DNA of 64,000 bases from Malacoraja senta. Lineage: Eukaryota. The notes under the pieces are model-generated. The model ran no database searches, was not told where the DNA came from, and saw only the letters and a program-made list of their open reading frames with translations. Position numbers and translations under genes: made by a program. The stretch is from positions 12,154,001 to 12,218,000 of the forward strand of contig CM075991.1 of NCBI GenBank assembly GCA_038087875.1. Direction: 5' to 3'. Shown piece after piece: positions 1-64,000 of the stretch (the first letter of the stretch is position 1; the number at the start of each line of letters is the position of its first letter).

Positions 1-814
1 TTAAGGTAGACAAAAATACTGGGTGAGGCATTTATTTCCTTAGCTCCATAGATGCTGCCTCGCCCGCTGTGTTTCTCCAGCAAATTTGTCTACCTTCGAT
101 TTTCCAGCATCTGCAGTTCCTTCTTAAACACCTGGAATTTTAACATGGGGTTTCTGCAGTATTTTCCCTTAGTTTTGATGATCAAATCAAATCTAACGTA
201 GGTGCAGAGTTCTCCCAGGGCCCTGCTGCATTAAAAAAATGACCAAACGTGCGTTCACCTCGCTGCTGATTGTAGGAGCTTGCTGTGTACAAATTAGTTG
301 GCAGTGTGTCAAATAGTTTATGATTTATCCTCACCAGGACATAAAGCTTCAAAATAATTAATTGCTACTTCGTGGGGCAGAAAGAAGAGGAGTGGTCTTG
401 AGACTATGAAATGCACCAGATAAATGTCTCTTTCTATTATTCATTTGTATGATTCGGTTTTGGACTTGCAGCTGTCTCATTCCAATAGTTTTTTTTTTAA
501 GTTTGGACCTACATTGTATTCTGCAGATGAGCTGAGGAGAATTATTAATAAAGGCTTTAGCCAATAATATTAATATTCCAAAGGCCAACGAGAAAAAAAA
601 TGTTTTAACACCGCTGATACCGTGTTAGCAAATACATTTTGTATTTCAACATGCATTTTGATTTAACAATGAATCTGACAAAATGCAGTTATTGCAATTA
701 TTGTGCGTAAACTATTGCCTTTGATTATGGATATGTTCAGAACAGATACATGATGTTACCGGGGTAATGTGGAGATCTGTGGGATGAGCTCATATTAACC
801 TCAGTTCTAAATTA

Positions 815-1128
815 ACTTTAGTTTTAGTTGAATTTAGAGATACAGCATGGAAACAAGACCTTGGACCCATCCAGTCCACACCAACCCATACACTCGTTCC
901 ATGTAATCCCAGTTTTGCATCCTACACACTAGGTGCCATTTACAGAAGCCAATTAACCTACAAAACTGTACGCTTTTGCAATGTGGGAGGAAACCGGAGC
1001 ACCCGGAGAAAACCCACGTGGTCACAGGGAGAACGTACAAACTCCGTACAGACAGAACCTATAGTCAGGATCGAACCCGGGTCCTTGACGCGGTAAAGCA
1101 GCAACTCTACTGCTGCTCCACTGTGCCC
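815..1128 (-). mobile_element. HE1-like V-SINE (tRNA-derived head)
   Basis: B-box GGGTTCGATCC, V-domain GGAGTTTGTACGTTCTCCC...GGTGCTCCGGTTTTCCTCCCAC, CR1/HER1-type tail. Confidence 0.8.
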
Positions 1129-1687
1129 TATCTCGTAACAAAAAAAATCAAGCACTATAAAACAATCAGACTTTGTACAGGTCATCTTCACGTTACAAAC
1201 GTCTGACTTGTGGATACCCTTACAAACAAATGGGCTCCCATAATATCATTACATTCAAAAGTTCGACACACACATACATTTGTTTCTATAAACAGCAGAA
1301 TTTACTCTTTTTTAAATGTCTTATGCGCTTTTGATGCTGTTTATTGCTGTGGAGGTATGGTTATCATATTAAGTGACCCTTGTTTATTTTTCAACTTATG
1401 AACAAAATGGAGTTATAGATGTCTGGAATCAGTTTTCTATCCAGGTCGGCTTGCAAATGCACTCTTTAAAAAAAGTCTAACCTACCTTCTCTTCCGAACA
1501 GCAAAGAATTAAAAAACATGCTACCAATTTATCTTAACCATTAAACAGAATATGCTGAAAATGTTCCACAGGTTGAGACAGCACTTGCAGAGAGAAAACC
1601 AGTTACCGTTTCAGACCAACAACCTCCCATCAGAACCCTTCATATTTTACAGTGCCTACTTCAGTACCATCCAATATAGCTACTTAC

Positions 1688-1865
1688 CATCAAATATAGG
1701 TTGGCTGTACTGGGTGGCGGACGCGTGAAGTTTACAAGACTTGTCAAATCTATTCCCGTAATTCCCCATGCTGACCTCAAAGTGGATTGGCTCCTTAGAT
1801 TCTTGCAGCTGTGTGGCCGAGTAGAAAACAACGCAGAGACTGTACCTCCGCCTGTGTAAGTACTT
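1688..1865 (-). CDS. FER1L5: ferlin exon 19
   Basis: KYLHRRRYSLCVVFYSATQLQESKEPIHFEVSMGNYGNRFDKSCKLHASATQYSQPIFD. Confidence 0.93.
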
Positions 1866-4800
1866 CTGCAGCCATACAATGGAAACATAGACATTCCTCG
1901 CAGCTCAGAATACAAAATAACATTTCAATATTGAAACATAGAAAAATAGTTGCAGGAGTCGGCCATTCAGCCTCTGGAGCCAGCACCGCCATTCAATATG
2001 ATCATGGCTGATCATCCACAATCAGTACCCCATTCCTACTTTTTCCCCATATCCCTTGATTCCTTTAGCCCTAAAAGCTAAATCTAACTCTCTCTTGAAA
2101 ACATCCAGTGAATTGGCCACCACTGCCTTCTGTGGCAGAGAATTCTACAGATTCACAACTCTCTGCGTGAAGAAGTTTTTCCCTCATCTCGATCCTAAAT
2201 GGCCCTTATTCTTAAACAGTGACCCCTAGTTCTGAACTTCCCCCAACATCGGAAACATTTTTCCTGCACCTAGCCTGTCCAATCCTTTAAGAATTTTATA
2301 TTAAGAATTCTAAACTTTTCAGAAGAGATTGACAAAACCGAAATCTGACCCCACATCAGGAGAAGGCTTGCTGAAAGGATGACAGAAAGGTTGTCAGAAA
2401 GATTTAACAATAGAACTGACGAAGGAACTACAACCTGGAATATTAACTCTATTTTTATTTCTGCCTGACCTGCTGAGTGTGTGTGGCCTTTTCTGTTTTT
2501 GAGGTTGGAATCTCAGGCAGCCATGGTAGAGCAATGCAACAAAATCCTACACAAGGCCAGAACGGCACCAATGCAAAGTCAGGAGGTGGCTATAGAAGTA
2601 GGAAAGAGCAAGGATACAAAGAAGCTCAAAAGCAGAGGTGAGAATTTTAAGCTCAAAGTATGGCTCGATTCAAAAGCAATGCAAGTCAGTGAACACAAGG
2701 GAATGAGACTTGATGCGAGCTGAACAACAGATAGTTATTCTCGCTTCGGTTGATGGAGGCTGGAAGAGGACAGTTGGTTGGAAGACCATTGGAAATTAGT
2801 GCAGATATCAGATCAGGGATTGATCAGCAGATGGGTTGAGATGATTTACATTGCTTTATCAATGAGATCCAACTGTTTAGCACACCTCTCTCTAAACAAT
2901 ATGATTATAATCCTATTAAAAATAAAATCTTAACTTTAACTCATGAAACATTAAAGTTAGATTTTGCTCTTATTCTACATTCCTCCAATGGAGCCACTGG
3001 CAAAGTAGGTGGTTCAATTTAATCTAGTATCAATTTGCATTTAAATCACAGAAGTACAAGAAAGGTTCACTCATTCTAGTAAAGCACAATTCCAGATATT
3101 GAGAATCAAGATGTTGAGCAAGAAGAGCCTACTGTGTTAATACCTGTACTATCAAGGAATCTTCACTAGGTAGATCAACAATGTTATTTCCTGAAAGTTC
3201 CCCCATTTTGGTTATTAATTCTATCAAGATTCGACCACGGTAATAGACTCCTTCCATCTGAAAGAGAAAGCGAGCATTTTAACTGGAACATCCAGACTTA
3301 TTTTCGCTCGATGGATTTCGATTTATTATTGTCAGTACCAAGGTATGGTAAAAAGCTTTGTTTTTCATGTTATCTAACAAAATCAGATAATGCTATACAC
3401 AAATACAAACTAGCCAAACTCAAATACAATACGTAGAGCAAAGGGAAAGGTATGGAGTGCAGAATATAGTTTTCAGCATTGTTGCGCATCAGTTCCAGAG
3501 ACAACGTTTTAATGTTCGCAGATCACACCTAGAGCATGGACTGGACTCTGGACTAAGTAGTTCTTTAAAAGGAATACAATAAGCACATCTTTTCAACTCT
3601 TTTTGAACATTACCAGCTTCCTCTGCAGTGAGTCTTGAAACATTGCTCAATAAATAGTCAGGTACCTTTCCAAGATTTAACTCATCATCCTTATCCGCAC
3701 CATCAAGACCTTCCCTGGGACTGCCATAAATATTCAAAAAACATGGTCCAAAATGTGGAAGGAATCCGCCTGCGTCATCATCTGTTGGAATGAAAACCAT
3801 TATGCATCATGGCCAAGAAATCAATAGTCAGACTTAAATCGGTTCAGGATGGAGACCTGACTTAAACAATGAGTAGGGATGCAAACTGAAGCTGAAATGT
3901 GGATAAAAGGCTGCTACCATAACATTCACAGTAGAGTTCAGAAGATTTATTTTTATGACAATTTGGCATCATGTTCGGCACAGACATTGTGGGAAGGGTT
4001 CATGTCTGTGCTGTATTGTTATGTATCCTATTTGTCTGCGATGCCATCTTTACGCAAATTAGTTGCCACACATCCCATGGAGATTGCACTTTAAAAGTAC
4101 TTCGCTGAGTAGCAAGTGACAGGACAAGTGATAAAAGACATCCTGACGTGGTGAATGGTCCTTATACAAGTACATGCTTTCCAAATCTTGTACAAGATTC
4201 CTTCTGGAACTGTGGTACATTTTTATAGTCAGAGGATAAGTACTGTGCAAACTGTTGCCCTGAGAGTCAATTGGTGCTTCTGGACCACTGGATCCTTGTT
4301 TGGGAATGTGGGCATAAGCCGGAATCAGAGACAAAGAAAAAAGCAGATTCAAGATGCCTCCCCCTAAAATAATATCCAGGACTATAGTTTTACCTTCTTG
4401 TCCCATTGATGAAATCTTTGAGATATTCAAGTGTGTTGTTCCTAAAGGTTTATTTTTGATTGCACTCTTCCTAAAAAGTTGAAACATTTAAATTGTAACA
4501 ATATGCAGCCCAGAATAAATCCATCCATTGTATATTTATTAAAAAATGTCTGCAGTCCATCTGACCTTCCATACTCCCTAATCAGGAAGCAATGCCTTTT
4601 ATTAATCTATTTATTTATTATTTATTAATCTATAGATTTATTAATCTATTTAAGGATGGACTTCAGTCCCAACAGTGTAAATGAAATAGAGCAACATTCA
4701 CCTACCGATCATAAACCGTGAACCAGATATTATCACTCAGTGATGGAAACTATAGTGGGGGAAAATGTGGAAAGGTTATCATCATTATGCATATTTTACC

Positions 4801-7800
4801 CCAGCATTGTCTGCAGCCCCAAGCTAATGGAAACTGAACGGCAACACTATACCCATTGCCTGCAGAGCCAATCAGCCAACACTCCCCACCCACTGACTTG
4901 ACCCGCTGAGTCTGGCCGCCTGTTGAAGAGGCTTCTGTGCCATTCCACATCACACCATCCGGAGGAAGCTTAAAGCTCTTTACCTTAAACCTGTATCAAC
5001 CCTACACACACTGGAAGAACTAAAGCAGTGACTCACTGGACTGTATCAAACATGCTCTCTTCCTTGGCCCCTCCACCCAGCGACATTAGTTTATATTAAA
5101 AGTTGTATGTTCCAACCTTACCCTGCTCCTCAGGTAAATCACCTGGTTCCATTCAGGATTTATCTGGTTCTCTACCACTTTTGTTTCCACCTGTGAAGAG
5201 GATAAAGGTTTAAATATCTTGAGCAGGTTCTTGATTAGGAAGGACGTCAAAGGTTACAGGGAAAAGGCAGGAGAATGGGGTTGAGAGGAAAAAATAGATC
5301 AGCCATGACTTGATGGGCTAAATGGCCTAATTCTGCTCCTATATTGTATGGTCTTTCTGCTCATGATCTTTGTGATACTCAAGATAGAAGAAGTGTCCCA
5401 ATGGAAAACATCTTCCATCAATTCACTCCATAGATGCTGCTGAGTAACCGCTGAGTTCCTCCAGTACTTTTTGTTTTCTTTTAGTACCTTTTCTACCTTT
5501 AAAGATGGCACATAAAGGCAAACTGTTCTACTCCAGACATCTCTGGTCACAATGGGTCAACAACTCAAAACATAACTCCTTTAATTGCTGCACCCCCAGT
5601 GGTTAAGTCTTTACGTACTGGGGATGCAGCAAGTCATGGCTGATATATTGCGGTGGGCGGCGCGACTCTCGTCAGCAGCGGCCTCTGCAGTCCGTCTGTC
5701 TTTTTATTATTTTTGTCTCGTTTCCATGTAGTTTTTATTTTATTTTTTTGTCGGGGTATGTGTGTAGGGGTGGGGAGGGGGACTTTAAAATCTTTCCCCT
5801 GCACGGGAGACCCGACCTTTTCTTTGTCGGGTCTCCGTTGTCGTTGGGGCTGGGCAACGTGGAGTTGCGGGGTTGAAGAGCACCTGGAGCGGGGCTTTAC
5901 ATCACCGCCCCGCACGGTTTGGAGTGGCCGCGGGACTTTGCGAGCGCACGCCGGGGCTCTAACATCAAGACCCGGTGCGCGACCTTGCATCACCCGGCGT
6001 GGCTTTAATGGCCGCGGGACAATCACCATCGCCCGCCGGGGGCTTTGACTTTGACATCGGGGGGGGGAGTGCAGTGGAGAAATACGTTTTTTTTGCCTTC
6101 CATCACAGCGCAAATTGTGTTGTGTCTCGGGTCTTCTTCATTTTGTAATGTATGGCTGCAGAAACGACATTTCGTTTGGACCTCAACGGGGTCCAAATGA
6201 CAAATAAATTGTATTGTATTGTATACTAATAAGAGGGGTGAAGATACATTTATTTTACATATTCCAATATTCTTAACCATGTTCCTCTGGAATAAATTTC
6301 CTTCTCAAGGGAATGGATTCCTCTGTCCTCATCTACAATATGTTAAAGATAACCAGAGTGTATCAGAAAGGGGTACAGCAAACAAGCAAAAGAATGCCCC
6401 AGCAGAGTCAGAGTAAGAGAAAATCTATATAATTAAAAGTCTAAACTTGACCACTTCCTGTTTCCACTGTATATTGATTTTAGAAAAAACGTGACCACTT
6501 ACGACTGTGATATTTGGCCACCTTACTCAGAGTCCCCCTCCAGCTGTCAGGGCCAGAGGATTTTTCCCATCGATGAAAAATAAAAGACTTATTAATGTTT
6601 AAAAAATGTTGAGATTCTCTCTCCTGTCAATCACGCCATGAAGGCCACGCCCCTTCCAGTGGGAGAGAGGAGGGGCTATAAAACCCGGAAGTGTGGGCAT
6701 GGCTCAGTCTCTGCAAGATGGGGGAGGGAGAGGGTCACGACTCTGTCTGAGCTGGAAATCTACAGAACACTGAGAATACTGATCTGTGAGTGGTCTTTAT
6801 GTGTATTTAAACTGTGCCTTTTGCAACTGTGTGGCTATTGAAATGTGTGCCTTTTGCAACTGTGTGCCTTTTGCAACTGTAAAAAAAGACAAAAATGTCT
6901 AAAATTGATTGTCTACCCTTCCCCTTCTCTCTCACAGTTTCTCACCTGTTTTTGGCAGAATTTCTGGCAGTTTCTGAGCTGCCTGCTGGGCTTGAGTTAC
7001 TGAGCTGCCAGGCCTAAGTGACTGAGCTGCCAGCCCAAGAATCCATTCGGCCCACAATGTCCATACTAGCCCTTTGGAAACCAGTCCCTTCAGCCCACAA
7101 CACCCATGCTAGCACTCCAGAAAGCCCCTCCACCCCACACTGGCCAGCAATCTTGGAATTGGTGGAGAGGTGGAATATTGTGTTGGGGGACCAGCCCTCC
7201 CATGTGAAGCTGGGACCCAACGGGTCCTGCTTAGTCTAGTGATGAGATAAAATTAAAGGCTCCTCATGCAAATACCTCATTCAGAGGTTTTTGACATTTA
7301 GGTAAAACAAGTTTTAAGGCAAATGAGGCGTGGTGGTTCTATTAATAGTGGTGTAATCACAGTGGTGAGATTAATATTAGCGCAAGTTGCAAAAACAACT
7401 TGGGTGGATATAGGAAATAGCAAAGAATAAGAAGTCACTGGTGGGGTATAGAGTCATACTGTACCACATGACAATAAACTAAACTACAACACAAAAGCAA
7501 GCCTTTAGGCCCACCAGAGCCATGCCAATCTTTTGTGCCACCTACATCAACTTTCCAACTGCAGGACCCTGACAGAAATATCCATGCAACCAGCTGTAGG
7601 GTCAAAACACAAGTCTGATCTGTCTTATGATTCAGATAACAATACATAAACTCGCTGTAGTATTAGATAAGCCAACAAGAAAAGGTTATCGGTTGCTTAC
7701 CTTATTTCCAGCAAAGTTGACTTCAAGAAATGAGTCAACACCACCCTTCCTGTAAGTATCCACTCCAAACTTGTGCTTCAAGTTTGTCATAAGCCCCTTT

Positions 7801-10800
7801 GTTACTGAAAATAGAAATGCGTTTGTAGGGAAATAAAGCACTGAAACAGACCCTTTGGCCCTTCGAGGCCACACTGAGACTCAGTCACCTATTTACACTG
7901 ATCCTATTTTAGCTGCATTTTTTAGATCTGGGAGGACACCAGTGGAAATCCAAGCAAACATAAGAAGAATATATAAACTCCAGCCGAGGTCAGTATCAAA
8001 CCCAGGTCTCCGGTGCTTTGAGGCAGCAGCTTATACTGGCTGTACTGCTTAGAGTAATAGAGTGATACAGCATGGCAAAAGGCCCTTCTCCCAACTTGCC
8101 CACACCGGCCAATATGTCCCAGCTACACTAGTCCCACCTGTCTGCGCTTGGTCCATTACCCTCTAAACCAATCCTATCCATGTACTGGTCTAAATGTTTC
8201 TTAAATGTTGGGATAGTCCCTGCCTCAACTACTTCCTCTGGCAACTTATTCCATACACCCACCTCCCTTTGTGTAAAAAAGTTACCCCTCAGATTCCAAT
8301 TAAATCTTTTCCCTATTCCTATTAAACCTTAAACCTATGTACTCTGGTACTCGATTCACCTACTCTGGGCAAGAGACTCTGTGCATCTACCCAATCTATT
8401 CCTCTCATGATTTTATGCGCTTCTAAAAGATTACCCCTCATCCTCTGCGTTCCAAGGAGTAGAGTCCCAACCTATTCAACCTCTCCAACCTCTCCCTATA
8501 ACTTGCATGCTTTCTCTCTCTACCTTCCCTCACTAACATATCAACCAGACAAGTTCATCAACGTTATGCTCATGGCATCGAGCTATCAGAAATATTATCC
8601 ATGTCCCTCTCCATCACACCCACCCTTTCTACAAATTGTTTTCTCTCTTTACCAACCTCTGAGGAAGTAACTTTAACCTGAATAATTAACTGTTTCTCTT
8701 TCCACAGATAATATTTTTATTTTTAATTTCCAGCATCTGCAATTTTTGTTTTAAATTTTCATCCCAAACCCCCTCTGATCACAACATTTACAGAATTTAA
8801 ATGCAAAAAAAGTTTTACTGACTCATGAGATGGACTAGTGAGTGGGAGATTGGAACCTTCACGTGGACCGCCCTGTTTCGATGAATGCAATCAACCTAGC
8901 GTGCACAATCAAATAAGATCAAATAGAACAAGTTGTCCTACAACTTTAGGCTGTGCATGCCATACGCAAGGAGAAGAGGATGGACTAGTAGCAAGCATGG
9001 ACAACTAGCAGTCTCCTTCATACCTCTCGCCATTTACTTACCTTAATTTATATTGTAAATGGCATTTTCTTTGGCAATCAGCACCAATCCTTTATCCCTA
9101 CCTTTCCAATCTTTTTTATCTTTAATGGTATTAAAACCTTTCCCAATGGTTTCTTCAAGCAAGGCCAACACAGTCAATGCTAGGACTGCACACACCCGCC
9201 CGTTCTATGGGCGGGGGGGGTGGGGGGTTGGTTACTTCTGTGGTTTATGATGCCACGCAATGAGAAAGCTCATCATCAGCTGGCTCATTGTCCTTGCCTG
9301 AGGAAGTAAAGAAACTGGCTCATTCCTGCTCATGGCTGTTCTGCAGGGAATCTTACTGGAAGGTACAATGTGCCTGGTGAGGGCAGATCTAATCGACCCA
9401 TTGTCACCGGCATAAAACCTGCACCACTCAAAGTGCAGGAGGGCTGCAAGTAGAGGTGACCCCCCTCTCTACACCTGCCCTTGCTACCAATCCCACCAAA
9501 TGTTAATGCCAATAGAACGAACTACGTATGAAAGCATTGTTAGGCCTGGGGAAAGAGGATTTCCAATGGGTGTTATGGAATGGTGGGAGCACATGAAGGA
9601 AAAGGGACCATAGTCAATCTGGGTGTCCATAGTCTGTGGACACCAAATCAGTACTTGCACAAAATTAACTCCAATATGTGACATACTTTGTGAAATGTCC
9701 TCAGCTTTGTAGATCTTAAGAATGAATGTGACCCATCGAGAGAGAACACCAGTTGGCTGCAGCAGATTACTCTCCACGTCATCCTCTTCATTTGTCCCTT
9801 TCTTGTCTAGCTGGTGCAACAAACAGATTTCAATTAGAAAACAAAATACATTCACGCTTCTTTTAAATTCAGCAAAGACAATGGGAAACATGGAATTAAT
9901 CCAGCTCTTGTTGTGGTTTATTGTAATGTAATATTTAACGTAATGGTTTATCGTAATGTAATAGTTCCCCTTCTCTCCGCTACCACTGCCTGAGCAGCTC
10001 AGCAACTCAGTATTCACGAGCCTTGTTCAGGTTCTTCCTTTCTTTCTCTCTTTCTCTGTTTTTTTGTGTTTTTTTTCCTTTTCAAAAACTTTATTCGACA
10101 CAATCATATGATACAACACATCAATACATAATCAAAAGATACATTATATCAAAACAAATCATTATAGTACAACAGTACATTCATTATTTACGATACTCTC
10201 AACCCCACGTGGTGACCACGGCCCACGGAAGGCCTCCAGAGTCCCCGTGGACACCGCATGTTCCCGCTCCAGGGACACCCGTGCACGGACGTACGCCCGG
10301 AAGAGGGGCAGGCAGCCAACTCTAGCCTCACCGTCGACCGCCCGCTGCCTGGACCCGCGAATGGCCATCTTGGCCAGGCCCAGGAGCAAACCGACAGGGA
10401 GGTCCCACCCCCCCACTTGGCTCTCCCCACACCCTGCCTTATGCCCAAACACTAGAATCGTGGGACTAAAATGCAACCAGAACTTAAGGAACAACCCCTT
10501 CAGATATTGGTACAGGGGCAGTAGCCTCGCACACTCCATGTACACGTGGAACACGGTCTCTTCCTCGCCACAGAAAATACACACGGCGGACGAGCCCGTG
10601 AACCTACTCAAAAGTTTATTGCAAACCACCGCTCCGTGCAACAGTCTCCACCCCAGGTCCCCAATGTAATGGGGGACAACTCCCTTATAGAAGGACCCCC
10701 ACCGGGGACCTCCCCCGCCTTCAGGTGGTAACACCGTCCGCCAAGGTGTGTCAGGACGGGAAACGAAGGCAAGGAGGTGCAGAATGTGCAGGAACATCCG

Positions 10801-13800
10801 ATACAGTGTGCGTCTCTTCGCATCACAAAACGGTATGCTGATCATCTCAGAAAGGCGACTCAGGTTGTGTGGAGCCGGTGCCCGAGAAATATCCCGGAGC
10901 CTAGGCCCGATGAGCAGATCTGACTGAGCGGGTGAAAGCTCAGCCAGAACCACTCTAGGCGCGCGCCTCTCCTCGACACCCGCCATGACTGGGCGAGGAC
11001 CGGCCACTCCCGCAGCCGCAACATCCCCCTCCCCTCGTGGAGCAACAAGCTGGCTGAAAACAGCCAAATTCCTCACTCTGAGCACATCCCGGTAGAAAAC
11101 AGGCAAACCCCTTAGGGCGGGTCGACTGATGCCCGCCACCGGGAGCCGCGAGACCTCCCTAGGCAACGACCCCGACGGAAAAAGTACGTGGCCAGAGCGT
11201 GCCATCTGGGGGGGTTCTCTACATACATATACCTCCGCAGAGTCCTGAGAAGGAGAGCCGCCACCTGGGTACGCACGCATACCAAGGACTGACCGCCCTC
11301 CTCTAACGGGAGACTCAGGACTGCTGCAGAGACCCAGTGCTTCCTATTTCCCCAGAAGAAATCTACCAGCTTCTTCTGTAGAGCATTTACAAATATGGAA
11401 GGTGGGACAAGAGTAGCCAGCCGGTACCATAACATGGAGGCCACCAGCTGATTTATGACCATCACCCTCCCCTGAAAGGAAAGAACTCCAAGCAGGCCCG
11501 ACCAGCGCCCCAGCCGGGCAACCACTTTCGTCTCCAACTCCTGCCAGTTCGCCGGCCAAGCATCCTCAGTGGGGCTCAGGTAAACCCCCAGATAGAGGAG
11601 ATGTGTGGTGCTCCACACATACCTTGCCATCTCCTCCGGCAGGGAATCCACCTGCCACTGACCCACTATAAGATCAGAGCACTTACTCCAGTTAATCCTG
11701 GCAGAAGTTGCAGCTGAGAAAATCTCCTGACAGTCACGCATCCTCCGCAGGTCACCAGGATCAGTGAACATAAGGAGTACATCATCTGCATATGCCAAAA
11801 GAACCACCTCCACCCCCGGGCCAGGTAGGGCCAGGCCTGTCAACCTCCTCCGAAGAAGACACAGGAACGGCTCCACACAGACCGAGTACAACTGACCCGA
11901 CATGGGGCACCCCTGACGGACCCCCCTCCCAAAATGAAAGGGAGCCAACAACGCACCATTAACCTTCACAAGGCACTCCGCTGCAGCGTACAAAAGCCGG
12001 ACACGGGCCACAAAATGCGAGCCAAATCCAAACGCTTGCAACGTCCCGAATCGGTAATCATGCTCTACCCTATCAAAAGCCTTCTCCTGATCAAGAGACA
12101 GAAAAGCAGCTGACTGACCAGTACCCTGAGCTAGATGAATCAGGTCCCTAACCAGGTGGATGTTATCCTGAATGCACCGACCAGGGACTGTGTAGGACTG
12201 GTCAGGATGAATCATTTGAGACAGCACAGAGCCCAGGCGATTTGCCAGTGCCCGTGCAAAAACTTTATACTCTGTACATAGGAGAGAGACCGGCCTCCAG
12301 TTCTTCAACAAGCGGAGTTCGCCCTTCTTGGGCAGCAAGACAACAACTGCCCTGCGCCATGAGAGGGGCATCTCCCCGGCCGCCAGACTCTCCCCCAGAA
12401 CCAACATGTAATCACCCCCCAGGATATCCCAGAAAGCTCTGACAAACTCTACCGTCAACCTATCCAGCCCGGGGGACTTACCCTTCCTGAGCTGATACAA
12501 TGCACGAGTCAATTCCTCCAAAGATAAGGGGCCATCAAGAAGATCGGCCACCTCCCTATCAACAGTCGGTAGACCCTCCCACAAGTCCTGCTGAGCCTCC
12601 CCGTTGAATCCACCTGCGGAGAACAGGGACCCATAAAAGGACCTGACCACCGCACTGATCCTCTCCGGATCAGTGACAGAGGAGCCATCATCTGCGAGCA
12701 GCTCTACGAGCTGTTTGCGGGCTCCCCGCCCTTTCTCCAGAGAGAAAAAGAAAGGCAAAGCTCGGTCCAGATCTTGCATCATCTGGACCCGCAACCTCAC
12801 GAAAGCACCTCGGGACCGCTCAAGCAGCAGGTTCCTCAAGGCTTCCTTCTTCTCCTGAAACTCTCCCCATTCACAGGAGTCATCACCAACCCGACCCAGG
12901 CGAGACTCTGCACCCAGTAGCTCCCTCTCAAGCCTCTCGACCGCTGAGTCCCGCCGTCCGGTCGACCCCCACGTATACTCCTTACAAAAGAGACGAATGT
13001 GAGCCTTCCCCACATCCCACCACTGCCTAAGGGAAGAGAAGCACCTCTGCCTCTCTCTCCACTTCACCCAAAACCGACTGAATGACTCCCGGAAACACCG
13101 ATCCTCCAGCAGCCGGTTGTTAAAGTGCCAGTACGCGGACCCAGCCCGAGTGCGCGCCGGATTAAAGTCCACACGCACCAGACAGTGGTCCGAACACGGC
13201 ACCAACCGCATTGAGGCCGCTGAGACACGGGAAACAAACGCTCGGGAAATGTATATTCGATCAATACGGGAACCATCTCCCTCAGACCTCCGCGAAAAAG
13301 CAGTGGAATCCGGGTGGAGGTTCCGCCACGCATCAACCAGCTCAAAGGAGTCAATCAAACCTCTCAGCTTCTTCCACTACAGCAGGGGCACACTGAGTAC
13401 CAGAACGGTCTCGTGCCTCAAGTGTGCAATTAAAATCCCCACCAAGGAAGACACACTCTCCCCTATCAATAGTGCTCAACAGAGCAGTCACCTCCTGAAT
13501 TAGGCCGGCCTGCATCGTACCGGAGCTAGGGGCATACACGTTAATGAAATGCAACGGCATGAAATCCAGGCTCACGGCCAGATGGAGCAAACGACCTGGC
13601 ACAACTTCTTGCACTTTTAGAATATTTAGCAGGAAATTCTGGGCCAACAGAAAGGCCACCCCACTCGAATTCGAGCTGAGATTGCTCATGTAGACCCCCC
13701 CTTCCCACTCCAGTCTCCATGTAGGTTCATCACTAACAACTGTATGCGTCTCCTGCAGAAAACACACTGCAAATCTCCCCTCTTTAAGGACTGATAAAAG

Positions 13801-16800
13801 CTGAAATCTACGAAAACTCGCTCTACTCCCGTTTAAGTTTAATGTTGCTACTGTGAATGTGCAGGCACACTAGATTGAAACCCTCACACTCCCCGCAGAC
13901 TCAACAACTCTCTGTCTGAGGAACACCAAAAAGTCCCCAAACTGGCTCTTCTCAGTCAGGAAGATCACTACCCTTGTTGCCAAGAATAGCCTCGGGAGTC
14001 TTAATCAAAACTGGCAGATCAGCCCACCGTCTTTTAGCAGCTTCCATTCTTGATCTGCTGGTATGGCTTGTTTTTAGGAATTTTTGAACCTCACGGATAT
14101 CACTTGCATGAAACTCGACCTTGGAGCCAGGGCACTCAGCCAACTCACTCGCACCTGCATCAACAATCTCACCACCACAATGGTCAAGGTCGTTGTCAGC
14201 AATCGAAAGACCAGAACTCTGAAAGTTCGTTAACTCCACTACTCAAAACGGCCTTATCACTCTCCCCCTCCTCCAGCACGACACCACCCCCAGGATCAAT
14301 GCTGGGGAAGGGTCCCGAAACCCCTGACTGCAACAGGCAGCCCACTGGATGGCTGGGCACCTGCACTCTACCATCACCCTCTACGTCTGGGCCTGGGGAA
14401 GAAAAAACACTAGGCACCCCCAGGGCCTGTGATACACTGGCACCCCCCGGAATCTAAAAGGAGATCACCACCCGAACTAGCCCCGACCTCCACAGCACCT
14501 ATAGCATCCCCTCCACTGGCAACACCCAGAGGCTCTCCACTTTCTTTTAAACTCCCCCCTCCCAACTCAGCCGGCGAGGCAGCACACCCCCCATTACCTC
14601 CACTGGCTCTGATGCAGAGCAGAGACTGGAACACGAAAGCCCCCGACCCACCCCCCTCGGGCTGACTCTGCTCATCCCCCGTCTCAGGGGGCACACTACT
14701 AAGGGCGCCTACCCCATCATCTGACGTGCCAACACCCTCAATAGGCCTCTGAAACGAGGGGACCTCCTCCGACCCAGAGGACACACACCCAGGAGAGCTA
14801 ACCTCACCACCCGATGAGATGAAGGGACATCCACCCGCCCATAGGACACAACTCCAGAGGAATCAAACCCATCACCCGGTTTTGTAATCCCCTCGGGAGA
14901 ACCCTGAAATGGAGGCTCAACCTCCAACCCGGAAGACACCAGTTCTCGACCACCAACCACATCAGTGGTAGAAGGTCTGGAAAAAGTCAACCCCCTAACT
15001 TTGGACTCACGCCCGTGCTCTTCCTCGCTAGGCCCAAACCTCCTTTTTATCCCACTAGCATGCGGCGGTACGGTGACCTCCATAAAGGAAGAGTCTTCCT
15101 CCTCCCCACTACCCCCAGCCACTTTACCACCCGCATGATTTACCATCCCTACCCCCACCTGAACCACCTCAGCTCCTTGCTGGGCCACGGCAAGTGCACT
15201 CTGGAGCTGACAGGCGCCCCTTGAGTGGTCTCAGATTGCGTTGGACTCACTTGAATGGGCTTTCTCCTCCCCTTCCTCCTCTGCAGCTCCCAATTCCCCT
15301 CCCCCTCATCATCCTCCTCCTGCGCCTCACCATCAGCCACCACCCCCTCCACAGGTTCAGGACGTAGGGGGCGGGGGCCATCTCTGCCCCGGGTCCCCAA
15401 GGCGGAACTTGCAGCCCCAGATGGGCTATCACTGCCGCCCTGGATCACCGAGGCCGAACTAGCAGCCCTAGCCAGGTCAGCAGTACCACCCCGTGCCACC
15501 GAGGCATGACGAGCCACCCCGGATGGGCCAGCATTGCATTCCTGGGCCGCTGCACTAGAACTTCTAGCAGCGACCCCGTGAAGAAGACACTCCCTATGGA
15601 GATGTCCAAATTCCCCGCACACATGACACCTTGCCTTTCCCCAACTCCAATACACAGTTCTACGGAGACCCTTCAACTCCACCTCGAAGCTCCCCTCAGC
15701 GCCTTCGCCCTCACCCACCTTCATGAACACCCTCCTCTTAAAACTGAAGATCCCTCTTTCCTCCGGGTCCCCCCTGGGATGCATGAGCCTAAAGCACTTA
15801 GACCGCACCTCCCCAAACTTAGACAGGTGTGGAATAAGTGCTGCATCCGAAATATATGTGGGGCAACTCCGTAGGAGAACCGGTCTCACCCTAGATACCC
15901 ACGGATCCACCTGTATGTGGACCCCCCCCCACTGAGATCCCCCTCTCCAACGCTATGGCCACATCCTCCCGGGTCTTTAGTATCATCTCCACCTTTCCCC
16001 TTTCGAGCTCGGAGACAACAGCCCGCCCCCCAAGAAGGTCATTCATGGCCTTGGTAATTGCTCCCCTGGACATCTGGGGCCCAGTTTGGACCGAGATACC
16101 AAACCGGTTCCAATCCGTCAACATGAGGCTCATACTCATTTGGCCTCGCATCCGTCGGTGATGCCACCCCTGCGTAGCTCCGGTTCTTCAGCCGCGCCCC
16201 AGCCATCGCCATCCTGACAGAGGCACCAACCAGCTCCTGGCACCCCAGCAGCTCAGCTCCTAGTTAAATCCCAGAGACAGTCACAGTCACAGACAAGTAG
16301 CAGAAATCAGAAGCCTCCAGCTGAAGCAGGAACGTCCCCAAGTACGTCCACAGCCGAGAGCAGCTCTTGGGAAGCTCTATCCCCGTCTTGCCGGAAGCAA
16401 GTACCATCTTCACATTAAGCCAGGCAGCCGCCTGTGCAAAATGACTTTAGGGCAGAGAAACGGTGTTAAAAAAACAACGACAAAAACACGTCAATCTTCG
16501 TACCCTCGATCTCCAGGCACTCTTGGCAATCCGCCAACGACAACCGCACCCTCGACAATGGAAAGAAAACTCAGGAACTTTCACACTCATGGAGAATTCC
16601 CAGAGCAGAGAAAAGTCTCAACGGTCCAACAATAAGTTAAACTATGAAGCCCCTCTGCCTCTGTTCCTTCTCCAGCAACAAAATCCTTGAAAGGCTGCGA
16701 CAAACCCTCTCAACTGCAGAGCTGAAAAAGCACAACCTCTCTCTCTCTCTCTTCCCATTAACCTATCAACCAAACAGCGTCACCAAACAGTTTATTACCA

Positions 16801-19800
16801 TAGCAAAGTAGACACAAAATGCTGTAGAAACTCAGGAGGGGAGGCAGCATCTGTGGAGAGAAGGAATTGCCGAAGTTTCGGATCGAGACCCTTCTTCAGA
16901 CTGATCTCAGAGGAGGGGGTAGGACAAAAAAAGAATGGGGGCAGAGACAGTGGGACTAGTGGGAGAACTGGGAAGGGGGGGGGGAGAATGAAGAGAGAGA
17001 GCGAGGGTTACCTGAAGTTAGAAGTCAATGTTCATACCGCTGGGGTGCAAACTACCCAAGTGAAATATTTACCCATAGCAAACCTGGCCTCATCCTATCC
17101 AAGATATTCCCAAAGATTTGCACTTCCCATCCCTCCCAACACTTTCAGTACTTAAGAGCTTATTTAAGAGTTACGTCGAAGGGTCTTCAACCCATAATAT
17201 TTTCTTTCTACAAATGCTTAGAGACAGAATCAGAGAGTGGAAATATGAACAAAGTGTCACTATTTATGGGACAGTAATTGTTACATATTATATATATTAA
17301 AAATATTTGATATGCTCAAAATGATTGCTACAATTCTGATATTAGGGCAGTGACAATAGAAAAGCACTGCATCAGTTTGTCAAGATGGGAATGATGCAAG
17401 AACCTGCCAAGTTCCTAACTTCTTTATCAAAACCTATCGCACAGACCCGTCAGTGTGTCAGTATCAGGTAGAGAACAAATCGCTCTTTGGGTAAAACAAT
17501 GTGGTTGTACTCACCGGTGCTTCATCACCTGCTCCCAGGATAATGATGCTGACTTTCAGGTAACCCTTGGCCATGGAGTGTGCATCATCAACTTCGTAGA
17601 GCAGAAGCCATTTCCGCAACACCGCATGATCTGTCACAGAAACGTCTCACACTTACATAGAACATAAACTACAGAAATGACATGTGAACCACTTATGTTG
17701 CCTCCAATCTACTTCCTTCCCATTCTCCCTGGTGTGGCTTCCCCCTTCCCATTCTCCCTTGTGTAGCTATTAGTCTTCCTTTAAAGTACACCTACTTCAA
17801 TTTCTCGATGTGGTAGCAAACTCCATATTCTAACCACATTCTGGATACAGATGTTTTGCCTGAATCTCCACTGATCTTATGATTATAACCCAAATTTTTA
17901 GCCACCCAAAGTCTAATTACTGTTTGCTCAAAGAACAATGAGGAAACTCATGGCCTGAAGTGCAGTGAAGGCAGAAACATTTTCACATTTACAAAGTGTT
18001 TTGTTTAGTTTCATTTATTATTGTCACGTATACTGAGGTACAGTGAAAAGATTTTTGCTGCGTGCTATCTAGTCAGCAAAAAGGCTAGACAGGATTACAA
18101 TCAAGCCATCCAGTGTACAGATTTGTGATAAAGGGTATAATGTTTAGTGTTTTCACACTGTACTTTTTGTCTGAAGGGGTGGGGGGGGGGGGGAGAAGAG
18201 GGAGTGACCAGGGCGAGACTCGTCCTTGATTATGCTGGTGACCTTACCGACGCAACATGAATTGTAGATGGAGTCAGTGGAAGGGAGGTTGGGTTGTACA
18301 ATGGTCTGGGCTACGTCCACAACTCTCTGCAATTTCTTGCGGTCTTGGATGGAGCTGTTCCCAAACCATGCTCAAAAAGTACCTAAACATATGTAAGCTT
18401 CAAAGCCATGGACCAAGCAACAGTAAAGAGAGCTAGAGGCATGTATGTATATAAAATTAAAATCCAACCCCAACCGTTCTAATCCAACACAATACTAAGG
18501 GCTTATAAATCTCTTGCTATCTGATACACGTTGATGGGAGATATGGAGCATAGGTCAGGTAGCCTGACTCTATCTAGAGTCGTGATCCTCAATGCAGGGC
18601 TGAAAACTTGTTTTTGTTGTTGGTAGCTACCCTGACATGTCGTCAGGCTCCTCTGGGAGTTATCTAAATACTTATCTTTTTGGACAACATAATACGATGA
18701 ACTGCATGGTCTCCCCCATGAAACAAATTGCTGCAGTCTTTGAGTTCTGATAACATTTCATGTGATTCATAATTTTAAGGATCTTTACTGGATGATGCAA
18801 TAAGTCTGTTCCTAACATCTGCCCGCCCTGGTTCCAAATCCCATATTTCTGCATTTAAAAACTTATCAATATTAATTCTGAAATTTTTTATTAACCCATT
18901 TAAAGATTGTGAGAAAAATTCCAGCTTTCCACTCCCTTTTGCATGAAGAATTGCTTCCTGATGCCTCCCATCAAGATGGTAGTTTTATTTTTGTTACGAC
19001 TCCTTGTTCAGAACCCCCTGAGGAAATAGTTTATCTATCCATCCTATCAAATCCTCTAATCACAGAACAATATCAGTTAGGTCACCATTTAACCTTACTT
19101 GACTCAAGAGACTATATGCCAAACTATTCAAACTCAAATGTAACAATTTTAGCTCCCAAGTAGGTTCTTTCTGACACTTTTCAAAACTGAAGGGTTAATA
19201 CTGGTACAGAAGGACATTTAATTCCCTACCTGGAAATTCATAAACAGCGCCAATATCCATCTGTAAAAGAAAGGATTAAAAAGGTAAAAAAATGTTTCAG
19301 ATCGTCAATGGCTGCACTAGCTGTGACATTGTCGAGGAACAGGAGCTAACACCATTTGGTCTCTGGTTAGTGCCCCGTTTATAGCAAGATGCAAGACTTT
19401 ATTATTTATACTTATCTTTGCCTCATATACTTTAATACCTTTGGATTAATAAAAATCTATCAACTGAAACAAGCAGCCAACATCATTACATGGTATTTAC
19501 ACATTAGATTTCAAATCCATAAACGCACTTGGATTGAATATTTAATTTGACTAGATTTTAAATTGTTCCCAAAATGCAAGACAACAATCGATGTATAAAC
19601 TCACTTTGAAAATACCAATCATGGAATCAGATCGAAGCGAATGTGAATTTAACACCTTTAAAAATAAGGAAGGGTTCATGAGTTTAAATAATAACCATTC
19701 TCTACAATAGTTCCTAATATTTAACACTGCATCTGATATGCAAAAGAAGTTACAAAACACACAGAGAAGGTTACATGTTAAAAAAATGTTAGGATACACT

Positions 19801-22800
19801 TCTTGTTCTCCCTTTTGGAATGAATACCAAATATGCTGGAGGGTGGTCATAATTAAAGCTCTACCTCTTTTTCCTATACTCCTAAAGTGAAATAAATAAT
19901 TTATGTCCATCTGCCTTTTTAGATTTAATATCTTGGATTAAACCACTGGAGGTAATGACTCATCTCTATACTCTTTGTTTACATGCCAATCCAAACAGCA
20001 AGATCACTGGCTATGTAACCTTGGATTTAATCACAGCTGAGCAATATTCACATGCAACAGGATAGATCTCTGTGTGCTTGCTTAACAGGTAGCTAAATAA
20101 AAACCAGGGAGAAATGTTAAAAAGGCTAAATATCGACCATTTATAATTATAGAATAGAGTAGGGAAGTCCAAGACCAGAGGATGTAGGTTTAAGGTGAGA
20201 GGGAAAAGATTTAAAAGGGACATACGGGGGCAAGTTTTACATACTAAGAGTAGAGGGTATATGAAAAGAGCTGCCAAAGGTGGTAGAAGCACGTACAATT
20301 ACAAATTTTAGAAAACATTTGGACAGTACATGAAAGGTTAGTTCTCTGAAATTGCTGTTTTGGTCAACATTAGCCACAGGAGTGAATATCACATGAATAT
20401 TATCAGCTGTGATTTGGGAACAGTTTATATCTGTTGTTAGTTTTGGATCAACCTACCTGAATGTGTATCGAAGTATTGAAGACCTCTAATGGTGTTTTAT
20501 GAAAATTCTGAAAGAAAATCTGTAAAACAGAACTGTAGTATTGACTAGGTACTGTTCTGATGATTAAAGAAACCAAAATGTTGTACTTTACACAAGGTTA
20601 ATTTGAAAAGGCCCAGAGGAATGAATATCTATGGTTTGCTGTTTTTTCCAAGATCTCTCCACCCTCGCCCCCTCCCCTCCCCCACCATGTTGAAAAATCT
20701 TCACGAGTCTTCCCGTGCTTACCTGCCGTTAGCGAGTCTTCCTGAGTACCTGGCGTTAGCGGTAGGAGCCGCTAAGAGACGTCCCCGACCTCCGAAGTAC
20801 CCGCTACGTTCATTCTCCGTGCTTACCAGGATTGATTTTTTTTAAACTCGGGAGAGCTCTTGGAATGAACTCGTACCGTGGGACAGGGCTATTAGACCAT
20901 GAATTAGTCCATGATTAATCTTTATATCATCTTGGTTTACAAAGGCATTGATCCCTACAAATGGTTCCAGTTATTTGACCTGCAGATGACAACCACCTGA
21001 TAGGTGATAATCTTATAATTCTCTCCCTGCAGCATGAAGTTATTTTCTTTACCTCATCAAAGACTGGATTGTTCCCACGTTTGATCCTTGTTCGGAAAGA
21101 CGAGTCTCCTACATACACCTTCACAACAGGTCTGATATTGACACCTTGGAGATGACGGCCTTCAATAATCCGGATTCGAATCTATTCATGAAGATTTCAT
21201 ATTATAGAAGAATATAAAACTGAAGATGGAAATTTCACCCATCATGCTCATGCCGACTCTGTGAAAGCAATTCTAACTTTGCCATAGATCACAGCTTCTA
21301 ATGTAACCCTCATCCACAAGTACCTGCCAAATTCTTTCTGCTATTATTTAGGACTCATCAGACTGATCAGTTTGAAGAAGGGTTTCGACCCGAAACGTCA
21401 CCCATTCCTTACCGCCAGAGATACTGCTTGTCCCGCTGAGTTACTCCAGCATTTTGTGTCTACCTTCTTTATCATTGCACCCGTTTCAAGCCTCAAGTGC
21501 TGTAAAATATATTAGTCTCCCCTTCATCAGGACAACCCAGAAGGAATGAATTTTCCTCATGACCCATAGATGGATACCCAGGAATAGAGAGAGGGTTATG
21601 CTGTTGTAGTTCAATGAGAAAGGGATGCAGCATAAACATTGGGGTGCATTTATTCATTCAAATGTGATATCACTCTCATTGTAAAATGTACAGTATTCTA
21701 TAGTTAATAGTTGAGAGTTGATGCATAACATACAGTTGTGAATCACCTGAGTAAATCAGTTCAGAAGAAAACCGTATGAACAGGTCCATATTAGGAAAGG
21801 CCAAATATCCCCAACACGGACATTTCCAATGTCGAGTCATGAATTAAAAGGATAGTCATATTAATATCTTCTACGGTCTAACCAAGCATGCATGAGGTGC
21901 TTGTGAAGAAACCTGCTCAATTTGCTGGCATAACGTCTCCTTTACCTGGAAGTCCTGTGGTTTGCTTGAGATGTTCTTCGTGAATTTTGAGGTTCCCCTT
22001 CCTGTATCTTGTTCTGGAGGCAACGGTGGGGGTCTTGCTGCAGGGTCTGGAATTCCGCTGATGTTTGTTACAGATGGCGGCTGTTGGGGTTTACCTAAGA
22101 AGGAACACAGTGGTCAGTCACGCGAGCACACATATACAAGCATACATATTCTGCATTGGAGAACAGGCAGGAGAGTGAAGCCATGATCTAACTGAATGGT
22201 GGAACTAACTCAAGAGAACAAAAGGCTTCCTCCTGCTCTCACTTCACATGCATACAGCAAAAAACACAAAAAACAACTTTAATTTTGGGCTGGATTTGAA
22301 ACTTTATCTGCTATCTTTCTTTACCATCAAAGCTTTACCTTCCTTGGGAATTTCTTAGTTAACATGTTTGCATATACTGAGGAGGTCTATTAACTCATTT
22401 ATCCAATTAACCTCCTACTTTGCAGCTGAGATGGTTCTGAAACTAAACCATTTACTATGGGCAGCATTAACATGCCTCGTATGATTTAGTAATTTGCATT
22501 TCAGTATATTCTTTCAAGTTCTCAAAGTAATTTGTGATTATAGTCACTATTTTCAACTCACAATTTATAAACAAATGTCATAAAGTCTCTTCACTTACCA
22601 TCTTCCTTATGTTTTTTGTTAGTGGGCGCATCATAGATTATGTCAAAACTTATTGTGTTCTAGTAATGAAAGGGAGATGAAAATCAGTTCTATTTATAGC
22701 AGTTGTGTTTCGATTTAGTTCCTCCGTCCCAGCAATCTCTTGCAGGGATTAGGACCATGAGCAACCTCCACAGGATTGAGCTTCAGAACTCAATAGCTTA

Positions 22801-25800
22801 TCGATGCGCATCCATGTTGGGCCTCACGTGACCTTTCTTCCGACTCCCTGCACCTTGTACAAGGTATATCAGAAATACGATGGAATACCCTCCACCTACC
22901 CAGGTGAGCCTCACTCCATCAACATCCACAAAACCTAAACAGCAGGCAAGTCAGAGCAACCATATTGATTTATATCAGTACATTAGCTTGGCAGTGGTGC
23001 CGTTAGTAGAGCTGCTGCATCACAACTCTACCAACATTCAACCTTGATCTCAGGTGCTGTCCAAGTGGAGTTTGCACGTTCACTCTGTGACTTTAGCAAG
23101 GCCTTTGACAAGGTCCACATGGTAGTCTAGTCAGAAGGTTAGATCACATGGTAAGCTAGCCAAATGGATGATTCGGTACGACTTTGGATACTAGCAGCAA
23201 TAATTTCTTAGGTACAAAAAAAGTTGTCAAAAAGAGCCCAATCAGCTCTGCATCGTTGCAAAAGGGTTACCTTCGTTTTTTGTTTGTTTTTATCCAGCAG
23301 AGGAATTTGATTGAAGGATAAAATTTTGTTTTTTTCCCCAATCAGACCTCCAAGTCGGACAACAGTGGACCCAACAAGCCTAAGGGAAAACAAGCAAAAT
23401 AAATTCCAGTCACAATTACTGTTGAACACATCATTCCTGCCACAAAAGGTAAAACCAACATATTTCAAAGAATGTTGCTGACAATGTCATAGTATGAAAG
23501 AGCAAATGAGACAAAACATTTAACCCAAGAGAACTTTACTTGTTCTGTGCAAGAACTAATTAACTGATTTCCCCTGCTATTTTACCCTCAGCGCTACTAA
23601 TATTTATCCAATGTCCTTGTAAATTTCAGATCATAGCAACCCGCAGGATCCAAAGATTTAACCTTTTTTTTTTAATAACTCATGCCTTCTGATTAGCAAA
23701 TCTTTTGCCTGTAGAACCCGTTTCCATTTAATCCAAACCCTATTGTATTGAAGCAAGTATCATACAAAACTTTGAAAGATTAGCCAATTGCTTGTACTTA
23801 CTTCAGCACCAAGTTCTGGGCCAATCTGCAAAGCATTGCACTGTCAGACATGCTGCTATTTGGATCAGGCATAATTTCCCAATTCATATATAAAACATTA
23901 CTTAAGGCATAGCTGGAGTAACACGTTATCTCCTGTAACACATCTGGTCAACACATTATCTGAGCAGAAGATATTCTTAAGGTAAAACAAAATACAAAGT
24001 GCTGGAGTAACTCAGCGGGTCAGGGAGTATCCCTGGAGAACATAGATAGATGATGTTTTGGGTTGGGACCCTTTCTACATATTCAACTGGTGTTGCCTGG
24101 GTTCAGGCTATAAGGAGAGACTGGATACGCTGAGTTTGTTTCCCCATGAGCGGAGAAAGCTGTGAGGCCCGGCAGACAAAATTATGTTGGGCTAATATCT
24201 CAGCAATCTTTTCTCCTTACCAAAGATGTCTATAACTGAAGACATAATTTTAAAGTAAGGAGCAGGAGATTTAAAGGGTTTTGACAAAGAACGCTTTAAA
24301 GCAAAGTGTGAATGAAATCTAGAACACACTGCCCGAAGGAGTTGGTTAAGTAGGCAGGTACTCTCACAATATTTAAGAAATATTTAGATCAGTACCTGCA
24401 GTCTCATGGCACAGAGGACTACGGGCAGAATGCTGGAACATGGGACTTGATAGCCAGCACTGACATGGCTGCTTGAAAAGTCTACGTCTGTGATGCATGA
24501 CTCTCTCTTTGTGACGCTTATCAAGGGAACACTAAATATCCTATATTGATATTCAAAGCAACAACAGACCACTATTCAGCTGAACACACTTGCTGATTAA
24601 AATGTCCAGTGCATTCATCTAAACAGCAAGTGTGACAATATACTGGTGACGCACTTGATGGTCCAGATATGTTTCTAGGAGTGAGAATGCTAATGGAATC
24701 ATCACTGAGAATATCTTGTGACGTTTTATGGAGAGAGAGAGAGAGTGAGAATGATGGGTCACTGAGTTAGCGGCTATGCAAGAAATCCTGCAGAGAATGG
24801 AGGAAGATGCATCCCTGTGCAGGCAGAAGAAACTAATTTAAGTTGGCATCATGTTCAGCATAGACATTGTGGGCCAGGTGGCTTATTCCTGTGCTGTACT
24901 GTTCTATATCATGTCATTTTTCCAATCAAATTGCCTCTTGACTTTATTGAACAACCCTGTTGATCCATTTGGAGACTATTTACCTTTGTATTTCCTGTTC
25001 TGGTTACTCAGCAGCTCTAGCACCTGCTGTGTTCTTGTGACCACATTGTCTATTTACAAGGCTTGTACGTTTACAGGGTACCCAGTCATTGTTTACAGAT
25101 CCCACATGCTAAGGTCACCAGCTTATATTATAGAACACTGGCCGAGGAGTTAGATAATATCTCCATATAGCGCAGAACAATGTTACCTGCTCTTTCCACT
25201 TTTGCCATTTTCTTTCAGGTGAATCTGCAGAGAGGATTTTGCATCTAAAGGATTTCCTTTCAACTTAAAGTCTAGTTTCTGATAACAAGAAGGAAAATAT
25301 ATATATATAATTTTTAATGTTAACAACAAATGGCTTTCAAATGTGGTTGCCTTCCTCCATCTCACCCAAGACTGCCCACACATCCCCAAGTCATCTACAC
25401 CCAAGTCCTCCCCTCATGTCAGCTTATGCTGCCACTGCATTTCGTCTTATGCTCTTATCCTTGTTCGCCTTGTGCTCTCTACCTATCCCACCCAATACTG
25501 CAACATTTTCCTCCCCGTTACCATCAAGTGCATTTCTCACCCTTGCTCCCCCCAGTGTCGCTGCATTCTCCCTCCTTTTCTCAACATATATTTTACATCA
25601 CAACTGCTCATCCAAACTCCGACCCACCTCTCCCACCCAGTTGCAATGTACACCAAATTCCTCTCCTGCTCAGTTGAATTAAACTTCACACTATTGCCTG
25701 AACACAATTCTCTCGTTGACCACATGTTGGCAGATGTCACCCTGTGCCATTATCATTCTATGCATCCACCATCTTACCAGATTAAACCCGTCCCTCTCTG

Positions 25801-28476
25801 CCTCACCCATGTAATCATGACATGCACGCACCCACCCTGATCAGTGATCATCTGCGTCATGGATAAGATTTGATTTTTATCTTAATCCAGAATAAGCAGT
25901 TTACTATACATGTCGGTCAAAACGTCTGCAATGACTCCAGAAATGGTGGATCCCTTTTAAACTTTCATTACTACCATGCCATATTAATTGAAGCCTTTGC
26001 AAATTTGTGGGTACAGCTTTAAAGTTTCAAATTATGTGGAGCTTCTCATCTCGCTATTGCCTTTCCACTTACATCGTTCCATCGTACAGTAACATCTTCC
26101 TCTGATAAGCCTGTTCTCTTCTTATTACCTAGAAAATGTGTTACAGTTATTCAATGTTGCGTATAGCTCAATCCAATTACACTCCTGATTTATGAATGAT
26201 TGAAAAGGTTTGGGGAGTAAGGATATGATCAATTCACAGCAGGACACAAAGCGTGTGATTTGGTTTTGTATCTGTAGAGTTTGTGTGGCTGATCCAGTTA
26301 AGTTTCAAGTTGAGTGTAACATGGAGATACTGAATCTCTCTACCATTGGCAAATTTACTGTTAATAGCTAAATCAGTATTGATTAGCAGGAAGGCTAAGG
26401 AGCCCATCTATTGTGATAAATTTAAATGAGATAAGGCAAAGTAATATTTAGCAGAGATACACTAATAATTAAATATATTTGCACGTTAACAAGAGAATTT
26501 CTAAAATGATACAATTCAAAAATCATATAAACTCATGAATAGAACAATGTTTACCAGAGATATGAAACAAAATAGACAATAAACAATAGACAATAGGTGC
26601 AGGAGTAGGCCATTCAGCCCTTCGAGCCAGCACCGCCATTCAATGTGATACAAATCAAAATGTATAATTCTGATCTCTATGATTAGAATAGACATGTACC
26701 AGATAAATTACAAGAATGACTTACAAGAATGATACAAAAATAGAGAGCTAAAAACTAAACAAGTTGAGTGCTCCGCTTTCTAGGGAACAAAAGTTGAGGA
26801 ATTGAGAATGAACCTTAAAGTCAATCGAGTGCACACAAGATTTTTATTTTTTGAGAATGTGGAATTCAATACCACAGGAAATAGTACTCAACAGGGATTA
26901 GCAAAGATGCATTTAAGTGAAATCTAACAAAATAGATGAGAGGAAAATGGGGTATGCTGGCAGTGGTTTTAATGAGAGGTCCCCAAATTATATTCTCACA
27001 TATTGCAACAGGAAGGCCCTGGGAACCTGTTTAAATCAGAAAGCTAAACTACAGGGTCAAGGGTGATTTTTGGAAACTGCAAATAATTCAGAAGGAAGAT
27101 AACTGGACCAATAATGCAGCATTTTCTCAGTATTTACAACTGTTTATTACCAGATTCGCGGCATGCACTTGTAATTTCCATGTCAATGGGTTCATAACGT
27201 GACAGAGTTACATTCTCCATGTTTTCCAATGGAAAGAATGCTACCAATTTATTAATGTTCTCCCAATTAATGCAGGCGAGGGTCATTTATTTTTACACAT
27301 CGTTTCCTCAAAGGGAAGCAGAGGAATGTTTTAAATCAAGAAGCAGATTAATTGGTTACTGTGAGTTACCTCTGGCGCTCGTGGATGGAATGAGAGTCAG
27401 GGGGAGTTAACGGTAAATAAATATAAGAATAAGACTAATGAGACTGTTCAAAGAGCTGGCACAGACTTACTGGACCTGCCATGTCCTAAGAAAATATGAG
27501 ATATATTCTTGATAAACAAGGGAGTTGAAGTTAACGGATAGGCAGGAATGTAAACAATCAGAAGTAATAATCAGGACAGCCATGAAATCAATATTTGACT
27601 GTCACCCCTCTCCATGTCTCTCATAATTGTATTTACTTCTATCGGGTCCTCGGGTTGAGATTGAAAGGGTATTTCTCCAAACATTTTACTTTAATATAAC
27701 TTGTCAAATATGGAATCTGCCTTCTAACTAAAATACTCCCAATTCTTACATTTCACTTGCAGTAACTTGCATTTATATTGCTGTTTATAATAAAGAAAAT
27801 CCCAAGGGTCTTAAAATAAAATCCAATCGTCAATGAAGAAGGCTATTAAGAGAATGGAAAGTGTTATTAGAAGGCTATTAAGAGAATGGAAAATGTTATT
27901 ATTATGGGATTCAACAGAGACATGCCAGTTATCTAAAAACACAAGAAAGTGCAGATGTTGAGGAAAACAATTCTGGATGATTGAAGCTGCCGGATCTGCA
28001 AACTCGTATAGATATTGTAAGTAGGTGGAAATATAGGGCCACGGGGTGGTGTCAGGTGTTATGGGAATGGGTAAGAATTAGATCTGCCATGATTGAATGG
28101 CGGAATGATGGACCGAATGGCCTAATTCTGCTCCTATCACATGAACTTATGAAGAGGGAGATTTCGAAAAGATTAAGTGCAACATCAAAGGGCTGAATGA
28201 CTATTATGGCTGTGGTCCAATGTCAAGGGGGATAGTTCCGAGAGGAGACTAGGTTACACACAGAAGCGACTCAGTGCATGATAACTAGATAGTAACTGCT
28301 CGTGATTTCGCCCAGAGGGGTGGTTTTCAGCGGCTGGGCGGCCTTGACCGGTGATTGCCGAGGGTGATGTGGGGAGCACGGCTCACCCCCTCGTCTCCCT
28401 CACCTCTGAAGAGCACGGTCACATAGACTCGGGAACTGTGGATCCTGGAGACGGACAGCCCTCCAACCTGGAGCAT
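1688..28476 (-). CDS. FER1L5: Type-1 ferlin (FER1L5-like, myoferlin/dysferlin subfamily), exons 1-19; gene continues beyond the left edge
   Basis: 19 exons with GT-AG ends and continuous frame: 28404-28476, 26073-26128, 25187-25278, 23271-23379, 22599-22659, 21946-22094, 21053-21181, 20457-20519, 19605-19655, 19230-19260, 17515-17630, 9687-9810, 7701-7804, 5122-5190, 4706-4749, 4394-4470, 3666-3781, 3144-3257, 1688-1865. Encodes C2A, C2B, FerI, C2C and the following region. Ferlin identity is firm. FER1L5 rather than MYOF/DYSF is inferred from the IFFQNFH motif and adjacency to ANKRD39. Confidence 0.8.
1934..2310 (-). mobile_element. CR1/HER1-type LINE 3' end
   Basis: Homologous to 29050-29420. 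Confidence 0.8.
3144..3257 (-). CDS. FER1L5: ferlin exon 18
   Basis: MEGVYYRGRILIELITKMGELSGNNIVDLPSEDSLIVQ. Confidence 0.92.
3666..3781 (-). CDS. FER1L5: ferlin exon 17
   Basis: [38 protein letters not shown]; GFLPxFGPCxxNxYGSPRE ferlin motif. Confidence 0.93.
4394..4470 (-). CDS. FER1L5: ferlin exon 16
   Basis: KSAIKNKPLGTTHLNISKISSMGQE. Confidence 0.88.
4706..4749 (-). CDS. FER1L5: ferlin exon 15
   Basis: FPSLSDNIWFTVYD; 44 bp. Confidence 0.88.
5122..5190 (-). CDS. FER1L5: ferlin exon 14
   Basis: VETKVVENQINPEWNQVIYLRSR. Confidence 0.9.
5650..6225 (+). mobile_element. CpG-rich SINE-like retroposon with a LINE-type 3' stem-loop and (TTGTA)n tail
   Basis: 3' end TTTGGACCTC-AACG-GGGTCCAAA...AATAAA-(TTGTA)3; GC/CpG far above the flanks. 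Confidence 0.65.
6424..7239 (+). mobile_element. Non-autonomous Helitron
   Basis: A|TCTATATAATTAAAAG 5' end; subterminal hairpin GGACCC-AAC-GGGTCC (7213-7227); CTAG|T 3' end; no TSD. Confidence 0.85.
7701..7804 (-). CDS. FER1L5: ferlin exon 13 (C2C)
   Basis: TKGLMTNLKHKFGVDTYRKGGVDSFLEVNFAGNK. Confidence 0.88.
8052..8500 (-). mobile_element. CR1-type LINE 3' end
   Basis: Same 3' UTR/tail architecture as the other CR1 ends in the window. Confidence 0.7.
8840..8892 (+). ncRNA. HDV/CPEB3-like ribozyme motif, decayed (catalytic C to T at 8882)
   Basis: L3 UUCACGU intact; mismatches in P1, P2 and P3; CGAA changed to TGAA. Confidence 0.7.
8840..8978 (+). mobile_element. ~140-bp non-autonomous retroposon with a 5' HDV-like ribozyme (copy 1)
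   Basis: 11-bp TSD gatggactagt (8829-8839 / 8979-8989), AAG-type tail. Confidence 0.88.
9687..9810 (-). CDS. FER1L5: ferlin exon 12
   Basis: LDKKGTNEEDDVESNLLQPTGVLSRWVTFILKIYKAEDISQ. Confidence 0.92.
10162..13869 (-). pseudogene. Tx1 ORF2 (APE-RT-zinc finger), split by about 2 frameshifts
   Basis: Consecutive ORF pieces 13351-13869, 11112-13358 and 10162-11280. Confidence 0.9.
13870..16213 (-). pseudogene. Tx1 ORF1 (gag-like nucleic-acid-binding protein), fragmented
   Basis: Starts MAMAGARLKNRSYAGVAS; pieces 15891-16151, 15149-15910, 14709-15188, 13952-14239; a frameshift at the C-run near 15925. Confidence 0.8.
16808..17070 (-). mobile_element. Penelope-like element 3' fragment
   Basis: [16 protein letters not shown] remnant followed by the hammerhead-core repeat. 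Confidence 0.7.
17515..17630 (-). CDS. FER1L5: ferlin exon 11 (FerI)
   Basis: [38 protein letters not shown]. Confidence 0.92.
19230..19260 (-). CDS. FER1L5: ferlin exon 10 (31 bp)
   Basis: MDIGAVYEFP; phases fit both neighbours. Confidence 0.85.
19605..19655 (-). CDS. FER1L5: ferlin exon 9
   Basis: VLNSHSLRSDSMIGIFK; gtgagt donor. Confidence 0.9.
20457..20519 (-). CDS. FER1L5: ferlin exon 8
   Basis: IFFQNFHKTPLEVFNTSIHIQ. Confidence 0.88.
20686..20892. mobile_element. Partial Harbinger-like MITE (one terminus)
   Basis: CpG-rich block ending GTGGGACAGGGCT; the matching left TIR was not found. Confidence 0.4.
21053..21181 (-). CDS. FER1L5: ferlin exon 7 (C2B)
   Basis: IRIRIIEGRHLQGVNIRPVVKVYVGDSSFRTRIKRGNNPVFDE. 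Confidence 0.92.
21946..22094 (-). CDS. FER1L5: ferlin exon 6
   Basis: Pro-rich linker ending SSKPQDFQ, the conserved ferlin pre-C2B motif. Confidence 0.85.
22599..22659 (-). CDS. FER1L5: ferlin exon 5
   Basis: NTISFDIIYDAPTNKKHKED; end of C2A; gtaagt donor. Confidence 0.8.
23271..23379 (-). CDS. FER1L5: ferlin exon 4
   Basis: LVGSTVVRLGGLIGEKNKILSFNQIPLLDKNKQKTK; 109 bp. Confidence 0.85.
25187..25278 (-). CDS. FER1L5: ferlin exon 3
   Basis: KLDFKLKGNPLDAKSSLQIHLKENGKSGKS; 92 bp. Confidence 0.85.
26073..26128 (-). CDS. FER1L5: ferlin exon 2
   Basis: NKKRTGLSEEDVTVRWND; 56 bp; ag/gtaagt ends. Confidence 0.85.
28404..28476 (-). CDS. FER1L5: ferlin exon 1 (coding part)
   Basis: MLQVGGLSVSRIHSSRVYVTVLFR-G; donor AG|gtgagg; lies in a CpG island; phase 1 matches exon 2. 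Confidence 0.8.
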
Positions 28477-28599
28477 CTTCAGCCACCAGCCACGTCTCCA
28501 GGTGATGAGAGCGCGGCGCCTTCCATTTCCCTCCTCCGGCGGGGCCGGTAACCCGAGAGGAGAAACACGGCCATTCGAAGGGCAGGCGTAACAAAGGGC

Positions 28600-28860
28600 G
28601 CCATGTGACAAGGCCGCACGGCCCGGGCAACGCGACGCGACGGCGGACAACAACCGCCCGACGGAGCCCGGGCAACGGGCCACGTGACGGGGGGGGGGGT
28701 CCGGGCAACGTGACGGGGGGGAGCCCGGGCAACGGGCCACGTGACGGGGGGAAGCCCGGGCAACAGACCATGTGACGGAGTGGCCCGGGCAACGGACCAC
28801 GTGACGAGGGGGAACCACCCGGCAAAGGGGCTGCATGTGCCCCACGTGATGGGGGGGGGG
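28600..28860. repeat. Degenerate ~30-bp tandem repeat (GCCCGGGCAAC-GGGC-CACGTGAC-Gn)
   Basis: Six CCGGGCAAC copies interleaved with CACGTG/CATGTG boxes. Confidence 0.85.
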
Positions 28861-29046
28861 AGGTGAGGGTGAAGGCAAGAAGCGGCGACGACGCCCGTGT
28901 CACGTGGGATGCCGATGTCCTGGGCCTACGACCATATGACGCGGGACGGACACGACAACTTTCGACGAGCACAGGGTGAGGGAAGCTTTAAGACATAAAC
29001 ACTCGAGGCGAGACATCCGTCGTGTACACCTTCCTCATCTGTCGTA

Positions 29047-29695
29047 GAAACATAGAGACATAGAAAATAGGTGCAGGAGTAGGCCATTCGGCCCTTCGGC
29101 CCTGCACCGCCATTCAATATGATCATGGCTGATCATCCAACTCAGTATCCCGTACCTGCCTTCTCTCCATACCCCATGATCCCTTTAGCCACAAGGGCCA
29201 AATCTAACTCCCTCTTAAATATAGCCAATGAACTGGCCTCGACTACCTTCTGTGGCAGAGAGTTCCAGAGATTCACCACTCTCTGTGAAAAATGATTTCC
29301 TCATCTCGGTCCTAAAAGACTTCCCCCCTTATCCTTAAACTGTGACCCCTTGTTCTGGACTTCCCCAACATCGGGAATAATCTTCCTGCATCTAGCCTGT
29401 CCAACCCCTTAAGAATTTTGTAAGTTTCTATAAGATCCCCCCTCAGTCTTCTGAATTCCAACGTGTACAAGCCGAGTCTATCCAGTCTTTCCTCATATGA
29501 AAGTCCTGCCATCCCAGGAATCAGTCTGGTGAACCTTCTCTGTTCTCCCTCTATGGCAAGAATGTCTTTCCTCAGATTAGGAGACCAAAACTGTACGCAA
29601 TACTCCAGGTGTGCTCTCACCAAGACCCTGTACAACTGCAGTAGAACCTCCCTGCTCTTATACTCAAATCCTTTTGCTATGAATGCTAACATACC
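29047..29695 (-). mobile_element. CR1/HER1-type LINE 3' fragment
   Basis: LYRVLVRAHLEYCVQFWSP...LEFRRLRGDLIETYKIL; (TCTATG)-type tail. Confidence 0.88.
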
Positions 29696-32227
29696 TGTCG
29701 ACTGATAAACCTTTTTTGCAGTGAGTCCCAACACAAATTGGAGGACCAGCACCTCATATTTCGCTTGGACAGCTTACAACCAGCGCTATGAATATTGATT
29801 TCTGTAACTTAAAGTAACCCTTGCTTTTCCTTTCTCTCCGTTCCTCCCCAGCCCTTGTTCTCCGTCTAGTTTCACTGTCCACCTGATTCATTTTGTATGC
29901 CTCCTTGTCACCTTCCCCTCAGCTAACAATGAACCGTTCGGCATTTCCGTGAGCAGCGGCGGCTTTAATCTGTCGTTTTCACACCTTACTCTTCCACATC
30001 TCTAGACTGCCAACTGCTGCCGGTTTCATGATGGGCCAACATTTGGTCAACAGGTTGGTTGAGGGGAACCAAGTTTAGTTTCGTGACACGTGTGCCGAGG
30101 TACAGTGTAAAGCTTTTGTTGCGTGCAGCAAAACCAAAGGTTTGCTGTGGATATAAAACCAGTTGGGTGTGTGTGGAGAGGAGCATGTGAAGAGGCTTCT
30201 GAGAATCTCGCAGATGGGTGTGCAAACACCAGGTGACTGCTTCTATTCTTGCACACCAGTGTTTGTTATCTTCCTTCTTTCCTGCTTTGGCACCTTACCT
30301 CACCTCACTTTCTTCCCCTTTCCACCCACCCACACACCAGCTCTGAGAAGATTGCCATCAGCAGTAGACCAGGGCGCAAGGCAGCTAATGCAACAGCCTT
30401 GAGTCAGTGCTTATGCTCTTGCTCCCATTTGCACGTCTATCTCGGCTTACCAATTTCGGTCCCATCAAATGTCACTGTTACTGGCCGTACATTTGAATTT
30501 GGTGAGCAGCTCATCGTTCTGACCACTACTTTTGAGGGAAAGAATGGAGAGTACAAACAAAGTCATGGAGAATTTAGTAAATCACATTATTTTTTCATCA
30601 CAGGTACTGACCTCCACACATCGAAGGGATCCATAGTAGATGTTTCCTCAAAAAAGCAGCCAGCATCATCAAGGACCTGCAGCACCCTGACCACTCTGAA
30701 CAAATTATTAGTGATTTTAGTGGAATCACACCAGAGATTACTGACAATGCTCTGCAGGTGGGGCAACATTTTTGGAGGAAAATGTAAACATTTCAGAGCG
30801 ATGACAGCAACTAGTGCCTCACATCCAAAGCCTTGCATTCAATCCTGACTTTGTGTGCTATCTGTGTAGGGCTTGCACCTTCTGCCTATGACATCAGTTT
30901 CCTCGAGGTGCACTGGTTTCTTTCCACCTCACAAAAGATTCAGTTAGCCACTGTAAATCACTCCTAGTGTCTACATGAATGGTAGAATCTGGGGAGAACG
31001 GCTGAGATTGGGTGGGGTGGGGGGGGGGGGGGCTAGCTCGGATGCTGGCCCTGCTATTGGTTGCAGTTGAATTTGGGAGCGGCGCTATTGGCCAGGACTT
31101 AATGGGGGATTTCTGCCTGTAAAAAGTTTTTTACAAGAGGGGTTCACCGAGGGGCCGAGTTGCGATCAACGCTGCGGACGGAGGCAGAAAAAGAGGTGTG
31201 CTGTAAACCAGGCCCCGCGCAAACCGAGACAAGTGTTTTTGTTCTCTCTAGCCAATAAATCCGATTTGTAACTAAACAGACTAGTGAGCTTTTTTCTGTT
31301 CTACTAGTCAGATCCTTGAACCTGTTCCCTTGTAACACTACTGTTCTTTGAAGAATCTTTAAAACAGCAGACAAGGTCTTGGCTAAACATTTCATGCTAA
31401 AGTCTGCATTCCTGTCATTGGAATCATTCCTCAGCATTGTCCTGATCCATCAGAGTATTATTTTGTGCTAAAATCTCTGGACCAGAAATTGAACTACAAT
31501 CATCTAAAACAAAGGCATGAGTGGCACTGACTGCCAAATGATTTTAAAGGGTCTCAACTCACTTTATTAATTCCTTCTTTTCTGTCAAACTTATCAAGCT
31601 TACAAAATGTGGACTTTTGCTAACCCCTTTCCCAGAAAAACCTGCCTTCTGTCAAACCAAATTCCGCAAATCCGCTCAGATCTTACGTTACACATTTGTT
31701 GCTATTTATGACACAGATTTATGTCACAAAGTTTTAAATTGTACTTTTGAGTCTAGCAGTCCATCAATCTTACAGACCGGTTTGAAGAAATTGCATCTCA
31801 AATTGTTCATTTTGGTTAGGATTAACTGCGGAGACTGGTAGCAAAGATGAAAAAGTAAGATGAAATGTGGAAAAATAAAACTGTGGATAAGAATAGCCTA
31901 CTAATTTGAAATTTTAATACCTTAAAATATCAGTCTGTTTGAGCAGGATAAAATAAAGTAGTAGCAACTTGGTTGTTACATTACTGCATTTAGTAACCCA
32001 GAAAATTATAGTCATCAGTTGCCCCTCAGCAATATGTGAACTGGATGCAGATATTTTTGTAAATCATCCACAAGTTGATCAGCACATCAAGTCACATCAG
32101 CCTGGCAATCCACCAGACAAAGCTCCAATGTGACTTATAAATGAAGGACACTGTTACTTTTACAAAATCTATAGTTGATGTTGTAAGTGCTGTATTGGCA
32201 GGGGATATTAAATCCAGAAAATGTTTT

Positions 32228-32383
32228 TCACGTTAACTTCCTGGGCTGCAGATGTTCCTTCAAAGTTGGATGGTCTGTCACCAGATCATGAGGTGCTCTG
32301 GACCTTCTGTCCTTTATTGTCCTTAGGGCAGGATTCTCCTGGAGCAAAACATCGCACACCTCCTGATGACCCCTTTCTGCAGC
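32228..32383 (-). CDS. ANKRD39: ANKRD39 last coding exon
   Basis: [35 protein letters not shown]...KLT*. Confidence 0.9.
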   Translation of the reverse strand, partial: AAERGHQEVCDVLLQENPALRTIKDRRSRAPHDLVTDHPTLKEHLQPRKLT

Positions 32384-35300
32384 CTGTGGATAAAAGACAT
32401 ATTGCTTGTAAAGAATTTCTAAGTTTAATTTCACTCAAAAAGCCAGCTTCTTTGCATGGACTTGGCTAATGTAAACGGATGATCTGGGGAAGCAGAGTGG
32501 GAGATTTGCTAAAACAGATCAAGAAAAATATTCCCTGAAGTACACAGACCTCCATTAATACCCAAGATGTTTCCTACATCTGATGAAAGATTTTGGATCT
32601 GAATCCGTTTCTCTTTCCCCATTTATTTTTATTTCAGATTTTCCAGCACCTACAAATCTTTGATTTTCATGTCTACCACATGCTCTTCTAAATTAGCACA
32701 AAGCTCAAATTATTAATACCATTTCTTTAAACCAATAGTTCCCACATCAGTTATCTGGTAGGTCATTACGTCTTAGTGTAGATTGCCCAGCAAACCTAAA
32801 CAGCATCGTTATTACTAGCTGTAGGCAAGTAATGTAGGAAAGTTGCCTGTGGAGAATCCATCACTTAGTCTTCCCATCTGGAAAGTGCAAGTGAAGCACC
32901 ATTTGGACCTGTCCCCTCACTTCAGAACAGATGCTGCCAGTTTGATCTACATAAAGGATGCCTTGTGTTAATTAATGGGGAGCTGCAGTCAGTGAGACAG
33001 AAGAATGACACATGCTAAAGACAATTCTATGCAGAATACATATTGAGCCAGATTAGCCAGTTGGTAAATAATCCTAGTCTATCCAACCACTCCATGTAGC
33101 TGAAGCCCCATAACCCAAGCAGCATTCTAGTAAACCTCCTCTGCACCCTCTCCAAAGCCTCCATATCTTTCATGCGATGGGGCAAACCGAACTGCATGCA
33201 ATATTCCAAATGCGGCCTAACCAAAGTCCGATAGAGCTGCATCATATTATTGGATGTGCATACTTAGTTTTAACCATTATAAAGATCTGCTTACTGAATC
33301 CCTTATGTTGCAATAAGAATAAACAGAAAGCTTGCATTTTTACCTATTATTAAAATATACTATTGAGGCAAGAAACAGGATGCAGCTCCACCAAGTGGTC
33401 GTATCCATGACATTCAGAATTATACTGCACATTTAACAGAGAAAAAGTGGTAGATTTGGAAAAACATCTTGGGAGGAAAAAGACAAAAGGTCTAGGGAGG
33501 GAATTCCAGAGCTTGGGCCTTGAACATTTAAAGATATCAAAGCAGCCAGAATCATTATTACCCCATCAGGATAGAGGAATTAGCAGATATAGGGGGAGAT
33601 TAGGCCGCAAAGTGATGTGAAAATATGGTTGGCAATTTTAAACTTGAGGTACTGAATAACTAGGAGCCAATAAACGCCAGCAATGAGCGAGTCAGGTCTA
33701 GAGGCAGCACAGACTTGGATGAAGGTTTCAGCAGCACGCAAGGGCACAATTGAACAATGTTACAGAGGTGGAAATAAGTTAGCATCAGGGATAACACGGA
33801 CATACAATCAGAAACTGGGCTCATACATAATACCAAGACTGGTGTCAGAGTGGCCAAGAATAGCAGTTGACTTTGTGGCTCTGCAAGAACCACTGACACA
33901 TGGTGTTGATTATCCTTATGTTTGTTATGTGTCATAGAGACAGCATGGAAACAGGCCCTTTGGCCCAACTTGTCCTTGCTGACCAACATGCCCCATCTAA
34001 GATAGTCCCACATGACTGTATTTCGCCCATATCTAAACCTTTCCTATCTATGTATCTGTCCAAGTGGTATAGACCATGGGAGTAGTTGGCAGAGAAATAA
34101 GTGGTGGTATGGGATTCATGGCGTTGCGCCAAGCCAGGATAGTTTTGATGGGCCAAATGCCTTCCTCTTACACTTATAAGGAAAAATTAAATGAGAAATG
34201 TTCCCCTCTTTAGATGGAAGGAGTTTCTGCCCATTCAGTACTGAGGAATCAAAGGAGATGATAATAATGGAAGTGGGTGTTACAAACATGAATAAATTAA
34301 TACTGTTTTTTGATCATGTATTGAGAAGCAAAATATAGAAAATGTCAAGTTTAAGAAAGAACTGCAGATGCTGGAAGGTAGACAATCTTTCTCCAGCATT
34401 TTTGTTTACCTTAGAAAATGTCAAGGATCAGTAGAGGACTAAAAGTACAACAGTCCAGGTGTGAAAAGATCAATTGGGTGGGGTCTCTCCCTGGTGGATG
34501 ACATCAGAAGATGGTCTGTTTAAGAAGGAACTGCAAATGCTGGAAAATAGAAGGTAGACAAAAATGCTGGAGAAACTCAGCGGGTGAGGCAGCATCTATG
34601 GAGCGAAGGGACGTTTCGGGTCGAGACCCTTCTTCAGAAGATGGTCTGATCAGCCAGTTAAAGACTGCATGCAGGACAAGTGGGCGGTTTGCCTTTAGAA
34701 CATCATAGGAACAAATTTATCTTGAATAAGCATGTTTGATGGGGGGGGGGGACCAAAATTAACGTTGACCACAACGTCTGCTGTAACTGTAAACATGACA
34801 CTGCTTTAAAAAAGGACTAACGAATTGCAGCAAAATATGGGCTGACAGTAGCATCACCATACCTTGTGTAGAGGAGTCGTGCCGTCATCATCCGTGATAG
34901 CAGAGGTGGCTCCATAGGACAGTAGCAGCTTGAGCACAGGGAGGTGGCCACAGTAGGCAGCTCTGTGAAGTGGAGTTGCCCCTCCTTTGGTCTGAGCATT
35001 ACTGTTTGCTCCATTCTTCAGCAGATACTCGCAGATCTTATAATCACCACGGCGACTGGCATAGTGCTTTGAACAAAAGTAGAGAGATAATTTGGACGGA
35101 GTATTCAGTGGAAAGATAAATCTTTCTGCCTATAATTATCTTCCCCTTTCTACTGAATCTACTAGTTATTTTATTAAATGATAAACCCACATGACCTATC
35201 CTTCCCATGATGTCTCCATGAAAGAGACCAATAGTAGGTCTAACTGTTCCACAGACTATGGTAAATGTTTCCAATACAGGAATTATAATTCACTTTTGGA

Positions 35301-38145
35301 AGTGACTTTTTGTTCAGCTTCCTCCATGCCTGCAATCCAGACACTTAAATTTTTTTTTTAAACCTTCCAACTTGCATTAGTTCAGAGAAAAATCCTTATT
35401 CCCTACAACTGCACTATGTGCCATGTGCAAAATTCATGCCATTTTCACATCTAAGCTATTGTGACAGCACTTCTCAAACCCTCTACCCCGGGCACCAAGA
35501 GGGCAAGGACAGCAGGCTGATGGGAATATCATGAGTTATATAGTATGGAAACAGGCCATTCAGCCCCAACACATCCATACTAACCAATGGAAATATCTGG
35601 ATATGAAAATAAATTGTTGTTCCTTCTCCATTGTTCAGTGTAAATACTGGAACACTCTACCCAAAGCATTGCCCACATCCTGAACAAAAAAGGAAAAACT
35701 AGATAGACACAAAATGCTGGAGTACCTCAGCGGGACAGGCAACATCTCTGGAGAGAAGGAATGGGTCGAGAGCCTTCTTCAGACCCGAAATTGCAGACCT
35801 GAAACATCACTCATTCCTCTCCAGCGGTGCTGTCTGTCTTGCTGAGTTACTCCAGCATTTTGTGTCTATCTTCAGTGTTAACCAGCATCTGCAGTTCCTT
35901 CCTACGAAAGAAAAAAGTACATTCTTAATTCTATTGAAGCTTCATGTGAGGTGGTCCACAGTGCTCGAAGGTGAACAACTCTAGCTGCTCTTCCTGGATA
36001 ACTTAACTTTCCCATCTCTGAAACCATGGTGCAAAATCTTCACATGCTCCTCTAATGCCATAACATGCTTCCAATAGCGCGATGTGTGGAATTGGAAACA
36101 ATATTTCATCTCAAATCTATTTTTTAAATAAAAGTTGAGGATAACCTTTTGCTGTCATACTCAATGATTCCATTAATAAAACAAGGGATGCAAATGCTTT
36201 TCTGCACAATCTTCTTATCCTTTCTTGTCCTTTTGCAGAGATTCAAGTAAAAGCCCCGGGAAATGATCACAGTGAATGGCGGTGCTGGCTCAAAGGGCTG
36301 AATGGCCTACTCCTGCACCTATTGTCAGACATTCAGCTGGTTTTCCATGTCTTTGAGTGATCAATTCAAAAATAGCATGGAAAGGTTAACCTGGATAAAA
36401 AATACCTTCAAAGAAAACTTGAACAAATTTTCACCCTGCCAAAATAATAATTAAAGAGCAATTTGCAAAACATTCTGGGGAAGCTCCTCCAGGTAACTCA
36501 TGGGATTTCAATTCTAAAAGGATTACATTTTTTAATTGGGTGCAAATGTGTTGTTTTTTACATTACATCCCAAAGATCAGAATTGCTCTGACTTTCCTCA
36601 ATTACTTTCTTAACTGTCTGTCCAAAGATAATACTTCACAGCCCTCCACCATCAAATCTCTAGACAGTGAGTTAAATTTGGACCACCTGATAGTTTACAA
36701 TGAAAATCACCTTGTAAAGTATTAGCTCACCAACGCTGTGTAGCCTGATCGATCAGGTGAATTAGGATCGGTCCCTTTTTCTAGAAAATTCTGCACCCTG
36801 CCGAGTTCACCATTACAGGCTGCTGACCAGATGCCTACATCGAGGGAAGAGGAAATATTCAGGCAGGTAATTTCCCAGTTGTAGAGCAAAGAGAACTTGC
36901 TCCATGTAACTCTCCCATTGAAAAATGTACACTTCCTGCCCAATTACAAATTAGCTACAATCACATGCAACAAATGCCACGACCTAAACAGCCTGTTCCT
37001 AGACCGCTGGGGACCATACATTCTCTCCTCACCCATGATGCCCGTAAAGTTGCTTATATTTATATTGCTGACTAGAGCCTTTATGGAGAGAAATTTGGCC
37101 TAGGAGAGTGTGAAACTGTCGCTTTACCCATCTTGACAATGGATCTGTACAACATTATTGGCATCTCTCCAGCGCTTTGAGGTGTCTGTTGTTTGAAGAA
37201 TATTAGAAGGACTATCACTGCTGCCTAGTGAACCATGGGCGTGAAAGCTATGGGCTTTGGATTAGAGGTCTTAATCTTGGCGATTACTTCTATTTTTCAG
37301 TAAAACTATGTTTTCTCAGGCGGATAATCGCTTACTCAGGACACAGAAGATTCCAAAGAATTATTAGGTAAACACAAAATGCTGGAGTAACTCAGCGGGT
37401 CAGGCAGCATCTCTGGAGAGAAGGAATGGGTGACCTTTCGGGTCGAGACCCGTCTTCAGACTGATGTCTCGACCCGAAACCATCCTCGACCCGTCACCCA
37501 TTCCTTCTCTCCATAGATGCTGCCTGATCCGCTGAGTAACTCCAGCGTTTTGTGTCTACCTTCGATTTAAACCAGCATCTGCAGTTCTTTCCTACACCAA
37601 AGAACCATTAGATGAGAAAGAGGGGATTTGGTGCTGCCGTGGCCAATATTTATCCCTCTAATATCCTCAGAGGTACAGCATGCCCATGGAACACCCAGGA
37701 ATATTCTGTGATTCACAAAATCAAATTTAAAGTGAAAGTTCTACCTTTAATTCAACATGCATATGTAACCGTGTAGATAAGCTGCCCACAGAGGGAATGT
37801 TGAGGAGAATTCAATGCAATGTTTGACGCTGTCAACATTACTGATATACTGGACGGGGTGGAAGATTGCAACCTTCACCTGGTCCGCCCTGTTTCGACGA
37901 ATGCAATCAATCCGGCGTGCACAATCAAATAAGATCAAATAGAACAAGTTGTCCTACAACTTTAGGCTGTGCACGCCATGCAAAAGAAGAAGAAGAAAAT
38001 ATACTGGACCACTCTGGGGAAGTCAGAGCTTGAATGGTTTTGTACCTCTGTCAAAATCCATTTCCTCTAATGTCTGCTGTACACTTCTTGGGACTGAGTC
38101 AATAGAACAGCAGGTACAATCCATACTATGGCTAGCCGAGGCCAT
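32228..38145 (-). CDS. ANKRD39: Ankyrin repeat domain-containing protein 39 (4 coding exons, 187 aa)
   Basis: Exons 38046-38145, 36731-36834, 34863-35066, 32228-32383 splice in frame. Diagnostic N-terminus [21 protein letters not shown] followed by ankyrin repeats ([37 protein letters not shown]). Confidence 0.93.
33040..33246 (-). mobile_element. CR1-type LINE fragment
   Basis: [16 protein letters not shown]...[13 protein letters not shown]. Confidence 0.8.
34610..34637 (-). ncRNA. Minimal hammerhead ribozyme core in a Penelope-derived repeat (best-preserved copy)
   Basis: CUGAAGA-A-GGGU-CUCG-ACCC-GAAACGUC. Confidence 0.6.
34863..35066 (-). CDS. ANKRD39: ANKRD39 coding exon 3
   Basis: [68 protein letters not shown]. 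Confidence 0.93.
36731..36834 (-). CDS. ANKRD39: ANKRD39 coding exon 2
   Basis: [35 protein letters not shown]. Confidence 0.92.
37365..37597. repeat. Inverted pair of Penelope-derived terminal repeats (fold-back)
   Basis: ~37367-37460 is the reverse complement of ~37467-37561. Confidence 0.8.
37855..37908 (+). ncRNA. HDV/CPEB3-like self-cleaving ribozyme motif
   Basis: P1 GGGGUGG/CCGCCCU, P2 GAUUGCA/UGCAAUC, P3 ACC/GGU, L3 UUCACCU, J4/2 CGAA with the catalytic C at 37898. Confidence 0.82.
37855..37998 (+). mobile_element. ~140-bp non-autonomous retroposon with a 5' HDV-like ribozyme (copy 2)
   Basis: 11-bp TSD atatactggac (37844-37854 / 37999-38009), (AAG)n tail, homologous end to end with 8840-8978. 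Confidence 0.9.
38046..38145 (-). CDS. ANKRD39: ANKRD39 coding exon 1
   Basis: [33 protein letters not shown]; a strong acceptor at 38195 suggests a non-coding upstream exon. Confidence 0.9.
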
Positions 38146-38699
38146 GCTTCTGGTTGGAAGTAGATGTAGACCAATGTAGACCAGCAAAGACGAGCTGCAA
38201 GAGAAAATTACTATTACTATTTAAGCTCCACCCAGGTCCCTTCCAATCTTTCTGTAGCTGTTCGGCTCCTCATTAAAACCATCTATACTTATACCCTCTG
38301 GCAGACAGTTGTAAATCTCTGTTGGTGAAGATATTTTATGAATTCCCATTTTGGTTTATTTGAGATCGCCTTTAAGTTCGTTATTCGCCACAATCGAGGA
38401 AAGGTTACGGAAGGGGAGTGTTTACCCCTTTCAATTGGTCAGCATGGCTCGTTCAAACCCCGCGCCGATCTTTTCCCCGCAACCTGGTCGCCCGCATTCT
38501 CTCCGGTAAATTCACCTTCTCGACCGGTGACCCCAAAAAACAAAGCGGAGTGATGGTTCTACCTCTGGCCACGACTGACTGGGTCTTCAATAGTTGACCA
38601 CATCCAGACTTTAAATGTTTTCTCCACAGGTACTGACCGATCCCCAGTGTTCTTTCGCTTGCATTGTCTGATGTTTTTAAATTATTTCGACACCATCTT

Positions 38700-38975
38700 T
38701 AAAAAGACTGGGTCGATGGACTTGACAGGGACTCGTCTGATAGTTCCTCGTCAACATTTCCACTCTCAGATTCTAGATCTTCTGCTTTTCTTATTTTCTT
38801 TTTGTGCTTTTGTAATTGAATTCTGTCCTTGATTTGTGTACTGTGGTGTTTTTATATTTAATTTATTCCGATTATGTGTTTTGTATTTTTGTGATTCTTA
38901 TGCCTTGTAAGGTGTCCTTGGGTGTTAGAAAGGCGCCAGCAAATAAAATGAATTATTATTATTATTATTATTATC
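38700..38975 (+). mobile_element. L2-type LINE 3' end with (ATT)n tail
   Basis: TGTAAGGTGTCCTTGGGTGTTAGAAAGGCGC...AAATAAAATG(ATT)7. Confidence 0.65.
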
Positions 38976-39249
38976 ACCACTTTGAAACCAAAGCTAAACA
39001 TGGTAGTGCAAACCTGATTCACAAAACTATATGCCTAACCGCTGACTGGATCGTTACTCAAACCCTAGAAGCAATATTAAAATTGAAGGACTGGAAAGAC
39101 GTGTAATAAACGAAAGATGGCCGCAAAAACAGCGTGCACTCATGCAGACAAACCCTGGTGAGTCAGCACTTCCTATACCACCAATGTCAGCATTAACAGC
39201 AGTTTGAACTCGGACTATTTCTCAGGACAAACACCTCCATTTCACTCAC

Positions 39250-39420
39250 CTCTTGAAAACACAAGGGTTCACGATGTAACTAACAGTAAAGATACAACCA
39301 AGTCCGCAGCCAATCCGAGCGGAGGGGGGAGGAACCGAAGTGTATCCAAATTGAAATGTCTGGATAGCCCCAGAGGCGAAATTCGTGATCACATTTCCTT
39401 GCGGTCGCGACGAATTGTTT
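39250..39420 (-). promoter_or_regulatory. Probable ANKRD39 promoter and non-coding first exon
   Basis: Local CpG enrichment, a CCAAT box, a G-rich box, and a consensus donor GAG|gtgagt at 39250/39249 upstream of the acceptor at 38195. Confidence 0.45.
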
Positions 39421-40519
39421 TTGATTAAATGTACCTCAATTAAAAAAAATAAAAGTTCACCAATCATTACTTTCCACGTTGATCTTGTATGTGAACACCA
39501 GATGGCGTAAAACATTGGTATTTGTTTGGGGTTCAAACATAAATCACAATTTCAATGGTCTCAACCCAAAACATCACCCATTCAATTAACTTCTAATAGG
39601 TGGAGTCGATCTTTATCAGTCCGGCTGAATCTCAATCTCCCATCAAGTCACAGTTTGCTGACAAACGTTCAATCCGGCTTCTTCTCCAAATACTTAAGGA
39701 TTTCTGTTTTTAAATGGTTAGATCTCAGGTATTATTTCATGCTGGTATCTTCAACAATGCCGTTTTGACAGCACTGTAATATTGCTGGACCAATATAATT
39801 ACTGATGAGGAAATTACTTGGAGGAAAGCCACAAATGTATTTCTGGCCGGAACAGAGATCATGTGAAGAGGAGTAATGCTAGAATAATCTGGGCGGCTTT
39901 CAACAACCCATTGTATTTGCCACCACCGCATAATACCATAAAAAGAGGTGGCAGGAGATGACACTAGTTCAGTTTATTGTCACGTGTACCAAGGTACAGT
40001 GAAAAGCTTTTTGTTGCATGCTGACCAGTCAGCGGAAAGACTACGGTTACAATTACGCCATGCAGAGCGTACAGATGCATGATAAAGGGAATAACGCTTA
40101 GTGCAGGATAAAGTCCCTCAAAGTCCGATTATAGAAACATAGAATAATAGGTGCAGGAGGCCATTCGGCCCTTCAAGTCAGCACCGCTATTCAATATGAT
40201 CATGGCTGATCATCTAAAATCAGTACCTGTTCCTGCTTTCTCCCCATATCCCTTGATTCCTTTAGCCCTATGAGCTAAATCTAACTCTCAGAGGGTCAGA
40301 TAGTCAGAGGGTGCTGGTGGCCTTGCCAAGGCAGCTTGAAGAGTAGATGGAGTCAATGGAAGGGAGATTGGTTTGTGTGATGGTCTGGGCGATGTCCACA
40401 ACTCCCTGCGATTTCTTATGGTCTTGGATGCGCAAGGAGTTCAGCCTTGGGTTGTGGTAACACGCTCATTAGAGCGAGGTGGGAGCGTGCGGGTGATGGA
40501 GAGGTTGGGACGTTTGGGA

Positions 40520-40870
40520 GTTCAAAGTTCACATGAGCACGTAATCTAGGCTGACATTTCAATGTAGTGCTGAGAGAGTGCTGCACTGTTAAAGATAGTC
40601 TTTTGAATTAGTTATTAAAATTTCCCTCTAAAGTAATTGTAGATAATTCCATGGCACTAGTTTGAATCGCATGGATGTTCTCCTGTTGGCTTGGCTAAAT
40701 TTTAATCTCCTAACCAACATGACAGTACTCAGATTATCTGATCATTATCTCATTGCTGTTCACAAAATGACTGCCCTACAATTCTAAAGCGTCTAGATTT
40801 CTAAAATACTTAATTGGTTATAGAGCACTTTCAGATGTCCTGAGTTGGTGAAAGATGCTATATTAAAATT
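40520..40870 (+). mobile_element. Ancient DeuSINE (SacSINE1/AmnSINE1-like) relic; similar relics near 200-310, 41160-41290 and 43600-43870
   Basis: GGCTGACA...GTGCTGCACTGT...CCATGGCACTA...AACCAACAT...CAGATTATCTGATCATTATCTCATTGCTGTT Deu-domain-like blocks. Confidence 0.6.
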
Positions 40871-42506
40871 CAAGCACAAGCGAAAATTCTGTATTTAAAA
40901 GTTGCTGCTGTAAAACCAGCAGAGACGAAACAAAGCAAAACATGGACATTCCCTTTTCCTTTAAACTCACACCCTTGAGTTAGAAGGTTCCAGGTTGAAG
41001 CTCGACTCTGGTATGTGATCGAGTGACTGTGGTTGACCAGAATTGGGGAAAGGGGGTTATTGTTGCACAGTTGTAATTGAGACATGAAACAAAGACCGCA
41101 AATACTATTCAAGTTGATATACTAGATTCTGCATCACAATTCAAAAATCAGTAGATTGTCATGGTCAACAATCCATCCTTGATTATTACCACAAAAAAAC
41201 TGCCACTTGTTTCATTTACAGTTAAGTGGGACTTTGCTCATTTATTTTCCTGTTGAATAGATCTTGCGCTTTAGAAATAATTAGTTGCAAAGCGTTCTGG
41301 GCAGTCCAAGGACCCAACTATAGAAACAATGAATCATAGAGACACAAGAGACTGCAGATGCTGGAATCTTCACCAAACACAAAGTGCTGGAAGAACTCAG
41401 TGGGTCAGGCAGCATCTCGGAGGAAATGGACAGTGTTTCCCAACCTGAAATGTCATCTGTCGCCTGTCCATTCCTTCCAACAATGCTGCTTGAGAAAATA
41501 TTCTTCCAGCACTTTGTGTTTTGCTAAATTCAGAATCGCTCTGTCCCCACTGTCTGCTGTTCAGATACTGTATGCTATGAGCAGAACCACTCACAAGAAA
41601 TAATACAAAGGATTTAACTTTTATAATTTTACTGTAAAATTTAAAATTCTTAATTTTACTGTTCTGACAGTAACATTTTAGAAAACAAAGCAAAATAAAA
41701 AGCTGCAAATGTTGGAAAACTAAAATGTGAAAAATTCTGAAAATACTCAGCAAGTCAGATTCTCACTGAACAGGTAGCATCAATGGAGTTTAATAAAAAA
41801 AAGAGTTTCTCTTCCCACCGATGCTGCCTAACCTACTGAGATTTTATTAGTATTTTCAGCTTTTATTTTACATTTCAGAATCTGTCCTTCCCTGCCAACA
41901 ATGATTCATGGCAAACTCCAACTTCAGAGTGCCAAATGGTTGCTAGTGTGGCCAGAAGTGATGGTCTCTGCTCAGATAAGGGCTCCTGCAGTTCGATCAG
42001 TGTCCTTGCAAACTCTGCAGCCAATGTGATGCGAGGTATATATTTTTTGGGATCTTTATCACAAGCATGTAAGCCACCAGTCAATCTTGTCCTGAGAAAA
42101 CGGAAGCCAGATAAATATAAGGCATGTTCCCAGTTTACAATGATCCATGCAAGTTCTCCTCAATCTATGTATGTTGTTGACAGCCTCCCAGGCAATTGGG
42201 AAAATGCAAATTCAAATGTTCATATGATTAATCTTTTAAATACTGTGATGCGTTTTCATAGTCAAAATTGAACACGGCGTTGAGCTGAAATTGCACAGGG
42301 TTTAACATGTCAAGAAGTTTGAAACTTAGTCCACAAGTCTTCTGACCAAGGGTTCCAAATCTGTGGAGTTTCAACCACTCTCATTCACCTTTAAAACAGA
42401 CCTTCCAGAGTCTCCTTTGCGTTCCCTTTGAACGCTGCCACTGAACCTTCGTTTCTCTCTCTACCTGCACAGGAGGTAGAGGTGGAGACTGCATGAAGTC
42501 GGGATT

Positions 42507-42715
42507 TCAATGTACATTGATGGTGGCTAGGGAGGGACTGAGTTCCATAGTCTGTTCCAGAGAGGATTGCTGTTCTCTATATTCAATGTGTCCATTCCGG
42601 TGGTGACCATACTCAAACTTAATCCTCATTTCTCCAATCTTTGATTTAGGCAAAATATCTGGGATCCATTCAATTATAAAAGGAGTAGGTGCTTTCTGGT
42701 CGGGAGACATATTCC
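42507..42715 (-). CDS. C2orf42: C2orf42 last coding exon
   Basis: [42 protein letters not shown]...NVH*. Confidence 0.92.
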
Positions 42716-45700
42716 CTGGATGAGAATAAAAGTTCCACAGTGAAATTCACGAAAAGGCATAAATTAAAATAGCTTTAATCAAAAATCTGTTCCACATCTT
42801 GTTTTATCCTCAGACATACACTGGCCAAAAAGGTTTTTAATAAGCTTTTATTAAGATCTATTTATTTGGTGTCTCCTGGAGGATTGACAGGAAAGAGTAG
42901 TTCAGATATGCCAGTAGACTCTCCGAATAGCACAAATTCACAAAAAAAAATTAACAGGCAGTTCATGAATTAAGGAACAACGGCAGCATTAATATTCACC
43001 TTCAGATATTAAATATAGAAGCACCCAAACATCAGTCACCAGCAGATATACTCACCTACTCTCAGGAAGGTCTTAAGTTCCAGTGGTCGAATAGTTGGCT
43101 GCTTTTCCATCCGACTGTAAGCCTCAGCAATACTTTCAACCTGAACCTTTGGGCACTTGAACAACTCGTAAGTGCCATCACGGTTTTCAATAAAACTGCG
43201 GGTAATCTCCAATGGCATCTGTAAGACAGAAAGGTTGGAAGAATTGTTAGCAGTCCCGAGAGCCATTTTCTGCTCTGCACAACATTAATTAGATTAATAC
43301 AATGTTAGCAGACTAAAATGTTTGTCTCTCAAACTTTCGAGTGGGTGATTTAAAAAAAAAAGTAATTTACCTAAGGCAGTGGGTTTTTTTGCATTTCATT
43401 TGCATGATCACCTGTTTCAGATATTCTGAAGAAGGGTCTCGACCCGAAATGTCGCCTATTCCTTCGCTCCATAGATGATGCCTCACCCACTGAGTTTCTC
43501 CAGCCTTTTTGTCTACCTTTAATCTCATTAATACTGTGCAGAGCAGAAAATGGTTCTTGGGACTGGTCAGTTAGAAGTTTATGATTCAACTTTTATTTGA
43601 GTGACTCGAGTACAAAAACCTAGTCTGACACACCAAACCAATACCGGGGGCTGCCAGAAATAAAGATTGGACATAAAATCACGAGATAGTTATTTCTCTG
43701 TGTCGTGGCAATATTTACCCTTCCAAAATCACAAATGACTATTTGATTGTTGCCACATTGCGTTTCATGGATCTTGCTGTGTGCATATTGGATAAAACAT
43801 TTTCTACATTACAACAATGCCCACACTTCAAAAGTACTTTGTTGGCTGCATTGTATTATATAAATACGTCTTTTTTCCCCAAAAGAAACAGATTTTTTAA
43901 ATTTGTTATCATATGAAATGTGCTTCCAATTTTTCCCCCCACACGTAATAGAAACAGATTCAATAGTTACTTTCAAAAGTGAGTTGGATAGATACTTGAA
44001 CAGAAAACCTGCAAAACCAGAGGGAAAAATTTCACAGAATCCGCACAGATCAAAATGGCCTCTTCTATGCAGTATGATTCCATGACCAGCACATAGACCA
44101 TGACAGCTCAATCAGTAAATAATTAAGCTATGTAAGATATACATTCTTATCTCAGAAAGTGAAAATTTAAGGAACGGCATTTACTCCTCAGATCAAGGTT
44201 TGTTTTTGTTCAGGGGGGTTATTGTTAGCACAAGTAGACACCAAAATGCTGGCAGCATCTCTGGAGAGAAGGGATGGGTGGTGTTTCGGGTCGAGTCCAT
44301 CATATTTTGAACCAGCATCTGCAGTTCTTTGCCGCACCTATTGTTAGCACAATGCAGATTTCAACCATCTCTCTTTTTCAATTCCCCCCTCCCCCACCAT
44401 CCCATCAACGTTTTAGAACCACTTCTGAGAGATGTAATACCTACCTCGGGGGTATCAAATATCTGTTTGATATGAAGAACATTTGTGATCTGCCAGGTGT
44501 ACTTGGAGAACGTTCCCAGAGGTAATGCATCCTTTCGAACAAAACCTGAATTCAGGTTACAAACAGACAAAGGGAAAGGATAGTTAATTTCTCCTGCTAT
44601 TTCCTGAGGCCCCCAACAAACCAACCTCACCCCAAGGCAGAAGTTACTGATTTAAAACCAACTGTTCACTCTATGTAACTTCAAATAAGTAAAGTTCTCA
44701 GTGGTTGGTCTATTTCTCCCTTTTCCCTTATCAAATCCACTTTGTTCTATTACCGGTCTACTTTTTCCCCGCATACTATAACCAAGATATAGTCCTGGGG
44801 TCTGGTCTATTTCCAAGCTAGTATTCCACAATTGTCTCTAGTGCATGATAGAGCATTTTGCATTACCTGTGGTGGAGTTAGGAAGGCGTTTCTTTTTACT
44901 TCCCATGGAAATTCTCTGCTGCAGAGCGTCGAAGAAAGCCTGAGGAACGTGGAACACCAGTGGCTCAGGTTTGCCTGCATTAACAACAACCTGCATTGAA
45001 ATTACACCCTTGATAACGTGAACTACAGCTTTCAATCATGCAGCACCTCAAACAACAACTTGCATTTATAGTTCTCTTTAATGGGGTAATGTCTTTGCAA
45101 GGTTTAACAGAAATTTAATAAATCCAAATAAATCTTGTGACATCAACCCAAAGGAAGGCACCTTAGCATAAGTGACTGACAGTTTGGTCAATGAGCAAAT
45201 GGCTTGAGAGAGCGAGACAGCTCCCGAAGTGAGAGAAAATTATTGCTGTAAACACACAAAAGAGAAAAAGAGTCAGAGATTTTTCTTTTTAATTGTGTTG
45301 ATGTAGAAGACTTTTAAAACACATCCCTTTCCTTCGCTCCATAGATGCTGCCTCACCCGCTGAGTTTCTCCAGCACTTTTGTCTCCCTTTCTTAGCATTT
45401 CTAGTTGGAGTGAATGATATATGAAACCAACATGCACATAATTTTGTGCAGCTTGGAAAGATCATGTTATGAAAAAGAATATTGGTGAATCACATCGGGT
45501 GCTGTTTAACACTGTTGAGGTTGCTACTAAAATGCAGGAGCATTTTGAGAGGATGCTTGCTGAAGACAATATTCCCCAAATGACCTGATATATAACGAAC
45601 TTTATGTCCACTATTATTGTACTTTGAATGTGTTTCCAATATTTATTATGGGAACAAGCACAAAGTTTTTTTTCTCAGCCATAGTGATGAAAGTAACTGG

Positions 45701-48700
45701 TGCCTTAATGCACCCTGTGGTCATCATTCAAATAAAATGGACGTGAAAATGACATTGGTAATTTCTCCTAATAAACGTAACCACCAAGTAACGCAGCATT
45801 AAATTTTATTATTACAAAGCAAGACTATGAGATGATAAAACAAAAAGTTGTTGGTAGTATTATCAGCAACAATTAGAAGACAATTCTACAATGCAAGAAG
45901 CTTTGATTTAGCTATAGAGTTTATAAAAGCATATTGCTCACCATCGAATTGGTAATGCATAGTTTGATTGATCCGTTCAGTGACACCAGCAAGCCAATCT
46001 TGAAATGACAAGTTCACTTGTGATTCATCTATGGGTTGGCTCACAGCTGAAAGAAGGAAGAAAGGTCTACAGTCTACATGAGCTGCTGCACCAAAGACAA
46101 AAACATTTATATGTTGGATGGCTGGTACCTTTTCTCTAGGCATCAGCCATTATCACTGTGGAACTCTTTCACACTGTTGGAAACCAAACCATATTCTACC
46201 CTAATGTTGGAAAGTGAGAAATAACCGGCAAAGGAATTTGGCCAGGAACTTGCTTAGTAACTAATCCACAGCATAATATCTTAGCGTTCCACCACACCAA
46301 ACTGCTGACTATTTTTTTGTTTTTAACCATTTTCAATGCAAACATGAAAACCACAGCAAGTGGTTGCTACTGAGAGGGTGCTTTCTCGTGTTAGAATTCC
46401 ACAAATGCATTGTTGCCCACTATCGAACATTATTAACTTTACACCTACTTATATAGTAGGGCCATTCTTTGGAAAGTGAACCTAAATGTCACACACGTGA
46501 CCAGATGGCATCACATAGAGTAATACATTAAAAACCCATTTATGTAATACATATAGATAGGTAGATGGTTTGCTGATGACCTGCATGGATTTGGTGGGCT
46601 GAAGGGCTGTTTCAGTGCTGTATCTATGACTGTGTTCTGATTTTGGGACAGAAGCTGGATGGCAATCATGATAGAGAAAACTGGTTGATTGAAAGGAACA
46701 ATTTATAGGTGTGCAATGTCAGTCTATTACTGGACTATGCTGTTCCGTAGATTTGAGTCCAGTGGCTGAATAACAAAGTCTGAACAGAGTTTCCTTTCTT
46801 GATGGGCAATAAGATGCAATAATCTGCACTTAACTGATGGCTTAACATAATGAAATGTGCTAATGTACTTTGCAAGAGCATTAATGTAATAAATATTGAT
46901 ACCAAGTCACATAAGGACAGCTGAATACCTAGCTACTACTGGTGGAGTGATGAAATCGGCTGGTTTGGGAAATAGAATAAAATGGCAGACTTATGCATTA
47001 TGCAACAATATAGGGTTACAATTCCACAGCAGGACAGAACCACGGCCGGGAGGAGGAATCCAAACCGTTATTGACAGTGAAGTCTGAAATGGTTTATGTG
47101 CTCCCATTAGTGATTTGACCTTGTTAATTATGATGTTACCCAGGGGAGAATGTAGTGATGTCAGTGCTTACCTGTTAAATCATCCTTTTTCCTCTTTTTT
47201 GCTTTTGAAATGGCATTGGCTGCAGCCTGAGCTGTGAAGTCATGGGGGTAAATTGCCAGCAGTCGCCTCTCAGGATTCGGCTGAAGCCCTAATTAAAGTT
47301 GTAATCAATATTAGGTCAGCATCTCATAATTAATATTCATAAATCCAATAGTGAATTAAGGAGGAAAATATTCATCCACAAAGAAGGCGAAAGATAACAT
47401 TGATAGTTCAAAAAGCTACGTAGGTACAAGGTGCAGAAAGGAATGCATGTTTATGAACATGGAACTTGGAACAGTACAGCACAAGAACGGGCCCTTTGGC
47501 CAACAATGTCTGTGCCGAACATGATGCCAAAACCATCACTTATCTACCTGCACATATTCTATATCGCTCCATTCCCTGCATTTAGTATTTGCCTATCCAA
47601 AAGTCTTTTAAATGCCTGCTTCAACCACCATCTCCAGCAGAGCATTCCAGTCACTCGCCACCCTCTTGGTAAACTTGCCCCGCACATCTCCTTTAAACTT
47701 TTCCCCTCTCACGTTAAAGCTATCCCCTTCAGTATATGAATTTTCCATCCTCTAAAAAAGATTCTGACTGTCTACCCTATTCATGCCTCATAATGTATAT
47801 ACATCTATCAGGCCTCCCTGCAACCTCTGGCATTCCAGATAAAACAATCTGTCTAAAACAATAGCTAATACCCCCCAATCCAGGCATCATTCTGGTAAAC
47901 CTCCTCTGCACCCTCTCCAAAGTTTCCACATCCTTCCTGTAATGGGGAGACTAAAAATGCAAACAATAACCCAAATGTGGCCTAACCAAAGTCCTATAAA
48001 GCTGCATCATTATTGCCTGGCTCTTATATTCAATGCCCGACTTATGAAAGCAAGCATACCATATGCTTCGTGTAAGAAGGAAATGCAGATGCTGGTTTAC
48101 ACCGAAGATAGACACAAAAAACTGGAGTAACTCAGCGGGACAGGCAGCATCTCTGGAGAGAAGGAATGGATGACGTTTCGGGTCAAGATCCTTCTTCAGA
48201 CTGTTTAGGGATAAGGGAAACGAGAGATATAGACGGTGATGTGGAGAGATAAAGAACAATGAATGAAAGATATGCAAAAAAGTAACGATGATAAAGGAAA
48301 CAGACCATTGTAAGCTGTTTGTTGGGTGAAAATGAGAAGCTAGTGCGACTTGGGTGGGGTAAGGATAGAGAGAGAGGGAATGCCAGGGCTACCTGAAGTG
48401 AGAGAAATCAATATTCATACCACTGGGCTGTGAACTGCTCAAGCAAAATATGAGATGCTGCTCCTCCAATTTGTGTTTAGCCTCTCTCTGACAATGGAGG
48501 AGACCAAGGACAGAAAGGTCTGTATAGGAATGGGAAGGAAAATTAAAGTGTTCAGCAGCTGGGAGACCAGGTTGGTTCACGCGGGCTGAGCGAATACCAC
48601 ATGCTTTCTTTACCACTCTGTCTATTATTGTTACCACTTTCAGGGAGTTATAGACTTGGACACCAAGATCCATCTATACATCAATACTGTTAAGGGTAAT

Positions 48701-50513
48701 GCCATTAATTGTGTATTTTCCCCTTACATTTGACCTCCCAAAGTGCAACACCTCACACTTGCTTGATAGAAACTCTATCTGCCATTTCTCAACCAATTTC
48801 TGTAGCTAATCTACATCCCGTTGTATACTTTGACAGCCTTCCTCACAAAGCCACAATCTTGGTATCATAAGAAACTTACTAACCAACCCGTCTATGTTTA
48901 CATCCATATTATTTAGCACGGATCTCTGCAGAACACCACTGGTCGCATACATCCAGCCTGAATATTGTCCCTCCACCAAAACCCTCATTCTATCATTAAG
49001 CCAGTTCTGAATCCATATGATCTAGTCATTATTTATCCCATGCATCTTAATCTTCTGGATCAACCAACAATTGGGGATTTTATCACATTCCTTACTAAAA
49101 TCCATGTAAGTAACATCCACCATCCTACCCTCATCGATCACCTTCACCACCTCTTCAAAATCCTCGATCAAATTGGTAAAACATGACCTGCCATGCAAAG
49201 CCATGCAGGCTGTCTGTAATTAACTCATTCTCATCCAATTGGGAGTAAATCACATCCCAAAGTACCCTTTCCAATAGCTTCCCAACCACTAACGTGAGGC
49301 TCACTGGCCTATAAATCCCTGGATTCATTCTACTTCCCTTCTTAAATAGAGGAACAACATTAGCTACTCTCCAGTCCTCCAGGACCTCGCCCGTGGTTAA
49401 AGAAGATGCAAAGATGTTCGTCAAGATTGCTTACCCAATCTTCTCACTTGCCTCTCTCAATAGTTCTCTCAAAATCCCATCAAGTCCTGAGGATTTATCC
49501 ACCTTAATGCTCTTCAAGAGCCCCAACACCTCCTTCTTAATCTCGAATTAGTATTCTCAATTTGCACATTAGTATTTCCAGAACTGATGAGGTTAGAAGA
49601 TGGAAGTCTGTGTTGAACTTCAAGTCATTCCAACATTATTTGGAAATTCAATATTTAATGCAGTTTAATTTATATTCATATTTTTCCACCTACCAGTAGA
49701 ATCAAACTTGATGAAATATGAGAACTCTTGCCCTAACTTCTCATCGCTAGCAAAAGCACAAATGCATGCATAGAAGTGGATGCAATGTTTTGATGTCTCC
49801 TTTTTGTTGCTGCTCGATTTGCTGGCTTTGAAGGCCTGGCAAGAACAGTAGAACTTGTGCTCCATAACACCTTTAGTCCTAGTTTTCTCATGGAAGGAAA
49901 CGTGCAGAAATCCTAAACTGTGCTTCTGGCTAGCTTTGCACTTCACCACCATGATAGTTTTAGTGATCCGCTGCACCAGGGGCCCACTAGATTCAGTCGC
50001 CAAGTTCCAGATAGCCTGCTTTGTTTCAGTGGTCACTTGAAGAGAGTTCAACACAGAACTCTTAAGCGTATGTGGTGTGGCTTCCATATGACATTCCACG
50101 GCAAGCTTAATATGCTGACATTGGTTCTCAGCACCTCCTTGAGAAGATACTTTGAAACACGTGGGAACCAAGCATCGGCCTGTTATATGGGTAATAATGG
50201 TTCCATCCACTGTCTCAATTGCCTCAGTTGTGCCCAGTTCCACAAAGCCTCTGTAGTCAGGTCCTCGATCTCGAAGTCTCACTGAGTACACCTGCGAAGA
50301 AGATCCGGTGACAATGCGGACAGCATCGACGCTGGGTTGTTGCTTTCGAGCTCCATCTCTGAAGACAGCACCACAGCTTTTGTTCTTGCAGCTCAAACCA
50401 CGAGTACCATTGAATGTGCCGCACTTTGGGCACTTCTTAATTCCCCGTAGAGTAGGTTTGCCCAAATCAGCTAAAAAAGCCGGAGTTTTCATCTTGTCTG
50501 CATGTTGTTCCAT
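42507..50513 (-). CDS. C2orf42: C2orf42 homolog (zinc-finger-like uncharacterised protein), 7 coding exons
   Basis: Exons 49694-50513, 47172-47288, 45942-46046, 44867-44974, 44445-44545, 43056-43218, 42507-42715 splice in frame (540 aa). Hallmarks [45 protein letters not shown] and [14 protein letters not shown]. Tandem with TIA1 as in human. Confidence 0.93.
43056..43218 (-). CDS. C2orf42: C2orf42 exon
   Basis: [54 protein letters not shown]. Confidence 0.92.
44445..44545 (-). CDS. C2orf42: C2orf42 exon
   Basis: [33 protein letters not shown]. Confidence 0.92.
44867..44974 (-). CDS. C2orf42: C2orf42 exon
   Basis: [36 protein letters not shown]. Confidence 0.92.
45942..46046 (-). CDS. C2orf42: C2orf42 exon
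   Basis: [34 protein letters not shown]. Confidence 0.92.
47172..47288 (-). CDS. C2orf42: C2orf42 exon
   Basis: [41 protein letters not shown]-like KKRKK; phase 1-1. Confidence 0.82.
47445..49545 (-). mobile_element. Degraded CR1-type LINE RT fragment interrupted by the Penelope insertion
   Basis: [37 protein letters not shown] remnants. Confidence 0.82.
48069..48593 (-). mobile_element. Penelope-like element 3' fragment (GIY-YIG C-terminus plus hammerhead-containing terminal repeat) nested in a CR1
   Basis: Encodes [49 protein letters not shown]; 13-bp TSD ataccaYatgctt (48056-48068 / 48594-48606). Confidence 0.8.
49694..50513 (-). CDS. C2orf42: C2orf42 large first coding exon
   Basis: ORF 49665-50513 trimmed to the donor G|gtaggt; acceptor at 50535. 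Confidence 0.93.
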
Positions 50514-51567
50514 TTTTCTTATCAGATTAAAACCCTACAAGAGAACAGAGATTAAACTCGGCAAAGAAAACAAAGTAAGGCCTTAAAATAATTACACTGA
50601 AGCACACATATAAATCGGAAAACTGGCCTCCATCAACAATAAGAACTACAATGATGGGGTAGCTACCAGATACCAGGACAAGCTGATAACGGTTTAAAAA
50701 GCGTACATGTTCCTATTAAGTAGGAGGATGGTGATGCAAGAGTTCACACAATACATTACAGCTCATGTAGTTTCATGTAGCTATGTACGATACGATCTGC
50801 TTCATAGGGGCTAAGCGCCAGAATTCCTTCCCTAAACCACCTTGCCTTTTGTTTTATTTCTTAAGTTGTTGCTTAAGACTTTTCGACCACTTGTCCTGAT
50901 TTCTTCTCCTTGTGCTGTATCATTTTTAACATACTTTCTCTGAAATCCCGATTACTGACTGAATTATTGATTGAAACATCCTGGTGGTCTTGAAGGGTGC
51001 AATATAAATACAAGTTCCTTTTTCTTTCACCTCCTCCCATCCTTCACCTACAAACTGCATCCTGTAATATCACAGAAAATCTAATATGTTATGCCTTTCA
51101 CATTTCCAATCTTTTTAAAGTTAAACACCATGAAATGTGCATTAAAAAAAATCAGCTAATGTATCACATTTTCTAGTGTAAATATTTGTAATTAATATTG
51201 CTAAGCCCTGCCATTAAACTGCATCAGCAACGTGAAATACTGGTCTTCACACAGAAATGCTTGGAATAGTGTTTAAAACTAAAGGATCTTTACTTATCAC
51301 CTTTCATGGTCTTGAAACAACCTATAAGGTCTGTGTAGCCACTCCGGCACTTTATTTAAAACATTTACTCAATAATGATGAGCAACACCTTACATGCTCT
51401 GTACTATTTTTATATCTCTAGTCTCCCTCTCCTCTGCTTCAGTCTGAAGAAGGGTCTCGACCTGAACCATCACCCATTCCTTCTCTCCACAGATGCTGCC
51501 TGACCCACTGAGTAACTCCAGCAGTTTGTGTCTGTCTGTTTTGATTTGTCGTTTTCACACCTTACAT

Positions 51568-52605
51568 TAGGTATGTTACAAAACTTACCTTCAGTCGCGC
51601 TGTAATTCTGCCACTGGCCGTGTGCGTGATTTTGGCGCCTTTAAGGGGGGGGACGGGGTTAAAACGCGGTTTCTCCTCCCTTGTCCTGAATTATATTTCG
51701 TTGGAGTTCAAGCATTTGCTGACAAATCGTTCCTAGCGGCATTTTGTGAATTTTTTATTTTTATTAAATCGTCAATGTCAGCGCTAGAGTAATTTTAAAA
51801 GCAGCTCCTGAAGCGTCAACGCCGATAACGAGGACGGATTTCACACACGGGACAGGTAAACGAGTGGTTTCTTTAAATGTATAAAAGTACTTCTTAAGAA
51901 GCCTTTAATTCACATTTTTTCATGCGACACGGTGATTTTATTCCCCGAACTAACGGCAGTATTTTTCATGCCAATACGGGGTTAAATTCACCGCAAATGA
52001 ACGTTCCAAAAGATCGCGTTCCAGAAATCTTCACTCGCAAGATGATTTAAATGCCCATTAATTTACAGGTATTAAACATTCAATTCCTTCCATTTGGCCT
52101 GTAAATTCATGAAAATTAGATTTAAAAATTATGTTATATTGTGAATTATTGTGTGAATGTTATTTGGACACTTAGGCTATTTAAAAATGTTAATCTATTC
52201 TTAAGAAATTGATAGATGTTTAGATCTAGTAATTGGAATTTTGTAATTAGCTACAATTAGGTAACTAACTAATTATATGCTTTACTTTCATGTCTTCTAA
52301 GTAAGATTGTTTCATATTTGTTTCAGAATGCTTCAATCTATAACTGAAAATTTCTTTCAGTTATCTTAATTTTTAAGAAAGTTATGGGCTTTTAACTGTC
52401 CTCGATCACAGCTTTTGTGTTAAGTCAATGGAAAAGCAATAGGGAACAAGATGCTAATTTCCGAGTATGAAAATGGCCATAACTTCTTTAATACTGAAGA
52501 TATGAAAGTGAATTAGGTGTCAAATTAAACTTCTTTTTATGCTTTATCTGATGGGATAAATTGCAGACTTTATTTTTAAAATCTCAAAATTTTGTAACAT
52601 TGCTA
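51568..52605. mobile_element. Non-autonomous TIR DNA transposon (TAG...CTA termini, hAT-like)
   Basis: TIRs taggtatgttacaaaa / ttttgtaacattgcta (14/16 match); 7-bp TSD cttacat at 51561-51567 and 52606-52612. Confidence 0.85.
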
Positions 52606-52799
52606 CTTACATACTCTTTGTACTATTTTGGTGTCTCTAGTCACCCTCTCCTCTGATTCAAAGGTCAGTTTATTATCACTTTAAGGGACAGTGAAATTCG
52701 ATGCAGTCTGAAGAAGAGTCTGGAGCCGAACCAACGCATTCCTTCTCTCCACAGATGCTGCCTGACCCACTGAGTAACTCCAGCACTTTGAGTCGAGCT

Positions 52800-53430
52800 G
52801 ATGTTGACGACTGCTGTTGAGTGAACCGCCTCCGTCGGGTTGTGATTGGCCCGGAGCCCGGGCGGGACCGGGAAGGCCGCGATCTGATTGGTGATCCCGG
52901 TTGTCAATCATCCCCGGAGGGGGAGGGGGTGTGGGTGCGCACCCCCAGCAGCGCCGGGCGCTGGAAGCGGCGACAGCAGGCGGCCTTGGTGGAGGCCCCG
53001 TGTCACTCGGGGCGTCGTCCGCCAACACAATGACATGTAGAATAAAGTACGCGTACCTTGCTGTGGAGGTGGTTTAGCCTTCCCTCCCCCTTTTCTTCCA
53101 TGTAAACGCCCGGTCAGAGCCGGGCTCCCCTCAGACGCGCCGCCATTTCGCCTTACAAAACCCGCTCGGCGCTGCGCTGTAACGACAGCGGCGATTGGCT
53201 GCCCGTGGTCACGTGGGCTCAGCCCGCCCCCCCGCGCCTTCTGGGACATGTAGTCCCCATCTCTGTTGGGCTCAGCCCGCCCCCCAGCGCCTTCTGGGAC
53301 ATGTAGTCCCCATCTCGGTTGGGCTCAGCCCGCCCCCCAGTGCCTTCTGGGACATGTAGTCCCCATCTCTATTGGGCTCAGCCCGCCCCCCAGTGCCTTC
53401 TGGGACATGTAGTCCCCATCTCTGTTGGAG
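52800..53430 (-). promoter_or_regulatory. C2orf42 CpG-island promoter and first exon (donor at 53057/53056)
   Basis: CpG-dense; YY1-like CGCCATTT 53141-53148; CCAAT (attgg 53194-53198); E-box GTCACGTG 53208-53215; GC boxes and ZNF143-type motifs upstream. Confidence 0.8.
53215..53426. repeat. Minisatellite, 4 x 53 bp; each unit has a GC box plus an ACTACA-n-TCCCAGAAGGC (ZNF143/THAP11-type) motif
   Basis: Units start at 53215, 53268, 53321 and 53374 and differ by only a few substitutions. Confidence 0.92.
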
Positions 53431-53619
53431 CCAGTGAAGATCCCACACCCTGGTTCTCCAACTAGCATCTGCAGTTCCTCCCCTACACACTACTCGTTTC
53501 ACTGTCTATCAGATTAGTCTATCTTGGGTGTAAACCAGCATCTGCAGTTCCTTCCTACACACTACTCGTTTCACTATCCATAAGATACACACTGTCCATA
53601 AGATAGTCTATCTTTGGTG

Positions 53620-54196
53620 TAGAGGTCCTTCTCAGTTGTACAGGGCCCTAGTGAGACCACACCTGGAGTATTGTGTGCAGTTTTGGTCCCCTAATTTGAG
53701 GAAGGACATTCTTGCTATTGAGGGAGTGCAGCGTAGGTTCACAAGGTTAATTCCCAGGATGGCGGCACTGTCATATTATGTTGATAGAATGGAACGGCTG
53801 GGCTTGTATACTCTGGAATTTAGGATGAGAGGGGATCTTATTGAAACATATAAGATTATTAAGGGTTTGGACACGATAGAGGCAGGAAACATATTCCCGA
53901 TGTTAAGGGAGTCCAGAACCAGGGCCACAGTTTAAGAATAAGGGGTAAGCCATTTAGAATGGAGATGAGGAAATACTTTTTCACAGAGTTGAGTCTGTGA
54001 AATTCTCTACCTCAGAGGGCGGTTCTCTGGATGCTGTCAAGAGAGTTAAGTAGAGCTCTTGAAGATAGCGGAGTCAAGGGATATGGGGAGAAGGCAGGAA
54101 CGGGGTACTGATTGTGGATGATCAGACATGATCACATTGAATGGCGGTGCTGGCTCAAAGGGCCGAATGGCCTACTCCAACATCTATTGTCTATTG
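53620..54196 (+). mobile_element. CR1/HER1-type LINE 3' fragment
   Basis: [15 protein letters not shown]...RGDLIETYKII. Confidence 0.88.
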
Positions 54197-54538
54197 TGTC
54201 AACCAGCATTTGCAGTTCCTTCCGACACACTGGTTTCACCATCCTCCTGATTAAGTTTACTGTTTATATGCCTTGTTGTCACCTTCCCCATAGCCAGCAA
54301 TGAACCATTCTACATTTATCTGACTGTCTGCTTTGATCTGTCGTTTTCACACCTTACTCCATATCTTGTTTCTCTCTCCCGACTCTGACTGAAGAAGGGT
54401 CTCGACCCAAAACATCACCCATTTTCTCTGCAGAGATGCTGCCTGCCCCGCTGAGTTACTCCAGCATTTTGTGTCTTATCTTCAGCGTAAGCCAACATGT
54501 ACAGTTCCTCCCTACACTAGTGAAGACTTTATACTGAC

Positions 54539-54557
54539 ACTACATTTCCCAGAATGC
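54539..54557 (+). promoter_or_regulatory. Canonical ZNF143/THAP11 composite site
   Basis: ACTACATTTCCCAGAATGC matches the known ACTACAnnTCCCAGAATGC consensus. Confidence 0.6.
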
Positions 54558-54999
54558 GAATGCGCCACACTCCTTTCTTTCAAAGTCCCAAGTTCAATTG
54601 CCAATTATGACTGTGGCTGAATAGTCAAATGTCATGAGAAATGACAACATTGCAATCTTAATAGGAAAATATTTAATAGATGTTTGCACACTTTATTTTG
54701 AAATGTGCTTTAACTCTGAGGGAGCTTCATTTGCACATTTTATTCAAATGAAAGACAACGTCAATGACATTTGAAAGGCTAAAGATGTTTAAATCTTGAG
54801 GGGGAAATGAGGCAGCATCCGTGGAGGAAACCATGTGGAAATCAGGCAGCATCCGTGGAGGAAAATGGACAGTATGAAGAAGGGTCCCAACCCAAAGCAT
54901 GGCTTGTTTCGTTTTCTCCACACATGTTGCCCGACTTGCTGATTTCCTTCACCTTTTATCTTTTGCATAAAATTTCAGAGTAATAAGAGGCAGTGGATA

Positions 55000-57900
55000 C
55001 AGGCACCTTCTGCAGTGCAGCCACTGGAACATTTTATTTTACACTCAAGTCCAAAGCCAGTGGTGACTGGGGGCAATATGACTGTGCCTCCAAAGTTAAG
55101 GTGGCTGAGGATGAATGAGGGTTTGCAACCATTCAACACAGCTGCGCATCCCACAAAGGAGTCCTTGCGTGCTTTTTAGCTGGAAAAATGGGTTGGAGAG
55201 GACGGCTGCCGCAGTGTGCATAACTCAAGTTTTGCTGCACTTTAAAAATATATATTTCTAGCACTCCAGCCCTATTTAAAGACTGTGACTCTAGCTATGT
55301 ATGTCCTTCCACTTCAAAGATTTTAACATTTGTAAGGCTCAAGATAGTTTTTCCAATTACCCAGTAAAACTCTGTGACAAGAAAATAACATTGTTTCAGA
55401 GCTTCGAGAAACATTGCTATAATTCATTCCAATTTATGCTATGTAATTCATAATACCATAACTGTACCATTAGTATTCTTTGTTGACATCATATGGTCAA
55501 AACTGATCCACATCAACATGTCCACAAAGGCAAAATGTGGTGCATTTGAGAATGTGTTTGTATTAAAAAATATATTGTTATCAATTGTATTCATCCATAT
55601 ATTTATCAATCCTTGCTATATCGAATCTGATTCAATATTGTTTGGCATAATGCTGTGGATTGAGTGGGCTAAAGGTGACTGCAATGTCCCTGGATTGAAG
55701 GAACTGTCTCTGTGAAAGGTACTACATTAATGCAATCTCATCTGTAATAATTACAACAAAACTGTTGCTGTTGACTAGTGTGTGTAATGCACTTTGCTGT
55801 TGTCAAGTGTTAATTTGCATTCACTTCTTATATCAAAGCCATGTCCATTTTAGCTACAATCAAGTACGTTTGGATTATTAAAGATACACATAATCAAATA
55901 GAAATCTATTGTAGCCGATAAACAGAATAATATGAACAGTTCAATACGATGGCCCAATGACCGTTTTATTTATTGACCATTAATAACTGCTACAATTTTA
56001 ATACCAACAAGGCCGTGCAGTTAACAAACCCAAATGCAAGTCAATTGGTCCTTCACAAACCTAGTTCATGTGATTTTTGCCTGGAATAGATATCCCCTGA
56101 GGTGAAGTTTTTATTTTAATGCTGATGTAGTTTAAACAGAAAAGAGAGACTTTATCCCTTTGTGGCCTGTTTAGCCTGCATTTATTCTCAACTTCGATCT
56201 GAAAACCCGCTTACCCAGCTGCTGCTCATTCCATGGTGCCTGTAGCTACACGTTAGTCTGTCACCCATTCCAATGATAACCAGGGAAGCTGTCGGACACA
56301 AATATTCTACAATTCTCACCGCACCACCCCCCCTCCCAGAATACAGCATTAAATCTGCAAAAGGTGCAGGCAAAAAAAAAGTCCCATCCCATGATCAGTA
56401 CCACTTCTTGCACTCCTTGGCAGATGGGACCATTGCAAGTGGAGAGAAATTTAGGGGTGGTGCGCATGTGGGCTGAGGAAGGACCTAAAATGAGCACATG
56501 AAATTGAAAAATTTCTAACACCTTGGAAAGATCTCTGTTCGATTTGTTTCAACTGCTTCAACATTCAATGAACTTTAATACAGGTAAAGACAGAAGTAGT
56601 TAAAAGTTCCACATCAAAAATTTAACCAAATGAAAGCATAGGATTAACAGAATTTGACTTTGTATTTTTCAAGTGCCAGCCCTTGTATGTTAACAAAATG
56701 AATACAGTTTCCAGCGCTTTCTAAATTAGGATTTTAAAAATAAAATGATCCAGTAGTTCTGTATGGTTAATCTGCAGTGTATCACACCACTCAATTTACT
56801 TGAACTCCTGGGGCTGTGCCAACAAGCTTTGCATTTTGATAACTAAATACTATATTAGAAAAAAAACTTGCAATTCCAACAGATTTAAAAAATCATTAAC
56901 ACATTTAAAGGTACATACAATTATTCTGGCAAAAATTTGCAAACATATCATCTTGGGGCATGTCACTGACGGCCCAGTTACTATTTCTGTCCAACCAATA
57001 CACAGGCAAGTTGTTATGTGAACATATTTTAAAGAGGAAACATTTTCACATTCGATTTAATGCGGCAACTGTTTGTATTCTACCGACGAGGATCAGAATT
57101 ACCAGATCCTGTATGTACACTGCACCAACCAGCCATGTACCAATTGATTTATTGACAAGTCAGTTGTCTCTAGTTTCATCAATTAGAATGTTTACATCAG
57201 TAGAATTGGCACAGCCTTATTTGATCCAGAAGCCCAGGCAAACGTGACAATCACATTAAGACGATATTGAAGAAAGCTTGTGAGGTTGGCAGTCTCTCAG
57301 TTTGGTGACTGCAGAAAGTTTCAACTGGAAGGCCTTCCAGGACATTGTGCTGCCTGGGAGACAATTGGTGGAAAACACACATTTTCCCCCGGAAACCTAG
57401 GAAAGAGCATTTAAAAACCAATGTACAACTGATATGCAATAAAATACATTTACAGTACCTCTTATGCATATGTAGTCAATATTGCGAGCATTGTTGATCA
57501 TTTACACTAGAATATACTACATTCTGAACACCCTCCGAAGAGACACGTCAAGAGATTTTATCTTTTTAAAAATTACTTATTTTTTTCTGAGGTGCATCAA
57601 ATAGTGACTTAGCCAAGAACCGACAAAACATATCAACTGTGGCAGATGGGCTTGTTGCATGGTGTGGGCATCCCTGCCCATGGAACAGAACCCACAACTA
57701 CCAGGTGAAGAAGCCAGTGGTGCAATTGCCATACTGGCATATCACTGACAATATTTAAATTTTACCTCCCACAACAACATCTCCCCCACGCACCCCCCCC
57801 CCCCCTCCCCATCTCTCCCAATTACCATTTATGTGCACAGGCTTTCATTTTAGGGAAAGATGCAGAACGAACTCCAGTAATAAAATGTAGCCTCAAGACA

Positions 57901-58080
57901 CTGCAGCGACAACTGCCTGAAGTGTTTGCAACATGCCAGTCGTCAAGCACGGCAGTGAAATGATTCCTACCATCAGCCTCTTGAAATCAGTAAAAACACA
58001 CCAAGAGAAAACAAAAGTAGAATTGCCATGTGTTAACGGTGGAGGTTGTGAATATTTTAATCTTACATGCAAATTGCATT

Positions 58081-58115
<35 letters not shown>

Positions 58116-59165
58116 GGTAACAACCACATTTCTGAGTGCACCAGGATTTTCCTCGTCCTGGTTCCCTGTGCACCCGCCACCTCCAATCAAACACAACTTG
58201 GCAGAAATGTTGCTAGTTTTATTTTACCAATGGCTGCAATATATAAAAAAATATGAACGTGTATTAATTTAAAAATGGAAACTCATATTCAGATTTTGGA
58301 AGTGAGCCGATATGCTCGCCTTCACATCTGGGAATTTCAGTTTTAACCACGCCTGAGGAAAATGCCGTGCAGTGTCAAGTGTAACACTATGGTTATTTGC
58401 ACTGTTGAGATCAGGGAATGATGTTCCCAGAAGATGGATGCTTCAGAGATATTAGAGCAGCCCATATCCAAGTCAATACCCAGAAGTGCTTTCGCTATCG
58501 CACCACTATGTTTTGTACTTGTTTTGTTTAATCAAATGATTAAAACACTACGTCAAAATAACAAAAGAACACAGAAATAAACATCTTACTATAGTATTTC
58601 ATTGCTTTAAACTATGCTGTGTACATGCTAAGAGCTCAAGGGACTAGTTTTTCATGTTCTGATGGATCATATTATCTTTGAACACCTACATTTACAAAGT
58701 ATGGCCTTGTACAATAGAAATGTGAAAAACAGGATTATTTAATTTTACAGTATGAAATCAAATTTGTGGAATGCAAAACTAAACTGCCCAGTGTCTGTAT
58801 AGAAACACAGCATCTAATATTGTGCAATTTGTCTGCCTCATTTTATAAAAGCGGCAGCATTACGTAGAAATCCCTGCTTTTATGTATTCTCTCCAATGGC
58901 TATAGGAAATAGATTGTAATTTTGTTTTTAAACACTGGACACAAAACTTGGCAGGCATCCAGCATCTTTAGACAGAAGCTTGGATGAGACAGATTTCCAT
59001 GATTTCTAAAAATGAACTACTTTCCTTTTAAAATAAATACAATGCAGTTGACATCTTTCATTGATCTGGCTTTGAAACAAACTTATTTAAGTAAACAAAG
59101 GCTTGACGTGTCCGCTGTGGTAGGAAACCACTGGCTATAGGTAGGAAGAGAGAGTCCCTTTCTGC
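55000..59165 (-). other. Probable long TIA1 3'UTR
   Basis: About 4 kb, AT-rich and free of recognisable transposons, downstream of the stop; minus-strand AATAAA near 56110, 55965, 55013 and 54692. The true end is not determinable. Confidence 0.5.
58083..58112. repeat. G30 homopolymer
   Basis: 30 consecutive G (C30 on the TIA1 mRNA strand). Confidence 0.95.
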
Positions 59166-63836
<4,671 letters not shown>

Positions 63837-64000
63837 CTGACATAAAATGGAAACAAGCCCTCAGAAATGGATGAAACAATCAAAGTACAGCATTTAGCAA
63901 CAAAGTTGGAGAAAGGTATTGGGTTTTTAGCATTGGGCATCAGCAAACACTTCCAGTAAATCTGACAAGGGTCTGCCACTCCAGTTCCTTCAGCGTGTCC

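What the first reader, a model, noticed from the sequence alone, without database searches (positions are those of the whole stretch)
37855..37998. Ribozyme-headed mini-retroposon: a ~140-bp SINE-like element whose 5' end is a complete HDV-like self-cleaving ribozyme
Seen: the element is bounded by an exact 11-bp TSD (atatactggac). It begins at the first base of a nested double pseudoknot: P1 GGGGUGG(37855-61)/CCGCCCU(37884-90) with the G1-U wobble; P2 GAUUGCA(37864-70)/UGCAAUC(37902-08); P3 ACC/GGU; a 7-nt L3; GU; a minimal P4; and J4/2 CGAA with the catalytic-position C at 37898. A 10-bp stem GGCGUGCACA/UGUGCACGCC follows, enclosing the hairpin AAGUUGU-CCU-ACAACUU, then an (AAG)n tail. I see no tRNA/5S/7SL head and no pol III A/B boxes. 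Known: HDV-like ribozymes process the 5' ends of R2, RTE and ingi/L1Tc-type retrotransposons and of R2-derived SIDEs. Inference: this is a promoterless non-autonomous retroposon that cuts itself out of host read-through transcripts and is mobilised by a LINE recognising the 3' stem and tail (Ingi/Vingi or RTE are candidates). I do not know of a description in cartilaginous fish and cannot check novelty.
Basis: partly seen in the sequence, partly recalled or inferred. Interest (0 to 1): 0.92.

Follow-up and report, generated by a model that had tools for sequence, protein, structure and literature searches.

The report
Ribozyme-headed mini retroposon, RTE partner
A 140-base jumping element present in hundreds of copies begins exactly with a miniature HDV/CPEB3-type self-cutting RNA fold, and the same genome holds a full-size RTE-like LINE that has the same type of ribozyme at its start and the same (AAG)n tail.

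Summary
Window 37855-37998 is one copy of a young, non-coding retroposon family with at least 650 first-look candidates. It has target-site duplications and an (AAG)n tail. Its 5' end is uniform: 27 of 30 copies sampled by their 3' half reach nt 1-2.

The first 54 nt fit an HDV-like nested double pseudoknot. In about half the copies the core is that of the CPEB3 ribozyme (L3 UUCACGU, G37-U38, J4/2 CGAA or CUAA). P4 is missing.

Copies within the family are too alike to show covariation. The genome, however, holds many CPEB3-type ribozymes above Rfam's cut-off (39 of 59 scored). Eleven of the 60 listed matches sit just upstream of RTE-like APE+RT reading frames, whose element ends in a short 3' UTR plus (AAG)n.

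A covariance model built only from those other families finds the element's head as the top hit in the window (30.1 bits, E 3e-6). Across six families, 11 of 18 pairs change on both sides, including 6 of 7 in pseudoknot helix P2.

Cleavage itself is untested, and the window copy carries C25 in place of the usual G25.

The parts
37844..37854 (+). left target-site duplication atatactggac
   Evidence: identical to 37999-38009
37855..37908 (+). 54-nt P4-less HDV/CPEB3-type ribozyme fold. The predicted cleavage site is 5' of G37855.
37855..37861 (+). P1 5' strand GGGGTGG, pairing with 37884-37890 CCGCCCT; the first pair is G37855-U37890
   Evidence: 3 of 7 P1 pairs change on both sides across families
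37864..37870 (+). P2 5' strand GATTGCA, pairing with 37902-37908 TGCAATC (the pseudoknot)
   Evidence: 6 of 7 P2 pairs change on both sides across families, and P2 was not part of the model's structure
37871..37883 (+). P3 (ACC 37871-73 with GGT 37881-83) closing the 7-nt L3 TTCACCT (37874-80). C37876 pairs with G37891 (P1.1).
   Evidence: Of 68 aligned copies, 32 have TTCACGT at L3, 33 have TTCACCT and 3 have A. TTCACGT equals CPEB3 residues U20, U21, C22, A23, C24, G25, U26 as named in passages of 10.1101/2022.09.22.508989.
37891..37901 (+). G37-U38 (P1.1 strand), a 5-nt linker TTCGA in place of P4, then J4/2 CGAA with the candidate catalytic C at 37898
   Evidence: In subfamily 2, and in about half of the reads' depth in two other organisms, J4/2 is CTAA.
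37914..37977 (+). 3' module: long-range 10-bp stem (37914-23 with 37968-77) enclosing a variable interior with hairpin 37946-62
   Evidence: the stem is in the MFE fold. Both stem halves are kept in subfamilies 2 and 3, while the interior is replaced or carries a roughly 290-nt insert.
37978..37998 (+). pre-tail ATGCAAA and (AAG)n tail
   Evidence: the RTE-like LINE ends ...CACGAAAAGAAGAAGAAG
37999..38009 (+). right target-site duplication
8840..8979 (+). second, older copy of the family (90% identical), flanked by atggactagt at 8830-39 and 8980-89; its first base is lost or changed
   Evidence: model R1 gives 16.9 bits, E 0.012 at 8839-8893

Best explanation
This is a LINE-dependent, non-coding mini retroposon. 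It has no pol III-type head. Its first 54 nt are instead a minimal, P4-less HDV-like ribozyme of the CPEB3 type.

Proposed mechanism:
1. A source copy is transcribed as part of a longer transcript, probably by pol II read-through (inferred).
2. The ribozyme folds during transcription and cuts just 5' of G1. This gives an RNA that starts exactly at the element's first base (inferred from the fold and the uniform 5' ends; not shown).
3. The 3' module, a long-range stem plus ...ACGCA(AGA)n, is used by the reverse transcriptase of an RTE-like LINE for target-primed reverse transcription. This leaves 8-14-bp target-site duplications. The duplications and tail are shown; the identity of the partner is inferred.

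That LINE processes its own 5' end with a full-size ribozyme of the same type and ends in the same (AAG)n tail.
For: Family and ends.
- 40 of 40 scored genome matches start at nt 1 (38) or nt 2 (2), out of 650 first-look candidates.
- In a sample chosen by the 3' half only, 25 of 30 start at nt 1, 2 at nt 2 and 1 at nt 5. One is 5'-truncated at nt 26 with its own duplication, and one has an internal deletion.
- Flanking repeats of at least 10 nt are present in 54 of 73 copies.
- In contigs of two other organism labels, unlike flanks begin at 37855 in 98 and 26 contigs.

Fold.
- Rfam's HDV model aligns end to end in the same register, though weakly: 11.9 bits, E 6.5.
- The strict descriptor gives 1 chance hit in 245 simulated windows.
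- L3 in the G25 half of the family, together with G37-U38 and the absence of J1.1/4, equals the CPEB3 core as described in passages of 10.1101/2022.09.22.508989.

Relatives in the same genome.
- Rfam CPEB3_ribozyme (RF00622, cut-off 35 bits) gives 39 matches over the cut-off among 59 scored candidates, the best at 64.2 bits. None of 14 control genomes is over the cut-off.
- 11 of the 60 listed matches lie 29-113 nt upstream of matches to the start of an APE+RT reading frame.
- Flanks of four such copies diverge at, or within 2 nt of, the ribozyme's G1.
- Open frames of 1008 and 1014 aa match a 995-aa RVT_1 + Exo_endo_phos_2 protein at 60% over aa 5-994 and aa 14-994 respectively.
- The 3' UTR is about 35 nt and ends in (AAG)4.

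Independent model.
- R1 was built from 3 LINE copies, 1 copy of an 89-nt class and 2 copies of another mini family.
- It finds 37855-37909 at 30.1 bits, E 3.2e-6, and the second window copy at E 0.012.

Covariation across 14 sequences of about 6 families.
- 95.9% of cells are paired, against 74.1% in shuffles (0 of 500 reach it).
- 11 of 18 pairs change on both sides.
- With partners slid, 36-48% are paired.

Not pol III.
- No tRNA was found, and no Rfam small-RNA family matched beyond chance level (best other hits E 0.44-9.3).
- Subfamily 2 has an internal T4 run.
- The roughly 435-nt subfamily 3 carries T4 to T8 runs inside an inserted MITE-like piece. It still has 6 copies starting within 2 nt of G1, plus 5'-truncated copies.
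Against: No cleavage was observed.
- All sequencing runs on hand are contigs, which cannot show RNA ends.

The head fails the curated Rfam thresholds.
- There is no RF00622 match at E up to 10.
- RF00094 scores 11.9 bits against a cut-off of 50.

Within the family there is no covariation.
- 0 of 18 pairs change on both sides in 74 heads.
- The structural support therefore comes only from other families.

Structural weaknesses.
- P4 is absent.
- P1.1 has one canonical pair plus U-U.
- Of 68 aligned copies, 33 carry C at nt 25, 32 carry G and 3 carry A; the window copy has C. HDV and CPEB3 have G25, which forms a trans wobble with U20 that binds Mg2+ (passage).
- Both the C25 and G25 forms amplified. 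Either the C25 form still cleaves or cleavage is not strictly needed.

The partner is not proven.
- The helices of the head differ entirely from the LINE's.
- The 3' similarity is about 12 nt plus the tail.
- At least one other RTE-like family exists, with 49-53% identity to the same protein. I could not read its ends.

Multiple testing.
- The descriptor was written after seeing the candidate.
- The scan covers many windows, so descriptor statistics alone would not suffice.
Confidence: 0.8

Rival explanations
1. Ribozyme relic. The head descends from a retrotransposon ribozyme but no longer cleaves, because it lacks P4, has a weak P1.1, and half the copies carry C25. On this view the uniform 5' end comes from a fixed transcription start, such as an internal promoter in the head as in L1Tc Pr77, or from full-length copying of a short RNA.
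For: C25 and G25 forms amplified about equally. The head is below both Rfam cut-offs. There is no RNA-end evidence. The same first 77 nt act as both promoter and ribozyme in L1Tc and NARTc (abstract of PMC3383444).
Against: All four subfamily-level differences in the head fall where the fold tolerates them:
- nt 8 lies in J1/2.
- nt 25 lies in L3.
- nt 32 G to A turns U-G into U-A.
- nt 45 is the N of CNRA.

A second P4-less mini family keeps the same core. P4-less HDV-like ribozymes are a recognised class (passage of PMC10879173).
Confidence: 0.13
2. Ordinary SINE whose head only looks like a ribozyme by chance.
For: The loose descriptor hits random sequence about once per two 64-kb windows. 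Earlier ribozyme calls on repeat heads in other genomes of this scan did not hold up.
Against: The strict descriptor gives 1 hit in 245 simulated windows. The independent model gives E 3.2e-6 and starts exactly at the first base after the duplication. Covariation with five other families includes the pseudoknot helix, which the model did not fit. In the G25 half of the family, the 7-nt L3 plus G37-U38 is identical to the CPEB3 core.
Confidence: 0.03
3. Random 3' fragment of a longer LINE.
For: none found
Against: 27 of 30 3'-anchored copies reach nt 1-2. All 30 head-anchored loci carry the same short body. Patterns designed to find the head or the 3' end joined to other sequence returned only variants of this family: 65 and 40 hits respectively, with 6 and 23 of them read.
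Confidence: 0.01

Closest known systems
R2 SIDEs (short internally deleted elements; PMC3414825, abstract seen) and NARTc with L1Tc (PMC3383444, PMC3185411, abstracts seen)
   Same: They are non-autonomous non-LTR elements whose 5' end is an HDV-like ribozyme that frees the RNA from a co-transcript. Their 3' end is served by the LINE's reverse transcriptase.
   Different: SIDEs and NARTc share the actual 5' and 3' sequences of their LINE. Here only the ribozyme type and core, and about 12 nt plus the tail, are shared with the LINE I found. Insertion is dispersed and not rDNA-specific. The ribozyme is 54 nt without P4.
RTE-clade LINEs with 5' HDV-like ribozymes (passages of the review PMC6765202; RTE structure from PMC2887409)
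   Same: The LINE found here has one reading frame of about 1010 aa with APE then RT, a very short 3' UTR made of a simple repeat, variable target duplications and a 5' ribozyme.
   Different: The clade was assigned from architecture only; no RT phylogeny was run. The ribozyme is of the CPEB3 type and passes Rfam's CPEB3 cut-off.
Mammalian CPEB3 intron ribozyme (Rfam RF00622)
   Same: The core is the same: 7-nt L3 UUCACGU, P1.1 formed by C22-G37 plus U21-U38, no J1.1/4, and J4/2 CGAA. The LINE's ribozymes score 52-64 bits against the family model.
   Different: CPEB3 is a single conserved intronic locus in mammals. Here the ribozymes are at the 5' ends of dispersed mobile elements. The mini element's head lacks P4, has other P1, P2 and P3 sequences, and does not reach the Rfam cut-off.
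Minimal P4-less HDV-like ribozymes (drz-Mtgn, theta ribozymes; passage of PMC10879173)
   Same: They have the double pseudoknot without the P4 domain, at about 50-60 nt.
   Different: Those come from metagenomes and phages, next to tRNAs. Here the ribozyme is the head of an animal retroposon.
Schistosome SM-alpha SINE-like elements with hammerhead ribozymes (passage of PMC6765202)
   Same: It is a short non-autonomous retroposon that carries a self-cleaving ribozyme.
   Different: The ribozyme class is different (hammerhead). Those elements are thought to be pol III-transcribed and arranged in tandem.

Membership tests
HDV-like self-cleaving ribozymes | Nested double pseudoknot: P1 and P2 interleaved, with P3/L3 and P1.1 | tested here: met
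   All helices are present in the sequence. Across families 95.9% of cells pair, and 11 of 18 pairs change on both sides.
HDV-like self-cleaving ribozymes | G-U wobble as the first pair of P1, at the cleavage site | tested here: met
   G37855 with T37890. This pair is G-U in 35 of 45 distinct heads.
HDV-like self-cleaving ribozymes | Catalytic C in J4/2 | tested here: met
   C37898 in CGAA, directly before the P2 3' strand. C is kept in all 14 sequences of A6. Its catalytic role is not testable here.
HDV-like self-cleaving ribozymes | P4 helix | tested here: not met
   Only a 5-nt linker, TTCGA, is present. P4 is absent from the recognised minimal class (passage of PMC10879173).
HDV-like self-cleaving ribozymes | Self-cleavage 5' of G1 | not testable with these tools
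   Only contigs of sequencing runs were available.
HDV-like self-cleaving ribozymes | Rfam RF00094 gathering score (50 bits) | tested here: not met
   11.9 bits, E 6.5, aligned end to end in the same register.
CPEB3 ribozyme (Rfam RF00622) | Gathering score of 35 bits | tested here: not met
   The mini element's head has no match at E up to 10. For other ribozymes of the genome, including those heading the RTE-like LINE, the cut-off is met by 39 of 59 scored candidates.
CPEB3 ribozyme (Rfam RF00622) | Core: 7-nt L3 U20-U26 (UUCACGU), G37-U38, no J1.1/4 | tested here: met
   Met in 32 of 68 aligned copies, judged against passages of 10.1101/2022.09.22.508989. The window copy has C25 instead.
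CPEB3 ribozyme (Rfam RF00622) | Single conserved locus in an intron of the CPEB3 gene of mammals | tested here: not met
   The copies are dispersed over many contigs.
Classical SINE | Head derived from tRNA, 5S, 7SL or another pol III RNA, with an internal promoter | tested here: not met
   No tRNA was found. No Rfam small-RNA family matched beyond chance level (best other hits E 0.44-9.3). Subfamilies with T4 to T8 runs were still copied through to the tail.
Classical SINE | Short, non-coding, with target-site duplications and a LINE-type tail | tested here: met
SIDE / NARTc type (internally deleted LINE) | Both termini are the sequence of the autonomous element | tested here: not met
   This was tested against the one LINE family whose ends I could read. 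P1, P2 and P3 all differ and P4 is missing. The 3' identity is limited to about ACG.AA(GAA)n. Other RTE-like families were not read.
RTE clade (for the partner LINE) | [quoted passage not shown] | tested here: met
   compared with PMC2887409 (abstract and passages)
RTE clade (for the partner LINE) | Placement within the RTE clade in an RT phylogeny | not tested

The most novel reading that the evidence does not exclude
The mammalian CPEB3 intron ribozyme, whose origin is unknown, may be a domesticated copy of the 5' ribozyme of an RTE-type retrotransposon lineage. That lineage appears to be still alive in this genome: reading frames are open, ribozymes score up to 64 bits on the CPEB3 model, and the L3, P1.1 and J4/2 core is the same. 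The mini elements would further show that a 54-nt version of this ribozyme without P4 is enough in vivo to define an RNA 5' end. That would make it the first minimal HDV-like ribozyme with an assigned role in an animal.
Probability: 0.3. Interest if true: 0.85.

Novelty: new variant of a known kind. Interest (0 to 1): 0.72.

Why it matters
Ribozyme-processed LINEs and their short parasites are known from insects (R2, RTE) and trypanosomes. This case adds three things.

- It is a class of SINE-like elements in a vertebrate-sized animal genome that has replaced the usual pol III head with a self-cutting RNA.
- The ribozyme is a naturally minimised, P4-less 54-nt HDV-like ribozyme with a clear job. 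That class has so far been tied to metagenomes and phages.
- The genome carries dozens of mobile ribozymes that pass the curated CPEB3 model. This gives a concrete, testable route for how the mammalian CPEB3 ribozyme arose.

I found no description in six text searches. Repbase, Dfam and the 2009 and 2011 Luptak-lab papers could not be consulted, so prior annotation cannot be excluded.

Tried and rejected
- **Rfam on the window at gathering thresholds** gave 0 matches.
- **Looking for the head or the 3' end joined to other sequence.**
  - A head-only query returned 30 of 30 loci that were ordinary copies.
  - Patterns with 'not' codes returned 65 and 40 hits.
  - The hits I read were indel variants, a shorter subfamily, a subfamily with an inserted MITE-like piece, and one 75-nt stub. 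None was a LINE.
- **L114**, 5 kb upstream of one subfamily-3 copy: 9 reading frames, none with a Pfam match.
- **L087 and L082** looked like longer elements, but they are copies interrupted by another repeat.
- **L123** looked like an internally deleted LINE, but it is a LINE interrupted by another element.
- **The LINE inside the window** (10162-13869, minus strand) carries APE, RVT_1 and a weak zf-RVT match. It ends in an AATAAA signal and an A-rich tail, so I rejected it as the partner.
- **(AAG)n runs** in the roughly 334 kb held showed no other LINE 3' end.
- **Within-family covariation** showed none.
- **Sequencing runs.**
  - All were contigs, so they give no RNA ends and no evidence of expression level.
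  - One metatranscriptome contig covers 37885-37978. I do not count it as proof of transcription.
- **Head versus body divergence** is biased by how the copies were sampled, and I did not use it.
- **Earlier-findings look-ups** by sequence and by place returned nothing for this genome.
Full report
**1. What is at the coordinates**

One search shows the element exactly as described. The 11-nt repeat atatactggac lies at 37844-54 and again at 37999-38009, bounding 144 nt.

The first 54 nt can be written as follows:
- P1: 37855-61 with 37884-90 (7 pairs, the first G-U).
- J1/2: AA.
- P2: 37864-70 with 37902-08 (7 pairs).
- P3: ACC with GGT.
- L3: TTCACCT, 7 nt.
- GT after P1.
- A 5-nt linker, TTCGA.
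- J4/2: CGAA, with C at 37898.

A 10-bp stem (37914-23 with 37968-77) then encloses a small hairpin, and ATGCAAA(AAG)n ends the element. The nested part of this (P1, part of P3 and the 3' stem) appears in the minimum-energy fold (z = -2.0). That program cannot predict P2, because P2 is a pseudoknot.

A second, older copy lies at 8840-8979 with its own 10-nt duplication.

**2. It is a real retroposon family with a fixed 5' end**

The window's own genome (1.94 Gb) gave 650 first-look candidates. All 40 that were scored begin at nt 1 (38 of them) or nt 2 (2 of them).

That sample favours full-length copies, so I searched again with the 3' part alone. Of the 30 loci fetched:
- 25 start at nt 1.
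- 2 start at nt 2.
- 1 starts at nt 5.
- 1 is truncated at nt 26 and has its own duplication.
- 1 has an internal deletion.

Flanks differ from copy to copy right up to GGGG. A script found flanking repeats of at least 10 nt, allowing one mismatch, in 54 of 73 copies.

Sixty-eight aligned copies differ by a few per cent. They fall into haplotypes defined by nt 8 (A or G) and nt 25 (C or G).

Two further subfamilies came out of a pattern search (40 hits, reversed-pattern control 0):
- Subfamily 2 is a roughly 120-nt form in which the interior of the 3' module is replaced. It accounts for 18 of the 40 hits, and I read all 18. Twelve have the head and six are 5'-truncated.
- Subfamily 3 is a roughly 435-nt form carrying a piece of about 290 nt with terminal inverted repeats and a TTA duplication inside the 3' module (5 of 40 hits). 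Six of its copies start within 2 nt of G1, and others are 5'-truncated inside the insert.

Truncation that increases with length is what target-primed reverse transcription gives.

In contigs of runs from two other organism labels, unlike flanks also begin at 37855, in 98 and 26 contigs. The element's words occur in runs under at least eight organism labels.

**3. It has no pol III-type head**

- ARAGORN finds no tRNA.
- Rfam finds no small-RNA family at gathering thresholds.
- At E up to 10, the non-HDV matches are all far below their cut-offs (E 0.44-9.3).
- Subfamily 2 has an internal TTTT. The subfamily-3 insert has T-runs of 4 to 8. Both were copied through to the tail many times.
- By established knowledge, runs of four or more T terminate pol III. 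This argues for another polymerase.

**4. Is the ribozyme more than a drawing?**

*Descriptor test.* A descriptor of the HDV-like fold that I wrote myself, from recalled features and the passages, is not specific when loose: 131 hits in 244 simulated windows. The strict form that the element satisfies gave 1 hit in 245 simulated windows and only 37855 in the real window. The descriptor was written after seeing the candidate, and this scan covers very many windows. I therefore did not rest on it.

*Within-family counts.* These are uninformative: 97.3% of cells pair, and 0 of 18 pairs change on both sides.

*The genome-wide CPEB3 search.* The decisive step was to search the whole genome with Rfam's CPEB3_ribozyme model.
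- Of 59 scored candidates, 39 pass the 35-bit cut-off, the best at 64.2 bits, all end to end. None of 14 control genomes passes.
- I read 12 of them. They belong to about five families with different P1, P2 and P3 sequences and different P4 lengths.
- Nearly all keep the same core: L3 TTCACGT, GT after P1, and C-G/T/C-A-A before P2'.
- One of these families (L129-L132) is another mini retroposon of about 215 nt. It has duplications, a ...CGATAAGAAG end, and the same P4-less linker form (TTCCA then CCAA).

*Independent model.* I built covariance model R1 from six of these sequences, none from the element under study. I then searched the window with all filters off.
- The best hit is 37855-37909, end to end, at 30.1 bits, E 3.2e-6. 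It starts at the first base after the duplication.
- The second hit is the other copy, at 8839-8893 (E 0.012).
- The next hit scores 10.7 bits.

*Cross-family covariation.* On the model-made alignment of 14 sequences I counted the full pseudoknotted structure.
- 95.9% of cells pair, against 74.1% in shuffles (0 of 500 reach it) and 36-48% with partners slid.
- 11 of 18 pairs change on both sides.
- Helix P2 was not part of the model's structure, so the alignment was not fitted to it. It changes on both sides in 6 of 7 pairs and pairs in 97.9% of cells.
- The sequences are related within families, so the number of independent events is nearer six than fourteen.

*Match to the CPEB3 core.* Passages of the CPEB3 crystal-structure preprint (10.1101/2022.09.22.508989) name U20, U21, C22, A23, C24, G25 and U26 as the 7-nt L3. 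They give C22-G37 plus U21-U38 as the weak P1.1, and state that J1.1/4 is absent. The G25 half of the family has exactly this, at the same numbering.

**5. The likely partner**

Eleven of the 60 listed Rfam matches lie 29-113 nt upstream of matches to the start of one reading frame. In four copies the flanks diverge at, or within 2 nt of, the ribozyme's G1.

The frame starts with an APE-type endonuclease. Its relatives in the protein collection carry Exo_endo_phos, Exo_endo_phos_2 and RVT_1.

Two genomic copies have uninterrupted frames of 1008 and 1014 aa. They match a 995-aa relative at 60% over aa 5-994 and aa 14-994 respectively.

Behind the stop codon of one copy come about 35 nt ending ...CACGAAAAGAAGAAGAAG, followed by unrelated sequence.

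These features are the RTE architecture as described for Lepidoptera (PMC2887409, abstract and passages): a single frame with APE then RT of about 1000 aa, an extremely short 3' UTR made of a simple repeat, and variable duplications. A review states that RTEs carry HDV-like ribozymes and lack promoters of their own (PMC6765202, passage). I ran no RT phylogeny.

The mini element ends ...TACGCAAGAAGAAG, and the other mini family ends ...CGATAAGAAG. All three share CG, one to three bases, then (AAG)n. That is a short likeness, and it is the weakest link in the argument. At least one further RTE-like family exists (49-53% identity to the same relative).

**6. Mechanism, and what is shown versus inferred**

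Shown:
- Family, duplications, tail and rare truncation.
- A fixed start at G1.
- A fold that is homologous or analogous to ribozymes heading RTE-like LINEs.
- Conservation of the two stem halves and the pre-tail motif across three subfamilies, while the interior varies.

Inferred:
- Transcription by read-through.
- Cleavage 5' of G1.
- Use of the RTE-like enzyme.

Open points:
- It is unknown whether the C25 form cleaves. It makes up about half the family, includes the window copy, and both forms amplified. HDV and CPEB3 have G25, which forms a trans wobble with U20 that binds Mg2+.
- In this window the only host exon I recognised is a FerI-domain frame at 9484-10026 on the minus strand, a weak Pfam match below the family's cut-off. 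Both copies of the element are on the plus strand. They are therefore daughter insertions and not obvious source copies.

**7. Comparison and novelty**

The principle is known. R2 SIDEs and NARTc are non-autonomous elements with HDV-like ribozyme heads, and RTEs with such ribozymes have been reported. Minimal P4-less HDV-like ribozymes are known from metagenomes and phages, with origin and function called open (PMC10879173, passage).

What I did not find in print:
- A CPEB3-type ribozyme heading LINEs and mini retroposons.
- A P4-less form in an animal mobile element.

The searches were made, plus the sequence strings (0 papers). The library lacks most subscription papers. The key Luptak-lab papers, Repbase and Dfam were not available. 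I consulted no supplementary files.

I rate this a new variant of a known kind. The boldest reading left open is that the mammalian CPEB3 ribozyme descends from this retrotransposon ribozyme lineage.

Noticed in passing
L129-L132 (G000 C13:8595780-8596204, C2:95332728-95333152, C2:193290288-193290711, C6:36061434-36061854): This is a second ribozyme-headed mini retroposon family of about 215 nt. Its head is a CPEB3-type ribozyme without P4, scoring 37-44 bits on RF00622. It ends ...CGATAAGAAG, and target duplications are visible by eye in three copies.
   Followed up: partly
L125, L126, L127, L128 and further rows: There are more classes of CPEB3-type ribozymes, of 89, 79, 74 and 70 nt, whose downstream elements I did not identify. 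The first look counted over 100,000 rough candidates, of which only 59 were scored.
   Followed up: no
L109 + L114:1-260 (G000 C4:29318674-29319176, minus strand); also L110-L113: A piece of about 290 nt with terminal inverted repeats and a TTA duplication sits inside the element's 3' module and was then copied along with it (subfamily 3). Part of this insert belongs to a very abundant repeat: 12,538 first-look candidates at 97% identity.
   Followed up: partly
window 10033-13869, minus strand: A LINE with an APE domain (13351-13869), RVT_1 (11112-13376) and a weak, below-cut-off zf-RVT match (10162-11343). It ends in an AATAAA signal and an A-rich tail near 10033-10095. The frames are broken. 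It is unrelated to the finding.
   Followed up: partly
window 9484-10026, minus strand: An open frame with a weak FerI (ferlin) domain match (21.6 bits, E 2e-4, below the 28-bit cut-off), probably a host exon. Both copies of the element lie on the opposite strand.
   Followed up: no
L087:600-1464 and L082:1590-1683: Another repeat is inserted into two copies of the element at the same motif (atcaaatag duplicated). One insert is a long perfect palindrome of about 860 nt, and the other is a 95-nt unit of the same sequence.
   Followed up: no
L115 (G000 C1:355371613-355372138, minus strand): A 75-nt stub consisting of the complete 54-nt head plus 21 unrelated bases, flanked by a 7-nt repeat. It has no normal 3' module or tail.
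   Followed up: no
L058:1584-2115: One copy's tail runs into more than 500 nt of (AAG)n/(GAG)n microsatellite. The tails of these elements may seed microsatellites, as reported for RTEs in Lepidoptera (PMC2887409).
   Followed up: no
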